Positions 1 through 64,000 of a stretch of 64,000 nt of DNA are shown here, one piece after another. Source of the DNA: an uncultured Candidatus Bathyarchaeia archaeon (GTDB lineage Archaea; Thermoproteota; Bathyarchaeia; Bathyarchaeales; DTEX01); assembly GCA_964584965.1 (NCBI GenBank), contig CAZPBM010000068.1, positions 2,660-66,659 of the forward strand. Reading direction: 5' to 3'. Position 1 is the first letter of the stretch, and every line of letters begins with the position of its first letter. The position numbers and the translations under genes were made by a program. Under the pieces are notes generated by a model. The model had not been told where the DNA came from. It did not search any database and saw only the letters and a program-made list of their open reading frames with translations.

Positions 1-396
1 GAGTTGTCTTTTTAGGTTTAGGCCTTTGATTTCTATGATGACGAGTTCAGCCAAGTAGAGTGTGCGGCATCCGTCTTCAAGGTGCCCTGCGTATGCTTTT
101 TCTGAGTCTGAGACGACGATGTGTAGGTGGGGTTCACCGTTGGCTATTATGCCGCTGATGCTTGCGAGCTCCAGTGGCTTATCCTTCCAGTGTTCAAATT
201 TATTTTGCGGCGGATAACCCGTCGTCGTAACATAGTGAATCCTGTACTGATCAAGGGTGCCAACTGCGGAAACAACGACTGCGTCTCTAATTTCTTCTTT
301 TTCAATAACTTCTTTGATGCTTTCAAGCACGAAGTCGCCTGGCTCAAGACTTAAAGCGAAGACCTTGCCGATTTCTCCCTTAGAGAAGTATTTCAT
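1..396 (-). CDS. PPC/DUF296 (PCC) domain protein, 3' end beyond window edge
   Basis: The minus-strand frame is open from ATG 394-396 to position 1. I translated it by hand and found no stops. It is missing from the ORF track because it has no stop inside the window. The sequence MKYFSKGEIGKVFALSLEPGDFVLESIKE...LELASISGIIANGEPHLHIVVSD...GHLEDG matches the PPC-domain pattern. Confidence 0.6.
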   Translation of the reverse strand, partial: MKYFSKGEIGKVFALSLEPGDFVLESIKEVIEKEEIRDAVVVSAVGTLDQYRIHYVTTTGYPPQNKFEHWKDKPLELASISGIIANGEPHLHIVVSDSEKAYAGHLEDGCRTLYLAELVIIEIKGLNLKRQL

Positions 397-401
397 GGCG
401 C

Positions 402-890
402 CTACTCCTTGTGGCTGTGCAACAATTCAATTATGCAGCCTAGCTTAGTCTTGGAATCCACGTACGTGTAGCATCCGCCTCTGTAGTCGCCTTTCTGTTC
501 GACTCCGATGCCCTCTTTCCTAAACTTTTCCAGCGTTCCATCGAGGTCCTCAACCTGGAAAGCTATGTGGTGAAGCCCCTCGCCTTTCTCGTCAAGGAAC
601 TGCTGCCACGTGCTCGGTCCACCGACAGGTTCGATGAGCTCCAAAACTATGTTTTCGAACGGAAAAAATGTAAGCTTCGCTCTTGCCCTTGTCGGCTTAC
701 CATTAAACGTGGCGTGGGTTGCCTCGTATCCCTCGGTTTCGGAAATCGGATTTTCTTTAACGCCTAAGAGTTTCGCCCACTCTGAACGGGCCTTTTCTAT
801 GTCCCTAACAACGATGCAAATTTGCGTGACACGTTTGAACTTTTCATCAGTCATTCCTTTCGCCTCAGTATAATTTAGTTTAACAATCAC
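402..890 (-). CDS. VOC/glyoxalase-family protein (methylmalonyl-CoA epimerase-like)
   Basis: The 162 aa ORF contains ICIVVRDIEKA...LELIEP...LHHIAFQVEDLD, which is typical of the paired beta-alpha-beta VOC fold. It overlaps the upstream gene by 4 nt. Confidence 0.7.
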   Translation of the reverse strand: MIVKLNYTEAKGMTDEKFKRVTQICIVVRDIEKARSEWAKLLGVKENPISETEGYEATHATFNGKPTRARAKLTFFPFENIVLELIEPVGGPSTWQQFLDEKGEGLHHIAFQVEDLDGTLEKFRKEGIGVEQKGDYRGGCYTYVDSKTKLGCIIELLHSHKE

Positions 891-1570
891 AGTTTGATGC
901 CTGCTTTGTCAAGATATGGCTTTTGGGATTCTCGGTCTAAGTTCAGCTGTTTCTTAGCTCTTTCCAGAACTTGCACAGCGACCTTTTTCGGAACAACCAC
1001 GACGCCGTCGTCGTCGCCGACCAAGATGTCTCCTGGATTAACGTTCGCTCCTCCAACAGTAATAGGAACATTCACGTTTTCAGGCTTGATCTCGATTCTT
1101 CCAACAACCTCTGTTCTTCCAACCGCTCTGCAGAAAACAGGAAACTGGATTTTCCGTATTTCGTTCGTGTCTCTGCATCCGCCGTCGAGAACTATGCCCT
1201 CAACACCTTTCGCCTTAGCTGACAGGCCTACCATGGATCCCCAGAACCCCACATCGTTGTACCCGTCCAAGTCCACAACAATGACAACTCCAGGACCAGC
1301 GTGCTTCATGAAATGCTCGTAGTTCGCTCTTTTCCCATACCACTCAACAGCGTACCTATCGTACTCTTCAGGAGTTAATGACGGAAACTCTTCCTGAACC
1401 CTGTTCGCCCGCACGGTCACAGCGTACCCAGCCATCCTTATGCCCGAGTAAAGAGGCTTTATCTCGTTTGATACAAGAACGCGGTCGTGAAAGCCATAGC
1501 GGTCCAAAGCATCAACAACGTCAGCAACCCGAATTTCTCTATACTGCTTAACAATCTCAAGGTCTTGCAA
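887..1570 (-). CDS. RraA-family protein (RraA / HMG-CHA aldolase-like)
   Basis: The 227 aa ORF contains VADVVDALDRYG...GYAVTV...VIVVD...FWGSM...GIVLDGGCRDTNEI...FPVFCR, which are RraA/demethylmenaquinone-methyltransferase-like family motifs. Confidence 0.7.
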   Translation of the reverse strand: MQDLEIVKQYREIRVADVVDALDRYGFHDRVLVSNEIKPLYSGIRMAGYAVTVRANRVQEEFPSLTPEEYDRYAVEWYGKRANYEHFMKHAGPGVVIVVDLDGYNDVGFWGSMVGLSAKAKGVEGIVLDGGCRDTNEIRKIQFPVFCRAVGRTEVVGRIEIKPENVNVPITVGGANVNPGDILVGDDDGVVVVPKKVAVQVLERAKKQLNLDRESQKPYLDKAGIKL

Positions 1571-2148
1571 TCACAATTCACCTACCAAGCATTTCAGATT
1601 GTTGTAAGTATTTAGGGTTACTGTAAATAAAAACCTCACCACCCTCGCGCAAAAACCGGCTGCGACGAAAAACCTTTTCACCTTGAGTTTTCAGGTTCTG
1701 TATAAATCCTGAACCTCATGCGTGGTTTTTTCCCATCCAGAGGGTATCCACCATTTTCCAGCAACAAGCGAAAAAGGAAGGGCTTTTATTTTTGCCATCT
1801 CTCACATTATTATGAAAACAATCAATAATACGCTAGAACAAAGCCTTCCAGAGAAAACCTGCAAATCCATGCCACTTATAACTTCATTTTGGTTTAGAGA
1901 CGACTTAAAGTAATGTGCCTCCACCTCTAAGTCATAACAAATTCATACTATGACTGTTCATTCCCGCATAAACTTCCTGCCATAATATGTTTCGATGGCA
2001 TCTATCAATGTAGCATACCACTAAAAGTTTAAACTATGAACAATAAAAATACAACGCTCAGATATTTCTTTCATACCAAAAACTGAATAATGATGAAACG
2101 TATTCTAATTTCAAACAACGGAACGTGACGAAACGAGGACAGACGTGG

Positions 2149-2694
2149 ATGGGAACTTTTGACCTCGTAGTTGGCGGCATATACGCAAGGATAAGGAAAA
2201 CAAAGGCTCTGTTAGGCTCATACCCGAACTTTAACAAAATTAACGAAAAGTTGTGGGTCGGAGGCATAAACAACCCTAAGCTGTTGGCAGACCAGAACTT
2301 CAATCTCGTGATCGACCTCAGAGAAATTAATGATTCAGACTACCAGAATTTTCTTAGAAATCAAGGTGTGGAATATGTTAGCTTTGAGATACCTGACCGT
2401 TACGGAGCTCCACCACACGTTCTAGCCAAAATCGTTGAAATAATCGACGAGAAAGTCAGTCAAAACAAGAAAGTCCTAGTTCACTGCAACCTCGGAAGAG
2501 GGCGGTCAGCCCTTATAGTCGCAGCGTACCTTGTAAGCCGAGGAATGACCTCGGAAGAAGCGCTGAAGACTGTTAAGAGGGGAAGAAGCGTTACGTACCT
2601 TAACCGTAGGCAGATGCAGGCTCTAATCGAGTTCGCAGAGTGGTTTCAGCAGCATCCAACAAAGACTAAGCATGAGAAAACACCCGTTGTTTGA
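2149..2694 (+). CDS. dual-specificity protein phosphatase (Cys-based, HCX5R)
   Basis: The P-loop VLVHCNLGRGRSALIVAAYLV matches HCxxGxxRS. The ORF track opens at GTG 2125. I prefer ATG 2149, but the start is uncertain. Confidence 0.7.
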   Translation: MGTFDLVVGGIYARIRKTKALLGSYPNFNKINEKLWVGGINNPKLLADQNFNLVIDLREINDSDYQNFLRNQGVEYVSFEIPDRYGAPPHVLAKIVEIIDEKVSQNKKVLVHCNLGRGRSALIVAAYLVSRGMTSEEALKTVKRGRSVTYLNRRQMQALIEFAEWFQQHPTKTKHEKTPVV

Positions 2695-2799
2695 CATTTA
2701 AGAGAAGAAACACTTTCAACAGGCACAGTCAATGATGATATAGAGGATGGATAGAGCGGGATAAACCTCGCGTTAAGGGTAACAAGGAAACGTGGAATA

Positions 2800-3519
2800 T
2801 TGGGCGAAGAATACTTTGAAGCAGGTCCATATGGCAGACAAAGCCGTTTGATCATAAAGAGAAACTACAAGATCCTATTTGACCATGGAAAAGCCGTCTT
2901 TCCACACCTTTTCGAAAAGAAGCTGAAAATGCTGGATTTCGGATGTGCACTTGGAGTCGGAACATCTTGGCTTTCAAAACAAGTTGAAGGCACAGTCATA
3001 GGGGTTGACATAAGTGACTACGCAATTCAAAAAGCTAAGACTCTGTTTCCTTGCAGTAACATGTTTTTCTATAGACTGGATCTTTCGAAGTCACCTGACG
3101 CCAAATTTCTAGTGGCAAAACACGGACTTTTCGACGTGGTTTTTTCCAGAGACACGATAGAGCACATACCAAGAGAGAAACAAAAGGCGGTACTTAGAAA
3201 CCTTTTTCGCCTATTAACAGACAACGGCGTCATATTGGCAAGCGTGGCCAACGGCCTAAACCCGTACTCATACTTCTGCGACAAGACGCATGTTGGATTG
3301 AGGACGCCTTTGGCCTACAGCAATCTTTTCAAAGAATTAGGCTTCAAGATCGTCAAATCCTTTGAAAAACAGGGGATACCAGTGTCGCGCAGATCTAAAG
3401 AAGATGAACTGCTAATAGAGGTTACAATTCCCCTTTTTGGATTTGTAATCTACATATTCGCCCAAAAGAAGGTGGGGCAACGATTTACCAATCTAGACAA
3501 CCGAACTACTGTTAACTAA
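2800..3519 (+). CDS. class I SAM-dependent methyltransferase
   Basis: MLDFGCALGVGTSWL is motif I (xLDxGCGxG-like), followed by FDVVFSRDTIEHI. A TTG start is required, so the start is uncertain. Confidence 0.65.
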   Translation: MGEEYFEAGPYGRQSRLIIKRNYKILFDHGKAVFPHLFEKKLKMLDFGCALGVGTSWLSKQVEGTVIGVDISDYAIQKAKTLFPCSNMFFYRLDLSKSPDAKFLVAKHGLFDVVFSRDTIEHIPREKQKAVLRNLFRLLTDNGVILASVANGLNPYSYFCDKTHVGLRTPLAYSNLFKELGFKIVKSFEKQGIPVSRRSKEDELLIEVTIPLFGFVIYIFAQKKVGQRFTNLDNRTTVN

Positions 3520-3618
3520 CATGAAGTAAAAATAAAACGATTAAGAAACACAGCACACTAAAATAGTAGCCTCGATATATGTAAGCTTACAAAGTTCCAT
3601 GTAAAGGGAAACGGATTC

Positions 3619-4599
3619 ATGAAAGCTGATGGGAAAATCTTGGAAAAACAGGTCTTGGTAACAGGTGGCGCTGGCTTCATAGGAAGCTACCTTGTGGATG
3701 CCCTTATGAAACAGAACGGTTCGGTGTGTGTACTTGATAACCTAAGTAGCGGCAACTTAAAAAACATAAATCAGTGGCTTGGCAACAGCGGATTCAAGTT
3801 TCAGAAAGGCGACCTCCTAAATCGGGAAGATGCCGAGAAGGCGGTGGAGGACTGTGAGGTGGTTTTTCATCTCGCAGCTAATCCAGAGGTTCGATTAAGC
3901 TCTGTGGCGCCAGAGGTTCATTTTGATCAAAACGTCGTGGCGACCTTCAACCTTTTAGAGGCTGTCAGAAGGTTTGGAAAGGCAAAGTTTTTCGTGTTCA
4001 CCTCGTCCTCAACGGTCTACGGAGACGTGTCGCAAATTCCTACACCTGAAGACTACGCTCCACTAGAGCCTATTTCCGTCTATGGCGCTTCGAAACTCGC
4101 TTCAGAAGCTCTAGTCATGGCGTATGCCAATACATATGGTTTTAATGCAGTTATTTATCGCTTTGCCAACATCGTTGGACCAAGGAGCAAACACGGCGTC
4201 ATATACGACTTTATTAGGAAACTTCACTATAACCCGTATGAACTTGAGATTCTTGGAGACGGAACACAATCCAAGTCTTACCTCTACATTGACGACTGCA
4301 TCGACGCAATTCTCTTCAGCTATGCAAAGGCAAAACGTTACGTCGAGGTTTACAATCTAGGTTCCGAGGATAGAATAGACGTAACGCTTATTGCGCACAT
4401 AGTAACCGAGGAGATGGGACTAAGGAAAGTGCAGTTCCGTTTCACAGGCGGCATAGACGGCGGAAGAGGATGGAAGGGAGACGTGAAACACATGCTGCTG
4501 GCAATCGAAAAACTCAGGTCCATAGGGTGGACGCCTAGACTTAGCAGTGCTGAGGCTGTCAGAAAAACTGTAAGAGCCATGCTTAACGAGCTCAAGTAA
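3619..4599 (+). CDS. NAD-dependent sugar-nucleotide epimerase/dehydratase (SDR, UDP-glucose 4-epimerase-like)
   Basis: The N-terminal VLVTGGAGFIGSYLV matches GxxGxxG, and YGASKLASE matches the YxxxK catalytic motif. Confidence 0.8.
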   Translation: MKADGKILEKQVLVTGGAGFIGSYLVDALMKQNGSVCVLDNLSSGNLKNINQWLGNSGFKFQKGDLLNREDAEKAVEDCEVVFHLAANPEVRLSSVAPEVHFDQNVVATFNLLEAVRRFGKAKFFVFTSSSTVYGDVSQIPTPEDYAPLEPISVYGASKLASEALVMAYANTYGFNAVIYRFANIVGPRSKHGVIYDFIRKLHYNPYELEILGDGTQSKSYLYIDDCIDAILFSYAKAKRYVEVYNLGSEDRIDVTLIAHIVTEEMGLRKVQFRFTGGIDGGRGWKGDVKHMLLAIEKLRSIGWTPRLSSAEAVRKTVRAMLNELK

Positions 4600-4851
4600 T
4601 AAAGCGACTATTCTGCAGCATAAAGTCCAACATGTCTTGACACATAGGCCAATGTTGTGCTTGGGTCAGAAGAACTTTTCATGCACGCTGGATGCTACAT
4701 GAACGTATTTTGTGTTTCGGGTAACCTAGTTTTTGGCCAGTCCGCATAGAAGCCTAAAGCTAATGAATCGCGTAATGGTGTAACATACCCCTTTTTAAGC
4801 ATCTGGTTCCAATATACAGCTTAGCCCGAACAGTTGTGTAGGTGTTTTGAC

Positions 4852-5463
4852 ATGGAAGAAAAACCAGTTATGGAAGAAATCTGCAAGATGCTTAAAAAAA
4901 CAAATGCTTTGGAGTTTGGCGCCTTCAAGCTTTCTAGTGGAAGAACCACGCCTTATTACGTGGATCTTAGGGTTATACCGAGCTTCCCAGACATTTTTCA
5001 AAGAGTCGTGGACATGATGACGGATGCTTTAACAAGGGAACTCGACGTAGGCTCCATCAGTAGGATAGCGGGAATACCTATATCTGGAACCCCGTTCGCT
5101 GCGCTGTTAGCATTCCGTTTGAGGAAGCCCTATATTTATACGCGGCAGACACTTCGCCTTCGAGGTAGAGAACGAAGAGTTGAAGGGGTTCTTGTGCCAG
5201 GAGACCGCGTCTTGCTGGTTGACGACTTGGCAACAACGGGTCAAAGCTTACTTAAAGCAGCCTTGGCAATAAGAGCTGAAGGTGGACTGGTTTCTGACGC
5301 TTTTGTTTTTCTAGACAGGGAAGAAGGCGCTTCAAAAAGACTTGAGAAGAACGGCATAACTCTTCACCGTGTTCTGAGGATGAGTGAGGCAGCTAGAACG
5401 CTGTATGAGCTAAGTGTAATCGACGAGGAGCAGCTGGACATAATACTGAAACAAATAAGGTAG
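4852..5463 (+). CDS. pyrE: orotate phosphoribosyltransferase
   Basis: The ORF contains LEFGAFKLSSGRTTPYYVDLR and the PRPP-binding loop VLLVDDLATTGQS. I prefer ATG 4852 to the TTG at 4834. Confidence 0.8.
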   Translation: MEEKPVMEEICKMLKKTNALEFGAFKLSSGRTTPYYVDLRVIPSFPDIFQRVVDMMTDALTRELDVGSISRIAGIPISGTPFAALLAFRLRKPYIYTRQTLRLRGRERRVEGVLVPGDRVLLVDDLATTGQSLLKAALAIRAEGGLVSDAFVFLDREEGASKRLEKNGITLHRVLRMSEAARTLYELSVIDEEQLDIILKQIR

Positions 5464-5466
5464 GTT

Positions 5467-6777
5467 TTGGAGCAGCCAGTCCATTTGAGGATAACCGAAA
5501 TAGACGAGAGAACATCTTCGTCTTCTAATGGCCAGAAAAAGCTAGTCGTGTTCGACGTCGAAGGAGTAATTATTCCCAAAGGCAAATTCTTGCTCTTTGA
5601 TGTTGCGGGTCAAAAAAATCTAAAATCCTTTCTGGCAGCGTCTTCCCTTGGCCTTCTTTACGAAGCCGGTCTAACGCCTCTTAAAAAGACTTTAGAAGAC
5701 CTCTACATGGCTCTAAAGGGTTATGAGCTAAACCGGTTTCTCGCCATTTTCGAGGATGTACCCTTGTTGCCTGGCGTTGAGGAAACGTTTAGGGAACTTG
5801 GGAAATCAGGAGTCAAGACAGCTCTTATCAGTTCAGGAATTCCGAGGGTTGCATTAGAGAAGCTTGGTCAAAGGCTTGGAGTGGATTTTGTTTCTGGCTT
5901 AGAAATAGGCGTGTCTGGCGGAGCTTTGACCGGTGAGGTTTGGGGAGATGTTATCGAACCTGATGGGAAGGCTACTGCTTTAAGGAAGATGGTCGAGGAA
6001 AACAATTTGGGTTCTTATTATCGGGTGGTGGTTGCGGATGACAGAAACAACCTTTCCATGTTCAAACTTTGTAACCTAAGAATAGGGTACAATCCTGATT
6101 ATGTTTTAAGCTGCAAGTCAGATGTTGTTGCAAGGGGGGAACTTACAACTATTATTCCCACTATTAAATGTGGAGTCTTGCCTCGGCTAGATCGTCATCT
6201 ATCTCGAAACACGTGTATACGAGAAACCATACATATGAGTAGTTTTTTTGTTTCTTTTGTTTGTATGTACCTTCTTAGCCGCTACTTTGTTGCCTTTTTA
6301 ACTCTATTGCTAACAGTGCTCTACGCATCTTCTGAAGTGTTAAGAATGCTTGGAACATACATACCGTTTTTCACAAACGTAACAAAGCTTGCTGCGCGAA
6401 AGTCGGAGTACCAAGAGTTCGTTTCCTCCCCGTTGTTCTTTGCCATAGGAATCATGCTGTCTCTTGTGGTTTTTCCTGAACCTATAGGCTACGTTTCTGT
6501 TGCAGTCCTTACCTTAGGAGATGGCTTCGCGTCAATCTTCGGGCAAAAATTCGGAAACAAACAAATACCGTATAATAAAATAAAATATGTGGAAGGAACT
6601 TCATTCGGGTTCATATTTGCCTTTCTCGGTTCTATGTTGTTCGTTCATCCATTTAAGGCATTAATCGCGTCAGCTGTTGGTATGTTCATTGAGTCTTTGC
6701 CATTGCCGTTGAACGATAACCTCGTAATTCCGCTTTTTTCGGGACTTGCATTGGTCATTTATTCAGGCATTATTTAG
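5467..6777 (+). CDS. fusion protein: HAD-IB (SerB-like) phosphatase domain + C-terminal polytopic dolichol/polyprenol kinase-like (COG0170 / CTP-transferase family) domain
   Basis: The N-terminal half carries HAD motifs: VVFDVEGV (motif I with E at the D+2 position), TALISSG, GKATAL and VVADDRNNLSMF. The C-terminal half is hydrophobic and contains LGDGFASIFGQKFG...KYVEGTSFGF, the pattern of Sec59/phytol-kinase/CdsA-type enzymes. The TTG start lies 3 nt after the pyrE stop. Confidence 0.55.
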   Translation: MEQPVHLRITEIDERTSSSSNGQKKLVVFDVEGVIIPKGKFLLFDVAGQKNLKSFLAASSLGLLYEAGLTPLKKTLEDLYMALKGYELNRFLAIFEDVPLLPGVEETFRELGKSGVKTALISSGIPRVALEKLGQRLGVDFVSGLEIGVSGGALTGEVWGDVIEPDGKATALRKMVEENNLGSYYRVVVADDRNNLSMFKLCNLRIGYNPDYVLSCKSDVVARGELTTIIPTIKCGVLPRLDRHLSRNTCIRETIHMSSFFVSFVCMYLLSRYFVAFLTLLLTVLYASSEVLRMLGTYIPFFTNVTKLAARKSEYQEFVSSPLFFAIGIMLSLVVFPEPIGYVSVAVLTLGDGFASIFGQKFGNKQIPYNKIKYVEGTSFGFIFAFLGSMLFVHPFKALIASAVGMFIESLPLPLNDNLVIPLFSGLALVIYSGII

Positions 6778-6863
6778 CTTAGACTTTACTCTAAAGACTT
6801 TGAGAAATTCCTTAAAAGGAAGAAATATTATTTTACTATCGGCTTCCAGAGGATTCCTTGTCA

Positions 6864-8903
6864 ATGTTGATTCGAGAGATTATACTTGAAAACTTCATGT
6901 CTTACGAGTACGCTAGGATTCCGCTTAGGTCAGGCGTGAACCTAATCTGCGGACCGAACGGCGCTGGAAAAAGCTCAATCCTGTTGGGAATTTCTGTGGC
7001 TCTGGGACAATCTTACACTGAACGTTCGAAGAAACTCAGTGACCTTATCAGGCGCGGAAAGGACGTGGGCCGTGTAACAATTGTTTTAGACAACTCGGTA
7101 AGGAACGGGAGGCGACCTGTTTTTCGGATCAGAAAAGACCAGATTTACTTGACGAGGGTTCTTAGACGTGATGGGAAATACTGGTTTGAAATTGACAACG
7201 TCCACGCCACGAAGGCTGATATTGTAAGGCTTCTTTCACACTTCGGCGTCGATCCTGACAACATGCTTATTATCATGCATCAAGACATGGCTGAACAGTT
7301 CATTGTAACTTCTCCTCAAGAAAAACTCAAACTTGTCGAAGCTGCTGCTGGGCTTGAACCCTACAGAAGGAACGTTTTAGAAGCTCAGAAGAAGCTTAGC
7401 CGAATAATAAGTCAGGAAGAATCCCTGTCAAAGATGCTTGAGTCAGCTGAGCAGACCCTTAATTACTGGCGGGAACAGTATGACAGGTTTCAGGAAAAGA
7501 AACAATTAATTTTGAAGAGACGTTTCCTTGAACGTGAACTTGCTTGGGCAGAAGTTTCGAAAAGAGAGCAAGCTGTTTCTGAGCTTGAAAAAGGACTTGA
7601 CAACGGAAGAGATCGTTTGGAAAAAGTCAATGGCGAAATTCAAATTACAGAGGCAGACGTAAATAGACTTCAGGAAGAATCAAAAGGCATTAAGAACAAT
7701 TTGCAGATCCTATTCGAGAAGAGACTTGTTCTTGAAAGGGAAAAAGCTCAACATGAAATGAACATACTTAATAGTGAAAGAAACTTGAAAAACCTTCGCA
7801 GCCTAGTTGAGCACAGCCAGAAGGGAGCCAAAAACGTTCTGTCCACGATGCTCACCATTGAAGACGAACTAAAAAAATCTGGAACAGATCTCTTACGTGC
7901 TCAAATTTCTGAACTCAAAAGCGCTGTGACCGAGATTGGCAGATGGCCTGAGTCTCTTAAGCTGCACATTGTAAGCATCGGAGAAGATGCAAAGAATTCT
8001 GTTCAAAAAATAGCGGGCCTAGATTCAGAGTTGGAGGAAATAAAGGTCATGTCTCGAGAGGCTGACCAAAAGCTCGAGGCTTTAGCTAGCCAATTGTTGG
8101 AAAAAAAGATCAGTTTAGCGTTACTTGAATACCAGAAGAAGGAGATACAAAAAGAGCTGAAGGAAACCGAGCGAAACTTTAGAATGTTGCAGGCTGATTT
8201 GGATGTCGCAGTTAAGAAGGCTGAGGAGATTGGCGCCCGCATCGTATCTTTACGAAGCGTTGAAGAAGTCTTAGATGAGATTCGAATGGTTGACGGACGC
8301 ATCGCTGCTCTTGGCGACGTCTCAATTGAAATTGAACAAATGTACGAGTCATATTCAAACCTTTACCTTGAACTTAAAGAGAAGGTGCGTGTTGCTGCGG
8401 AGAACCGCGAAAAGGTTTTGGAAGAAATCAAAACACGAATGGATGTTTGGAGAACCGTGATTCGAACCCTTCTTGACCATGTTAATTTGGAGTATCAAAG
8501 AATCCTAAATTTTGCGGTTGCTAGCGGTGCAGTACGGTTGGTGAATGACCACGACATTGAAGAAACTGGAATCGAAATACTCGTCGGCTTTAAGGGTTCA
8601 GCGCCCCTTCCGTTGAACATCTATTCGCAGAGTGGCGGAGAAAGAAGCACAGCGGTCATGGCTTTTCTGCTTGCTTTGCAGCAAAGAATTAGGTCTCCTT
8701 TTAGAGCGGTTGACGAGTACGATGTTCATATGGACCCGAAGAACCGCGAGGTGATTGCCAGCCTTCTGATATCAACGGTTGAAGGTGGAAAGGGACAATA
8801 CCTTGCCATTACGCCGAACCAAATGTACTTCGAGAATAAGGATATTCACGTAATAATGGTTCAGAACATCGAGGGAACCTCAGTGGTCAAGGAGGTTTCG
8901 TGA
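6864..8903 (+). CDS. short SMC-like ABC ATPase with SMC5/6-type head motifs (no hinge, no zinc hook)
   Basis: Head motifs are Walker A LICGPNGAGKSS, signature QSGGERS, Walker B FRAVDEYDVHMD, and QYLAITPNQ at the H-loop position. About 370 aa of charged, heptad-like sequence lies between the two head halves and contains no Cys. ATG is at 6864 and a TTG at 6858. Confidence 0.75.
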   Translation: MLIREIILENFMSYEYARIPLRSGVNLICGPNGAGKSSILLGISVALGQSYTERSKKLSDLIRRGKDVGRVTIVLDNSVRNGRRPVFRIRKDQIYLTRVLRRDGKYWFEIDNVHATKADIVRLLSHFGVDPDNMLIIMHQDMAEQFIVTSPQEKLKLVEAAAGLEPYRRNVLEAQKKLSRIISQEESLSKMLESAEQTLNYWREQYDRFQEKKQLILKRRFLERELAWAEVSKREQAVSELEKGLDNGRDRLEKVNGEIQITEADVNRLQEESKGIKNNLQILFEKRLVLEREKAQHEMNILNSERNLKNLRSLVEHSQKGAKNVLSTMLTIEDELKKSGTDLLRAQISELKSAVTEIGRWPESLKLHIVSIGEDAKNSVQKIAGLDSELEEIKVMSREADQKLEALASQLLEKKISLALLEYQKKEIQKELKETERNFRMLQADLDVAVKKAEEIGARIVSLRSVEEVLDEIRMVDGRIAALGDVSIEIEQMYESYSNLYLELKEKVRVAAENREKVLEEIKTRMDVWRTVIRTLLDHVNLEYQRILNFAVASGAVRLVNDHDIEETGIEILVGFKGSAPLPLNIYSQSGGERSTAVMAFLLALQQRIRSPFRAVDEYDVHMDPKNREVIASLLISTVEGGKGQYLAITPNQMYFENKDIHVIMVQNIEGTSVVKEVS

Positions 8904-9715
8904 TGGCAGCCGCTAAAAAGCAAGGACTCCTTGGCAGGGAAGAACTGTTGAGAATTATTGAAACTTGTCAATCCATTGAGAACAAGAGTTTAAATCCTTT
9001 CTTGGTTAATGTTGATGACCTAGTTTCGGTCATTAGACAGTATTTTCCCAATTGGAGTAACCCTGACGAGTTGTGTCTCGACGCAGAGGCTCTTAACAAA
9101 ATTGCCACAGTCATTAAGATGCAGAGTGAATGGATCAAACAGCGTGCAACCTCGCTTTACAGAGACCCATTTCTCGTCGAAGAGAAACTTCGCAGCCTGC
9201 CGATTGAAAGAATTGCTGAAGTATTTACAGAAGCTTGGCATCCACTTGTGGAACTCGAACAGGTTACCATGGGCAGTCTAGAGGCCGCATTGAGATACTG
9301 GACTGATCTTACACCTCTCGATGAAAGGTGGCGGAGAGAAAACATTCAGCTAGCTGACATTTCTCCTACATCCCGAGAGGAACTGATAAAACAGGGAATT
9401 CTGCTAACTGAGACCTTCACTGAGGAGTTGGAGAAACTGTGGAACGAATTGAAAATTATAGCAAAAAACAAGAAAATCAGATATTGGGACTTCATCGGGG
9501 CGGAAACATATAACGAAACTGTTCGAAGGGCTTATCTGACAAGCTTTCTCATAACTTACGGGTACGCGGCCCTAGAAGTAAACCCTCTTGAGGAAGAAAT
9601 TTTTGTTCAACCATTCAAGAACCAAGTTTCAAAAGAGAACACGCCGACTTTTTCTTTCCCAATCTCTATTAGTTTCGAGGAGTGGAGCCGATGGCGACAA
9701 AGCCGGGAACGTTAA
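8903..9715 (+). CDS. kleisin-like (ScpA-like) protein
   Basis: The ATG overlaps the TGA of the SMC-like gene, with GGAGG at 8891-8895. The N-terminal NVDDLVSVIRQYF...LDAEALNKIATVIKMQSEWI and the C-terminal ETVRRAYLTSFLITYGYAALEVNPLEEEIFVQP resemble the ScpA N-terminal helical domain and C-terminal winged helix. The call is pattern-level only. Confidence 0.5.
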   Translation: MAAAKKQGLLGREELLRIIETCQSIENKSLNPFLVNVDDLVSVIRQYFPNWSNPDELCLDAEALNKIATVIKMQSEWIKQRATSLYRDPFLVEEKLRSLPIERIAEVFTEAWHPLVELEQVTMGSLEAALRYWTDLTPLDERWRRENIQLADISPTSREELIKQGILLTETFTEELEKLWNELKIIAKNKKIRYWDFIGAETYNETVRRAYLTSFLITYGYAALEVNPLEEEIFVQPFKNQVSKENTPTFSFPISISFEEWSRWRQSRER

Positions 9716-10290
9716 GGCGAAAAGCTGCCTACTCGTTAAAGACTAAACGGGCAGCGCAGTTGCTTTTCTTTAGAAGACACTGGGAACCAGGGGTCAAAGG
9801 CTGGGAGCTAAGGCGTCGAATAGGCTCTGACTATCCAAGGGTCATAAGCCTCCTGAACGACTACCTAGACAGGCTTGGGCTCATGGTCAAAACTGTTTTC
9901 GAAGAAGAGGCAAACCCTCCTGAAAACCCAACCCTTGACCAGCTGGACAAGGCAAGGTTCTACGTGGCGTTGAAAGAAACCCAATCTGCTGGCGAACAGA
10001 AGCTCGTAGGCTGGCGGATCGACGATCTCGCTGGACTAGCTGTTTCGCTCGGATACATAATCTCACAAGGCGGAAAAGCCTCACGAAAAGATGTTGAGGA
10101 CGTTTTACGAGAGAAATTACCTGGGTGGAGAATCGACTTGAACCTTAACCGTTACTTGAGAGCTGGATATCTTGTCGAGGACGAGAATGGACAGCTGTTT
10201 CTAGGGTGGCGGACGAGAGCGGAAGTTGATCAAAGAAAATTCGTCGACCTTCTTCTTAGGGCCTCGGAATCGAAGCCTCAAGGAAAATAA
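9691..10290 (+). CDS. tandem winged-helix kite-like protein (ScpB / MAGE-Nse3-like)
   Basis: The ATG lies 25 nt inside the preceding gene, with GAGGAG at 9677-9682. Two winged-helix-like modules are present: AAQLLFFRRHWEPGVKGWELRRRIG...LNDYLDRLGLMV and LAVSLGYIISQGGKASRKDVEDVL...YLRAGYLVEDENGQLFLGWRTRAE. The call is pattern-level only. Confidence 0.5.
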   Translation: MATKPGTLRRKAAYSLKTKRAAQLLFFRRHWEPGVKGWELRRRIGSDYPRVISLLNDYLDRLGLMVKTVFEEEANPPENPTLDQLDKARFYVALKETQSAGEQKLVGWRIDDLAGLAVSLGYIISQGGKASRKDVEDVLREKLPGWRIDLNLNRYLRAGYLVEDENGQLFLGWRTRAEVDQRKFVDLLLRASESKPQGK

Positions 10291-10292
10291 GG

Positions 10293-10306
10293 CTTGCATA
10301 TGCAAG
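10293..10306. terminator. perfect 14-nt palindrome CTTGCATATGCAAG filling the 16-nt gap between convergent stop codons
   Basis: Read directly from the sequence. The element sits between TAA 10288-10290 (+) and the stop at 10307-10309 (-). Any role as a terminator or as a protein-binding site is inferred. Confidence 0.3.
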
Positions 10307-11581
10307 TTAACGGGCGAGGTTTCCAAGCACGTCGAACTGCATTTCTCGCGGTTCATCAACGATCGTCAACGTTTTCTGAAGTTCTGGACTGGCCTTAACC
10401 TCTTCATAGAGAGTTTCTGAAATCCACATTCGCTCAAGCTGCATCGTGTTCTTTATTCGAACAATCTTTGCCCTTTCCGTGTCAATTACTCCACACGTGT
10501 GAAGGGCGATAGTTATCGCGTCTCGGTCTGTTGGCATAAAAACCGGCGTCTTCGCGCATATGGGGTGACCGCTTGTTAAGGCGTTCACGAATGTAGCTTG
10601 GTAATCAATCTTGGATACTAGCCTCTGAGTGGTTATGTCCGCTAAGCCCATGCCTATTGCGTTTCCATGCGTTTCCTCAGAAAGGTCGAGGACAACGATT
10701 GACCGAATGTTAGGAGACAATGGATCAACTTCGCCAGGAAGCCAGAACCTTCCGACAACGTTTGTGTCCATGCCTGCTCCGCTGATGTTTTTGCCGATCT
10801 CGTCGATTATCAGCACATCGATGTCTTTGAAAGGTATTCTTGCAAGAAGCGCCTTTGCCTTTTTCAAAAGCTCTTTTTCTTCACTTTCGATGTCCTTAGG
10901 TTCGAAGGCTTTCACGATCGCAATCTCATGATAAGCGTTCTCAACAATAGCAAGGCCGAGAATTATGGGAGCTTTTTTCATTATTAGCCTCGCCGCTTCG
11001 GGAATCAATTTATGGTATCCTTCAGACTTGTAGCGGTGAATCATCTCTGCCCCTTTTTGTTTTCCAAGCCCAATGACCATCATCTTCATCAAACCACTTT
11101 CTATTTCGCCTTTAAAATCGGTGTGAGGCTTCACGCGCCCAACAATGATGATGCCGTCAGCTTTCAAGGCATTTCGATCAACATAAACAGGGCTTCCGTT
11201 ACTCAGTTCTCCTATCTGGTCAACCTCCATCGTCGCACGGATTGGCGCCCTAACAGTTTCAGCCGTAACTCCTAGTTCCTTCAGAATAGTAACTTGACCC
11301 TCTGTCGAGGCTCCTCCATGGCTACCCATGGCTGGGATAAGGAAAGGGTTCCCACCAGCCCTTTTTACTTCTTCAACTACCGTTGCCAATATTTCTGCGT
11401 AGTGAGCGACTCCTCGACTGCCAGCAGTAATAGCAATTTCTGAGCTTGGTTTAATTTTACTGGCTAAACCAATTTTTTTTAGTTCTTTTCTGATTTCGGA
11501 AACAAAATCGTTAAGCTTTGGTGCGGGAATTTTTTGATGAATTTCGGCCATTTTTGGAAGTTCAATTTTTGGAAACGACAT
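10307..11581 (-). CDS. LarA-like / DUF2088-type (nickel-pincer isomerase-related) domain protein, uncertain
   Basis: The 424 aa ORF contains ITAGSRGV...IPAMGSHGGASTEGQ...VKPHTDF...GLGKQKGA. I recall this pattern from proteins annotated as lactate-racemase-domain-containing. It lacks the canonical LarA SDxTRP motif. Confidence 0.4.
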   Translation of the reverse strand: MSFPKIELPKMAEIHQKIPAPKLNDFVSEIRKELKKIGLASKIKPSSEIAITAGSRGVAHYAEILATVVEEVKRAGGNPFLIPAMGSHGGASTEGQVTILKELGVTAETVRAPIRATMEVDQIGELSNGSPVYVDRNALKADGIIIVGRVKPHTDFKGEIESGLMKMMVIGLGKQKGAEMIHRYKSEGYHKLIPEAARLIMKKAPIILGLAIVENAYHEIAIVKAFEPKDIESEEKELLKKAKALLARIPFKDIDVLIIDEIGKNISGAGMDTNVVGRFWLPGEVDPLSPNIRSIVVLDLSEETHGNAIGMGLADITTQRLVSKIDYQATFVNALTSGHPICAKTPVFMPTDRDAITIALHTCGVIDTERAKIVRIKNTMQLERMWISETLYEEVKASPELQKTLTIVDEPREMQFDVLGNLAR

Positions 11582-11703
11582 GGTTAAACGCCTTGTAATG
11601 GGTAAATCTTAGGATGTTAAAATATTTTTTGAGCTATGCTGCACTGCGATGCATCAGAGCAACTTATAAGCCACTTTTCACGATAGACTTTTTATAACGC
11701 TTT

Positions 11704-13677
11704 ATGTTCGAAGTGAAAAACGTGACGTACGTCTCAAGCAATCCGTTTGGCGAATTTCGAAACCAATGCAGCACGATACTACGAACAACCATGCAAGAAG
11801 CCTTTCCAGATACAACGCTGCCTACCTTAAGCCTTAGCATCCCACCAAATCCTGAGTTTGGTGAGCTAAGCTCTTCAATCTGTTTCGAGTTGTCAAAGTT
11901 ATTAAAGAAAAGTCCTCTTGATTTGGCAAAGCAGATTGCGGCAAAGGCTGAGCTTAAAAAGTCTTCATTCAATTTGGTATCTGCTGTTAAGGCTGAAGGG
12001 CAGGGATATATCAACTTTTATGTTAACTTGGCTGAGTTAGTTCGTTTAACAGTTGAGTCAGCAAGATCTTTGAACACAGGTTATGGTTATGTCAAGACTG
12101 AGAGACCTCAAAGAATCATTGTTGAACACACAAGCGCCAATCCCATTCATCCTATTCACATAGGGACTTCCAGAAACACTATCCTCGGAGACACGTTGTC
12201 GCGTATGCTCGAAGCTAGAGGGCATACTGTGTCGAGGCACTACTACATCGACGATGTAGGGCGACAATCAGCGGTCATAGCATATGGATATACCCTTCTT
12301 GGAAAGCCGAAACCAGATGGAAAACCAGACCACTTCGTTGGCGCAGTGTACGCTGTTACGAGCTGTCTGCTGGAGATTCGAAAACTTAAAGAAACACTCG
12401 AAAAAGCTGAACCCATCTCTGAAGAAGCTGTTAGTCTCAGGAAAAACTTGGACGAGTGGGTCTCGGTTGCAGCTGAACTTGAACAGAAATTCCCGAACCT
12501 GTTCAATGCTCTGCTCGAAAAAATAAGCAAAGACAAAAATCCAGAGCTTAAAGTCAGTCAATTGCTTAGGGAATACGAGGAGGAAAAAGAAGAAGCTAAA
12601 AACATCATACGCACGCTTTCACAACTGTGCCTAGAAGGGTTCAAGCAGACCTTTGCGAGAGCAGGTGTTTCCGTCGATTCTTGGGACTGGGAAAGCAATT
12701 TTGTGTGGAACAGCGACGTCAGTCGGACTCTTGAGACGTTAAAGAGGACTCCATTTGTCGTTAATGAAAACGGAGTTTACGAATTTAATGCTGAAAAGGT
12801 GGCGCAAACACTTAACCTTAAGAAAGTTTTCAATTTGAAAGAAAATCAAGAAATTCCTTCCTTAACTTTGGGTAGAGCGGATGGCACGACATTGTATACG
12901 ACGAGAGATATTCCCTACAGCATATGGAAGCTCAAACAGGCAGACATGGTTATTAACGTGATTGGGATGGAGCAAACGCTTTCTCAGTTGCAGCTAAAGA
13001 TAGCTCTTTGCGCTTTAGGGCACACAGAAAAGGCAAAAAACCTCATTCACTTCTCGTACAATCTTGTAAGCTTCCCAGGGCAAAAAATTTCTGGCCGAAG
13101 GGGACGTTACGTAACTTTCGACGAGGTCATGGAGGAGTCCGTAGCAAGAGCCTACGAAGAGGTTTCAAAGCGGTCTCCTTCCTTGCCTGAAGAATCCAAA
13201 CGTGCAATCGCAGAGGCGGTTGGTGTAGGCGCAGTTAAGTATGCTCTGGTGGAAACGGATCCTCAGAAACACGTGGTCTTCACATGGGATAAGGTTCTGA
13301 ATTTTGAAACGAACAGTGCACCGTATATTCAATATTCTCATGCAAGAGCGTGCAACATACTGAAAAAAGTTGATTATGAACCTAGAAATGCGGATATGCT
13401 GTTACTGAAGGACCCGCTAGAACGCGACCTTGTGCTTGCCGTTGCCCGTTTTCCAGAATTTTTCGTCGACGCAGCGGACAATCTGAAGCCAAGCTTGATA
13501 GCTGAGTACCTAAATTCTCTTGCAGACAAATTCAACGCCTTCTATGCATCGTTACCTGTAATTAAGGCGGAGACACCGGAGTTAAGCAGCGCACGGCTGA
13601 TGGTCGTTGACGCTGTTAGAATCACACTCCGCAACGCATTAAATCTAATTGGAATTGAAGCCCCTGAACGCATGTAA
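11704..13677 (+). CDS. argS: arginine--tRNA ligase
   Basis: The ORF contains VEHTSANPIHPIHIGTSRN (a class I HIGH-type motif), the ArgRS-typical YYIDDVGRQ, and a C-terminal anticodon-binding DALR-like region. Confidence 0.9.
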   Translation: MFEVKNVTYVSSNPFGEFRNQCSTILRTTMQEAFPDTTLPTLSLSIPPNPEFGELSSSICFELSKLLKKSPLDLAKQIAAKAELKKSSFNLVSAVKAEGQGYINFYVNLAELVRLTVESARSLNTGYGYVKTERPQRIIVEHTSANPIHPIHIGTSRNTILGDTLSRMLEARGHTVSRHYYIDDVGRQSAVIAYGYTLLGKPKPDGKPDHFVGAVYAVTSCLLEIRKLKETLEKAEPISEEAVSLRKNLDEWVSVAAELEQKFPNLFNALLEKISKDKNPELKVSQLLREYEEEKEEAKNIIRTLSQLCLEGFKQTFARAGVSVDSWDWESNFVWNSDVSRTLETLKRTPFVVNENGVYEFNAEKVAQTLNLKKVFNLKENQEIPSLTLGRADGTTLYTTRDIPYSIWKLKQADMVINVIGMEQTLSQLQLKIALCALGHTEKAKNLIHFSYNLVSFPGQKISGRRGRYVTFDEVMEESVARAYEEVSKRSPSLPEESKRAIAEAVGVGAVKYALVETDPQKHVVFTWDKVLNFETNSAPYIQYSHARACNILKKVDYEPRNADMLLLKDPLERDLVLAVARFPEFFVDAADNLKPSLIAEYLNSLADKFNAFYASLPVIKAETPELSSARLMVVDAVRITLRNALNLIGIEAPERM

Positions 13678-13692
13678 TTTTTTTCAAAAAAA
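13678..13692. terminator. bidirectional oligo-T terminator T7-C-A7 between convergent argS and rps19
   Basis: The sequence TTTTTTTCAAAAAAA starts immediately after the argS TAA and lies 24 nt from the uS19 stop. Archaeal RNA polymerase terminates at oligo-T tracts, and this element presents a T7 run on both strands. Confidence 0.55.
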
Positions 13693-13715
13693 GGAATCTA
13701 AACAGCAAGAATTTC

Positions 13716-14123
13716 CTATTTTAGTGGAACGTACATGCTGCTTCGGCTTGCGCCGATCCCAGGAGTCCCATGCTTCACAGGCTTGTTTGTTATAGCAAAC
13801 TCGCCTAGGTAGTGTCCAACCATTTCAGGTGTTATTGTGACTGGTATAAATTCCTTGCCATTGTGAACATGAATTGTTACGCCTATCATCTCAGGTAGAA
13901 TCACCATGTCTCGTGCGTGAGTCTTGACTGGTTTAGTTGCTTCTCCGCGTTCAGCCTGTTCCTTTGCTTCACGGATTCTTTCAAGAAGCTTTCTTTGTTC
14001 TAAGCTTAAACCTCGCTGTAGACTTCTTCTTTGCCTTGAAGGAAGTAGATTAATGAAGTCGTCCATCGACAAGTTTTGAAGCTTCTCTAAGGTGAATCCG
14101 CGATACATGAATTCTTTAGGCAA
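13716..14123 (-). CDS. rps19: 30S ribosomal protein S19 (uS19)
   Basis: The ORF contains [42 protein letters not shown], and it sits downstream of uL2. Confidence 0.9.
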
Positions 14124-14182
14124 TCAACCACCAACTCAACTGAAACGGGTTTACCATTTAAACGTTACTAAAGTTTGTAATT

Positions 14183-14908
14183 CTACTTTTTCTTTTGCCC
14201 TGCTCTTCTAGCAGCGATAAGTCCGACTTTCCTTCCAGGTGGTGTTCGATGGGAAACTGTTGTAACCTTTCGTCCCCCTCTTCTGCCTCCTCCATACGGG
14301 TGAACGGCTGCTATCATCGCTCTTCCCCGCGTTCTTGGATATTTATGCCCCTTTGCCTTCATGTAATAGTACTTAGCTCCAGCTTTTAAGAATGGCTTCT
14401 CAACTCTTCCAGCTCCAGAAACGACGCCGACAGTTGCAAGGCACAAGTCGTTAACGTAAATGTTTTTTCCCGAAGGCATCCTCAGCACAGTTCCATCAGG
14501 CGTGTGAGACACAATGGTCGCGAACGAACCTGAAGAACGCGCAAGTTTTCCGCCGTCTCCAGGGGACAACTCGATGTTACAAACCGTTGTTCCTTCAGGC
14601 AATTTTCCAACTGGAACAACATTTCCAATTCTTACTGATGCTTTAGAGCCAACCTCTACGTCTTGGCCTTCGTAGACCCCTTCTGGAACAATCGAATAGT
14701 AGGTTTCGCCGTCATCAAGCTTGATTAAGGCAAGAGGCGAACCTCTGCCTGGATCGTGAACAAGCTGTTGGATTTGGCCAGTAATAACGGTTGACCTCTT
14801 TTCCTTTTGTAGAGATGGATATCTCGCAGGAGCAATCCGCTTGTGTGTCGCAGCTTGGAAGGTTTTTGAGCCTCTTCCCCGCCTTTGTACACGAATTCTT
14901 TTACCCAT
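14183..14908 (-). CDS. rpl2: 50S ribosomal protein L2 (uL2)
   Basis: The ORF contains MGKRIRVQRRGRG...GNVVPVG..PEGT.VCNIE..PGDGGKLARSSG...VHPYGGG. Confidence 0.95.
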   Translation of the reverse strand: MGKRIRVQRRGRGSKTFQAATHKRIAPARYPSLQKEKRSTVITGQIQQLVHDPGRGSPLALIKLDDGETYYSIVPEGVYEGQDVEVGSKASVRIGNVVPVGKLPEGTTVCNIELSPGDGGKLARSSGSFATIVSHTPDGTVLRMPSGKNIYVNDLCLATVGVVSGAGRVEKPFLKAGAKYYYMKAKGHKYPRTRGRAMIAAVHPYGGGRRGGRKVTTVSHRTPPGRKVGLIAARRAGQKKK

Positions 14909-14924
14909 TTTTCATTTCCCCTTT

Positions 14925-15203
14925 TTATAATAGTCCGAGCTTAATAGCTACATCAGTCGCGCTGTATTCTGGTTGAAGACTAACAAAGGCTTTCTTTTCG
15001 CCCTTGGCTGACTTAGCTATGTTTACGTCTTTAACCTTAACTTGGTAAAGTTCCTCTACAGCTTTTCTTACGTCCCTTTTGGTGGCTTTCATGTTAACTA
15101 TGAAGATTAGCTTGTTCTCACTTTCGATAAGTCGACTAGCAACCTCAGTCATCATGGGATATAAAATAACCTCTTCTGATTTCAGTATCTTAGTCCCCTC
15201 CAC
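14925..15203 (-). CDS. rpl23: 50S ribosomal protein L23 (uL23)
   Basis: The ORF contains NKLIFIVNMKATKRDVRKAVEELYQVKVKDVN. It lies between uL4 and uL2 and overlaps the uL4 end by 14 nt. Confidence 0.85.
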   Translation of the reverse strand: MEGTKILKSEEVILYPMMTEVASRLIESENKLIFIVNMKATKRDVRKAVEELYQVKVKDVNIAKSAKGEKKAFVSLQPEYSATDVAIKLGLL

Positions 15204-15984
15204 TAAGAGTTCGAAGTTTTTCTATGCTGTCTCTCGTCCAAATCGTAAGCCGCCCAGAATGTGTACCAGGGGCAAGCAACTCAGCGTTCAAGCTATTAAC
15301 ATGAGCAACATCGACTCCTGGAAAGTTACTCGCAGCCTTGACAATGCCATCGTCAGAGTTAATTACTATTAAGGGACCCACAGCCTGTTTTTTCTTTCTA
15401 CCACGCATCTTTCCTTTTCCAGCCCGAACCCTAATGCTTTCTTTCACTCTATAAACATCTGGCCAAACACCTAAGTTCATCAAGGCGGACTTCAAATCTT
15501 TTGCTTTCTTCACGCTTTGTAAATCCTCCGTGACGACTAAAGGGAAATCTGGAACATCGTCAACAATGTGTCCCCTCGCTTTCACGTTTTCTTTATTGCC
15601 AGTTGCAGCAATAGCGGAGAAAAGCGCAAACTGTTTCTCCTTCTTAGTGATTTTCTTGATTATCTTCTTTTTAGAAACAGGCGGATGAGCAGCCCTACCT
15701 CCAACCGTTCCAGGAGCAAACGCGGCAGTCCTCATTTCCTTAAGTCTTGGAACCCTTGACATGCCACGGTTCACCCCCCAAGATTCTGCTACAGTTCGTT
15801 TGCCAGCCATCTCGTCTCTTCCTTGGGGCTGAATTCTGTGAGATTGTATAGAGACCACTGCCCTTCGAATTATGTCTGGTCTAAGAGGCATGTTAAAAAC
15901 TTCTGGAAGCTTGATTTTGCCTGTGCTTTTGCCTTCAAGGTTAAAAACTTTAGAAGATCCCTTACTCATATTTTGCTCCTCCAT
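15190..15984 (-). CDS. rpl4: 50S ribosomal protein L4 (uL4)
   Basis: The ORF contains RPDIIRRAVVSIQSHRIQPQGRD..AGKRT.AESWG.GRG.SRVPR. Its ATG abuts the uL3 stop. Confidence 0.9.
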   Translation of the reverse strand: MEEQNMSKGSSKVFNLEGKSTGKIKLPEVFNMPLRPDIIRRAVVSIQSHRIQPQGRDEMAGKRTVAESWGVNRGMSRVPRLKEMRTAAFAPGTVGGRAAHPPVSKKKIIKKITKKEKQFALFSAIAATGNKENVKARGHIVDDVPDFPLVVTEDLQSVKKAKDLKSALMNLGVWPDVYRVKESIRVRAGKGKMRGRKKKQAVGPLIVINSDDGIVKAASNFPGVDVAHVNSLNAELLAPGTHSGRLTIWTRDSIEKLRTLSGGD

Positions 15985-16995
15985 TTAGACGCCTTGAAGC
16001 GAATCAAGGCTTACATAGGAGAACTGCGGAGAACTTAAGCTGGTTCCCTTGGGAGGCCTTGATGCATACCTTAGTCTTATAAGCCGTTTTGCAGGTCCTG
16101 CGACGCTTCCTTTTAACATTATGTAGGTGTTTCTAACTGGACCATACCTTAGAAATCCGCCTTTAGGTGTAACTTCGTCGCCATTTTTGCCGATTTTCAA
16201 AATACGTTTGTTAAACTCGGTTCTTTGGTGGTATCCCATCTGACCAGACCTTGGAACAGTATAGAGAACTCTTGCTGGAATCCAAGGACCTAATGTGGCA
16301 ATGCCTCGCTTTGTTTTGTTTCCTTTATGTTGAAGGATAGCTACGTGCCACCTTCTAACTACTCCTTGCCAACCTTTCCCCTTGCTTACAGAAACTGTGT
16401 CTATAAACTGACCTTCTTTAAAGACCTCCTCAGCTTGAATTGTTTTTCCCAGAATTTTTTCCACATAACCAAATTGGTCCTTAATTGTGGCACCCCCAAC
16501 CTTGATTTCCATGACGTCAGGCTTCTTTTTGGGAACTCCAGTCAGCCTAGGTTGTGTTGCAGCTAATACGCGGAACTCGACAATTTTGTCGAGGTTTTCT
16601 TCAATCTTTTTTAGGCCTTCATCAGCCTTAACCCCTCGTGGAACTCCTTTGATTCTTTCAAAATCTTTTGGAAGAGAGTCAGCCCATACTTCTGTTAAGG
16701 TTTTTAATCCGCTGCTGTCCTTGGTATAAGCCCTTAATGCACAAATGGTCATAGGAGGCGTCTCAATAATTGTTACTGGGGATGCAATTTCTTTGCCAAA
16801 ATTTGGTGAACGCTGCCTGTCTTCAACTATGAAGACGTATGACATGCCAGCCTTATAGCCAGCAAAGCCCAGTAAAACAGGACCTTCTTTAACCTCGGGC
16901 CAGTATCTTATCCTTCCATTAGGGTGAGAAGCACGTCCCCTAGGTAGATAAGCCAAGGAACCATGTTTAGGTGCATGTTGTTTTCTATGGCCCAT
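15985..16995 (-). CDS. rpl3: 50S ribosomal protein L3 (uL3)
   Basis: The ORF contains MGHRKQHAPKHGSLAYLPRGRA...GKGWQGVVRRW, an archaeal uL3 pattern. Confidence 0.95.
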   Translation of the reverse strand: MGHRKQHAPKHGSLAYLPRGRASHPNGRIRYWPEVKEGPVLLGFAGYKAGMSYVFIVEDRQRSPNFGKEIASPVTIIETPPMTICALRAYTKDSSGLKTLTEVWADSLPKDFERIKGVPRGVKADEGLKKIEENLDKIVEFRVLAATQPRLTGVPKKKPDVMEIKVGGATIKDQFGYVEKILGKTIQAEEVFKEGQFIDTVSVSKGKGWQGVVRRWHVAILQHKGNKTKRGIATLGPWIPARVLYTVPRSGQMGYHQRTEFNKRILKIGKNGDEVTPKGGFLRYGPVRNTYIMLKGSVAGPAKRLIRLRYASRPPKGTSLSSPQFSYVSLDSLQGV

Positions 16996-17063
16996 CGGTT
17001 TAACCCCTTTTTATGTGTGTCTTAACTTTGCCTTTTAAGTCACTTTGAATGTGGCAACTCTCA

Positions 17064-17088
17064 ACATATAAAAGGCATAATATAAACG
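17064..17088 (-). promoter_or_regulatory. candidate TATA boxes upstream of the uL3 operon
   Basis: The minus strand reads CGTTTATATTATGCCTTTTATATG about 70-95 nt upstream of the uL3 ATG. An AAGGGG Shine-Dalgarno-like element lies just before the ATG. The transcription start site is unknown. Confidence 0.35.
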
Positions 17089-17208
17089 TTTATGACTTAA
17101 ATCTATCCGCAAAATTGTCGCATCAAATTTTCTGCGTTTCCTGAACTTAGGTTGTCTTCTCAACAAATAAAGGATACCGGTCAGACAGGTTATTGAAACT
17201 TTCACTTC

Positions 17209-17568
17209 TCATATTTCTTTTTCATTTAAAATGCTTTTAAGAACCTCTCTCACTGGCTTCTCAAATAGCTCTCGTAGGTTGTTCAAAAGTTTTGTTCCTT
17301 CTTCTGTTATTGAGTAATACTTAATCCGTTTTCGACCTTTTTGTACCCATCTTCCTGTGATGAGATTCTTGTTCTCTAACTCGTACAAAAGTGGATAAAT
17401 AACGCCTGAGCTAAAATCTCTCTCAGTTAACCTTTTCATCTCCCTAACCATCTTATATCCTGACATGGATTTCTGACTTATAAGCCAGAGGATAATGGCC
17501 CTGCTGAAGCCTCTAATAGTTGCTTTTACGAAGTCTTCCTCCACATCAGTCAACAGATAAGCCTCCAT
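17209..17568 (-). CDS. PadR-family transcriptional regulator
   Basis: The ORF contains ILWLISQKSMSGYKMVREMK...SSGVIYPLLYELENKNLITGRWVQKGRKRIKYYSITEEGTKLL. Confidence 0.8.
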   Translation of the reverse strand: MEAYLLTDVEEDFVKATIRGFSRAIILWLISQKSMSGYKMVREMKRLTERDFSSGVIYPLLYELENKNLITGRWVQKGRKRIKYYSITEEGTKLLNNLRELFEKPVREVLKSILNEKEI

Positions 17569-17686
17569 TACTAGTTTTAATAATGAGATATGAAGATTTT
17601 ATGCTTTAATTATATTCCAAATCATCAGAGATATCGAAAAGCTGATATATTATACCTCAATGTTTTATTTTTTTTGAGAATAACCT

Positions 17687-18007
17687 ATGGTTACAGTCAT
17701 CGAATCCTTTGTTCAAGGTCTTGAAAGACCAATCATTCTGTGGCTTCTCAACCAAAAACCTATGCACGGATACGGTTTAATAAAAGAGCTGAAGGGGTTA
17801 ACTGGAAAAAAGCAGAAACCCAGCATGATATACCCTTTTCTCCACTGGCTGGAAGATAATGGATTTGCAGAGGGCAAATGGGTAGAAGAAGATGGGCGAA
17901 ACATAAGATGTTACTCATTAACAGAAAGAGGAAAAATTCTCCTCAAATGGACATGCAATCTCTTAAAAAGACCTCTTAAGGAAATCTTAACAGACTTTCT
18001 GGCTTGA
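17687..18007 (+). CDS. PadR-family transcriptional regulator (paralog, divergent)
   Basis: The ORF contains ILWLLNQKPMHGYGLIKELK...PSMIYPFLHWLEDNGFAEGKWVEEDGRNIRCYSLTERGKILL. Confidence 0.8.
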   Translation: MVTVIESFVQGLERPIILWLLNQKPMHGYGLIKELKGLTGKKQKPSMIYPFLHWLEDNGFAEGKWVEEDGRNIRCYSLTERGKILLKWTCNLLKRPLKEILTDFLA

Positions 18008-18149
18008 AAAGGAAATGCGTGCCTTTTTCTCTTAGAACATTTAGTCTTTAGCGTAGTGTTCGCGGAACCTATTAATCAAAAACACCTATCTATTTTCTTA
18101 CCAAAATATTAATATATCAAAATTTAAATGTTTTAAAAATCGTAATAAT

Positions 18150-19766
18150 TTGTCGGAGGAATTTCCGATGCCAGCTAATGATGGAGGTTACCCTATCGTT
18201 CTCACTGCTGACCGAACCTTGATGAGTGAGTATGGCGGCGGCATTTTCTTAGGTTTTGGCGCCTGCGTTCCCATGGGTCTTATTCCTAACAAACTTTACT
18301 TTTCGTTGCTTTGCCCTCCAATTAGCGTGAATCAAGACGGTTCGGTCTATGTGGCTCCATGTGGAACACGACGAGTTGAGGCAACACTACTTAACCGCGG
18401 TTTTAGTAGGGAAGATGTAATTGTTGCCCACCCAGAGCATTTAGAAAAGGTTGTGGGTCCGAACACTAAAGTTTTGGGAATAACTGAGAATGACCCACTT
18501 GGAATTGGTCCCGCAACCTCGACTTTTACAGGAATTTTCGGTGGCAAGGCCTACATGGAGGTTAAGTTCAGAGAACTACTAAACAACCCAGCTGTTGTGA
18601 AACTCCAACCGAAGATAGTGGTTGGTGGAGCTGGAGCTTGGCAGCTTGAACCTGAGGAGATACGTAACGAGCTGGGTGTAGACTGTGTGGTCATTGGTGA
18701 AGGCGAACGGGTTGTAGCTCAAATCTTTGAGAAAGCATGCAACGGTGAGGAACTGCCAGGTGTCGTTTATGGGGAACCAGCGTCCGTTGACGAGATACCG
18801 TTGATTAGAGGGGCAACTATAAATGGCTTAGTGGAAATTGCTCGTGGATGCGGAAGAGGATGTGATTTCTGTGTTCCAACTCTCCAGTGCTACCGTTGTT
18901 TTCCCCTTGATCGCATCCTTAAGGAAGTGGACGTAAATGTAAAGGCTGGTAGACGCCCTCTTCTGCATGCTGAAGACGTTCTGAGATACGGAGCAAAAGG
19001 CATAGAAGTAAACAAGGAAGCAGTTGTCAGTCTATTTAGGTCTGTGAGGAACTATCCAGGTGTCAACGACGTTTCGATGAGCCATTTTGCGCTTGCCTCT
19101 GTCGCAAGTGCTCCTGAAGTTATCAAAGAAATATCAAACATTTTAGGAGCGGACAAGAAGCATTGGATTAGTGGACAAACAGGCATCGAAACTGGCAGCC
19201 CCGAACTGATGAAGCGGCACATGAAAGGAAAATGTAAACCGTTCAAACCTGAACAGTGGCCTCAAGTAGTTTTGAATGCGTTTGAAATCCTTTCAGAGAA
19301 TAACTGGGTTCCATGCGCAACTTTAGTAATGGGACTTCCGGAAGAAACAGAGAGAGACGCTGAATTTACGTTGTCGCTGATAGAGGAGTTAAGGCCCTTC
19401 AAGAGCTTGATTGTTCCGTTATTCTTGGTTTCTACAGGGGGATTAAAGGGCAAAGCGGAATCCTTTACTTTAGACAAGATGACACCTAAACATAGTGAAC
19501 TGTTTCTGAAGTGTTGGGAACACAACCTGGAATGGGCTCCGGTACTGGTTAAGGAGTGGGCTAACCTCAGCGTTAAAAACCCGATACTTAGGCATGGATT
19601 GAAACTAATATTGTCGTACGGGATCAAGCAGACTAAGAACCTAATTCGAATATGCCAAAGGAACTATGATTGCAACATACCGCTCATGGTTAGAGACTAC
19701 AGAGACGAAGCTATCAATGCTCAACCTTTACCGATCCGTCTCGTATACCAGGTTATAGGCCGTTGA
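18150..19766 (+). CDS. radical SAM protein with N-terminal B12-binding-like domain
   Basis: The CX3CX2C cluster motif is present as ARGCGRGCDFCVP. The N-terminal roughly 200 aa are Rossmann-like. It resembles the methanogen 'B12-binding domain/radical SAM' family from my recollection. Confidence 0.75.
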   Translation: MSEEFPMPANDGGYPIVLTADRTLMSEYGGGIFLGFGACVPMGLIPNKLYFSLLCPPISVNQDGSVYVAPCGTRRVEATLLNRGFSREDVIVAHPEHLEKVVGPNTKVLGITENDPLGIGPATSTFTGIFGGKAYMEVKFRELLNNPAVVKLQPKIVVGGAGAWQLEPEEIRNELGVDCVVIGEGERVVAQIFEKACNGEELPGVVYGEPASVDEIPLIRGATINGLVEIARGCGRGCDFCVPTLQCYRCFPLDRILKEVDVNVKAGRRPLLHAEDVLRYGAKGIEVNKEAVVSLFRSVRNYPGVNDVSMSHFALASVASAPEVIKEISNILGADKKHWISGQTGIETGSPELMKRHMKGKCKPFKPEQWPQVVLNAFEILSENNWVPCATLVMGLPEETERDAEFTLSLIEELRPFKSLIVPLFLVSTGGLKGKAESFTLDKMTPKHSELFLKCWEHNLEWAPVLVKEWANLSVKNPILRHGLKLILSYGIKQTKNLIRICQRNYDCNIPLMVRDYRDEAINAQPLPIRLVYQVIGR

Positions 19767-19973
19767 CCGAGATTAAAGAATCCTCCACTAGCTGATTATC
19801 ACATTTTAGTTGCCGGGCTTCGGCTCTTAGAAGATTTTTTTTCAGACACCTTCGCTGCCGTCTTCACTCAATGTTGAAGCGAGAAAATATATGGATATCG
19901 GGTTTTGCGGACGATTCAAATAACCATTTAAGACAAAATGAAATAGATACTAGTATTCAAAGGCGAATGTGAA

Positions 19974-22133
19974 ATGAAAAACTCAAAAGGTAGACCCGTT
20001 TATCTTGACGCTTCGCAGCCCATCGATAAGAGGATAGACGACCTATTAGCCCGAATGACGCTAGAGGAAAAGGTTGGACAAACCTGCCAGTACTCCACGT
20101 TCCAAGAGAAGGATGAAGCGCTTGTAAGGCAAGGTCTAGTTGGATCGTTTCTCAACGTAATAGGAGCTGAACAAACAAACAGAATTCAGAAGATCGTTGT
20201 AGAACAGTCACGACTTGGGATTCCACTAATATTCGGCTTAGACGTAATTCATGGTTTCAAGACTTTTTTTCCGATTCCATTGGGGATTGCAAGCACCTGG
20301 GAACCTGAATTGGCAAGGCAAACAGCCTCGGTGGCAGCAGCAGAAGCATCTTCAGAAGGCATCCGTTGGACTTTTGCACCGATGGTTGACATAGCCCGCG
20401 ACCCAAGATGGGGTAGAATCGCTGAAGGAGCAGGTGAAGACCCGTACTTGGGTTCAGCGATGGCAAGGGCTTATGTGAAAGGGTTCCAAGGTAATGACCT
20501 TTCTAAGCCAGGCACCTTGGTTGCTTGTGCCAAGCATTATGTCGCTTATGGTGGAGCTGAGGGTGGAAGAGACTACAACACGGTAGATGTTTCTGAAAGG
20601 ACTCTGAGGGACGTTTATTTGCCGCCTTTTGAGGCTGCGGTGAAGGCTGGGGTAGGGACATTAATGAGTGCATTCAACGACTTGGGTGGTGTTCCTGCTT
20701 CGTGTAACAGTTTCACTCTTACGTCAATTTTGCGGGGTGAGTGGGGGTTCGAAGGCTTCGTCGTTAGTGACTGGAACTCGATACGCGAGCTCATCAACCA
20801 TGGTGTTGCAGCTACGCAATCTGAGGCTGCGAAGAAGGCTCTTGAGGCAGGCGTTGACATGGACATGGTTGGGAACGTTTATCAGACTTGCCTCGTACAA
20901 CTCGTTAAAGCCGGAGAGGTTTCAGAGAAAACTTTGGACACCGCTGTGAGACGCATTCTTAGAATTAAGTTTGAACTGGGGCTTTTTGAACATCCCTATG
21001 TTGAGCTTGGAATGTCAAGTAGGATTATTAAAAGAAAAGAACATTTAGATCTTGCACTTGAGGCAGCTCGAAAATCGATGGTTTTATTGAAAAACGAAGG
21101 GAACCTTCTTCCCTTGAAAAAAGACCTGGAAAAAATAGCTATCATAGGTCCCTTGGCTGATAATCAGCCTGACCTTCTTGGATGCTGGTCGTTCACGGGA
21201 GAACCTGAAGACGTGGTCACAGTTCTTGAGGGCATAAAACGTAAGGTGTCTCCGAAAACGAGGATTCTTTATTCAAAGGGATGTGATCTCGAGGGAACAG
21301 CGAAGATGGAATTCGAAGACGCAACCAAGAAGGCTAAAGAGGTAGACGTCGCTGTTCTAGTTGTTGGCGAAGGCAGATTCATAACGGGTGAAGCATCCAG
21401 CCGGTCGACTCTTGACATGCCAGGTGTCCAAGATGAACTGATAAAAACGATTTTTGAAACAGGCGTGCCTTTAATTATGGTTTTAGTTAACGGGAGACCA
21501 TTATCGATTTCTTGGGCTGCTGAACATGTGCCTGCGATTTTGGAGGCTTGGCATCCTGGAATTCAGGGAGGAAATGCTGTTGCTGATATATTGTTCGGAG
21601 ACTATAATCCAGCTGGTAGGCTGCCAGTTACGTTTCCTCGGACGGTGGGGCAGGTGCCCATATACTATAACTGCAAGAACACTGGTAGGCCTGCGTCCAG
21701 CGAAAGGTGGACTACGAAGTACATTGATTTGCCTGTAACGCCGCTGTTTCCGTTTGGTCATGGATTAAGCTACACAAATTTCGAGTACAGCAACCTTCGG
21801 ATCAACCCAGAGACAATCAGAGTAAATGGAAAAGTCAAGGTTATGGTTGATGTCCAGAATGTTGGTGCCATAAAAGGAGACGAAGTTGTCCAACTTTACA
21901 TCCGAGACATAGTGGGCAGCGTAACCAGACCAGTTAAGGAACTCAAAGGATTCAAAAGAATAACCTTAGAGCCAGGTGAAAAGAGAACAGTTGAGTTCAC
22001 GCTCGAACCAGAGGAGTTGTCATTCACTAACATTGATATGAAACGTGTTGTGGAACCTGGAACAATAGACGTCATGATAGGCAAATCGTCAGAAGTCATT
22101 CAGCTAAGAGGCAAACTCGAAATAGTCCCATGA
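19974..22133 (+). CDS. glycoside hydrolase family 3 beta-glucosidase (BglX-like)
   Basis: The ORF contains DVIHGF, RDPRWGR, KHYVAYG and GFVVSDW (the nucleophile Asp context), plus a C-terminal FnIII-like domain (ELKGFKRITLEPGE). Confidence 0.9.
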   Translation: MKNSKGRPVYLDASQPIDKRIDDLLARMTLEEKVGQTCQYSTFQEKDEALVRQGLVGSFLNVIGAEQTNRIQKIVVEQSRLGIPLIFGLDVIHGFKTFFPIPLGIASTWEPELARQTASVAAAEASSEGIRWTFAPMVDIARDPRWGRIAEGAGEDPYLGSAMARAYVKGFQGNDLSKPGTLVACAKHYVAYGGAEGGRDYNTVDVSERTLRDVYLPPFEAAVKAGVGTLMSAFNDLGGVPASCNSFTLTSILRGEWGFEGFVVSDWNSIRELINHGVAATQSEAAKKALEAGVDMDMVGNVYQTCLVQLVKAGEVSEKTLDTAVRRILRIKFELGLFEHPYVELGMSSRIIKRKEHLDLALEAARKSMVLLKNEGNLLPLKKDLEKIAIIGPLADNQPDLLGCWSFTGEPEDVVTVLEGIKRKVSPKTRILYSKGCDLEGTAKMEFEDATKKAKEVDVAVLVVGEGRFITGEASSRSTLDMPGVQDELIKTIFETGVPLIMVLVNGRPLSISWAAEHVPAILEAWHPGIQGGNAVADILFGDYNPAGRLPVTFPRTVGQVPIYYNCKNTGRPASSERWTTKYIDLPVTPLFPFGHGLSYTNFEYSNLRINPETIRVNGKVKVMVDVQNVGAIKGDEVVQLYIRDIVGSVTRPVKELKGFKRITLEPGEKRTVEFTLEPEELSFTNIDMKRVVEPGTIDVMIGKSSEVIQLRGKLEIVP

Positions 22134-22212
22134 AGACACGATCATCAAAAGAAACAATCGCTTGTAGATACTCTTGGTCAATTGCGTTGTTAGCCTAAGA
22201 AAAATCACATTT

Positions 22213-22698
22213 TCAGACGATAAATCGGCTTTCTTTTTCTTTTCTGCTGATTAGTTCAAGGATTTGCCTTTGCACTTCTTCAGGGTTTGGTACCGCTATC
22301 GTCGTTGGGAAGGCTCCCCAGCTGGCACCGTAGTATCCATAATATTTGGGAACAGCCCTAATCTCCTTCACCACCAAACCTGTTACGCCGCAAAGTCTTT
22401 CCCATAATTTTCTGCTTATTGTTACGTCAGATATTCTTTCCAGTGGTACACTTGTTACGCTGTAGCCTATGACCCCATGTCTCCATATTACCCGTTTATC
22501 CGTGACCCAATAGTGATGCTTTTTAAATGTTAAGTTGGTAAGTATTAACGTTAAAGCGACGGAAACAGCAGCAAGAACAAGGTACGAGATGGCATACGTT
22601 ACAAGCAGCGGACCCACGCTTACCTCAGAGACTGGAGACCCGCCCATTGCTAAATATAATGTCATTACAATTACAACGTTGAGCAAGGCTATGAACAC
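22213..22698 (-). CDS. membrane protein with bacterial PH (bPH_2/YdbS-like) domain
   Basis: Two N-terminal TM helices are followed by HYWVTDKRVIWRHGVIGYSVTSVPLERISDVTISRKLWERL. Confidence 0.55.
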   Translation of the reverse strand: MFIALLNVVIVMTLYLAMGGSPVSEVSVGPLLVTYAISYLVLAAVSVALTLILTNLTFKKHHYWVTDKRVIWRHGVIGYSVTSVPLERISDVTISRKLWERLCGVTGLVVKEIRAVPKYYGYYGASWGAFPTTIAVPNPEEVQRQILELISRKEKESRFIV

Positions 22699-23263
22699 GA
22701 GAGCTGAGGCAATAGATCTGACAGCGACCTACATCTTGAAACGAGGTGTCGGCGTGATATCCAAAACCAGACATTCTCCTTCGAGCAGTCATAATTCGGA
22801 CACAACTTATCCCCATTTTACTATACTTGCAGTGAATAATAATTTTTATCGCGTTTGCACGCATGCCAGTCCACGAATCAAAATATTGTAGATTGTATAC
22901 TTGTTATTTTCATGCCCCGCAAAATATGTCGTTATACAGAAGCTTTACAATTATTCGTTTCCAGCCTTTTTTAATCAAGAACTTTATTGTTTCTGTCTTT
23001 TGGCTATTAGGGTCTTTTGTATTCTTCATAGCGTTTATACCACAACCTCTCATACTGGTCATGGGGTACAACTCTACCTCTTAAGTTAGCTATCGTTCGG
23101 ATTCCTTCTTTTTGTACCATCTGACGCAGATTTTGTATGCGACCCAGCCGAGTTCCTCGTCCTCCCAATACACTGGAACCTCGGAAAAAACATGAAGAAG
23201 ACCGCAATGAAAATTTTCTGCAAAACCTTAAGTGAGGTGCCATTCCTTATTTTACGTAATTTA

Positions 23264-24337
23264 ATGTTCGGAGAGAATGGCGTGTTAAGAATAGGTATTA
23301 TTGGCACAGGCGGCATGGGTAACCACCATGCAAGTGAGTTTACAAAGATGAAGGACGTAAAAATCGTGGCTTGCTGCGATATCTCTGAACAAAGGCGCAA
23401 GGCTTTTGCAGAAAAATGGAAGGTTCCAGCAGTGTATGCGGACTACTGTGAAATGCTGGAAAAAGAGGAGCTGGATGGTGTCGCCGTCGTAACCGTTGAT
23501 GCGATGCACGCGCCGATTTCAATCGCTGCAATCGAGGAGGGTATTCCAGTTTTATGCGAAAAACCTATGGCGACTAACCTAGGCGACGCGAAGTGCATGC
23601 TTGATGCTGCGAAGAGGCATGGAGTTGTCAACATGATTAACTTCTCTTACCGTAGCTCAAGCGGGCTGCAGGCAGCAGCAAAGCTTGTTAGCCAAGGTAA
23701 GATTGGCAACATCAAACATGTGGAATCCAGCTATCTTCAAAGTTGGCTTGTAAGCCGTTCGTGGGGAGACTGGCGGACGTCAGAAGGTTGGCTTTGGCGC
23801 CTGTCAACGAAGCATGGAAGCATGGGCGCCCTGGGGGACATCGGAGTACACATATATGACCTTACTAGCTTCCTCTGCGGCGATTTTGCGCAGATTTACT
23901 GTAAACTAAAAACCTTTGACAAGGGAGTGCCGGAAAACCGAATTGGCGAATACGTTTTAGATGCCAACGACAGCTTTGTCTCAGCAGTCATTTTCAAGAA
24001 CGGCGCCCTTGGAACAATTACGGCGTCTAGGTGGGCAACGGGGCAGATCAACAGCCTAAGAGCTCGCGTCTATGGTGATAAGGGCGCAGTTGAAATTGAT
24101 TTGGACAGAGCGTATGACGAGTACCGAATATGTACGGGTCAAAGGAACATTGACAAGGCAATCTGGAAAACCGTAAAGTGTCCTCGTGCACCGAATAATT
24201 ACGAAAGATTCATAAAGGCTATCAAAACTGGCAAAAACGACCCTTCAGACTTCGCTAATGGCGTGAAGATTCAAGCCTATCTTGAAGGCAGCTTCGAATC
24301 TGACAGGCTTGGCGGATGGGTCAACATCGAATTATGA
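23264..24337 (+). CDS. Gfo/Idh/MocA-family NAD(P)-dependent oxidoreductase
   Basis: The ORF contains LRIGIIGTGGMGNHH...VLCEKPMA. I prefer ATG 23264 to the longer 23192 ORF. Confidence 0.8.
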   Translation: MFGENGVLRIGIIGTGGMGNHHASEFTKMKDVKIVACCDISEQRRKAFAEKWKVPAVYADYCEMLEKEELDGVAVVTVDAMHAPISIAAIEEGIPVLCEKPMATNLGDAKCMLDAAKRHGVVNMINFSYRSSSGLQAAAKLVSQGKIGNIKHVESSYLQSWLVSRSWGDWRTSEGWLWRLSTKHGSMGALGDIGVHIYDLTSFLCGDFAQIYCKLKTFDKGVPENRIGEYVLDANDSFVSAVIFKNGALGTITASRWATGQINSLRARVYGDKGAVEIDLDRAYDEYRICTGQRNIDKAIWKTVKCPRAPNNYERFIKAIKTGKNDPSDFANGVKIQAYLEGSFESDRLGGWVNIEL

Positions 24338-24730
24338 ATTGTCCGTAACATCTAGCTAAGCAACCTTAATAGGAATTGATGGCAATAGAATGAATCCAAG
24401 TTTCATACCATATGTGGAAAACTTGTCTTTTTTTCAGTTTTTCCTTTCTTCTTTTAAATGTTTCAGCATCGGGGATTCTTGTAGATTGCAATAGAAAACT
24501 GTTTTGTAAATTATGTTGTTTTATTTCGGGCTATTACTCTTCATGTGCCATGTCGCCAGCTTGGTTGCATACACTATACACAGGACGGAATGTTATTAAT
24601 CAGATTTAACTTGGCTCATAGAGGGTCACGTACACTTCAGAGGACTTTAAGGTTGCCGACTCACAAATCATATATGAATGATATGTTGGTTATTCGTAAC
24701 TCGTAAGAATTTTGAAGAGATGAATGAGTT

Positions 24731-27348
24731 TTGATAGGTTTAGCAGTCGAATGGAAGAAGGCTAAGCCTCAAGGTCAAGTGGAAATTGTTAATGGCGAAC
24801 TAGAAAGGATAAGCATATCGAACGGTGTTGGTTCCGTTAATGGTAGACGCTTCACATTTACTTCTCAAGGAACATGCAGGCTGGAAATATTTTTGAAACA
24901 GTACACGGTTAATTCAGGATCAGGAAGCACGATAATTTGTGTTCGAACAGCAATAAATCCTTTCAGCTTTTTCCTTAGAGATATCAGCAAAGAGTACCCA
25001 ATTTTGATTCCACGTTACGGAGTGGTGATTACAGAAATCAGTGATATGCACACGTATAGGCAGATCGAGGAGGCTGTTCTCAGGCGAGGTTTACGAACTA
25101 ATCTTCAGCAAATTGAAAAAGAAAAAGAAGAGAACTTTGCAAATGCTGCGGCAAAAACGCGTAAGCTTACATCTCCAACGTGGCTAGGACTTAGCAGAGA
25201 TATGAGAATATTCGAAGTCGATTTTGGATCTATTGGATACCAGTTATATTGTGTCCGACCACGATTCGCAGGTGAGTATGTCCAGATTCAAGAAACTAAC
25301 AATTCCTCTGTTTCATATCATTTTTTTATTGGACGTGGCATAGGTTGCGTTGAAAATGTTTCCCGAAGATTGGAAGAAGGCGTATTGCCCATTCTTACTG
25401 GGACAGTTTCTGATGATGGAGTCATCTACGAATTTAAGGCATTTGTAACACTAGAGAAGAGAACCCTTACCCCTGAAAATCTCCATGGCACACACTTCTT
25501 AGTGGCAGACCGATACACTGTAGGCCATGTATTTACAGCAGAGCAGGAACACGAGCTTCAATTGGCTCTTTCAGAGAAGACAAACGAAGAAGAAACCGTG
25601 CTTTTCATTCGTATTAAGGCTAGAAACATAGATCTTGTGCCACGTTATGCTTGGTTCAAAAGCGCATTTCCTAGATCAGAGCGCCCCGTTAAGTGGACGT
25701 TTGATGGAACAACTGGGTTGGGAGCATATTCAAGCGGGCGGGTATTCTGCATCTCAAAAATGAACGAGAAGCCGATGGCTCAAGAAGAAATAGCTGTTTT
25801 ACTTAAGCCCAGTCAAGAAGTCACATTTGACCTCTATATTCCTCATTGCCCGCTGTCTCAGGAACGAGCCTTAAAACTTGCAAGCCAGAAGTTCGAAGAT
25901 CGATATGTTGAATGCCGAAAGTTCTGGAAACAAAAGCTTAAATCGTGTGCGAGAATTAAACTGCCCGAGAAAAGAATTGAGGAGATGGTTCAAGCTGGAT
26001 TATTGCACCTCGATCTTGTTGCTTATGGGCTTGAACCCGATGGCACAGTTGCACCCACAATCGGCATCTACAGCCCAATAGGTTCAGAGAGTGCTCCTAT
26101 CATACAATTTTTCGATTCCATGGGTTGGCACGAGCTGGCAAGAAGATCAATAAGATATTTTCTGGATAAACAGCACAAAGACGGCTTTATTCAAAACTTT
26201 GACGAATACATGTTAGAAACGGGAGCGGCTCTATGGGTCATTGGAGAACATTACCGTTACACACATGACATCGAGTTTGCAAGACACATTGCACCAAAAT
26301 TACTAAAGTCCTGCAAGTACATCATCAAATGGAGAGAACGCAATAAGAAGGAAGAACTACGTGATAAAGGGTATGGAATGATTGATGGCAAGGTTGCAGA
26401 TCCACCAGACCCTTACCATCAATTTATGCTAAATGGCTACGCTTATCTTGGCATAAGCCGCGCGGCAGAAGTCTTCTCGATACTAGATGCCAAACAATCT
26501 AGGAGATTGTTACGGGAGGCGGAAGAAATGAAGAAGGATATTCGGAACGCCTTGTTTGAAGCACTTGCTGAATCACCTGTTGTCCCGCTTGGAGATGGAA
26601 CATGGTGTCCAACGCTTCCACCATGGGCGGAAACGAGAGGCCTAGTCTCCCTTTACATAGAAAAAGGACAAAAGTTCTCTCATCTCACCTTCTTTTGTAG
26701 AGATTCACTTCTAGGTCCACTACACTTATAGCTTTTCAAGAAGTACTTGATCCAAAAGAGGACATGACGGGAATATTGATAGACTATTATACCGAGATTA
26801 TGCACGTACGTAATGTCGCCTTAAGTCAACCATACTATTCCCCCCATCCTTGGATTCATCTTCGACGTAACGAAACTAAGGCCTTCCTTAAGGCATACTA
26901 CAACGCATTCGCAAGCTTAGCAGACAGGGAAACCTACAGTTTTTGGGAGCATTACCCAGGCACCGGCAGTCCCCATAAAATGCATGAGGAAGGCTGGTTT
27001 CTTATGCAAACCCGCTGGATGCTTTGGATGGAGGAAGGCAATTCTCTTAAACTGCTTTCAGGAATCCCTAGAAGATGGATGAAAAACAATAAAATTGTGG
27101 AACTTGACAATGTTGCAAGTTACTTCGGTCCATTATACTTGAATGTTGAATCAAAGGTAAGTGAAGGACGAATTGAGGCAAAGATTAGATGCACAACGGA
27201 ACGTAGACCAAAAACTGTTGAACTGCGCTTGCCTCATCCTGAAGGTAAGAAAGCAATAGGAATCAACTATGGAATCTACGATCCGAGCACAGAAACGGTT
27301 AAGATAGAACCTTTTAAGGGCTATGCAGATGTTGTTCTTGAATTCTAA
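24731..27348 (+). pseudogene. large glycoside-hydrolase-like protein (putative six-hairpin/alpha-alpha toroid), split by a single-base frameshift near 26726-26731
   Basis: The 666 aa and 194 aa ORFs join as ...LLGPLHL|IAFQEVLDPKEDMTGILIDYY if the reading frame slips by 1 nt. The second frame is open from 26701. Regions such as DKQHKDGFIQNF...GAALWVIGEHYRYTHD...GYGMIDGKVADPPDP...NGYAYLG resemble (alpha/alpha)6 glycosidases. The family is not identified. The start is TTG. Confidence 0.45.
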
Positions 27349-27752
27349 TAAGGATGAAAAAAATCAACCATAACACACGGGAAGTATTAACTCCTTAATT
27401 TCAGCACATTGCAAAAGTTGTAATCATGCACCTGCTTCAGTAAAAACCAATAATAGTGTTTTACGGCTTACAAATTAAAAAAATGTATTATATATCGTCC
27501 CATGCCATCAAACACTGGTAAAACCAAAGCTATTTCGACCAGCAAGTTTTATTTAGATTAAGTGTCGTTTTCTGCCTTTCGTAACAATTAACTTGTCCCA
27601 GGACCTTTTCAACAAAAAGACATGTGATGAATGCAGTATCTTTCCTTATCTTTTCAATATGAAATGTGGCTCACTCAATTTAATGGTCGAAATGCTTATG
27701 TGCAGGCTCACCGTCCAATTACAAGGTTAACGAATAATCAGATGTGATTTTC

Positions 27753-28550
27753 ATGAGCCTCATTGGAAAAGCAATACGTCTTGAAAGGATCATGAACCGC
27801 GAAACCAAGAGAACAATCATTGTTCCAATGGACCATGGCGTAACAATTGGTCCAGTTCACGGCTTATTGAACATGGCTGATATGGTAAACAAGGTCGCTG
27901 AAGGCGGTGCAAACGCTGTCCTCGGACACATCGGTTTACCCCTCTACGGTCACCGAAGATATGGAAGAGACATCGGGTTAATCTTGCACCTCATGGGAAG
28001 CTCCATTCTAAGTCCAGATCCGAACAACAAGGTGCTGGTGATGACTGTGGAGGAGGCTATGGTCATCGGTGCCGACGCAGTTAGCCTTCACATCAACGTT
28101 GGCGCTGACAATGACGCTGAGATGCTTAAGGTTCTCGGCGAGGTTTCAAGGCAGTGCTTAAGATGGGGGATGCCTTTGGTTGCAATGATGTATCCTCGGG
28201 GAAGAAAGGTTAAGTCAGAACACGACGTGGAAGCTGTGAAGCTGGCGGCAAGAATAGGTGCTGAGCTCGGAGCAGACATAGTCAAGACGAACTATACTGG
28301 AGACATAGACAGTTTCCGCGAAGTCGTAAAAGGCTGTCCAAGCCCCGTGGTGATTGCAGGAGGCCCAAAAGCTGAAACCCAGGAAGACGTTCTTCAAATG
28401 GCGTGGGAAGCAGTTCAAGCTGGCTCTGCTGGAGTCTCAATAGGTAGAAATGTTTTCCAAGCTCCTAACCCGACAAAAATGGTTAGAGCGTTGTACAGAA
28501 TTGTCCACGAAAACTGGACCGTAAACGAAGCCAAAAAAGAGTTAAAGTAA
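27753..28550 (+). CDS. ADH synthase (AroA') / archaeal class I fructose-bisphosphate aldolase (DhnA family)
   Basis: The protein is close in pattern to the M. jannaschii MJ0400-type sequence as I recall it: RLERI.NRE...[64 protein letters not shown] cannot decide between the ADHS and FBA functions. Confidence 0.8.
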
Positions 28551-28562
28551 GAAGGGGTTTCT

Positions 28563-29003
28563 CTAACTTTCTCTAGAGTAGTACTGGGGCATCCACAAAT
28601 ACTTTAGGATGTTTCGCCTTTCGTCGTCCAAGTACTTTTCAAGATTTCGAGAAACGTCTGCAGCTGTTAGGACACCGTAAAGAGTGTTTTCTCTAACTAC
28701 GGCTAGCCTTCTGATTTTGTGTTCCTTCATTGCCTTTGCTGCTTCTTGTAGGTCTGCATCTGGGTCTATTGTAACCAAAGGTGCCGACATAACTTCAGAA
28801 ACCTTCACTTTCTTTGGATCTAGTCCTTCTCCTGCAACCTTCCATGTGACGTCTCGTTCGGTTATTATGCCAAAGGGTTTTCCCAGCCTCAAAATGATGG
28901 CACATCCCTCACCCTTCATTCGCATGTTTTGGGAGGCTTCAGCAACGGAAACCCCTTCGTCGACGATAACAATGTTTTTTCTCATCGCTTCACAGACTCT
29001 CAA
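28563..29003 (-). CDS. CBS-domain pair protein
   Basis: Two CBS repeats are present: VSVAEASQNMRMKGEGCAIIL...GIITERDV and ADLQEAAKAMKEHKIRRLAVV...GVLTAADV. Confidence 0.8.
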   Translation of the reverse strand: MRVCEAMRKNIVIVDEGVSVAEASQNMRMKGEGCAIILRLGKPFGIITERDVTWKVAGEGLDPKKVKVSEVMSAPLVTIDPDADLQEAAKAMKEHKIRRLAVVRENTLYGVLTAADVSRNLEKYLDDERRNILKYLWMPQYYSRES

Positions 29004-29172
29004 AGGCTCTGCCTCACAATATTCTAAAATTACTCAAGATAATTTTATTTTGTCTCAAAAGTTAAAGGTATCTCTTGTTAAACTGCATTTCGTAACAAAA
29101 GGTAAAGAGATTCTCACTAAAAGTCTTTTATTTTCAGTATTCGTTCTGAGATGCCAAAAAGAGGTACAAGGA

Positions 29173-29499
29173 ATGATAGGCGCAATAATTTTTGTTGTTG
29201 TGTTCTTAGTGGTTCTCGGCATTTCCCTCGGCATGACATGGCTGCCTCCTGGCTACATGATCTTTGAAATTCTGAACATTCCAGCAGTCGACTATCCCGT
29301 TCTTGGAATCCCAGCGTGGTTGTTAATCATCGGAATAGTCAACGGCGTAGTTTACGGCTTCGTAATCTGGCTTATCTACACCGTGGTTGCTGCAGCGACT
29401 GGAAAAGGCAAGAAAGGCCAACAAATTTCGCAAACAGTAAATGTCCAAGTTGGAGATAGGCAAGTCCCGCCTGGGACATACGAGCCTAGACCACAATAA
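29173..29499 (+). CDS. small membrane protein (3 predicted TM helices), hypothetical
   Basis: Only the ATG-initiated C-terminal third of the 271 aa track ORF is plausible. The upstream part is antisense to the CBS gene. The hydrophobic segments are IIFVVVFLVVLGISLG, LGIPAWLLIIGIVNGVVYGFVIWLIYTVV. Confidence 0.45.
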   Translation: MIGAIIFVVVFLVVLGISLGMTWLPPGYMIFEILNIPAVDYPVLGIPAWLLIIGIVNGVVYGFVIWLIYTVVAAATGKGKKGQQISQTVNVQVGDRQVPPGTYEPRPQ

Positions 29500-29541
29500 C
29501 AAAAGACAATGTATATATAAAAAAAGGGAAACACGTGGAGG

Positions 29542-30618
29542 CTAGTGGATAACATTTTCTCTAAGAATTTCAAGCATCTGTCTATCCAGCCTGTCCCCAT
29601 TAGGCAGGGTTTCGCTGTGAAATTCTTCACGTTCAGTGTTTATTATGCCGAAGGGTCCTCGGAAGTTCCAAAGTGCCCATCCGACTTTGTTCTCTTTTAA
29701 GATGCTGAGGACATCTTTGAACCAGTTTAGCTGTGTTTGCCTTGGAACTTTATATGCGTATGTGCCTACCTCGCCAACGTGGATGAGTGAACTTGTTTCT
29801 TTCCTGAACTTGAACCACGGGTTCATCCAGTTTTCCAGCCATTTTTTGTCGACGTAAACTCCTTTCCACCGTTGAAATTCGCGTCTTTGAGGCGAGTTAG
29901 GCGGAAACTTTTGTATATACTTGTCGAGGTTTGGCGCTTCGCATGGGTACATGGGTTGTTCATCGTATGTTCCCCAAACGCCTGCCCAGCTAGCCATAAT
30001 ATGTGTGATCCAAGGAGGCTCGTAAATGTGGAAGCTCTGCCCAAACAAGGGCTTGTTGATGTTAGGCACCGGCTCGTAGTGGCCATCTGAAGATATTAAG
30101 CCGTCAGCTATAACAAGTCTATTTTTGTCTTCGTCCCATATGGCGTCAAGCATTCTTTCGACAAATTTTTTGTAGACAGCCATTGTTGTCCCGTACGGCT
30201 CATTAACAAGATTGAAGCTAACCAGCCTATTTGGTAATCCTTTGTACCGTTTCGCGAAAAGCCGCCAGTGAAACTCACACGCAGCCTGAGCTTCTTCGTC
30301 CCTCCAAAGGTTGAAGGGTTCCTTGACACTTCGGTTCACTGTGAATCCAGGTGCCCTGTGAAAGCACATGTTCAAGTGGATGCCATATTTTTTTGCAAGA
30401 GTCACTGCGTCGTCAATTTCAGCCAGAACCTTTTCGTTGATTTTGTAGGGGTTTTCGTCTAGAATCCAGCAGTGGTAATCCATTGGCAAACGGAAGAAGT
30501 TGAAGCCCCACTCAGCAGCGCGTTTAAAGTCTACCTCCATAAACGGATCGTTTCTATAGAATTTTTCAAGCAAGTTGAAACCGTACCAAATCGGCAAAGA
30601 CTCCAACAGTCTCACCAA
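29542..30618 (-). CDS. glycoside hydrolase family 5 (cellulase/mannanase-like)
   Basis: The ORF contains FNFFRLPMDY, CFHRAPG, FNLVNEP (the acid/base NEP motif) and HIYEP, with aromatic-rich loops. Confidence 0.8.
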   Translation of the reverse strand: MVRLLESLPIWYGFNLLEKFYRNDPFMEVDFKRAAEWGFNFFRLPMDYHCWILDENPYKINEKVLAEIDDAVTLAKKYGIHLNMCFHRAPGFTVNRSVKEPFNLWRDEEAQAACEFHWRLFAKRYKGLPNRLVSFNLVNEPYGTTMAVYKKFVERMLDAIWDEDKNRLVIADGLISSDGHYEPVPNINKPLFGQSFHIYEPPWITHIMASWAGVWGTYDEQPMYPCEAPNLDKYIQKFPPNSPQRREFQRWKGVYVDKKWLENWMNPWFKFRKETSSLIHVGEVGTYAYKVPRQTQLNWFKDVLSILKENKVGWALWNFRGPFGIINTEREEFHSETLPNGDRLDRQMLEILRENVIH

Positions 30619-30813
30619 CCGTTTTTTATGTAAGATTATCTATAAATTTTTTTAGACCAAAATACCTGTTGCGAAGATAAAAATGAGGATTAGGTGCCCA
30701 AAAATCGTTAATTAGACCCTTCCGTTTTCAGTTGCAGCCACGTAAATTTTCTTATCTTTATCAAAAGATTGTAAAATCATTATCGGAGACATGATTCCTA
30801 TTAAGATGAAGCC

Positions 30814-32958
30814 TTAAGATTCGGATGCGCATTGTCTTATTTCTACTAGAGACGTTCCTTTTTCTGGGAGGTTAAAGAGTAAGGTGACTTTTTGTCCTTT
30901 CTGGCTGAATACGGCGCCATCAACCTCAATTTTGCCTTCAGGCTTAAGGCCTATTTCTTTAAGGTCAAAGGTTACCTCTCGAGTTTCAGATTTTTCCGAA
31001 ATGTTGAAGACGTTAACTACAGCTTTTCCTTCATCCGCAAGGGTGTGAACGTGAACGGTTTCGTCGAGTCCATAGAACGTTCCCTGCGTGTAGAACCGCT
31101 TCAGCCTCTTGTAAGTCTTCATGGCTTGCTTGTGGGCTTCCCAAACTTTAGGGTCTCGTTTGCCTCCTACTCCAAGGTGACGGCAGGTGGAGGCGTACCA
31201 CCAGAATGCGAGGGCGTGCTCGTTATCGTTGCGAAGGTCAATGTGAATATAGAGGGGGTACCCATAAGCGAGGTTATAATAGTACAGACTAATAGCTTTG
31301 CCATAAAGGAGGTCCCAAAGTGAATACCACATGTATTCGAAGGCCCAAAGTTCATCAGGGCCTCCCGGCTCATGCAAATAGTAAGTTGGCATAGAAGGAT
31401 AGAAGCAGGAACCTAAGAACGGGTGAAGCTCAATCAGGACGTTAGGATACTCTTTATGTATATCGCGCGCAAGTTTAAGTATTGCCCTGCCATGCTCTTC
31501 ACGCGTTAACGGAACAGAGTGTCCATGCGAGGGATCGTAGCACGGGCTTGTACCTGAAATCTCATGGCGGCCGTATTCGTCGCCGTCAAACATGAAGAAG
31601 ACTACGCCGTCTTTTGCCAGTTCAATCAAACGTTCAGTTTTGGTTTCAAGATAAGCTGGCGAGGCCATGCAGAGGTCCACTAAGACCATGCCGTACCTGT
31701 CTTTCCTGTGAGCTTTTTCAGGGTAAGTGGCATTTCGGCCAGCTTGGTCTGTCCACCCGGCTAGGGGAGTGTGAAGGGCCACGTTTAGTCCGTACTTTGT
31801 TTTCATGTATTTCACGAAGTCTTTTGCTGGGAGTAATCTGTCTGCTGCCCAAATTGACGAGCCGAAGTTCGTGTCCCATCCAGGATCCAGGTACAGAGCT
31901 TCACATCCCAGTTCATGGGCTTTTTTCGCCTCTTCCTCTAAAGACGGGAATGTATACAAGCGTTGTCTGTCTTCAACTGTGTCGTAGTGGCGGCCTGTGG
32001 CTTTTGTTGCCCACCAGAATGGATGGTCATAAAGCTCGTTCCAGTGGATTGGGGGATTAAACCCTTTGGGGGTTCCATGGCCCTGCTCGTCCATGAATCT
32101 TCGAAAGGCATAATAGCATTCTTTCCAGCCTCCTTCGACGAAGGCGTATCTTGTAATACCGAATCGCACTTCTTTTCCAGCCTCAATTTTCAAGGCGTCT
32201 TCAGGGTCCTCGTGCCATACGCTTGCCCCTCCAAATTGGATGACGGGTTTGCCGTCGTTTTCGTTAGGTTCAATAATTGAGAACTCCATTCCTTCTAGGT
32301 TGTGTTTGGCAATCAAGAGAGAGTGGCTGCCGTTGGTCCACGCCCAGCCTTCTGAACCGGATTTTTCGCAGAGAATCTTTTCAGCTTGGCTGAAGTACGG
32401 TCTGTACCATCCTTTTTTCGTGAGTAAATCTTTGAAGGAGTACTCGATGTATTCGCCATTTCGTCCGAACCAGCATTCTCTCCGATAAGGAACAGCGACT
32501 ACTTTGCTGTCACTTAAATTTTCAAGTAATTGGCCTTTTTCGTCTCCAATGGTTTTTGTGAACCCGAAGGAAAGGCTGGATGTGTCTATTGTTTCTTTTC
32601 CTATGTTTCTGACTGTTATCTGTTCTTCAAGGTAAGGTTCATTGTTGGGCACAAAGAAGGCATGTTCTATTTCGAGGTCTCCAGTTTTTCCCACAACAGT
32701 GATGTCTAGGCCATTGTCTGATCCATTTGTCATTCGTCTTTTCATGGAGTGTTTGAGGTATTGAGGAAGCCTGCCTCTGCGTTCCCAGACAAGGTATCTG
32801 TATTGGTACTTAGAATCAGCATAGATCATTCCGCTTTTTTTGCATTGAAGGTTGGTGGGGTTGATCCCTCCTTCAAGAATGACGTTTAATGATAAGTAAC
32901 TGTTTTCTATGACTAACTTGTCTTTTGCATGTTTACATTCAGCTTTTTCCGCACTCAA
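30814..32958 (-). CDS. putative glycoside hydrolase, clan GH-D-like (alpha-galactosidase/GH36-like) TIM barrel, family uncertain
   Basis: The 714 aa ORF contains EALYLDPGWD (compare the DDGW motif) and VVFFMFDGDEY. It has an N-terminal beta-rich region and a C-terminal beta-sandwich. Support comes only from context and weak motifs. Confidence 0.4.
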   Translation of the reverse strand: MSAEKAECKHAKDKLVIENSYLSLNVILEGGINPTNLQCKKSGMIYADSKYQYRYLVWERRGRLPQYLKHSMKRRMTNGSDNGLDITVVGKTGDLEIEHAFFVPNNEPYLEEQITVRNIGKETIDTSSLSFGFTKTIGDEKGQLLENLSDSKVVAVPYRRECWFGRNGEYIEYSFKDLLTKKGWYRPYFSQAEKILCEKSGSEGWAWTNGSHSLLIAKHNLEGMEFSIIEPNENDGKPVIQFGGASVWHEDPEDALKIEAGKEVRFGITRYAFVEGGWKECYYAFRRFMDEQGHGTPKGFNPPIHWNELYDHPFWWATKATGRHYDTVEDRQRLYTFPSLEEEAKKAHELGCEALYLDPGWDTNFGSSIWAADRLLPAKDFVKYMKTKYGLNVALHTPLAGWTDQAGRNATYPEKAHRKDRYGMVLVDLCMASPAYLETKTERLIELAKDGVVFFMFDGDEYGRHEISGTSPCYDPSHGHSVPLTREEHGRAILKLARDIHKEYPNVLIELHPFLGSCFYPSMPTYYLHEPGGPDELWAFEYMWYSLWDLLYGKAISLYYYNLAYGYPLYIHIDLRNDNEHALAFWWYASTCRHLGVGGKRDPKVWEAHKQAMKTYKRLKRFYTQGTFYGLDETVHVHTLADEGKAVVNVFNISEKSETREVTFDLKEIGLKPEGKIEVDGAVFSQKGQKVTLLFNLPEKGTSLVEIRQCASES

Positions 32959-33136
32959 TGTCGAACAACTCTTTACGCCATTATTTATAACAGTGATATA
33001 AATAAGTTTACTAGTTTAGTGGCAGTCCACAAAAACGGTGGTAAACATCAGACAAAGAAGAGTCAAACAGGAAAACAAGTCGCCCCTTCTTATAGAACCT
33101 TAATTCCTTTTTATATATGACTTAAGACATTGATAA

Positions 33137-34582
33137 TTGAGGTTTGAAATGAAATTTTCTTTTGTTAATCCTGGACCTAATGAGACTCGTCTCGAAGGGG
33201 AGAACATGAATGTTGCTGCGTGTCCTCCTCTTGGAATTCTGTATCTGGCCTCGACATTGGAGGCTAATGGTTTTGAGGTTTCAGTGTTAGACCACGCGGC
33301 TGAGGGGATGCCGATTAAGGAGGTTGTCGACTGGGTTATCAAGGAGGATCCTGATGTTCTCGGCTTGTCTGTTTTAGTTACCTCAAGTTTGATTGCGCCT
33401 ATAATTGCAGAGGAGGTTAAGATGAGAAAGCCGGACATGCCGATTGTCTTCGGGAACCATCATGCAACTTTTAATGCTGAAAGGATTCTTAGGGTGTATC
33501 CGTTCGTCGATGTGGTCGTTAGAGGCGAGGGCGAACTGACATGTCTTGAACTCGCAAACTGCTTAAAAGAAGGAAGGAGTATCAAAGACGTTTTGGGAAT
33601 CTCTTTTAGACACAACGGCGAGATTGTTTCGAACCCAGATAGACCGTTGATTAAGGACATTGACACGTTGCCCTTTCCGCAGAGAGACTTGATAGACACG
33701 GAATACCATAATACAACTGTCGGAATTGATGTGGCTCCTAAAAAATTCACCAGTTTTCTCTCTTCTCGAGGATGCGTCTTCAACTGTCGCTTCTGCGGCT
33801 GCACCAGCATTGCCAAGAACCGTTGGAGGGCAAGGTCGATTGAGAACATAATGGATGAACTTCACCTCCTAGTCAGCGAAGGATACAAACAGATATTCTT
33901 CGTCGATGACAACTTCACCCTTAACCAGAAGAGGGTAGTTGACCTTTGCCAAAGGATGAGAGAAGAAAAGCTGGACCTTGAATGGTTCTGCGAGGGAAGG
34001 GTGGACCAGGCGTCATATGATACGTTTCGGGAGATGGTGAAGGCGGGATGTCGAATAATGTACTTCGGGATTGAAAGTGGAACCCAAAAGGTTCTTGACT
34101 ACTATGATAAGAGGATAACGCCTGAACAGTCCAGAAAGGCTGTTGAAAAGGCGAGGAAGGCAGGATTCGACGTCATCACTGGTTCCTTCATTTTAGGTGC
34201 CCCTAACGAAACGAAGGCTGACATACAGAAGACGCTTGATTTCATAAAAGAGTTAGACCTTGACATCCCGCAGATTAATATTCTAAGCGTGGTTCCTGGT
34301 AACGCTGTATGGGACGGGTTTAGAGAGAAAGGAATGCTTAATGAAGACGAGTATTGGGAGCGGGGATTTTGGATCTCAGACATATGTTCAGACGCGGTTC
34401 CCGTTAACGAGGTCAGAGAGATGGTTCGAGACTTCTACCACTCTTACATCTGGTCCACAAAATACATTGCAAAACAAATATGTCGGACATTGAAAAGCGA
34501 GTACAGACTAAATGTCTTGTATAACAGCCTAAAAACAATCAACACAACGTTAAAAAACATCTCAAATTACATAACGCTATAA
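33137..34582 (+). CDS. B12-binding-domain radical SAM protein
   Basis: The N-terminal cobalamin-binding-like Rossmann region (VLGLSVLVTSS) is followed by SSRGCVFNCRFCG (CX3CX2C) and FFVDDNF. Confidence 0.8.
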   Translation: MRFEMKFSFVNPGPNETRLEGENMNVAACPPLGILYLASTLEANGFEVSVLDHAAEGMPIKEVVDWVIKEDPDVLGLSVLVTSSLIAPIIAEEVKMRKPDMPIVFGNHHATFNAERILRVYPFVDVVVRGEGELTCLELANCLKEGRSIKDVLGISFRHNGEIVSNPDRPLIKDIDTLPFPQRDLIDTEYHNTTVGIDVAPKKFTSFLSSRGCVFNCRFCGCTSIAKNRWRARSIENIMDELHLLVSEGYKQIFFVDDNFTLNQKRVVDLCQRMREEKLDLEWFCEGRVDQASYDTFREMVKAGCRIMYFGIESGTQKVLDYYDKRITPEQSRKAVEKARKAGFDVITGSFILGAPNETKADIQKTLDFIKELDLDIPQINILSVVPGNAVWDGFREKGMLNEDEYWERGFWISDICSDAVPVNEVREMVRDFYHSYIWSTKYIAKQICRTLKSEYRLNVLYNSLKTINTTLKNISNYITL

Positions 34583-34915
34583 AACAATGTAAAAACTGAA
34601 CAAAGTTGACGACAAACAAAAACAATAGAACTAAAACTTGGGTTTAGGTTTAGGGGGATGAAATTCTATTCTTTCGTGGGGTTTCGTACATTTTAGAAGC
34701 ATGTGGGACTTCAATTGTATTTTTATGTGTCTGTTTTGGGATTTGAAGTTGTGTTCTTGGTTCCTTAATTGATTACGTGTATGTTGCTTTTCAACAGTTT
34801 TGTTTGTGTGAGGTTTCTCTGTGTCTAAGTAGTTGAGGGAGAAGCTAAAATTTTCTGATTAGCGAGCTTGTTGAGCTTTAATTGTTCGTTTAAGGTGCGT
34901 TCTGCTTCTGTGTTC

Positions 34916-35332
34916 TTAGATGGCAAGTAGTAGAACTCCGATGAAGATTAGGGCTCCAGCTATTGCGGTCTTAAGCGTTACTTGTTCACCGAGAAGCAAT
35001 GCGGATAACACCAGCACGAATAGTATGCTTGCTCTGTCTACTGGCGCAACCTTCGAGGCGTCAGCCATTTTCAAGGCGGCAAAGTATAGCAGCCATGATA
35101 TGGCGCCGGCAACTCCTGAAAGCATTATGAAAACCATGTCTCGGCTGGTTAGCTGTGTCAATTGGGGGCCTTTGCCCATGGCTACTACAAAGCCAACTAT
35201 GAAAACGGCCATGATGACAGCTCTCATGGCAGTTGCAACGTTAGAGTCAACTCCTTGCAGCCCAACCTTTGCTAATATCGCTACAAGCGCCGCAAAAAAT
35301 GCGTCTAAAACAGCTAAAATAAACCAATCCAC
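34916..35332 (-). CDS. small EamA/DMT-superfamily membrane protein
   Basis: The ORF contains (V)DWFILAVLDAFFAALVAILAKVGL...VAPVDRASILFVLVLSALLLGE. I prefer the GTG start at 35330-35332 to the 162 aa track ORF. Confidence 0.6.
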   Translation of the reverse strand: MDWFILAVLDAFFAALVAILAKVGLQGVDSNVATAMRAVIMAVFIVGFVVAMGKGPQLTQLTSRDMVFIMLSGVAGAISWLLYFAALKMADASKVAPVDRASILFVLVLSALLLGEQVTLKTAIAGALIFIGVLLLAI

Positions 35333-35694
35333 ATTAACCACCAAATGCAAATTGCGATAACAGCATATTATTCTTTCCAAATCTACGGAGAAAAGTGAAA
35401 ACAACGAGGGATTAACAAGTCTCTAATTATCCTCGGCATAATGCTGCTATTAGCTTTGGCGGTGCCAGTCGTAGCTACTGAGATAATATTCTTTCTCTCA
35501 TTCATCATAGTTGGCACACCTTTCAGCCCCATCCTTATGTAGTTCTAATAATAATTCTTGTAACCATTCTCAGAAGAAGAAAGATATTACATTCTCCCAC
35601 ATCTCAAGAGATATTGATCAAAAAGATTCATGTTAGTAGATTATAGACTCTCTGATTCTGCTCGAACAAACTTATTAGTACGTATGTTCGTTTT

Positions 35695-36942
35695 TCAACT
35701 CCAGAACATAATCTGCCATCTTTTGTCTCCTTTTTCAATCAAGGTGATAAACCATAAAGGATCCTTAGAACTTATCTTTAGCATTACTGTTGTTTCTGGT
35801 TTAACAACTATCTCTTCAGCAGTCCTGTTTCCTCCAACCACTTCAACATCATTACCAAATGGCGGGCCAATCTTCACCGTCTGGGAAACCACTTTTCCCA
35901 TAATCCCAATAATTTCTCCATCCTCAAATCCTTTATTTATCAAGACAATTTGATAGATCCAAGTGCTGTTCTCCGAAATGAAACTTACAGAGGGGACAAT
36001 CCCATAACTGCGAAATGCTCCCACTGGATGAGGGCTCTCTACGATTAACCCATTGCCTGGACGTACCCCAGTAGGATAAAGCCAAGGCAGCCCAAAAACT
36101 GTCCCCAGGATCACTAACAAAATAACTGTTGTAGTTAACCCTCTTTTAGCTGGTTGGGCTATATCCCACCTCCTAGAAAGAACATCAGTAACCAATAGAA
36201 AGAGAGCTGATCCAAAAATTAGTATGAAACCGAGGAAGAAAAATAAATAGAATGTTTGGAATCCTACACCCTCACATGCCCAATCAGCAGTTAAGACGAA
36301 TCCTTTTAGCCAAAATAATGGAACAACTGGATAGTTGATTGGACAACCATAATATAACAGGAACCCCAGAGAAACCCAAAAAACATCCAATTTTAGGCGA
36401 TACCTTCTACTAAATAATAGATACATGCCAAAAGTTATGCTTGGAACAAAAAATCCGAAGGCTGTAATCAGCACGAGAGGATTTAAAATAACAAATGGCA
36501 AAGCAGTTGCTAAGATTAAGATGCCCAGAATTTTTCGGATGTATAGATCATCTTTGGCTGGCTTCATCAAACCTACTGTCGCAGAGGCTATTATAATCAG
36601 GGTTCCTGCCACGACGCCGACCAATAGATTAGATTGATTTTCGAGAAAAGCGAGAAACAAAGACACTATGGCAATTAACCCCCCAGACAGAGCTGTCATC
36701 TTGGCATATTTTCTGACCTTTCTTATTTCTGGCGGAAGCTCCGTTACTTTTTCACTTTTAGGCTTCGTTACGATCAAGACTATCGTTGAGACAACAGTTA
36801 TGACGATACCCATTAAAAGTATGGGAATAAGTGAGAGGAGTAGAGACGCCACCGAAATCCCCGCTCCAGATATCGCTACTATTTTAGCATACTTTCTAAC
36901 CTTCCTAGGTCTTGATGACATCTTAGTTGTATTCGTTGGCAT
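35695..36942 (-). CDS. polytopic membrane protein with N-terminal tandem duplication and C-terminal beta-rich domain, hypothetical
   Basis: RKVRKYAKIVAISGAGISVASLLLS and RKVRKYAKMTALSGGLIAIVSLFLA are two copies of a roughly 65-70 aa TM-hairpin unit. About 10 TM segments are present in total. The C-terminal roughly 120 aa are soluble. Confidence 0.5.
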   Translation of the reverse strand: MPTNTTKMSSRPRKVRKYAKIVAISGAGISVASLLLSLIPILLMGIVITVVSTIVLIVTKPKSEKVTELPPEIRKVRKYAKMTALSGGLIAIVSLFLAFLENQSNLLVGVVAGTLIIIASATVGLMKPAKDDLYIRKILGILILATALPFVILNPLVLITAFGFFVPSITFGMYLLFSRRYRLKLDVFWVSLGFLLYYGCPINYPVVPLFWLKGFVLTADWACEGVGFQTFYLFFFLGFILIFGSALFLLVTDVLSRRWDIAQPAKRGLTTTVILLVILGTVFGLPWLYPTGVRPGNGLIVESPHPVGAFRSYGIVPSVSFISENSTWIYQIVLINKGFEDGEIIGIMGKVVSQTVKIGPPFGNDVEVVGGNRTAEEIVVKPETTVMLKISSKDPLWFITLIEKGDKRWQIMFWS

Positions 36943-36954
36943 AGCTTTACGTTC

Positions 36955-37185
36955 CTATTTCGAAATTGTTTTACTGCAGTAAGGACAGATAGTCATGTCT
37001 CTAGGCAACGTTGAAAGATCCTTGTCGCGCCTAGGACACCTCGTCAGATAGGGTTTTTTGTCATCGAGAACCGTCAATGCCACGATATCTCCACATAAAG
37101 ATTGCGACACGTCTAATATAAGACTACTCTGGCTCTTCTCAACAAACAAGATCATCGATAAACTCACATGTGTAGACTTTCTCAA
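36955..37185 (-). CDS. small protein with C-terminal CPxx...CPYC zinc-ribbon-like motif, hypothetical
   Basis: The 76 aa ORF ends 12 nt before the membrane-protein ATG. Its cysteine spacing is CPRRDKDLSTLPRDMTICPYC. Evidence for coding is weak. Confidence 0.35.
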   Translation of the reverse strand: MRKSTHVSLSMILFVEKSQSSLILDVSQSLCGDIVALTVLDDKKPYLTRCPRRDKDLSTLPRDMTICPYCSKTISK

Positions 37186-37841
37186 TTCTTTCCTGCCCTA
37201 ATCCTTCAAGCTCAGCATCAACGCCTATACGCTGCCTTAAAGAAAGCCTAAATCCTCAACTTTGAAGCAGAACTGACACAACCAGTCAACACGCCAAAGG
37301 CACCGAAAAAGTCTTAAAACGCCAAAAAATAAGAAAATTGTAAAAAGTATGTCAGACGTTGTGTATGAAGTGGGCATGTCTAAAAAACTGTCTCATTCCT
37401 TCAGGCGTGCCAAACGCTACGAGGAAAAGTTTGCCTACAAACTTGGTCGCCCATAAAAAATTGACGAAATTCGCTACTTTGTCTCTTTTTGTAGAACCTG
37501 TCATGTTCTCCCCGAATTCTAGGCATTTGGCAAGTTCACCCTCAAGTATTGATCATTTCATTCCTTTAAACTTTTACAGAAAACTATCAGCTATCTGCCT
37601 CAAATAGGCTTTCCCCTTGAGGAGAAAAGACTTACTGTGTGACAAGATAGTATGTATGTTTTTCTTTTTGCAGCGCCCCTCTTCATTAAAAAGAAAAAAT
37701 ATAACTCTTTATTTGCAGAAGACTAGAAAACTGGTAAAACTCTGGCTAGATACTAAGCATGCACCATAAATAAACAAAATTTATGATTATATTAAAATTT
37801 TTATTCAAATGCTTATGCACCAAGATTATGTGCGATTGTGT

Positions 37842-38330
37842 TTATGTTTTGTATATTTTTTGCATTATGTGTACGTCCAAGAGTTTTCCAAATTTTTTGC
37901 CCACTTCCCTCATGGTTCCGACGTGTTCAAAGCCGAACATTTCGTGAAGGTGGACGCTGGCTTCGTTAGACTTGGCGATGTGGGCGATGACTGTGTGTAG
38001 GCCGCCTTTTTGTCCTTGGTCGAGAATTTCTTTCATAAGCCTTTTGCCGATGCCCTTTCCTCGATGCTCCTCCTCCACGTAAATCGAGATTTCAGCAGTA
38101 GCAGAGTACGCGCACCTGTCTGACCATTTGCTTAAGGACGCCCAACCCACAACTCCGCCGTCCTCCTCAGCGACCAAAATAGGATGCCTCGAACCGTGGC
38201 TCATAAACCAGGGCCTCTGCTCCTCAACAGTCTTAGGCACAACATCAAAAGTAGCCACAGTCCTCAAAACAGCCTCATTGTAAATCTCAGTTATAGCGCC
38301 CAAATCATCCAAAACCGCACGCCTAACCAA
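37842..38330 (-). CDS. GNAT N-acetyltransferase (phosphinothricin-acetyltransferase-like)
   Basis: The ORF contains VRRAVLDDLGAITEIYNEAV...ISIYVEEEHRGKGIGKRLM (the acetyl-CoA motif Q/RxxGxG/A). The true start is probably a TTG near 38330. The N-terminus of the track ORF comes from a T/G-rich spacer. Confidence 0.8.
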   Translation of the reverse strand: MVRRAVLDDLGAITEIYNEAVLRTVATFDVVPKTVEEQRPWFMSHGSRHPILVAEEDGGVVGWASLSKWSDRCAYSATAEISIYVEEEHRGKGIGKRLMKEILDQGQKGGLHTVIAHIAKSNEASVHLHEMFGFEHVGTMREVGKKFGKLLDVHIMQKIYKT

Positions 38331-38423
38331 CAACAAACAACCAACCCCAAAACAACCAAATAAAAACAAAAAACAGAAGAAACATTAAACCTTTACCATA
38401 ACAAAAAACCATAGAAAGACAAC

Positions 38424-38493
38424 ATGGCCAGAAAAGCTGACCCGACTATATATACCCCCCTCCCCCTCAACAACATGCACGGACAACAAACAA
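38424..38493. repeat. intergenic repeat copy A (G-runs + TATATATA + hairpin)
   Basis: The plus strand 38424-38483 matches the reverse complement of 54474-54533 at 57 of 60 positions, and at 52 of the first 53. Looser similarity continues for about 10 more nt. See the findings. Confidence 0.75.
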
Positions 38494-38521
38494 GCAACAA
38501 AAAACAAAGAAAACACAACAA

Positions 38522-38550
38522 CACGCATAGGCCACAAAAATCGTCCAGAC
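38522..38550 (-). other. pre-23S rRNA processing stem, 3' flank strand
   Basis: CACGCATAGGCC (38522-38533) is the exact inverted complement of 41659-41670. CGTC and CAGAC (38542-38550) pair with 41651-41654 and 41643-41647. Confidence 0.6.
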
Positions 38551-38564
38551 ACAGGAACTTTTTC

Positions 38565-41628
<3,064 letters not shown>

Positions 41629-41639
41629 TACTCGGTTCC

Positions 41640-41674
41640 AGCGTCTGTTTGACGTTTCGGCCTATGCGTGGTGT
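41640..41674 (-). other. pre-23S rRNA processing stem, 5' flank strand
   Basis: This is the partner of 38522-38550. It forms a 12-bp outer helix plus 4-bp and 5-bp inner helices separated by a 3-nt bulge. The geometry is bulge-helix-bulge-like and has not been verified. Confidence 0.6.
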
Positions 41675-41783
41675 TCATTGTGGGATGATAGCTCCCACTT
41701 TCACCCTTCGCTCCTCACTGTTGTTGATGAGGAGGTGCATGTCAATTAAATTGCTGTGCAAAATTTTCGAATGCACAACTCGA

Positions 41784-41816
41784 GATATAAATTTTGCTGT
41801 CGTAGAATATAAATTT
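41784..41816 (-). promoter_or_regulatory. tandem TATA boxes (AAATTTATAT x2, 21 nt apart) upstream of the 23S leader
   Basis: The minus strand reads AAATTTATATTC...AAAATTTATATC, about 110-140 nt upstream of the processing stem. This matches the archaeal TATA consensus TTTAWATA. The transcription start site is not determined. Confidence 0.45.
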
Positions 41817-41868
41817 AGTGAAATCTCAACCATGACTTAACTAAGGTTTTGTTGAGACTTGTTCTGTT

Positions 41869-42090
41869 TTATATTGTTTCAAGCTTGTATGTGACGTTTA
41901 GCCCCTTAAGAGTTTGATGAACTGCATCGCTGAGTTGCAGGACGTCATCTATTGCTACCTTCTTCTTCCAGTCATAAACATGGTCATAATATCCCTGCAT
42001 TGGTTCAAACCCCATCGTCCGTAACCTTTGAACGACTTCGGATGGAGCTGCTCCTTCACTGTTAAACCATATGGTTAGATATGTTTTCAT
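41869..42090 (-). CDS. hypothetical small protein (73 aa)
   Basis: The ORF is clean and ATG-initiated, with non-repetitive composition (MKTYLTIWFNSEGAAPSEVVQRLRTMGFEP...). I recognise no family. Confidence 0.4.
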   Translation of the reverse strand: MKTYLTIWFNSEGAAPSEVVQRLRTMGFEPMQGYYDHVYDWKKKVAIDDVLQLSDAVHQTLKGLNVTYKLETI

Positions 42091-42280
42091 ACCAAAACTT
42101 CCTCACCGAGACTCAATTCATTTATATGTCAATGCAATGAATAAAACTTTCTAATTTTTGCTTAGCTAGTTACGTTAGGTTGATGAACGGTTAACCTCAC
42201 AATGTTAATATCTTTCGAAACGTAATTTTTTACTATACGTATGTTCGTCTTTGAAATCATATTGAAGGCTGAAGAATGTC

Positions 42281-43927
42281 ATGAGACTCGAACAGCGCTC
42301 TCCTAACGCCTTTAAGGATTTCTTTCTTTTTACACTATTTTTTCTTCTTTTTTCAACTATTCTCTTGCCAGTGACGAAGGTTTCTGCTGCCACATCGGGG
42401 TTGTACCGTTACGAGTTCATCGTGGACAGCGATGGGTTTACAATCGTCAACATTACGTATACCTCTCAAGAATCAAGCGGTTCATCATGGGTTCTTGTCC
42501 CACGGTTTTCAGAGTGGGTGAACAAAACAATAAAAGGCGCAATTACTGATTGGTCGCTGCGTGACTCGGCTAATGTGACAGACGGTTCGTTCTATTTTTA
42601 TGAAGCATTTTTCTACTCGTTCATCTCTGATTCTATGGAATTCCAGTTGAACATACAATACAACATTTCTACTGGTGCAATGATAATTGAGCCGAACGGC
42701 ATATTTTTTTCACCTCAAATTGGGTTCGAACCAGGTAACAGGTTTGAGGCTGTTGTGATTTTCCCTCAGGAATTTAAAGTAAACCAAAATGAGGCCTTGG
42801 CTTACGGAGACACTTATTCATATAACCCAAGCTCTTTTTCCTCTGGACGCGTATTTTTCGACGGCATTTCAGAAACTGAAAACCTACTTCGGTTAGAGAT
42901 AGGATTCACGACGCCTGAACGAAAGCCCGACATGGTAGAGGTTACTAACGGTGTTTTTACTTTTGAAACAGTTTCAAGATACATTAAGTTTGCATCATCA
43001 ATACTTGACCTTTATAATAGAACATACAGCAGCCTTGTTGACCTGTTCAACGTCACACTGGAAAAAGCTAATGTAAAATTCTTCATTCCAGACTTCGAAT
43101 CACTGCTTTCGATAGGTGGTTATGTTCCCTTCACCTCAAACAGAATGGGAGACATCAACATTAACTTCGTTTTCACAAGATACGTGGAAGGATACATCGA
43201 AGTAATTGCTCTTCACGAGTTAGTTCACCATTTCCTATGGAAAGCAGGCGTCTCACCTAAGTCTCTATTATGGTTTCACGAAGGTATGGCGCAGTACGTG
43301 AGCATGGAAATCGCGAAACAAATGGGCTTTGAGGGAATGGAGGAAATAACGAGGCAGATGGAGGAGTCTGTTGCTTACCTGAAAGAGTTGGTCGGCGAAA
43401 ATTTTGGGTTTATTCAAGACTGGTCGATGAACCGTCAACCTCAAAACATTGGATACTACTACACAGCTGCGTATTATGTTGTAAGGTCATTGGCTGTGGA
43501 AGATGGCGAGCTCGAATATTATGCACGGTTCTTCAAAATAATGAAAGGACAATTCATATCAAGTAACGCTGAGCTTGTCTATTACTTAAGCCTCGCATCC
43601 AACAAGTCAATTGCGGAACCCTTGAACAAGTTGGGTTTCAATATTCCCGATTTGTATTTGTATTCGCCTCTGCTTGAAGAAGCCATGAGGATTCTCGACG
43701 GAATTAATCCAATTTATCAGCCATACAAGTATCTTGCAAGGCTTCTCTATGAGCAGGCCTTGTCAAAAGCCAAACAGGACACGGTGGGTGAAATGCAGTT
43801 CTTTCTTACGGTGGCAATTATTGTAGCGAAGTTGGCGCCATTACTCACCATTACTACGGTTTCTGGAGTCTTGCTTGCAGTAATATTGTTACTACTTAAA
43901 AGCAAAGGCGTGTTCTGGAATTATTAA
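42281..43927 (+). CDS. secreted, C-terminally membrane-anchored zinc metallopeptidase-like protein (peptidase MA / HExxH)
   Basis: An N-terminal signal/TM segment (FFLLFSTILLPVTKVSAA) is present. VIALHELVHHF...WFHEGMAQY matches HExxH plus a downstream glutamate, as in Peptidase_MA_2-type proteins. There is a C-terminal TM helix. Confidence 0.6.
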   Translation: MRLEQRSPNAFKDFFLFTLFFLLFSTILLPVTKVSAATSGLYRYEFIVDSDGFTIVNITYTSQESSGSSWVLVPRFSEWVNKTIKGAITDWSLRDSANVTDGSFYFYEAFFYSFISDSMEFQLNIQYNISTGAMIIEPNGIFFSPQIGFEPGNRFEAVVIFPQEFKVNQNEALAYGDTYSYNPSSFSSGRVFFDGISETENLLRLEIGFTTPERKPDMVEVTNGVFTFETVSRYIKFASSILDLYNRTYSSLVDLFNVTLEKANVKFFIPDFESLLSIGGYVPFTSNRMGDININFVFTRYVEGYIEVIALHELVHHFLWKAGVSPKSLLWFHEGMAQYVSMEIAKQMGFEGMEEITRQMEESVAYLKELVGENFGFIQDWSMNRQPQNIGYYYTAAYYVVRSLAVEDGELEYYARFFKIMKGQFISSNAELVYYLSLASNKSIAEPLNKLGFNIPDLYLYSPLLEEAMRILDGINPIYQPYKYLARLLYEQALSKAKQDTVGEMQFFLTVAIIVAKLAPLLTITTVSGVLLAVILLLLKSKGVFWNY

Positions 43928-44538
43928 GGAGTCGAGTTTTCAAGTATTTTGGCTTTATTGTTCTCCGCTTCAGTCTGAACTTTTGTATAAAGGTTGTTTC
44001 CGTACGAGTCGATGCAAATAATTAATGGCCCGAACTTTTCAACTTCGAGTACCCAAATGGCTTCAGGCACTCCCAAGTCTAACCATTGAACGTCTTTGAC
44101 GTTTTTCACATACTTGGAAGCCAAAACAGCTGCTCCTCCTGTGAAGGCACCGTAGACTGCACCAAATTCTTTTATAGCCCTTACCGTTTTTTCGCCCATT
44201 CCGCCTTTTCCAATAATTAACCTAACATCAAGATTTTTGATTACATCTCCTTCATAAGCTTCCATCCTCATACTGGTAGTTGGTCCTGCTGCTATAACAG
44301 TCCATCCTGTACTGGTTTGTCTAGCTAAAGGTCCGCAATGATATAGAGGAGTCCCATTAATCGGAAAAGGGATCTCCTTTCCATTTTTTAGGTATTGTAA
44401 TATTCTCTTATGAGCGGCGTCGCGAGCTGTAAACAAGGTTCCAGTGAAATAGACGATGTCTCCAATTCTAAGTTTTCTGATGTCTTCTTCTAGAATTGGC
44501 GTTTTAAGTTCAATTTTCTTCATATAAATCCTTTCCAA
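43924..44538 (-). CDS. class I fumarate hydratase / tartrate dehydratase family, beta subunit
   Basis: The ORF contains GDIVYFTGTLFTARDAAHKRI...YHCGP...LIIGKGGMG. It lies directly downstream of the alpha subunit. Confidence 0.85.
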   Translation of the reverse strand: MERIYMKKIELKTPILEEDIRKLRIGDIVYFTGTLFTARDAAHKRILQYLKNGKEIPFPINGTPLYHCGPLARQTSTGWTVIAAGPTTSMRMEAYEGDVIKNLDVRLIIGKGGMGEKTVRAIKEFGAVYGAFTGGAAVLASKYVKNVKDVQWLDLGVPEAIWVLEVEKFGPLIICIDSYGNNLYTKVQTEAENNKAKILENSTP

Positions 44539-44559
44539 AACTGTTAACGATATTAATTT

Positions 44560-45447
44560 TTATTGACTATAAGTCATGAACTCAACCCTTCCTTTTCCAT
44601 CTATAATAGCTGTTGCTCTTCTGGCTGCCCAACACTGAAATGCAACTGCAACTGGGTAGGAAGCAGGGTGTCTGTGTGCATACTCAACCTTAACAGCAAG
44701 AGCCGTTGTGTCACCGCCCAAACCCATAGGTCCAATTCCAGTCTTGTTGACAGCCTCGTATAGTTCTCGTTCAAACTTGGCGATTCTTACGTCTGGGTTC
44801 ATTTGGTCTAAAGGTTTTAGAAGAGCTTGTTTTGCAAGTTCCATCGCGGTGTTTGACCCCCCGCCTATTCCCACACCAATGATTGTTGGAGGACACGGCA
44901 TACCGCCAGCCTCTATAACTCTGTCTATGATGAACTCTTTTACTGATTCCAATCCATCACTTGGTGTCATCATCCTTAATGCGCACATGTTCTCTGAGCC
45001 GCATCCTTTTGGGAAAGCGGTAATTTTCAAGAAATTGCCTTTTAGGATTTTCCATTGTATGTATGGAATGTGTCTGCCAATGTTGTTATTTGTGTTTTTT
45101 TGCGTAAACGGGTCAACGGCATTTGGGCGTAATGGTATTTCTTTAGTTGCTCGTTTAACTGCTTTGCGAATAGCGTCCTCGATTTTATGTAAGTCTCTGA
45201 ATTTGGAACCAGCTTCAAGGTAAAAAGATATTATGCCTGTGTCTTGACACATAGGCGTACTTGTTTTTTCTGCCATTTCTATGTTTTCCAGTATTGCTTT
45301 GATCTGTGTTTTTCCAATCATGTTTCTCTCGTTGTTGTATGCGTTTTTTAGGGCTGTTCTCACGTCTTCTGGTAGCCTTGTTACTGATTGCCGTAAAAGA
45401 TTCACTGTGACCTCTTCAATCAAAATGTTAGTAATCAACCATTTCAT
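44560..45447 (-). CDS. class I fumarate hydratase / tartrate dehydratase family, alpha subunit
   Basis: The ORF contains PMCQDTGI, a signature of the Fe-S hydro-lyase N-terminal domain, together with GVGIGG and related motifs. Confidence 0.85.
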   Translation of the reverse strand: MKWLITNILIEEVTVNLLRQSVTRLPEDVRTALKNAYNNERNMIGKTQIKAILENIEMAEKTSTPMCQDTGIISFYLEAGSKFRDLHKIEDAIRKAVKRATKEIPLRPNAVDPFTQKNTNNNIGRHIPYIQWKILKGNFLKITAFPKGCGSENMCALRMMTPSDGLESVKEFIIDRVIEAGGMPCPPTIIGVGIGGGSNTAMELAKQALLKPLDQMNPDVRIAKFERELYEAVNKTGIGPMGLGGDTTALAVKVEYAHRHPASYPVAVAFQCWAARRATAIIDGKGRVEFMTYSQ

Positions 45448-45540
45448 CCTCTTGAAAAGGCAGAGTTAAATTTCTGTCTTTATTTTCTTTCTTCGTCTAA
45501 TTTAAATATCTTCGTGTTCTAGAATAAAGTAGAGATTTAG

Positions 45541-46527
45541 ATGGACAGCGAAGAAAGTAAAAAAAAGTTTGCCAGCATAGATGAGATTCCTGGGTTAGGT
45601 CAATCAACCGCAAATAGGTTACGTGAAGTTGGCTTCAACACCGTGGAATCCTTAGCCATGGCAACTGTGAGAGAACTGGTTCAAGCAGGCATAGGAGAGC
45701 GGAAAGCCTTTGAGATAATTAACGCCGCGCGTTCCTCAAGTTCTTTGTCTTTTATAAGAGTTGACGAGCTTGTTGAAAAAAGGCAAAACGTTATGCGGCT
45801 AACGACTGGAAGTAAAAAGCTCGATGCGCTTTTAGGAAATGGAATCGAAACTCAATCGATTACTGAGTTTTATGGTGAATATGGATCAGGTAAAAGTCAA
45901 ATCGCTCATCAACTATGTGTGAACGTTCAGCTTCCTATCGAAAAAGGAGGCTTAAACGGTGGTGCTCTTTACGTTGACACTGAAAATACTTTTAGAATTG
46001 AACGCATAACCCCAATGGCTAGGCATGTAGGTTTAGACCCGGAAGAAGCCTTTAAGCACATCATATTGGCTGAGGCTTACACGTCAGATCACCAAATTTT
46101 TTTGTTGGAAAATGCAGACAAGATTGTTAAAGAAAACAACATTCGATTAATCATTGTAGACTCTTTAACAGCACATTTCAGAAGCGAATACATTGGCAGA
46201 GAAAGCCTGGCGGAGAGACAGCAAAAACTCAATCAGCACATGCATAAACTTATCAGGCTTGCAAGAGCATTTAATGCGGTTGCGTTTGTGACAAACCAAG
46301 TTATGGCTAGTCCAGATGTGTTTTTTGAAGAGCCGGTTCGTCCTGTTGGCGGGCATATTGTTGCGCATACGAGCCACACGCGGATTTTTCTTCGTAAGGC
46401 AAAGCGTGGACCAGTTAGGATTGCTCGTCTTGTCTCTAGTCCTTATCTTCCAGAGGGTGAATGCCTTTTTATGATTACCGAAAATGGTATCGAGGATGTT
46501 GATGAGGAACAGCAGAGCGTGGAGTAA
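45541..46527 (+). CDS. radA: DNA repair and recombination protein RadA
   Basis: An N-terminal HhH region ([17 protein letters not shown]) is present. Walker A is GEYGSGKSQ and Walker B is LIIVDS, with RadA-typical spacing. Confidence 0.95.
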
Positions 46528-46528
46528 C

Positions 46529-46912
46529 ATGAGTGTTCCTTTAGTGCATTTAACACGGTTGTTTCAACTTCTTTCAGAAAGGAAGTTCGCTGAGGCTGAA
46601 AGGATTCTTGAAGGTATAACAGAAAGAATGAAGGGAGGTGGAATACAAGAATTTAACAGGGGTTATCTGGAAGCTTTAAGTGGGATATTCTTAACTTATC
46701 GGTCAAGTGGCGAGTCTTACGAGTTTTTCAGCAACCTTGACTTAAACGATGTTGAGGCGTTAAAAAGGCATTATATGGATTTTAAGCAGAGCAGTGAAAG
46801 CCCCTTTCATGCTGATTATGATAGAGGATACTTCTCAGCTTTAGCTGATTACATGCGTGTGGTCTTAAGAACGATAAAAGGTAAGACTGAAGCTGAGCTT
46901 AACCGTGTTTAA
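46529..46912 (+). CDS. hypothetical protein (127 aa)
   Basis: The ATG lies 2 nt after the radA stop. The protein looks helical and I recognise no family. The longer 46484 start would overlap radA. Confidence 0.4.
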   Translation: MSVPLVHLTRLFQLLSERKFAEAERILEGITERMKGGGIQEFNRGYLEALSGIFLTYRSSGESYEFFSNLDLNDVEALKRHYMDFKQSSESPFHADYDRGYFSALADYMRVVLRTIKGKTEAELNRV

Positions 46913-47175
46913 AGACTGTTTTGTATGGTATAGAGTAAAATCCACATGAAAATCCACGTTATAACGTATATGCCTACTCCTGTTTTCGTGATTGTTGTAA
47001 GATTCTCGACTTTTTCGATGAATATGCGCCTTAAAAGCCAGTCCGCGCTGAAATAGACCATGAGACCTATGCCGATACCGGCCACAAGGTTGTTTACACC
47101 TAATGCTAGGCATAGGACAGCTGTTAGTATTCCAAGCGCAATCTTAATTGTGTAGATAATGCTTAATGTTTCCAA
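46909..47175 (-). CDS. small membrane protein (2-3 TM), hypothetical
   Basis: The 88 aa ORF contains hydrophobic helices IALGILTAVLCLALGV, GIGIGLMVYF and VGIYVITWIFMWILLY. Confidence 0.45.
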   Translation of the reverse strand: METLSIIYTIKIALGILTAVLCLALGVNNLVAGIGIGLMVYFSADWLLRRIFIEKVENLTTITKTGVGIYVITWIFMWILLYTIQNSL

Positions 47176-47198
47176 TTGCTTATCTTCCTTAGGTGTCT

Positions 47199-49205
47199 AT
47201 GTTGAAGGAGGAGATGAACAGCTTCGACATCGCAGCGGTCACCGTAGAATTAGACCATAAACTTAGAGACTTCAGAGTTGATAACATTTACCAAATAAAT
47301 CCTAAAACCTTACTTTTAAACTTTCATGGAAAAGAAGGTGCACGTAGCAGTCTGTTGATAGAAGCGGGGAAAAGGGTCCACATTACTTTTTACGAAATAA
47401 AGAAACCCTCAAAGCCTATGAAGTTCTGCATGGTTCTTAGGAAATACTTACGAAACGGCGTGGTTGAAAAAGTTGAACAGCGCGGGTTTGAACGGATTGT
47501 TGAGTTGAGCATTATAAACAGGGGTGAACGGTATCGTCTTGTAACTGAGGTTTTTGGCGACGGAAACGTTATTCTGGTGGATTCAGATGAAAGGATATTA
47601 CAAGCCCTGAGTTACAAAAGAATGCGGGACAGAAACATTCTTCGAGGAGAAACATTTCATTACCCACCTCAAGTCGGTATAGACCCGAGAACTCTTAACC
47701 GCCAAAAACTGGCTGACTTAAAAAGTTGCGGATCAACTGAGGTTGTTAAGGCGCTTGCTAGGTTCTTATGTATTGGCGGATTTTACGCTGAGGAAGTTCT
47801 CCTCCGTTCTGGGATACCTAAGAATAAACCATGCGTTTCTCTTAGCAATGAAGAACTTGACTCTCTTTTCAAGAGTTTGCAAAGCCTTTTTTTGTTAGTT
47901 CAAGATGGGCATTTTAAACCGTACATTTATCTTGATGAAGATGGGAAGATGGTTGATGTTGCTCCCTTTCTTTTAAGGAGATACGCGAGTTTTAAATGCG
48001 TTCAGTTCGATGATTTTAACAAAGCTTTAGATGAGTTTTATTCGAAAACTTCAGTTGAAACACAAATCCAAGTTGATAAAGACTACGCTGACCAAGAGGT
48101 TGCAAGGCTTGAAAGAGTTCTAAAAAAACAAGAGGAGACGCTGCGTGAATCTAAACAGAAGGCTGAAATTTATAGAAAAATAGGCGATTCAATATACCAG
48201 CATCTTGGTGATTTTCAGCTTCTTCTCGAAAAGGTAATGACGGAAAAAAGAAGTGGTAAAACCTGGAAAGAAATATGTGAGGCTATAGTAAAGGAGAAAA
48301 GCGAATTAAGGATCCCATCTATTTATTTTGAGGATCTTAACCCGCAGACTTTGATGCTGCAAGTTTCGGTTGACTCTCAATCTTTTGACCTGAATCTTAA
48401 GCTTTCAGCGCAAAAAAACGCTGCTGAGTATTATGAGTTGGCGAAGAAGGCGGAAAAAAAAATTGAGGGCGCCCAGAAAGCTATTGAAACAACAAGAGGA
48501 CAAGTAGAAAAAGCTAGGCTTCTAGGAGCTGAAAAGATTGAGAAGACTTCTTTGGTATCTCATGTTAGTAGGAAAAGAGAGTGGTTTGAGAAGTTTCGTT
48601 GGTTCTACTCGTCAGAAGGGCTTCTTGTAATTGGCGGTAGGGATGCGACAACAAACGAAATTATTATCAAAAAACATGTTGAACCATACGACATGGTCTT
48701 TCACGCTGGGATTCAAGGAGCACCATTCGTCGTGATAAAAACTAAGGGGGCAACGCCCTCGGAGCAAACCATTAAAGAAGCAGCGAAGTTCGCAGCCTCG
48801 TATTCAAGCGCTTGGAAAGCAGGCATGACTTCTGTTGATGTGTATTGGGTTTGGCCTGAACAGGTTAGTAAAACTCCTCCTTCAGGTGAATTTTTGCCAA
48901 AAGGTGCCTTTATGATTTATGGGACTAAGAATTACGTTAAAGGCGTAGTTTTGGAAGTTGCAATAGGCTTGATTGGGGAAGCTCAAAACTTCAGAGTCAT
49001 CGGCGGACCGCCCGAAGCTGTTGCTCATCATACAGGAACCTTTGTTAAACTGGTTCCAGGAAAAGAAACCAGTGGAAAACTTGCAAAACAAATACGTGAG
49101 AGACTTGCGAATTTTTCATCCGAGAAAATTAGGCAGGAAGTTCAAAAGTTGCCTTTGGAGGATATTCAATGGTTTATCCCTCCGGGGGGAGGAACCATAA
49201 AATAG
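47199..49205 (+). CDS. NFACT-family ribosome quality-control protein (Rqc2/NEMF/FbpA homolog)
   Basis: The ORF has an N-terminal NFACT-N region, a central coiled coil, and an NFACT-R/DUF814 motif (FRWFYSSEGLLVIGGRDATTNEIIIKKH...DMVFHAGIQGAPFVVIK). Confidence 0.85.
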   Translation: MLKEEMNSFDIAAVTVELDHKLRDFRVDNIYQINPKTLLLNFHGKEGARSSLLIEAGKRVHITFYEIKKPSKPMKFCMVLRKYLRNGVVEKVEQRGFERIVELSIINRGERYRLVTEVFGDGNVILVDSDERILQALSYKRMRDRNILRGETFHYPPQVGIDPRTLNRQKLADLKSCGSTEVVKALARFLCIGGFYAEEVLLRSGIPKNKPCVSLSNEELDSLFKSLQSLFLLVQDGHFKPYIYLDEDGKMVDVAPFLLRRYASFKCVQFDDFNKALDEFYSKTSVETQIQVDKDYADQEVARLERVLKKQEETLRESKQKAEIYRKIGDSIYQHLGDFQLLLEKVMTEKRSGKTWKEICEAIVKEKSELRIPSIYFEDLNPQTLMLQVSVDSQSFDLNLKLSAQKNAAEYYELAKKAEKKIEGAQKAIETTRGQVEKARLLGAEKIEKTSLVSHVSRKREWFEKFRWFYSSEGLLVIGGRDATTNEIIIKKHVEPYDMVFHAGIQGAPFVVIKTKGATPSEQTIKEAAKFAASYSSAWKAGMTSVDVYWVWPEQVSKTPPSGEFLPKGAFMIYGTKNYVKGVVLEVAIGLIGEAQNFRVIGGPPEAVAHHTGTFVKLVPGKETSGKLAKQIRERLANFSSEKIRQEVQKLPLEDIQWFIPPGGGTIK

Positions 49206-49388
49206 GCATCGTTAGGAATTGTGTTTTTTCTTGTTCCGTGCATGTTGAAACTTTTTTCTTTTTATAGGCTCTGTGGAAACAATGTGGAATTGTGGATTCA
49301 GTGATTGTGCTTAAAGCTTTCATGTGTAGACTAATCTAATTATGCTTTGGTTTGATTAAGGTTGCTTTTTTTACGGATGCGTGTCTTT

Positions 49389-50426
49389 TCATTGTGTCTT
49401 TGATATTTTGTACAATCCGTTGTTTTTTTCAGTTTTGAAATTGGTTCCTAAAAACGTTGTTGCGAGCCACATGTTTGATTCGATGTGTTCGGTTAGCATC
49501 CGTGTGAGATACTCAGATTCGTCCTCTGCTAATGCTATGAATGGAATGAGCATGTCAGCTAAGTGCACATCAACCGTTGCCTTTGCCTGGATTTCAATCA
49601 GCAAGTTTTTTATGGCTTCATAGGCAACTTTCTCACTTGGTTTATGTATCTCGCCGATCGAATCGCTGCCTAATATCGCGTTGGTGTCCGTCGTGAACCA
49701 AAGGACTAATGAGCTTCCTTTCTGCAAAGGGTTTGAAAAGTCATTGACTACTTCGATTTTTGGATGGTAACCGTGAGGTGTTAAAAGTCTCTCTGCCTCT
49801 TTTGCTTGGCGCATGGCAACATTTCTGTTAGCTAGGAAAGTACAGACTGAGATGCCTTTGACTTCTGTGATTTTTCCAAATTCCGTTCGTTTAAATGGAA
49901 GCACTTTTGTGCAAGGCTGAACATCCAATGTAACTTCTCCCATGCCTTTTGGGTAATAGCCGTATTTGTTAACCTTAAGTGTTGCTTTCACACCCATCTG
50001 TTCCAATGTTGAAAGTAAGACGAAACGTATGTAATTTATTGTAGGGGAATGAAGGACATCGGTTCCTCCTTTTGAAATTGTAATGCTCACAGGTTGCTGT
50101 GCAAAGATGCACATCGGCAAAACCGTTAAAATTAACATCGGAATGCTTCCCGCGGTTCCAATCTCAGCTTTTATTTGCCCACCTACGATTTTCCTTGGTT
50201 CAAACCATAGTTCTTCTGAACCCAGGAAGGCGCCTTTGATAGTGGCGTTGCAAAGTCTTGCAGCTGCCAGAACAGCTTCTAGGTGTTGAGGCCTAAGTCC
50301 AGGTTCGCTTCGTCTTTTGCGGATATTAAAAATATGCAATGGCTCTCCTGTGATTGCAGCTAAAGCCACGGAAAGTCTAAGAATTGTTCCGCTTCCGCTC
50401 TTTTGGCTTCCATTGATCTCTATCAT
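49389..50426 (-). CDS. rtcA: RNA 3'-terminal phosphate cyclase
   Basis: The ORF contains GSQKSGSGTILRLSVALAAITGEPLHIFNIRKRRSEPGLRPQHL, the RtcA N-terminal signature. Its length of 345 aa fits the family. Confidence 0.9.
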   Translation of the reverse strand: MIEINGSQKSGSGTILRLSVALAAITGEPLHIFNIRKRRSEPGLRPQHLEAVLAAARLCNATIKGAFLGSEELWFEPRKIVGGQIKAEIGTAGSIPMLILTVLPMCIFAQQPVSITISKGGTDVLHSPTINYIRFVLLSTLEQMGVKATLKVNKYGYYPKGMGEVTLDVQPCTKVLPFKRTEFGKITEVKGISVCTFLANRNVAMRQAKEAERLLTPHGYHPKIEVVNDFSNPLQKGSSLVLWFTTDTNAILGSDSIGEIHKPSEKVAYEAIKNLLIEIQAKATVDVHLADMLIPFIALAEDESEYLTRMLTEHIESNMWLATTFLGTNFKTEKNNGLYKISKTQ

Positions 50427-50542
50427 CTAAATCCTCACATAATACTAGACTAGGTAATCATTTTTTCTTTGAAAAAGGAGTCTTCAGCTTTTTTATATAA
50501 ATAATAGGGGATAGGGTTTTTCCTTAATGGCAGACGAGGAAC

Positions 50543-51088
50543 CTACTTTGCTTTAGACAGTTCTTCGCATCTGGATTTCACTGACTCATAAGTCTTTTTT
50601 CGAAGTAATTCGCCAGACAAATTTGCTCCTCGGATGATCTTTAACCGCTTGGACAGTTCTGTGTCTCCTAGAGAAGAGACCCAAGCTTCAAAATCTCCTC
50701 TTTCAGTGTGAAACTCTATTATTTTTGTGTCCAAAGTCTTAAGTTTCTCACAAAAATCGTTTAGATTGTCAGACATTATATTTGTAGGTTGACCAATTCC
50801 CCAGTAGAAATGGAAGGCTTTGTCTTTCTCTGTTTTACTTAAAATTTTTCTTGCAAGATTCTTTTCCGTTGCTGGAAATCCGAGTGCCACCCTGCCAGAT
50901 GAAGTTATGGTGTATTCGTTATTTGCGTCTTTAACAATAAAGCCAGCCTTTACTAAGCCTAAAAGATGCATATTAACGACGCGTGGTTTCAACCCAAGCT
51001 TCTCAATAATTTGTTTTGAGCTAAGAGGCACCTCGTTAACCCACAGTAATTCGAGAATATCCGCTTTGGCTTCAGACAATTTTTCCAT
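50543..51088 (-). CDS. winged-helix DNA-binding protein with C-terminal domain of unknown function
   Basis: The N-terminal region ILELLWVNEVPLSSKQIIEKLGLKPRVVNMHLLGLVKAGFIV is MarR/ArsR-like wHTH. I do not confidently recognise the C-terminal roughly 100 aa (FHFYWG...FHTERGDFEAWV). Confidence 0.5.
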   Translation of the reverse strand: MEKLSEAKADILELLWVNEVPLSSKQIIEKLGLKPRVVNMHLLGLVKAGFIVKDANNEYTITSSGRVALGFPATEKNLARKILSKTEKDKAFHFYWGIGQPTNIMSDNLNDFCEKLKTLDTKIIEFHTERGDFEAWVSSLGDTELSKRLKIIRGANLSGELLRKKTYESVKSRCEELSKAK

Positions 51089-51241
51089 ACGTTTCCCCCA
51101 AGTTGGGTAATAACTTTCCTAATTAAGGATATCGGAGGTCAGTAATTAATGTTATTTAATTTGGGATCCTTTTACTTAAAAGCAAACGTTCGTATTATCA
51201 TTTTATGAAAAATGTTTGGTTCTGCACGTAGGGCTTAGGTT

Positions 51242-51499
51242 CTAGCTGTACATGCTTAGTACTTTTCTTATTCCGTTAATTGTCACGTGGTATCTTTCCG
51301 ACCCGTCTCTGTAGGTTTTTTGTATATACTGTGTGCTGATAAGTTTGTCAAGATTTTCTCTTACTTTCTGTGGCTCCATAACTGTCCACTGTGAAATTTC
51401 CTCTATAGACATCGATTTCTCTGAGCTTATAGCTCCAATGTTGTGAAGTAGGCAGAGAAAATAAATCTCGTCAGGCATCGAGTATCCTCTTAAACCCAA
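51242..51499 (-). CDS. small winged-helix protein (85 aa)
   Basis: The ORF contains MSIEEISQWTVMEPQKVRENLDKLISTQYIQKTYRDGSERYHVT. It starts 6 nt after the GT4 stop. Confidence 0.45.
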   Translation of the reverse strand: MGLRGYSMPDEIYFLCLLHNIGAISSEKSMSIEEISQWTVMEPQKVRENLDKLISTQYIQKTYRDGSERYHVTINGIRKVLSMYS

Positions 51500-51505
51500 T
51501 CCATG

Positions 51506-52672
51506 TCACCGTTCACACGTCTTTTTATATACTTCTGAAACCTTTCTAGCCACCGACTCCCAGCTATATTCTTCATTAACCTTCTTTTTAGCATTTTCTA
51601 TAATCCAATCAGCATATCCATGGTCAGACAGAACCTTGTTCACGCACCAAGCGAAGGATTCGGGATTTTCAGAGTATGCAAGCATTCCAGTTCTGTCGTG
51701 TTCAATGATTTCGGAAAGGCCTCCAACATTTGAGGCGACAACTGGGACGCCTGCTGTCATTCCCTCCAAAGCGACGATCCCGAATGGCTCATAAATTGAG
51801 GGAATTACTAAAACATCAGCGCTTTTTAATAGTTCTATGCGTTCAGAATCAGGGATGAAGCCTAAGAAACGTATCTTGTTTCCGTATCCAGTTGCAGTCG
51901 CCATGCTTTCTAAATTGCTGCGGGACCATCCATCTCCTACTATGAGAAACTTGGTTTCTCCGTGGTTTCTTACGATTAACGGTATGGCTCTGATTAGGTA
52001 CTCCACGCCTTTTTGAGGAACCAGCCTTCCAATGAAGACAACGAGCTTCTCGTGTGGCATAACTCCATAACGTTTTCTTACAGCCTCCTTATCTACGTCA
52101 ACAACGTATTCATGAGTGTCAATTGCGTTGGGTATTATGCTTACTTTTTCTTGTGGAAGGTGGAAGTGGTTGACGACTTCTTTCATCATAAAATTGCTGC
52201 ACATTATCACGGACTTCGCCTCGTACATCATCCACCATTCTAAGCCGTCAATCATGTAAGAATCTGGACTTTTGAGATGTTGCACTCGACCAACTTCGGT
52301 GCTGTGAACAGTGCAGACCATAGGCTTGTTCAGGTAGTTCTTTGACGCTATCCCAGAAGGAGTTGTCAGCCAATCGTGCACGTGAATTATGTCAAAATCG
52401 ATTAGATGGCTTAAGGCTGCAACCCTTTTTTCCATGAAGTGGTTAAAAATTAAGGTCCACGTTATGAAGTTAGGGTGCCCAAGTTCGATCTTTACGCGGT
52501 GCACCTTTACACCTTCCACATCCTCGAAGTCAGAAACACCGGGAAACTCTAGGGTAACAACATGCATTTCGTGACCTAGTTTTGCTAGCGCCCTTGTCAA
52601 GCCATAACAGTGTCGAGCTATGCCTCCCACGATTCTAGGAGGAAACTCCCAAGTTAACATGCACACCTTCAT
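51506..52672 (-). CDS. GT-B glycosyltransferase, GT4/GT5 glycogen-synthase-like
   Basis: The ORF contains MKVCMLTWEFPPRIVGGIARH...HVHDW...EPFGIVALEGMTAGVPVVASNVGGLSEII. I prefer the internal ATG 52670-52672 as the start. Confidence 0.8.
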   Translation of the reverse strand: MKVCMLTWEFPPRIVGGIARHCYGLTRALAKLGHEMHVVTLEFPGVSDFEDVEGVKVHRVKIELGHPNFITWTLIFNHFMEKRVAALSHLIDFDIIHVHDWLTTPSGIASKNYLNKPMVCTVHSTEVGRVQHLKSPDSYMIDGLEWWMMYEAKSVIMCSNFMMKEVVNHFHLPQEKVSIIPNAIDTHEYVVDVDKEAVRKRYGVMPHEKLVVFIGRLVPQKGVEYLIRAIPLIVRNHGETKFLIVGDGWSRSNLESMATATGYGNKIRFLGFIPDSERIELLKSADVLVIPSIYEPFGIVALEGMTAGVPVVASNVGGLSEIIEHDRTGMLAYSENPESFAWCVNKVLSDHGYADWIIENAKKKVNEEYSWESVARKVSEVYKKTCER

Positions 52673-52752
52673 TTTTGTGTGGCCACGCTTCATATTATGA
52701 CTTTTTGTGTTAAGAGCTTTATTGTCAATGTACAACTTAGCGACAAAAATTA

Positions 52753-54171
52753 TTAGATTTCTGAAGGTTTAGGTAACAAGAGACTATTCAAGTCTTTAGA
52801 GATGTCGTCAACGCGGCCATCCGTTAAATAGGTGTAAACTTCTTTATGTACATCAGATCTTTTCTCCCAGTCCCAAATTTTTTCTGCGGATTCCCTGCAG
52901 TTTCGAGCAATCTCATCTGGGCTTCTACCCTTGTAGTTTCCTTTATAGAATTGGATTATTTTCTCAGCTGTTTCCTGCGGATCGTCTGGGTTTATCCATA
53001 TTCCGTTGAATCCGTCAACAACTTTTTCTCGAAGCCCACCCATACCTACTGCTGGAACAATGCCACAGGACATGGATTCAAGGTCTACTTGTCCCTGAGG
53101 CTCGTACCTCGATGGAACCAACGTAAGGTTCCAAGAGTTGATGACCTTGATTTTTTCTTCACCCGTATAGAATGTGTTGTCAACGAACACTTTGTTGCTA
53201 ACGCCTAATTCTCGAATTCTGTCAGTAAAATTGTAATAATAATAGTTCTGCGGTTCAGTCTTTGTCACCACATGGAATTTCACTTCTGGAATCTTTTTAG
53301 TCAAAATCGTAGCAACTTCGGGTATAACGTCTATTCCCTTCACGGGCGTGCATCTTCCAATGAAACCTATTGTGAATCCTTTCTTCTCAACATTCGGCAA
53401 CGGCCTATACTCGTTGATGTCAACGCCGTGATAAATGGCAAAAACTCTATCCTCCACCTCTCCAAACTTCATTCCGTGAGCTTTTAACCCAAAGAGGTAC
53501 TCCTTCCTGTGGATTCGGCTGACCGTGAAAAGAGCTGAGCTGGGAAGCCTATGTAAGATTTTGAAGGTCAAGGGGAATTCAAGGTCGCGGATTAAACGAA
53601 GCCCCTGGTAGAACGAGGCGCCGTAGTCTCCTTTCACCATCAGCCTAAAATCAGACAGGTCAAGGTTGTTAGATGTTCCGTTCACATTGAAGTGTTGAAT
53701 TCCGCCTATTCTGCCGGGTTCAGTGGAATGGATGAAAATTGCCTGAACCAAGTCAGGGTGCAACCAAGCGTTCAGTCCGCTCCTTAAATAAGACATCCAA
53801 TCGTGTGGAGAGAAAATGTCTGTTTCTGCCATCCTGAAGGGTGATGGAACAGCACCAAAGTTTGTGAAGTATCGGGGAACAACGTATATCTCCGAAGGTG
53901 TCAAATAATCCACTTTGATACCGTATTGGTGCAGAATATCGTATGTCCAGGCGTAGGCTACGTCCAAGTCTACGTCGGTTGACGGTCGCCTTATGATGAC
54001 TCCCCTAAAATCTTCCCTTGTCGGGAGCTCTGGACTAAACCGCATAGAGAAGGTTTTAACGTCAAACCCCCTTTTAACAAGCCTTGGATACAGGTTGTTA
54101 TGAAAAGTTGACAGTCCACCTACAGCTCCAACGCCAGCTTCGTATGAGTCTACCCTTAGTCGAATTTGCAA
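52753..54171 (-). CDS. GT-B glycosyltransferase (divergent, 472 aa)
   Basis: The ORF contains VGAVGGLSTF...PHDW...VPSRYEPQGQVDLESMSCGIVPAVGMGGLREKV, a retaining GT4-like C-terminal motif. Confidence 0.65.
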   Translation of the reverse strand: MQIRLRVDSYEAGVGAVGGLSTFHNNLYPRLVKRGFDVKTFSMRFSPELPTREDFRGVIIRRPSTDVDLDVAYAWTYDILHQYGIKVDYLTPSEIYVVPRYFTNFGAVPSPFRMAETDIFSPHDWMSYLRSGLNAWLHPDLVQAIFIHSTEPGRIGGIQHFNVNGTSNNLDLSDFRLMVKGDYGASFYQGLRLIRDLEFPLTFKILHRLPSSALFTVSRIHRKEYLFGLKAHGMKFGEVEDRVFAIYHGVDINEYRPLPNVEKKGFTIGFIGRCTPVKGIDVIPEVATILTKKIPEVKFHVVTKTEPQNYYYYNFTDRIRELGVSNKVFVDNTFYTGEEKIKVINSWNLTLVPSRYEPQGQVDLESMSCGIVPAVGMGGLREKVVDGFNGIWINPDDPQETAEKIIQFYKGNYKGRSPDEIARNCRESAEKIWDWEKRSDVHKEVYTYLTDGRVDDISKDLNSLLLPKPSEI

Positions 54172-54460
54172 TCGGATTTCAACTCATTTAAACAATTGAT
54201 TTAGCACAACCTAAAGAATTCAGGCTGACAAATTAAGGTTATTATGCATATTTAGAGTTTGTGAAATGCCAGTTCTCATGAGAGATGCATGCCTCAACGC
54301 GGGACTCTTAGTTTATGTCTAACTTAGGTTAAAAGTCGCTAAGCATGTTTCCTCGTCTATGCTTCTGATGTGGAATCCTCTGAAATGTGTGTGATCACCA
54401 GCCAGAGTTGCGATAAGCTTGAAAGAGAATGGAATGGTTCGGCTTTTTGTTTGTTGGAAA

Positions 54461-54533
54461 TTGTTTGTTGTTGTCTGTGCTTGTTGTTGAGGGGGAGGGG
54501 GGTATATATAGTCGGGTCAGCTTTTCTGACCAT
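54461..54533. repeat. intergenic repeat copy B (inverted relative to copy A)
   Basis: The plus strand reads ...GTTGTTGAGGGGGAGGGGGGTATATATAGTCGGGTCAGCTTTTCTGACCAT. See copy A and the findings. Confidence 0.75.
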
Positions 54534-54765
54534 CTGCTTAAAGCTCAGGGGGCATGGGGTTGTTTGATGTAGCAATACTGTGTTGTTGAGGATTTTGGAA
54601 ATCATGGAAAGCTTAAGTATGACGGCAGAATCCCTTTTTAGGCATTGTTCAGTTAGTTGCCTTTTTCATTTTTGTTTCTGTGTTTTTTCTTAAAGGCTGG
54701 TTTTTCAAATAAGTTTTTTAACTTGCGTTCATGTTTTTTGGTTTAAACGGTATTGGTGTTCTAAA

Positions 54766-55617
54766 ATGAGTGGCTCTCTTGTGGCTTTGCTTAGGGGAAC
54801 CGATGGTAAAGAGTTGGCTTATAGAGCTTTAAGCGCTATTTCCGCTGACGAGGTTATTTCGATTAGAAAAAGGTTTCTGGTAAAAGTGAACATAACAATC
54901 ATGAAGACAGCTGCTGAGGGCATAACGACAGACCCAATGATGACGGAGGGCATAATAGAATATCTTAAGGACCATGGAGCCAAGGACATTGCTATTGCAG
55001 AGGGAGGCGGATGCGATGTAACTCGAGCTTACCAAAAACTAGGATTCAACGAAATAGCCAGCCGCCAAAATGTTAAACTTATAGACCTTAATCGGGAAGA
55101 GGGAGTCCTCAAGAAAGTTCCTATTCCACATTATATCTCGGAGTTCTGGATTGCTAAGCCTGTTCTGGAATATGACTGCTTAATCAGTGCTCCGAAGCTT
55201 AAGATTCATGCATTGGATTGGCAAGTCACGTTGGCCATGAAGAACCTGATGGGTCTTCTAGCACGAGGAAAACGTGGTTCAATTCACCGCGAGGACCGTG
55301 GAATAGTCGATCTGCTTCAACTTCTTAAGCCTGACCTTTCAGTCATCGACGGGATTATTGGCGGTGAAGAACATGAGCTGCGGAGTAAACCAGTCGAAAT
55401 GAACGTGATTATTGCTGGAAAAGACTACGTGGCAACAGACGCTGTTGGAGCTGCAGTCATGGGATTTTCAGAACATGAACTTCCAAGGCACATAAGACTA
55501 TCTCAGGAAATGGGGTTTGGAACATGCGCCCTAAGCAAGATAAAATTAGTAGGCGATGTCACAATTGATGATGTGAAAAAGAACTTTAAAAGAAGTGGGT
55601 CACACTGGCTTTGGTGA
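54766..55617 (+). CDS. DUF362-domain protein
   Basis: The ORF contains FLVKVNI....GITTDP.M.EGIIEYLKDHGAKDIAIAEGGG...PKLKIHAL, the DUF362 pattern as I recall it. Confidence 0.6.
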   Translation: MSGSLVALLRGTDGKELAYRALSAISADEVISIRKRFLVKVNITIMKTAAEGITTDPMMTEGIIEYLKDHGAKDIAIAEGGGCDVTRAYQKLGFNEIASRQNVKLIDLNREEGVLKKVPIPHYISEFWIAKPVLEYDCLISAPKLKIHALDWQVTLAMKNLMGLLARGKRGSIHREDRGIVDLLQLLKPDLSVIDGIIGGEEHELRSKPVEMNVIIAGKDYVATDAVGAAVMGFSEHELPRHIRLSQEMGFGTCALSKIKLVGDVTIDDVKKNFKRSGSHWLW

Positions 55618-55653
55618 GTAAGCCACTAATCTTCATTAACAGTTTCTAATATG

Positions 55654-56049
55654 CTATATTCGTGTCCCGACTAAGAGAAGGACGGCTGTTTTGTTTCCAG
55701 TGTTAAAGAAGCCGTGAGGCACCTTTGCTGGTAGAAAGATTGCGTCGCCTGCTTTAACTTTAGCTTTTTCGTCTCCAACTTGAACTGTTCCTTCTCCTCT
55801 GAGGACAATGTAGACTTGTTCTGCGTCCTCGTGAACGTGAACTTGGTTTGTTCCTCCAGGCTTCAATGTCAACCTTGCAAAGTTTGTAAACGACTTCATG
55901 GAGTCAGGTTTTGTTTCTCCAAACTTGCTTCCGTGAGCGTCTGACTGCCAAAAAACCTGATACAGAGTTGAGCCTCCATGAATGTCTTCAAGGGTTTTTT
56001 TCTTTATTTTCGTGATGTGTTTGATGTACATTTTTTCGCTCCTTTTCAA
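55654..56049 (-). CDS. cupin-domain protein
   Basis: The ORF contains GGTNQVHVHEDAEQVYIVLRGEG...GDAIFLPAKVPHGFFN, matching cupin motifs 1 and 2. Confidence 0.75.
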   Translation of the reverse strand: MKRSEKMYIKHITKIKKKTLEDIHGGSTLYQVFWQSDAHGSKFGETKPDSMKSFTNFARLTLKPGGTNQVHVHEDAEQVYIVLRGEGTVQVGDEKAKVKAGDAIFLPAKVPHGFFNTGNKTAVLLLVGTRI

Positions 56050-56174
56050 CTTTGCATTAATATTAGATTTGATTCTTTCTATAATGTTTTCGTTGTTCTC
56101 TCTTTTATATGAACATCTTTTTTACCACATATATACCAGCGTGTTAGAAAGACATTTTCCTTCGATAATTCGTT

Positions 56175-56849
56175 TTGCACACAGTAATTGTTGGAGGCAT
56201 ATTGTTGTCCGAAAAGTTTAGGCAAAAATGGGAAGAACCCTCAAAAGGGCTTAAATCTCTTCGCCGAACACAGCCTTTGAAGCCTCAAATTACGCGTGTT
56301 CTAACACGTGTTGAGGCTCAAAGCGAAAGGCTTAGTGAATATATAAGCAGATACGATTTTCGGGACAAGGAGATCTTCGAAAAAATTGTTCAAGCGCAAC
56401 AAAGACACGACAATGCCCATGCCAAGATGTTAGCAGACGAATTATCTGAGGTACGTAGACAGAAAAATGTTCTCATGCATTCCAAGCTTGCGTTGGAAAA
56501 TGTGTGCCTCAGATTACGCACAGTTTACGAGTTTGGAAACACCGCCTCGTCAGTTTCAGGAGTAGTTAAAACTCTTAAGAGCATCAGAAATGGTATTGCA
56601 GGATTGTTGCCTGACATTGGAAATGAAATATTCCAAGTTGAAAACATGCTTGGAAACATGGTTGTTGACATCGGTGGAACAATAGACGCATCCTACGACT
56701 TCACACCAGTAAGCGAAGATGCGAATAAAATTCTAAGAGAAGCTGCAGTTGTAGTAGAAAGTCGAACTAAGGAAAAACTGCCCAGCTTAGGTGTCCCACA
56801 AGAAGGCGACTATTTAAGTGGAGGGTCAACTGAAAATAATCAAACGTAA
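56175..56849 (+). CDS. ESCRT-III/Snf7-family (CdvB-like) protein
   Basis: The layout LKPQITRVLTRVEAQSERLSEYISRYDFRDKEIFEKIVQAQQRHDNAHAKMLADELSEVRRQKNVLMHSKLALENVCLRLRTV... parallels crenarchaeal CdvB as I recall it. The start codon is uncertain and is a TTG. Confidence 0.6.
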   Translation: MHTVIVGGILLSEKFRQKWEEPSKGLKSLRRTQPLKPQITRVLTRVEAQSERLSEYISRYDFRDKEIFEKIVQAQQRHDNAHAKMLADELSEVRRQKNVLMHSKLALENVCLRLRTVYEFGNTASSVSGVVKTLKSIRNGIAGLLPDIGNEIFQVENMLGNMVVDIGGTIDASYDFTPVSEDANKILREAAVVVESRTKEKLPSLGVPQEGDYLSGGSTENNQT

Positions 56850-56886
56850 AAAATTCTTTGTCCCTGAAATTATGCGTAGTTCCCTG

Positions 56887-57780
56887 TTAGAGCAGGCCTA
56901 ATTGGTTGAATCCCTTCCGCACCAAGTTAAACTCTTCGTCTGTAGCAGGAAGAATTGGACGCTTAGTCACGCCGACGTCTATTCCTCTTTCTTTAAGTAG
57001 CCTGTGGCAGATGGCAATGGTGGACTTCGCTGAAGTAAGTATCTTCCGAGCTTCAACAGCTTTCATTTGAATCTTTACAGCTTCATCATAATTCTTTCTG
57101 GTAATTGTGTTGTAAAGCTGGACAACAAGCTCTGGAAAAACGTTTGCGGTCCCTGAAACGCATCCTTTTGCTCCTACCATCATTGCGGGAAGGAGAAGAG
57201 CTTCTGTGCCAACCATAAACGTGAAGTTTTCTCTTTTCCCTAATTCGATGATGAAGTGCATAAAATCGACTAGGCTGAAGCTGCTGTCCTTGATTCCCTG
57301 AACTCCAAAGTCAGCCATCTTAGTAAGGATTGACGGAGTTATTGTGAAACCAGATGTTCGCGGAATATTGTATGCATAAACGGGAATCCTTACGGCTCTA
57401 ACAATTTGTTTATAGTGCTCCAGAATGGCAACTTCATCGTAACTATAATAGTAAGGAGGCACAACTGCAACAACGTCGACTCCAACCTTTTCCGCGTGCT
57501 TCGCCAATTTCACAGTTTCGTCAGTGCTCGCTGCGCCTACCTGAGCTATGACTGCAATGCGGCTTTTAAGATGGTTCACGGTTACCTCAATAACCTTCTT
57601 GCGCTGCTCAGTGGTCATAAGTGGCCCAGACCCATATGTTCCACATGGAAAAATCCCATGAACTCCCTTCTCAACTTGAAAATCCAAAAGCCGCTTCAAT
57701 CCTTCTTCGTAGACTTCACCGTTCTCAGTAAACGGCGTAATAAGTGGCACAACAACACCCTTGATTTCAAGCTTAGACAA
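56887..57780 (-). CDS. DHDPS/NAL-family class I aldolase (DapA or KDG-aldolase-like)
   Basis: The ORF contains GVVVPLITPF...GIFPCGTYGSG...YNIP...GIKDSS, which includes the Schiff-base Lys context. Confidence 0.8.
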   Translation of the reverse strand: MSKLEIKGVVVPLITPFTENGEVYEEGLKRLLDFQVEKGVHGIFPCGTYGSGPLMTTEQRKKVIEVTVNHLKSRIAVIAQVGAASTDETVKLAKHAEKVGVDVVAVVPPYYYSYDEVAILEHYKQIVRAVRIPVYAYNIPRTSGFTITPSILTKMADFGVQGIKDSSFSLVDFMHFIIELGKRENFTFMVGTEALLLPAMMVGAKGCVSGTANVFPELVVQLYNTITRKNYDEAVKIQMKAVEARKILTSAKSTIAICHRLLKERGIDVGVTKRPILPATDEEFNLVRKGFNQLGLL

Positions 57781-57993
57781 CTCATGTCTCTCCGTGCTCG
57801 TTAAGTAAAACGATGTATCTTGATTTATGCATTATCTATAAAGCCTTTTACTATTTTGCACATTTTTGGAAAAATGTACATGATACTTCAATATTGACTC
57901 GAAACACATCGCAAGGATTGATGAATAGTTAGTTCCCTTAATAGTTGCTGGGAATAATGGTCAAAGAAAAACGTGGTATTGCGAAAAAGGTTT

Positions 57994-58479
57994 CTAGAAT
58001 TTTTCGTAGTGAACAATTTCAGACATTGTCTTTCTAGCTTTCGGATTGGGGGTCTCAGCTGGGTATCCTAGCGGAGTTACAGCGACAACTTTTACGTGTT
58101 CAGGAATGTGCAAAACCCTTTTTATGGTTTCGTCGGCGCCTAATCTGCCCATCCAGCATGTTCCTAAACCGAAATTCGCAGCTGCCAAGACAAGGTGTTC
58201 GAAGGCGATGGCAAGGTCAACCATATACCACGTCGGCGAAACATCAGCATCTCCACAGCCAACAATAACAACAGGCGCCTCTGCTGCCCAGCTGGAAATT
58301 CCTAGCTGTTTCTTTGTCTCCGGGTTCTTGACAACTATAAAGTGCCACGGTTGACGGTGACCAGCTGATGGTGCGAGCCTAGCAGCCTCTAAAATCTGGT
58401 TGAGAATCTCGTCTGAAACGGGGTCAGGTTTATATCGCCTTATGCTTCTACGATTTTTCACAACTTCCATAAAGTCCAA
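57994..58479 (-). CDS. nitroreductase-family protein
   Basis: The ORF contains RRSIRRYKPDPVSDE...LEAARLAPSAGHRQPWHFIVV...GLGTCWMG. Confidence 0.8.
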   Translation of the reverse strand: MDFMEVVKNRRSIRRYKPDPVSDEILNQILEAARLAPSAGHRQPWHFIVVKNPETKKQLGISSWAAEAPVVIVGCGDADVSPTWYMVDLAIAFEHLVLAAANFGLGTCWMGRLGADETIKRVLHIPEHVKVVAVTPLGYPAETPNPKARKTMSEIVHYEKF

Positions 58480-58583
58480 CTTTTGACACCATCCATAAAG
58501 ATCAATACGCAGATAAGGATATTAAAATTCCGCAATTTGAAGAGAACCTTTTGTTTCAAAAAATTTCCAGCAGTCAGACAACG

Positions 58584-59040
58584 TTACACGTTCTTTTCTT
58601 CAGTTATCTCCAAAAGAAGCACTATGGCTGTTGTAACGTATTCAGCGCATTTTTTCTGGAAAACATTATCTTCCATCGCCTTTTCATACTCAACAGGGTC
58701 AGAAAGATTGTATCCAATAAGATCCCTGCAAAGAACGCTGCCATTTCGTTTTTCAAACTCTAAAAAATCTTCTTGAAATCTCGTATGTCCTAAGCCGCTT
58801 TTCCGCTGAAGGCTCGTCGGTTCCAAACTTTGCCCCCAACGCCACGATGCCGCCTGTTAATGCACCACAAACAGAGCCGCATCTTCCTATGCCGCCGTCA
58901 AAACCTGTGGCGATCCTAGGAACTAATTCGTCTTTAATTTCCCAATGCCCAAACATTGTGAGCAAGACGCTTTGGCTGCAATTGAAACCTTTCAAGAGGA
59001 GGCTTGAGGCTTTTTGGCCTAAATTTTGTTTGTCAATCAA
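58584..59040 (-). pseudogene. C_GCAxxG_C_C-family redox protein, split by a 1-nt indel in an A6/T6 run (58762-58767)
   Basis: The upstream ORF carries FNCSQSVL and GRCGSVCGALTGG. The downstream ORF carries EFEKRNGSVLCRDL...KKCAEYV. Removing one T from the T6 run gives the continuous sequence ...KRLRTYEISRRFLEFEKRNGSVLCRDL. Confidence 0.65.
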
Positions 59041-59115
59041 AGACTGGGGCTCCTATTAATTTCTAGATTAATGGCACTTTTTGGTTAATAGGGTATTTAT
59101 ATTAAAAAATTATGT

Positions 59116-60132
59116 TCAATACCCTCTCAACATTATCATTAAGAAAAGAAAGTACAAGAAAAGCAACATTAATCCTTCTCTCCAACTAATTCTTTGGTTT
59201 GTCAGAAAATACCAAATGAACAGGTTGGCAATAATTGAGAATATAACCAAGTTTGAGAAGGCAGCCATGTTAACCGTTAAGCTGGAACTAATTAATGCTA
59301 CTCCAAGAATTAACGTAATGTTTATGAACCCGCTTCCAATGACGTTGCCCAGTGCAACTTCTATATGCCCTTTCTTTGTTGCATCGATGCTTGTCACAAG
59401 TTCAGGTAAACTTGTTCCAAAAGCAACAATCGTGGCTCCAATAACGATTCTGGGAACACCAACTTCGATAGCGATGTAAGAGGCGGATTCAACAATAAAA
59501 TATGAGCTAGCAACAACACCTGTTGCTCCAAGAAAAGTCCACGCAATATACTTGTTAAGCATCTGCTTGCCAGCCTTGGAAGTCTTTGCTTCTTTCTTCT
59601 TTTCTTTTCCAGCTCCTCCTCTGGAAAGCTGAATTGAGTTGTATACAAAGAGAATAATGAGAATTAAGCCGATGAACCTACTTGCTTCTCCTATGTATAC
59701 AAGGGCTAACGGAATTATTGAGGCGATAAAAAGGCCAAAATATAGGCTTTGTGCCTCCTCTCTTTCAAATGAAGTTGGAAATGTTAACCTACCTGAGTTT
59801 TTAATGGCAACTAAAAGGAAGCAGATGCCGAGTATCAAGCAAATGTTTACGATGTTTGAACCTAAAACGTTGCCAATTGCAACGCTGATGTTTTCCTGAC
59901 CTATCGCAGCGAAAATTGACACGGACAGTTCAGGTAAAGACGTAGAAAAGGCAACAAGCAGAAATCCTATAGTCGTTTTTCCAAGGCCAGTTACGTCGGC
60001 AACTTTCACTGAGTTGTCTATTGTTACGTCGCTGGATTTGTCTAGAGCGAAAAGAGACGCAATAAGTATCGCAATGTTTCCCAGCAGTCCAGCTTCTTCA
60101 AAGATTGCGTTAACCCCCATAGAGGTTTGCAA
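59116..60132 (-). CDS. Ca2+/Na+ antiporter, CaCA family (YrbG-like)
   Basis: Two alpha-repeats are present, GNVLGSNIVNICLILG and ALGNVIGSGFINITLILG, each preceded by SLPEL. About 10 TM helices are predicted. Confidence 0.85.
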   Translation of the reverse strand: MQTSMGVNAIFEEAGLLGNIAILIASLFALDKSSDVTIDNSVKVADVTGLGKTTIGFLLVAFSTSLPELSVSIFAAIGQENISVAIGNVLGSNIVNICLILGICFLLVAIKNSGRLTFPTSFEREEAQSLYFGLFIASIIPLALVYIGEASRFIGLILIILFVYNSIQLSRGGAGKEKKKEAKTSKAGKQMLNKYIAWTFLGATGVVASSYFIVESASYIAIEVGVPRIVIGATIVAFGTSLPELVTSIDATKKGHIEVALGNVIGSGFINITLILGVALISSSLTVNMAAFSNLVIFSIIANLFIWYFLTNQRISWREGLMLLFLYFLFLMIMLRGY

Positions 60133-60271
60133 AAAATAACAATTGAAACCATATATATTTTTCTATTTTACAATATAGAATTCTTACAACAACTTGGATA
60201 ATATGAACAACATAAATAAAATTAGTTCATAAAGCCAAAGAAACATTTATCATATAAAAGATTTACATGCA

Positions 60272-60583
60272 TTATTTCTGAAATGACAAACAAGCGAGAA
60301 AATCTACTTTTGTTGGCACAGTCTTTTTTGTTTGAAGGGTTTCTCTTACAATTTTCATGTGATACCAAACTAGTTCTTTGCCGTTAGGTGTAAGGTTGAA
60401 AACTTTTGTTTCGCCATTGTTTTCTTCAAATAAGAGACCGTGAGCAACGAGAAACTCCGTGTGTTTCTTTAATCTCTTCCAAGTTAAATTTGCACGATAC
60501 ATTATGTGCGTAGGTTTATGTCTGCCTTCAGAAACAGCTTTGAGAATGTCAATGTATATTTCGAATTGAGACCGTCTAGACAT
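60272..60583 (-). CDS. small winged-helix DNA-binding protein
   Basis: The ORF contains RSQFEIYIDILKAVSEGRHKPTHIMYRANLTWKRLKKHTEFLVAHGLL, an archaeal HTH_45-like pattern. Confidence 0.55.
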   Translation of the reverse strand: MSRRSQFEIYIDILKAVSEGRHKPTHIMYRANLTWKRLKKHTEFLVAHGLLFEENNGETKVFNLTPNGKELVWYHMKIVRETLQTKKTVPTKVDFLACLSFQK

Positions 60584-60732
60584 GGGAGACAGTCACCGTG
60601 AAATTTCAACTCCTCGAAAAACCAATAATAAGCTTTCTATTATGCAGAAATATACGGAAACACAAAAACATAGAAAAGTCTAAACGATAACGAACCTCTT
60701 AACTAGAAAGAAAAGATAGTGGATAAAAAAAA

Positions 60733-61857
60733 TTAAAGTTTAAGGGCCGTTGACTTCGAGTTTTTCTCAACTTCTTCAGCCGTAACTTCTCGTCCTAACG
60801 TGTCTGAAAGATAGATGCCCTCGCTGATAAGCATCGTTTGAAGCGCAACCTGAGCTGTAGGAAGCAGTTGAACAAAGCCTCTTAACGCCGCAACCCAATG
60901 ATGTTGAGGCGAATCGTAAGCATTCTCATTTTCTCGAAGCTGATGCCACCTCCAGTCTGCAGCGTCAAGGTTAAAGGTTGCGTCCATATCCATGTCGCCA
61001 AACGTCGTGTGGAAGCTGAATGGATACAGCCGAATGCCGCCTTTGGAACCTAATATGTAGCTGCCTTCAAACGGGTTTAGATGAACAGCCCAAGATTCAA
61101 TAATATCAAGCGTTAATCCTCCCTCAAATCGAACCAGTCCTAGGCCAAGCTCCTCAACATTGTAGCCACTTGCCTTCCTTCTACCTTCGTCCATGTCGGT
61201 TTCTTGATAGATCTTTCCGCTGATACGTTCAACCTTCGGCAAATTCAACAAATAGTTCATTTGAGCGATGTGGTAGACGCCCACATCGTAAAGTGCTCCG
61301 CCAGCTGAAATGTGTTTCTGGACAAAGTTCATCGAGCCGTAACCATCCACGTAAGGACGACCCCTTCGACGGAAGCCTGTTGACCTAGCATGATAAAGGT
61401 GCCCAAGTTTTCCTTCATCAATTAAACGTTTAGCTGCCTTCGTCTCCTTTGTGAACAGTGTCGAAAGTTGAATACTGAGCTTTCGGCCATACTTCTGAGA
61501 TGCCTCAAACATTGCTTTAGCATCAATGTATGTCCCCGCCATAGGTTTCTCGCAGTACACGTTTTTTCCTTTCCGCAACGCTTCAATCGTCACAGGAGCA
61601 TGCAGATTGTTGTGGAGACAAACATCAACCGCCTCAATGTCGTCGCGGTCCAACAGTTCACGGAAATTCGTGTATGTTGAAGGAATCTTGAACATCTCAG
61701 CAACTCTTTTCAGTTCAGATTCGTTGATGTCTGCGGCGGCAACAACCTCAACTTCAGGTATCTTCGCATAGTTACTTAAGTGGGCTTTTCCTATCTGTCC
61801 CACACCGATTATACCAATCCGAGTCTTGGATTCCATTTCCTTTTTTCTCCTGAACAA
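60733..61857 (-). CDS. Gfo/Idh/MocA-family oxidoreductase
   Basis: The ORF contains [15 protein letters not shown]...VYCEKPMA. The start may instead be the internal ATG at 61834-61836. Confidence 0.8.
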
Positions 61858-61975
61858 TCGTGATTTGGATTTGTGTGTTATTCCTACTAAGAGCTATTTC
61901 TGTGTTTCCTAAAAAAATGACCAATCTTGTTTAGAAAGTAATTACGTCAGTTAATCTATTCATTGATTGACCATT

Positions 61976-62493
61976 TCAATTTCCATTTTGTCTTTTTTGT
62001 TTTCTGTAATGTTCCTTCATGTAATAAAATAGGTCATAGATCCGTTCAACGTCAATTTCTCTAGCCTTTATAATGCTGGTTTCGCTCGAATACTCGAAAA
62101 GGAAAGATGGTTTTCTCAGCCTTTTGAGTAATTCAAGGTTTTCAGCAATTACGCCACTTTTATTCACCCAAATAACAATTGCGAAGTCACAATCCTCAAT
62201 CATTCGTCGCTCTCTTTCTTTCAGGTTTCGACCATACTGAAAATCTTTCCAGTTACCTGCGTTATACCTTATTTTTACTGCGTGTCCAACGACCACGTTT
62301 CTGTATCCTTAAAGGCAAGGTAATCTTGGAACAATCTGCATGCTCCATAAGCCTCGCCTACGATAATTGTCACCTCGCTGTTTATGGCTTCGTCTATTCT
62401 TTCTTTTATCTCAACAGGTAATTCCTTTGCCCTAAAGGCACTGCTTCCCATTAATAGTAACTTTTTTGTTTTTGACTCTGCCTTCCTTCTCAT
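61976..62493 (-). pseudogene. small Rossmann-like (SLOG/DprA-like?) protein split by a 1-nt frameshift near 62307-62310
   Basis: The 72 aa and 106 aa ORFs join as ...CRLFQDYLAFK|GYRNVVVGHAVKIRYNAG if one G is restored in AAGG. The pattern LLLMGSS...IIVGEAYGA...FAIVIWVNKSGV weakly suggests a SLOG/DprA-type fold. Confidence 0.35.
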
Positions 62494-62607
62494 TTAGGTT
62501 AGCCTTTTTTCAGAAAACTGAAAGTCACTCGACATGAATAGAGAACTCTTTATATTTTTGGTATAAAAAGATTTGATTAAGCCTTTTGATCCTTGTTGTT
62601 TAGCAAA

Positions 62608-63162
62608 TTACTTTTCGGAGGGTTGTATTCCTCTCAAAATCAGGGCATTCATTAACACAACACCTATCGTTCCACCTATGACCCCGCCTACAGCGTGTAA
62701 ACCAGCCCAACCCAAAGTGCCTCCCCAATTTTTTAATGCAGCTGGCGTCATGAAGAAGGATGCTATTATGATTCCAGCTGTTGCTGCTGATAGTACTGAA
62801 ATTGTGAACAGGCTGATTGATCCAACGAGTTTTTTGTTGAACATCCGTTTATGACCTATTATGAAAGCTAGTATGTCAAACATGATAGAGGCAGCAGTAA
62901 AACCGAGGAAGTGCATAGCAGTAGGCATGAAAATGAAGTTTATTATTGTGGCAATAATGCCGACCATTGTTGCTGTTCCGAGTTTTCTGACGTACCACGT
63001 TGCAAGGATTATTGATGAAAATCCAATCAGATCGCACATGAATGGAAGATGAAATATTTGGAAGAAGATTGGTGAAATCAGAGAGTTCAAGACTCCCCAT
63101 AGTGCTGCGAACACTGTTATTGCTGCGATATCCTTTGTTTTGAAGTAGGTCATGTCCGTCAC
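62608..63162 (-). CDS. 6-TM membrane protein, ECF-transporter S-component-like
   Basis: The N-terminal KTKDIAAITVFAALWGVLNSL is typical of S components. The protein is 184 aa and hydrophobic throughout. It is divergent from nikR. Confidence 0.45.
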   Translation of the reverse strand: MTDMTYFKTKDIAAITVFAALWGVLNSLISPIFFQIFHLPFMCDLIGFSSIILATWYVRKLGTATMVGIIATIINFIFMPTAMHFLGFTAASIMFDILAFIIGHKRMFNKKLVGSISLFTISVLSAATAGIIIASFFMTPAALKNWGGTLGWAGLHAVGGVIGGTIGVVLMNALILRGIQPSEK

Positions 63163-63233
63163 CAGTTGAATAACACGTTTTATAAAAAACGTAACACCTC
63201 ACTTATAAGCCTTTTCCGAATTTATAATAAACC

Positions 63234-63662
63234 ATGAATGAAGAACAATCAACAACAGTAGGCGTAGTTCGATTCAGCGTGTCTCTTCCGCCAAAATTAG
63301 TGAAAGAATTTGACGCAGTGTGGAAAGAAAAAGGCTACGACAACAGGTCAAGAGCCGCGCATGACGCCTTCCGCAACTTTATAAGCGAACATAAATGGAC
63401 TTTCAGCTCAACAGAAGAAGTTGCAGGTGTAATTGTCATAATTTACTATTTGGACAAACCAGGTTTACTAAACCGTATTGTCGAGGTTCAGCACAGCTTC
63501 GAAGGCATAATCTCGTCTACAATGCATATTCACTTAGCAAGAAACAAATGTTTAGAAATAATAGCGGTTAAGGGAAAAGCTAAAGACGTTAGAGAACTTG
63601 GCGATAAACTTAGTACATTAAAGGGCGTAAAGGAAACAGAATTTGCGGTTACAACGCCTTAA
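63234..63662 (+). CDS. nikR: nickel-responsive regulator NikR (RHH + ACT-like Ni-binding domain)
   Basis: The N-terminal region VRFSVSLPPKLVKEFD is a ribbon-helix-helix. The C-terminal H-x10-H-x-H-x5-C (QHSFEGIISSTMHIHLARNKC) reproduces the E. coli NikR H76/H87/H89/C95 spacing. Confidence 0.85.
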   Translation: MNEEQSTTVGVVRFSVSLPPKLVKEFDAVWKEKGYDNRSRAAHDAFRNFISEHKWTFSSTEEVAGVIVIIYYLDKPGLLNRIVEVQHSFEGIISSTMHIHLARNKCLEIIAVKGKAKDVRELGDKLSTLKGVKETEFAVTTP

Positions 63663-63756
63663 GTTCAGTTCAAAAACATTATCAGAGTTCAAAACATTTT
63701 CAACTAGTTAAGGTAATGTTGCTGAATCGAGTTTCGGTTTGATGCCTTTGCATAAA

Positions 63757-64000
63757 TTAATTCTCAAGAACAATTATTGTGTCAATGTTGTTTTGCTTAT
63801 CTTTCGGAACAGTGACCGTGAACCCTTGCCTGTGTTTATGAATTTGAACACTTACGTCGTCATCCATTAACCAAGCATTTAAAACCCTCTTAGCGTCAAA
63901 AGGAACAAATATTTTATCCTCGCCTCTCCAGTCAAGAACGTGCAAGAAGATTCTATTCTTTTTACAGGTTGCCACATAGCTCTCAGAAGGCTTAACAGGG
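63757..64000 (-). CDS. C-terminal fragment of a larger protein, possibly a glycoside hydrolase C-terminal beta-sandwich (GH29 fucosidase-like)
   Basis: The frame stays open upstream of the track start to the window edge (PVKPSESYVATCKKN...). The motif IFLHVLDW...KIFVPF...VTVPKD...DTIIVLE resembles fucosidase C-terminal domains. Evidence is weak. Confidence 0.3.
   Translation of the reverse strand, partial: PVKPSESYVATCKKNRIFLHVLDWRGEDKIFVPFDAKRVLNAWLMDDDVSVQIHKHRQGFTVTVPKDKQNNIDTIIVLEN

Follow-up and report, generated by a model that had tools for sequence, protein, structure and literature searches.

Promoter-like intergenic units form a dispersed repeat family in Bathyarchaeia and coincide with synteny breakpoints

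Two near-identical intergenic sequences that lie inverted and 16 kb apart in the window (the whole 64-kb stretch of Bathyarchaeia DNA analyzed here) belong to a dispersed, multi-copy, non-coding family whose copies measure 65-190 nt each. We consider, with modest confidence and judging from sequence, that both copies, A and B, are probably members of a clade-specific, promoter-like dispersed repeat of the 'mobile promoter' type that is present in a small number of related genomes, which would also act as a recombination substrate. Family membership, the architecture and distribution of the units, their neutrality towards gene orientation and their coincidence with synteny breakpoints are directly supported by the comparisons described below, and promoter activity is predicted from the arrangement of their motifs.

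The pair had been reported in an earlier sequence-only reading of this DNA, according to which positions 38424-38483 match the reverse complement of 54474-54533 at 57 of 60 positions. We recovered exactly this match, with mismatches at positions 5, 53 and 58; the further statement that 52 of the first 53 positions agree is off by one (51 of 52, or 51 of 53). A repeat search of the window places the inverted arms at 38424-38489 and 54468-54533 (66 nt, 95% complementary), where chance would predict none, and a 33-nt core, with up to three mismatches allowed, has exactly two occurrences in the window and none in 100 dinucleotide shuffles. In the common orientation the copies read ..TC(C/T)GTGC(A/T)TGTTGTTGAGGGGGAGGGGGG-TATATATA-GTC-GGTCAG-CTTTT-CTG(G/A)CC-AT, and beyond the AT they are unrelated to each other. 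The motif order described earlier, with two G-runs, the TATATATA octamer and a hairpin of 6-bp stem and 5-nt loop, was confirmed in both copies. When a profile of 20 full copies was compared to the window, three matches were obtained (Table 1): A and B, which cover the first block of the profile only, and an additional copy, C, which covers the second block only. Copy A includes approximately 12 nt of degenerate spacer homology beyond its CCAT, up to 38412.

Table 1. Coordinates of the repeat copies, their motifs and the associated genes in the window
Feature	Position	Strand	Remarks
GNAT acetyltransferase gene	37842-38330	-	Downstream of copy A, co-oriented; likely start third TTG, 38330
Copy A, single type-1 unit	38412-38489	-	nhmmer E=2.6e-21, profile positions 22-98
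Copy A predicted start (the A)	38425	-	From promoter geometry
Copy A hairpin GGTCAG/CTTTT/CTGGCC, then CCAT	38426-38442	-	
Copy A TATA octamer TATATATA, then GTC	38447-38454	-	
Copy A G-runs	38455-38468	-	
Copy A upstream motif TCCGTG	38478-38483	-	
23S rRNA gene, complete	38564-41629	-	
Copy C, single type-2 unit	49227-49304	+	nhmmer E=3.1e-12, profile positions 100-174
Copy C upstream motif TTCCGTG, then T-run	49234-49240	+	
Copy C TATA-like TTTTTATA, then GGCTCTGTGGAAACAATGTGGAATTGTGGATTC	49259-49266	+	
Copy C predicted start	~49297	+	From promoter geometry
Candidate short transcript of unit 2, ~80 nt, T7 end	49297-49378	+	Aligns in three relatives
Copy B, single type-1 unit	54464-54536	+	nhmmer E=3.2e-20, profile positions 17-89
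Copy B G-runs	54489-54502	+	
Copy B TATA octamer TATATATA	54503-54510	+	
Copy B perfect hairpin GGTCAG/CTTTT/CTGACC	54515-54531	+	
Copy B CCAT, predicted start at the A	54532	+	From promoter geometry
DUF362 gene	54766-55617	+	Downstream of copy B, co-oriented

Both junctions were recovered in independent assemblies, by which the possibility of an assembly artefact, raised in the sequence-only reading, fails. Copy B and both of its flanks are identical across three independent assemblies (L001-L003), and the copy A junction is also present in an independent ENA contig (L038), which was reached via the neighbouring 415-aa gene. Short Logan contigs begin or end within TATATATA of copies A and B, a behaviour that is typical of assemblers at dispersed repeats.

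A scan of metagenome contigs with a 19-nt core returned 31 stretches, of which 29, from related Bathyarchaeia, are homologous beyond the seed and were retained as true members. This core scan of relatives, a check proposed earlier, thus yielded far more than two copies, and the option of a miniature repeat family is strongly supported by the 29 copies together with the three profile matches in the window. A recent two-copy duplication confined to the contig was rejected on the basis of the same 29 copies. The first sample holds 15 copies on 11 contigs (~640 kb) and the second 13 copies on 10 contigs (~740 kb), corresponding to approximately one copy per 40-55 kb. A 20-mer scan of species-representative genomes identified one further copy, located in a different context in a Bathyarchaeota MAG (L006), and the profile search revealed degenerate additional copies at other loci. 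These copy numbers are rough, since the metagenome scan was incomplete (it missed Ga0129301_1002288, a JGI contig that carries copy B) and the pattern employed for the genome scan demanded six Gs and therefore under-counts. Viral contigs scanned for the repeat gave no match, and a viral origin was rejected accordingly.

The usual element is ~165 nt in length and consists of two units of ~76 nt, one of type 1 and one of type 2, in tandem. Units mostly occur in this form, but also singly, as is the case for copies A, B and C, and as a triple in one relative. In each unit, a TTCCGTG-like motif is separated by ~10 nt from a homopolymer run, which is of G in type 1 and of T in type 2; a TATA octamer and 25-35 conserved nt follow, and the TTCCGTG motif lies ~25-30 nt before each TATA box. 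The box is TATATATA in type 1, and TTTAYATA or TTTATATA in type 2. Downstream of the type-1 box, the conserved bases contain the palindrome GGTCAG-N5-CTGRCC and extend as far as CCAT; most copies remain homologous beyond this point, via a variable spacer and into the second block, TTTTTTCTTTAYATAGGCTCTGTGGAAAC..TGTGGAATTGTGGATT, and in full copies homology stops ~35-40 nt past the second TATA-like box. The upstream motif of full copies (TTTTTGTTCCGTGCATGTTG versus TTCTTGTTCTATGCACATTG) is repeated at a spacing of 76 nt, as does the TATATAGTCG core in some copies, indicating that the two blocks are a tandem duplication of one unit. A repeat search of three canonical full copies revealed these internal 76-nt direct repeats and no terminal inverted repeats. 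The 5' boundary of the element is fuzzy and T/G-rich, and the comparison of filled and empty sites provided no clean empty site, as the element-less sites (L041, L043 and L044) also differ by rearrangement.

In terms of sequence match, the units contain the ~8-bp box of TTTAWATA type that characterizes archaeal TATA elements; the type-2 box is canonical and matches in type the pair of boxes that precede the 23S gene. In archaeal promoters the TATA box is centred near -26/-27 and transcription starts at a pyrimidine-purine step. All single type-1 copies end at CCAT, ~30 nt past the start of the TATA box, and the A of CCAT is located ~26 nt from the centre of TATATATA; the homology boundaries of both unit types appear to coincide with the expected transcription start. 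The bases directly before the TATA box are GGGGGG in type 1 (purine-rich, without A), TTTTTTC in type 2 and AAA/AAAA in the 23S promoters. An A-rich BRE of the 23S-promoter kind is absent from both unit types, and for this reason the direction of the units was deduced from the homology boundaries. Within the window, the TTCCGTG...TATA grammar is confined to element sites, and the idea that it reflects the general promoter style of this genome was thus rejected.

The genomic contexts given in the sequence-only reading are correct: copy A lies between the 23S and GNAT genes, and copy B lies before DUF362 in a divergent intergenic region of 594 nt that is bordered on its other side by a glycosyltransferase gene. 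Copy A is located ~75 nt beyond the 23S 3' end, with ~40 nt between it and the 3' half of the processing stem (38528-38539). It spans approximately -160 to -95 with regard to the GNAT start, and a T-rich leader of ~95 nt with T6 runs stretches from its predicted start to that of GNAT. Copy B spans approximately -300 to -230 with regard to DUF362, with the start of its TATA box 263 nt before the ATG; DUF362 carries a TATA-like TTTAAAC of its own ~27 nt before the ATG. T-runs separate the element from both genes.

We then considered the family as a whole. The next real downstream gene is co-oriented at ~12 and convergent at ~9 non-redundant loci, as counted after shadow ORFs had been removed by a codon-usage score trained on these genomes, and the orientation of upstream genes is also approximately even, with half of the copies having a divergent upstream gene; a neutral repeat would produce such proportions. 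Co-oriented downstream genes are unrelated (RpoB-like RNA polymerase subunit, LigT, ferredoxin, sulfatase, thioredoxin-like protein and membrane proteins), and their starts lie 85-750 nt away from the first TATA box, past several oligo-T runs; neither paralogous genes nor a transposase were found among the downstream genes examined. Orientation-neutrality, unrelated genes, distant starts, the separate box of DUF362 and the restriction of the grammar to element sites thus indicate that the element is neither a generic promoter nor the promoter of a protein-gene regulon. Consequently, the earlier proposal of a shared promoter/BRE module holds for the promoter-like grammar (a TATA octamer, with conservation that ends ~30 nt further on at CCAT), and fails, also in view of the intervening T-runs, for a promoter shared by GNAT and DUF362.

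At three loci the element closely follows a co-oriented stable-RNA gene, namely the 23S gene in the window, a tRNA gene (L030) and a two-intron tRNA gene (L006/L023/L036); this proximity may represent an enrichment, on small numbers. No 16S, 5S or tRNA genes were detected in the 64-kb window. ARAGORN, run with and without introns, detected a single tRNA beside an element and none in the window, and it misses the two-intron tRNA of L006, which can be recognized by eye.

Copy C is located between the convergent NFACT (47193-49205, +) and RtcA (49389-50426, -) genes and is aimed at the RtcA 3' end. Copies A and C each have their own upstream motif, and the possibility that they are halves of one split element was thus rejected. 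In relatives, a block composed of two glycosyltransferase genes, a 181-aa gene and RtcA is kept, and the gene past the RtcA 3' end differs in each species (NFACT, CxxCxxCC, CBS or PRTase); an element in the same orientation is present at this junction both in the window and in the relatives, which were identified via the protein, not the repeat, and are hence free of seed bias. The window carries unit 2 only; a 93% relative (L053) has unit 2 together with what appears to be a unit-1 hairpin where the contig ends, two 88% relatives (L048/L049) have the full element (E=1e-24), and 79% relatives (L050/L051) have a diverged array of three TATA units. Maintenance of the element at the RtcA site across relatives indicates that the site is old, and that the architecture persists while the sequence drifts.

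A different picture emerges around DUF362, where a protein-anchored comparison showed that synteny is kept everywhere downstream and that the upstream neighbour varies. In distant relatives, FtsX lies 100 nt from DUF362 and there is no element; in a 90% relative (L040), an isochorismatase gene lies upstream and unit 1 is decayed; in the window, a glycosyltransferase gene lies upstream and unit 1 is canonical. L035 shares the upstream flank of L040 and carries a canonical element, with a different downstream side. The copy B junction is hence found with three pairs of flanks: glycosyltransferase and DUF362 (window), isochorismatase and DUF362 (L040), and isochorismatase and a different downstream side (L035). 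Homology between the window and L040 starts at the G-run. The L040 copy, which is the one unbiased orthologue of copy B, is ~70-75% identical to it, a value no better than that of the adjacent intergenic DNA, indicating that individual copies are not under strong constraint. Decay at the rate of the surroundings points to turnover or homogenisation of the family, not to site-specific constraint, and the earlier argument that neutral DNA should not stay 95% identical is thus half right. The 'island of conservation' seen in L006/L023/L036 was ascertained by exact-match seeds.

Other loci display similar exchanges of flanks. In L025/L028 and L013/L017, populations that are ~98% identical have only one flank in common. 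L006 combines the upstream flank of L023/L036, the element and the downstream flank of L010, and L010 and L023, which lie ~40 kb from each other on a single contig, are inverted copies. This combination matches a single inversion by recombination between inverted copies, which suggests that a 40-kb inversion separates two related species; the L006 junction could instead stem from chimeric joining at a repeat in the MAG. Taken as a whole, the family undergoes birth-and-death or homogenisation, and its copies repeatedly mark synteny breakpoints.

Copies A and B share the diverging geometry of the pair implicated in the 40-kb inversion, and inversion of the 16-kb segment between them is possible in principle. 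The sequence-only reading had envisaged precisely this for 38.4-54.5 kb. Support comes by analogy with the related species, and no assembly shows the event: all junction-spanning contigs, from several samples, display one orientation and no inverted isomer. No recombinase gene was found near copy A or B, and the genes between them encode core functions (23S, fumarase, RadA, NFACT, RtcA and glycosyltransferases). In L011, the genes enclosed by a close inverted pair of 2.9 kb are of radical-SAM/wyosine, ferredoxin and CCG-domain type, and none encodes a transposase.

The 3' arm of the hairpin reads CTGGCC in 13 of 25 non-redundant copies, TTGACC in five, TTGGCC in two and CTGACC in two, and it is disrupted in three. 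The variants are all transitions, and G-T/U pairing is kept on the forward strand, a feature that had previously been taken to favour an RNA hairpin. This argument is weak: the variants track two subfamilies (CTGGCC with ATCTTRCCTATTCT versus TTGACC with ATTTTT) and thus represent few independent events, and on the forward strand A and B fold no better than shuffled sequences (z = +0.97 and +0.80, not significant). The reverse strand of copy B reaches z = -2.05, solely from its perfect 6-bp stem. In addition, the 5' arm lay inside the search seed, making compensatory change unobservable, and four of the six possible transitions in this arm would be wobble-compatible anyway. Stem variation therefore weakly favours an RNA or ssDNA hairpin, and the commonest arm, being an imperfect palindrome, argues mildly against a symmetric dimeric operator.

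Folding of the whole element as ssDNA gave z = +0.31. The sequences downstream of B and C also fold at shuffle level (z = -0.04 and -0.24), leading us to reject a structured RNA payload at either site; the candidate unit-2 transcript in Table 1 has z = -0.24 and one compensatory pair only. Rfam searches of the window and 17 loci at the gathering threshold returned only 23S and two ordinary tRNAs, and around A, B and C no match was obtained for the element even at E<=10. Inspection of the downstream sequences revealed neither box C/D pairs nor repeats, and C/D-box RNA and a CRISPR leader were both rejected. A terminator scan flags the copy A hairpin, and in subfamily II the hairpin is directly followed by T5-T6.

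With regard to promoter activity, transcript fate and mode of spread, we infer the following scenario. Each unit would recruit TBP, TFB and RNA polymerase, and transcription would start ~25 nt past the TATA box, at the positions listed in Table 1. Since oligo-T runs follow within 35-80 nt, the transcripts would be mostly short, and would only sometimes read into the downstream gene. Units would spread, or be homogenised, by recombination or gene conversion and not by a recognisable transposase; as near-identical repeats of 65-165 nt, they would offer sites for homologous recombination by which gene order is reshuffled, among other things through inversion between two inverted copies. A bolder version, which we regard as doubtful, would see the 76-nt units as autonomous 'promoter-only genes' that have no conserved product, fire short non-coding or antisense RNAs at any landing site, multiply and are kept homogeneous without transposase via recombination or gene conversion and set the rearrangement breakpoints of this clade, thus forming a self-propagating family of archaeal chromosomal promoters.

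The main rival to the promoter-like repeat is a transposase-dependent, non-autonomous mobile element (MITE, REP/REPIN or IS200/IS605-derived PATE), whose transposase would be encoded elsewhere, whose TATA-like tracts would be incidental and devoid of any promoter role, and whose hairpin would be an ssDNA recognition site. Orientation-neutrality of the family and decay of individual copies keep this reading viable, if somewhat unlikely. It would account for the dispersal and density of the copies, for their indifference to gene orientation, for canonical and decayed copies side by side and for contigs broken by assemblers within the repeat, and both the stem variants, which keep G-T pairing on one strand only as for a strand-specific ssDNA or RNA hairpin, and the three loci just past stable-RNA genes are compatible with it. 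However, canonical copies lack both terminal inverted repeats and a second terminal hairpin and do not fold significantly as ssDNA, and no transposase is found within the close inverted pair of L011 or among the downstream genes examined. Moreover, both homology boundaries fit promoter geometry and not arbitrary ends, recombination is modular (one, two or three units) where a MITE would have a fixed length, and the RtcA-site element and its architecture are kept down to 79% protein identity. A regulon, in which a strong regulated promoter/operator would drive the adjacent genes (GNAT, DUF362) and GGTCAG-N5-CTGACC would be the operator of one transcription factor, is improbable. The palindrome does lie between the TATA box and the predicted start, which is the classic position of archaeal repressors, copies A and B are both co-oriented with the next gene, and the TTCCGTG motif at its conserved distance before each box would suit this reading; yet ~9 of 21 non-redundant loci, including the cross-species RtcA site, face the 3' end of a convergent gene, and the downstream genes share no functional theme. 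Start codons 85-750 nt away beyond several oligo-T runs, and the proximal TATA-like box of DUF362, also argue against it, as does identity of 95% over 66-165 nt, which far exceeds the needs of an operator; the commonest stem, CTGGCC, is an imperfect palindrome (13 of 25 loci).

Slightly less probable still is a small structured RNA or intrinsic-terminator-like element, in which the hairpin (together with the T-run) would function in transcripts made by upstream read-through, for example at 23S or tRNA transcript ends. Such a reading draws on the wobble-preserving transitions of all hairpin variants, the T5-T6 directly after the hairpin in subfamily II, the flagged hairpin of copy A and the three loci that follow co-oriented stable-RNA genes. 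Read-through RNA, however, would miss half of the copies, because their upstream gene is divergent, and termination in archaea requires oligo-T and not hairpins. The G-runs, the TATA box and the entire second unit would be left unexplained, Rfam provides no match, the forward-strand folds of A and B are at shuffle level, and the apparent covariation is compromised by the seeded 5' arm and by variants that track subfamilies. Lastly, only two type-1 copies exist in the window, inverted and 16 kb apart, as would be expected for a recent local duplication, an assembly artefact of this contig or a dedicated invertible switch for 38.4-54.5 kb. We find this group of explanations scarcely credible: duplication and artefact are already refuted by the 29 further copies in other genomes, and artefact also by junctions reproduced in independent assemblies from several samples, and a switch is at odds with the single orientation in every junction-spanning contig, the lack of an adjacent recombinase gene and the core housekeeping nature of the intervening genes.

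In concept, the promoter-like family is best compared to the putative mobile promoters (PMPs) of prokaryotes and to the promoter-carrying repeats of halovirus HF2. PMPs are non-coding sequences that share at least 80% identity over 50 nt or more and lie upstream of unrelated genes in one genome; they are common to related taxa, occur mostly as pairs, were defined from a window of -150 to -50 upstream of annotated starts, and have no obvious transposase, their mode of movement being unknown (Matus-Garcia, Nijveen & van Passel 2012, PMC3575422). Copies A and B, 95% identical over 66 nt before the unrelated GNAT and DUF362 genes, display this level of similarity. With regard to the -150 to -50 range, copy A lies partly within it and copy B outside, and copy C, as well as ~40% of the family, faces convergent genes. 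In contrast to PMPs, the family described here is archaeal and orientation-neutral, has dozens of copies, many of them upstream of no gene, and displays a TATA-box grammar in tandem 76-nt units. HF2 repeats are intergenic, tens of bp in length, with AT-rich promoter motifs and positions kept among relatives; they belong to a viral genome, precede transcription units, and all tested copies were experimentally shown to be promoters (PMC8707807). The Bathyarchaeia repeats likewise are archaeal intergenic sequences with promoter motifs whose positions are kept in relatives, but they are chromosomal and absent from the viral contigs scanned, their promoters are predicted only, and ~40% face convergent genes.

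Correia elements, ERIC and REPIN/BIME are small dispersed intergenic repeats that are able to carry promoters (PMC3575422; MITE review PMC10969869). The family resembles them in its mosaic or tandem combinations, assembly breaks and rearrangements. Unlike the Bathyarchaeia family, in whose examined copies and flanks none of the following features was recognized, these repeats carry terminal inverted repeats or strong palindromes; in addition, Correia elements are flanked by target-site duplications and REPINs come with a cognate RAYT. Compared specifically to REP/REPIN sequences, its hairpin is only 6 bp long and the L011 pair encloses no transposase. Sulfolobus SM elements are archaeal MITEs. 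Like these, the Bathyarchaeia repeats are archaeal, non-coding, multi-copy, intergenic and 100-300 nt long (general background in PMC10969869); MITEs, however, are defined by terminal inverted repeats that match an IS family and by target-site duplications. In the Bathyarchaeia family, the former were not found and the latter are not apparent, and the copies are modular, with one to three units.

Bathyarchaeia are abundant and largely uncultured, and their promoters, small RNAs and genome dynamics are almost undescribed; the main relevance of the family thus concerns the genome dynamics, promoter biology and annotation of this group. If the units are active promoters, they would provide a sequence-defined strong-promoter cassette with predicted start sites that can be checked in existing metatranscriptomes. 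If they are inactive, they would represent a new archaeal dispersed repeat devoid of evident MITE hallmarks, useful for annotation and binning and otherwise ordinary biology. The association with breakpoints, together with the probable 40-kb inversion, offers a concrete mechanism for the scrambling of gene order between close Bathyarchaeia. The repeat also explains contig breaks inside the element, as well as the spurious ORFs that gene callers seed on it.

The named Bathyarchaeota MAG (L006) and the metagenome contig Ga0209102_1000023 differ in gene order, and an inverted copy of the element lies at both breakpoints. From sequence comparison, this difference looks like a single inversion of 40 kb; alternatively, the L006 MAG contig could be chimeric at the repeat. 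Gene order in Bathyarchaeia relatives (L040-L045 and L048-L052) was compared to 49.2-55.6 kb of the window. In these, the blocks DUF362-cupin-214aa-DHDPS-nitroreductase and GT-GT-181aa-RtcA are both kept, but the outer neighbours of the two blocks differ in almost all species compared, indicating that gene order in the clade is reshuffled in small blocks.

Positions and strands of the features (bare coordinates refer to the window)
Feature	Position	Strand	Remark
23S rRNA gene	38564-41629	minus	solitary in window
tRNA(CAT)-like gene	L006 ~5470-5590	minus	orthologues in L023, L036
Stretch of ~80 nt ending in T7	49297-49378	plus	between copy C unit 2 and RtcA stop codon
Three tandem TATA units, diverged array	L050/L051 4128-4347	minus	position orthologous to window copy C
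Spurious ORF, 170 aa	38424-38936	plus	seeded by copy A
Spurious ORF, 82 aa	54357-54605	minus	spans copy B
Element copies on Ga0209102_1000023	L010 ~19.4 kb; L023 ~59.6 kb	L010 minus; L023 plus	

At the RtcA site, the 79% relatives L050/L051 carry a three-unit array, in which TTCCGTG and a T-run or G-run precede every TATA unit. This array occupies the position orthologous to copy C and shows that unit number ranges from 1 to 3. Downstream of copy C, the ~80-nt stretch aligns with the closer relatives L048, L049 and L053 at ~70-75% identity, and a weak hairpin with one compensatory pair is present at its 5' side. Judged from sequence, the stretch is a candidate for a small RNA or an antisense RNA.

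Two short matches were also noted in the window. The 11-mer TGCTTAAAGCT lies directly downstream of copies B (54535-54545) and C (49308-49318); because it is not kept at the orthologous position in L048, this recurrence is probably due to chance. A 25-nt inverted match, ACCTTTTCGARAAGAAGCTGAAAAT (2906-2930 and 48211-48235, 24/25 identical), has both sites in coding sequence, one within a 239-aa ORF and the other on the antisense strand of NFACT, and is unrelated to the element family.

Both element-seeded ORFs are spurious. For the 170-aa ORF, the start codon is the ATG that CCAT creates on copy A's opposite strand, and the frame then runs on antisense into the 23S gene. Public assemblies annotate both as genes, the 170-aa ORF in L038 (an ENA contig with the copy A junction) and the 82-aa ORF in L002/L003 (independent assemblies with copy B).

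The 23S rRNA gene stands alone, with no 16S, 5S or tRNA genes detected across the whole 64-kb window. It is bracketed by the complementary processing-stem halves CACGCATAGGCC and GGCCTATGCGTG, one of which corresponds to 38528-38539, and upstream of the gene are two TTTATAT boxes, each preceded by an A-run. The features on the upstream flank lie at ~41655 and ~41790-41835.

The tRNA(CAT)-like gene of L006 was detected neither by ARAGORN, with intron mode on or off, nor by the Rfam tRNA model. It appears to encode CCA and to carry two introns, in the anticodon loop and the T-loop. Across species (L006, L023 and L036, the last sharing the upstream flank of L023), the gene is nearly invariant, despite flanks that are only 85-90% identical.
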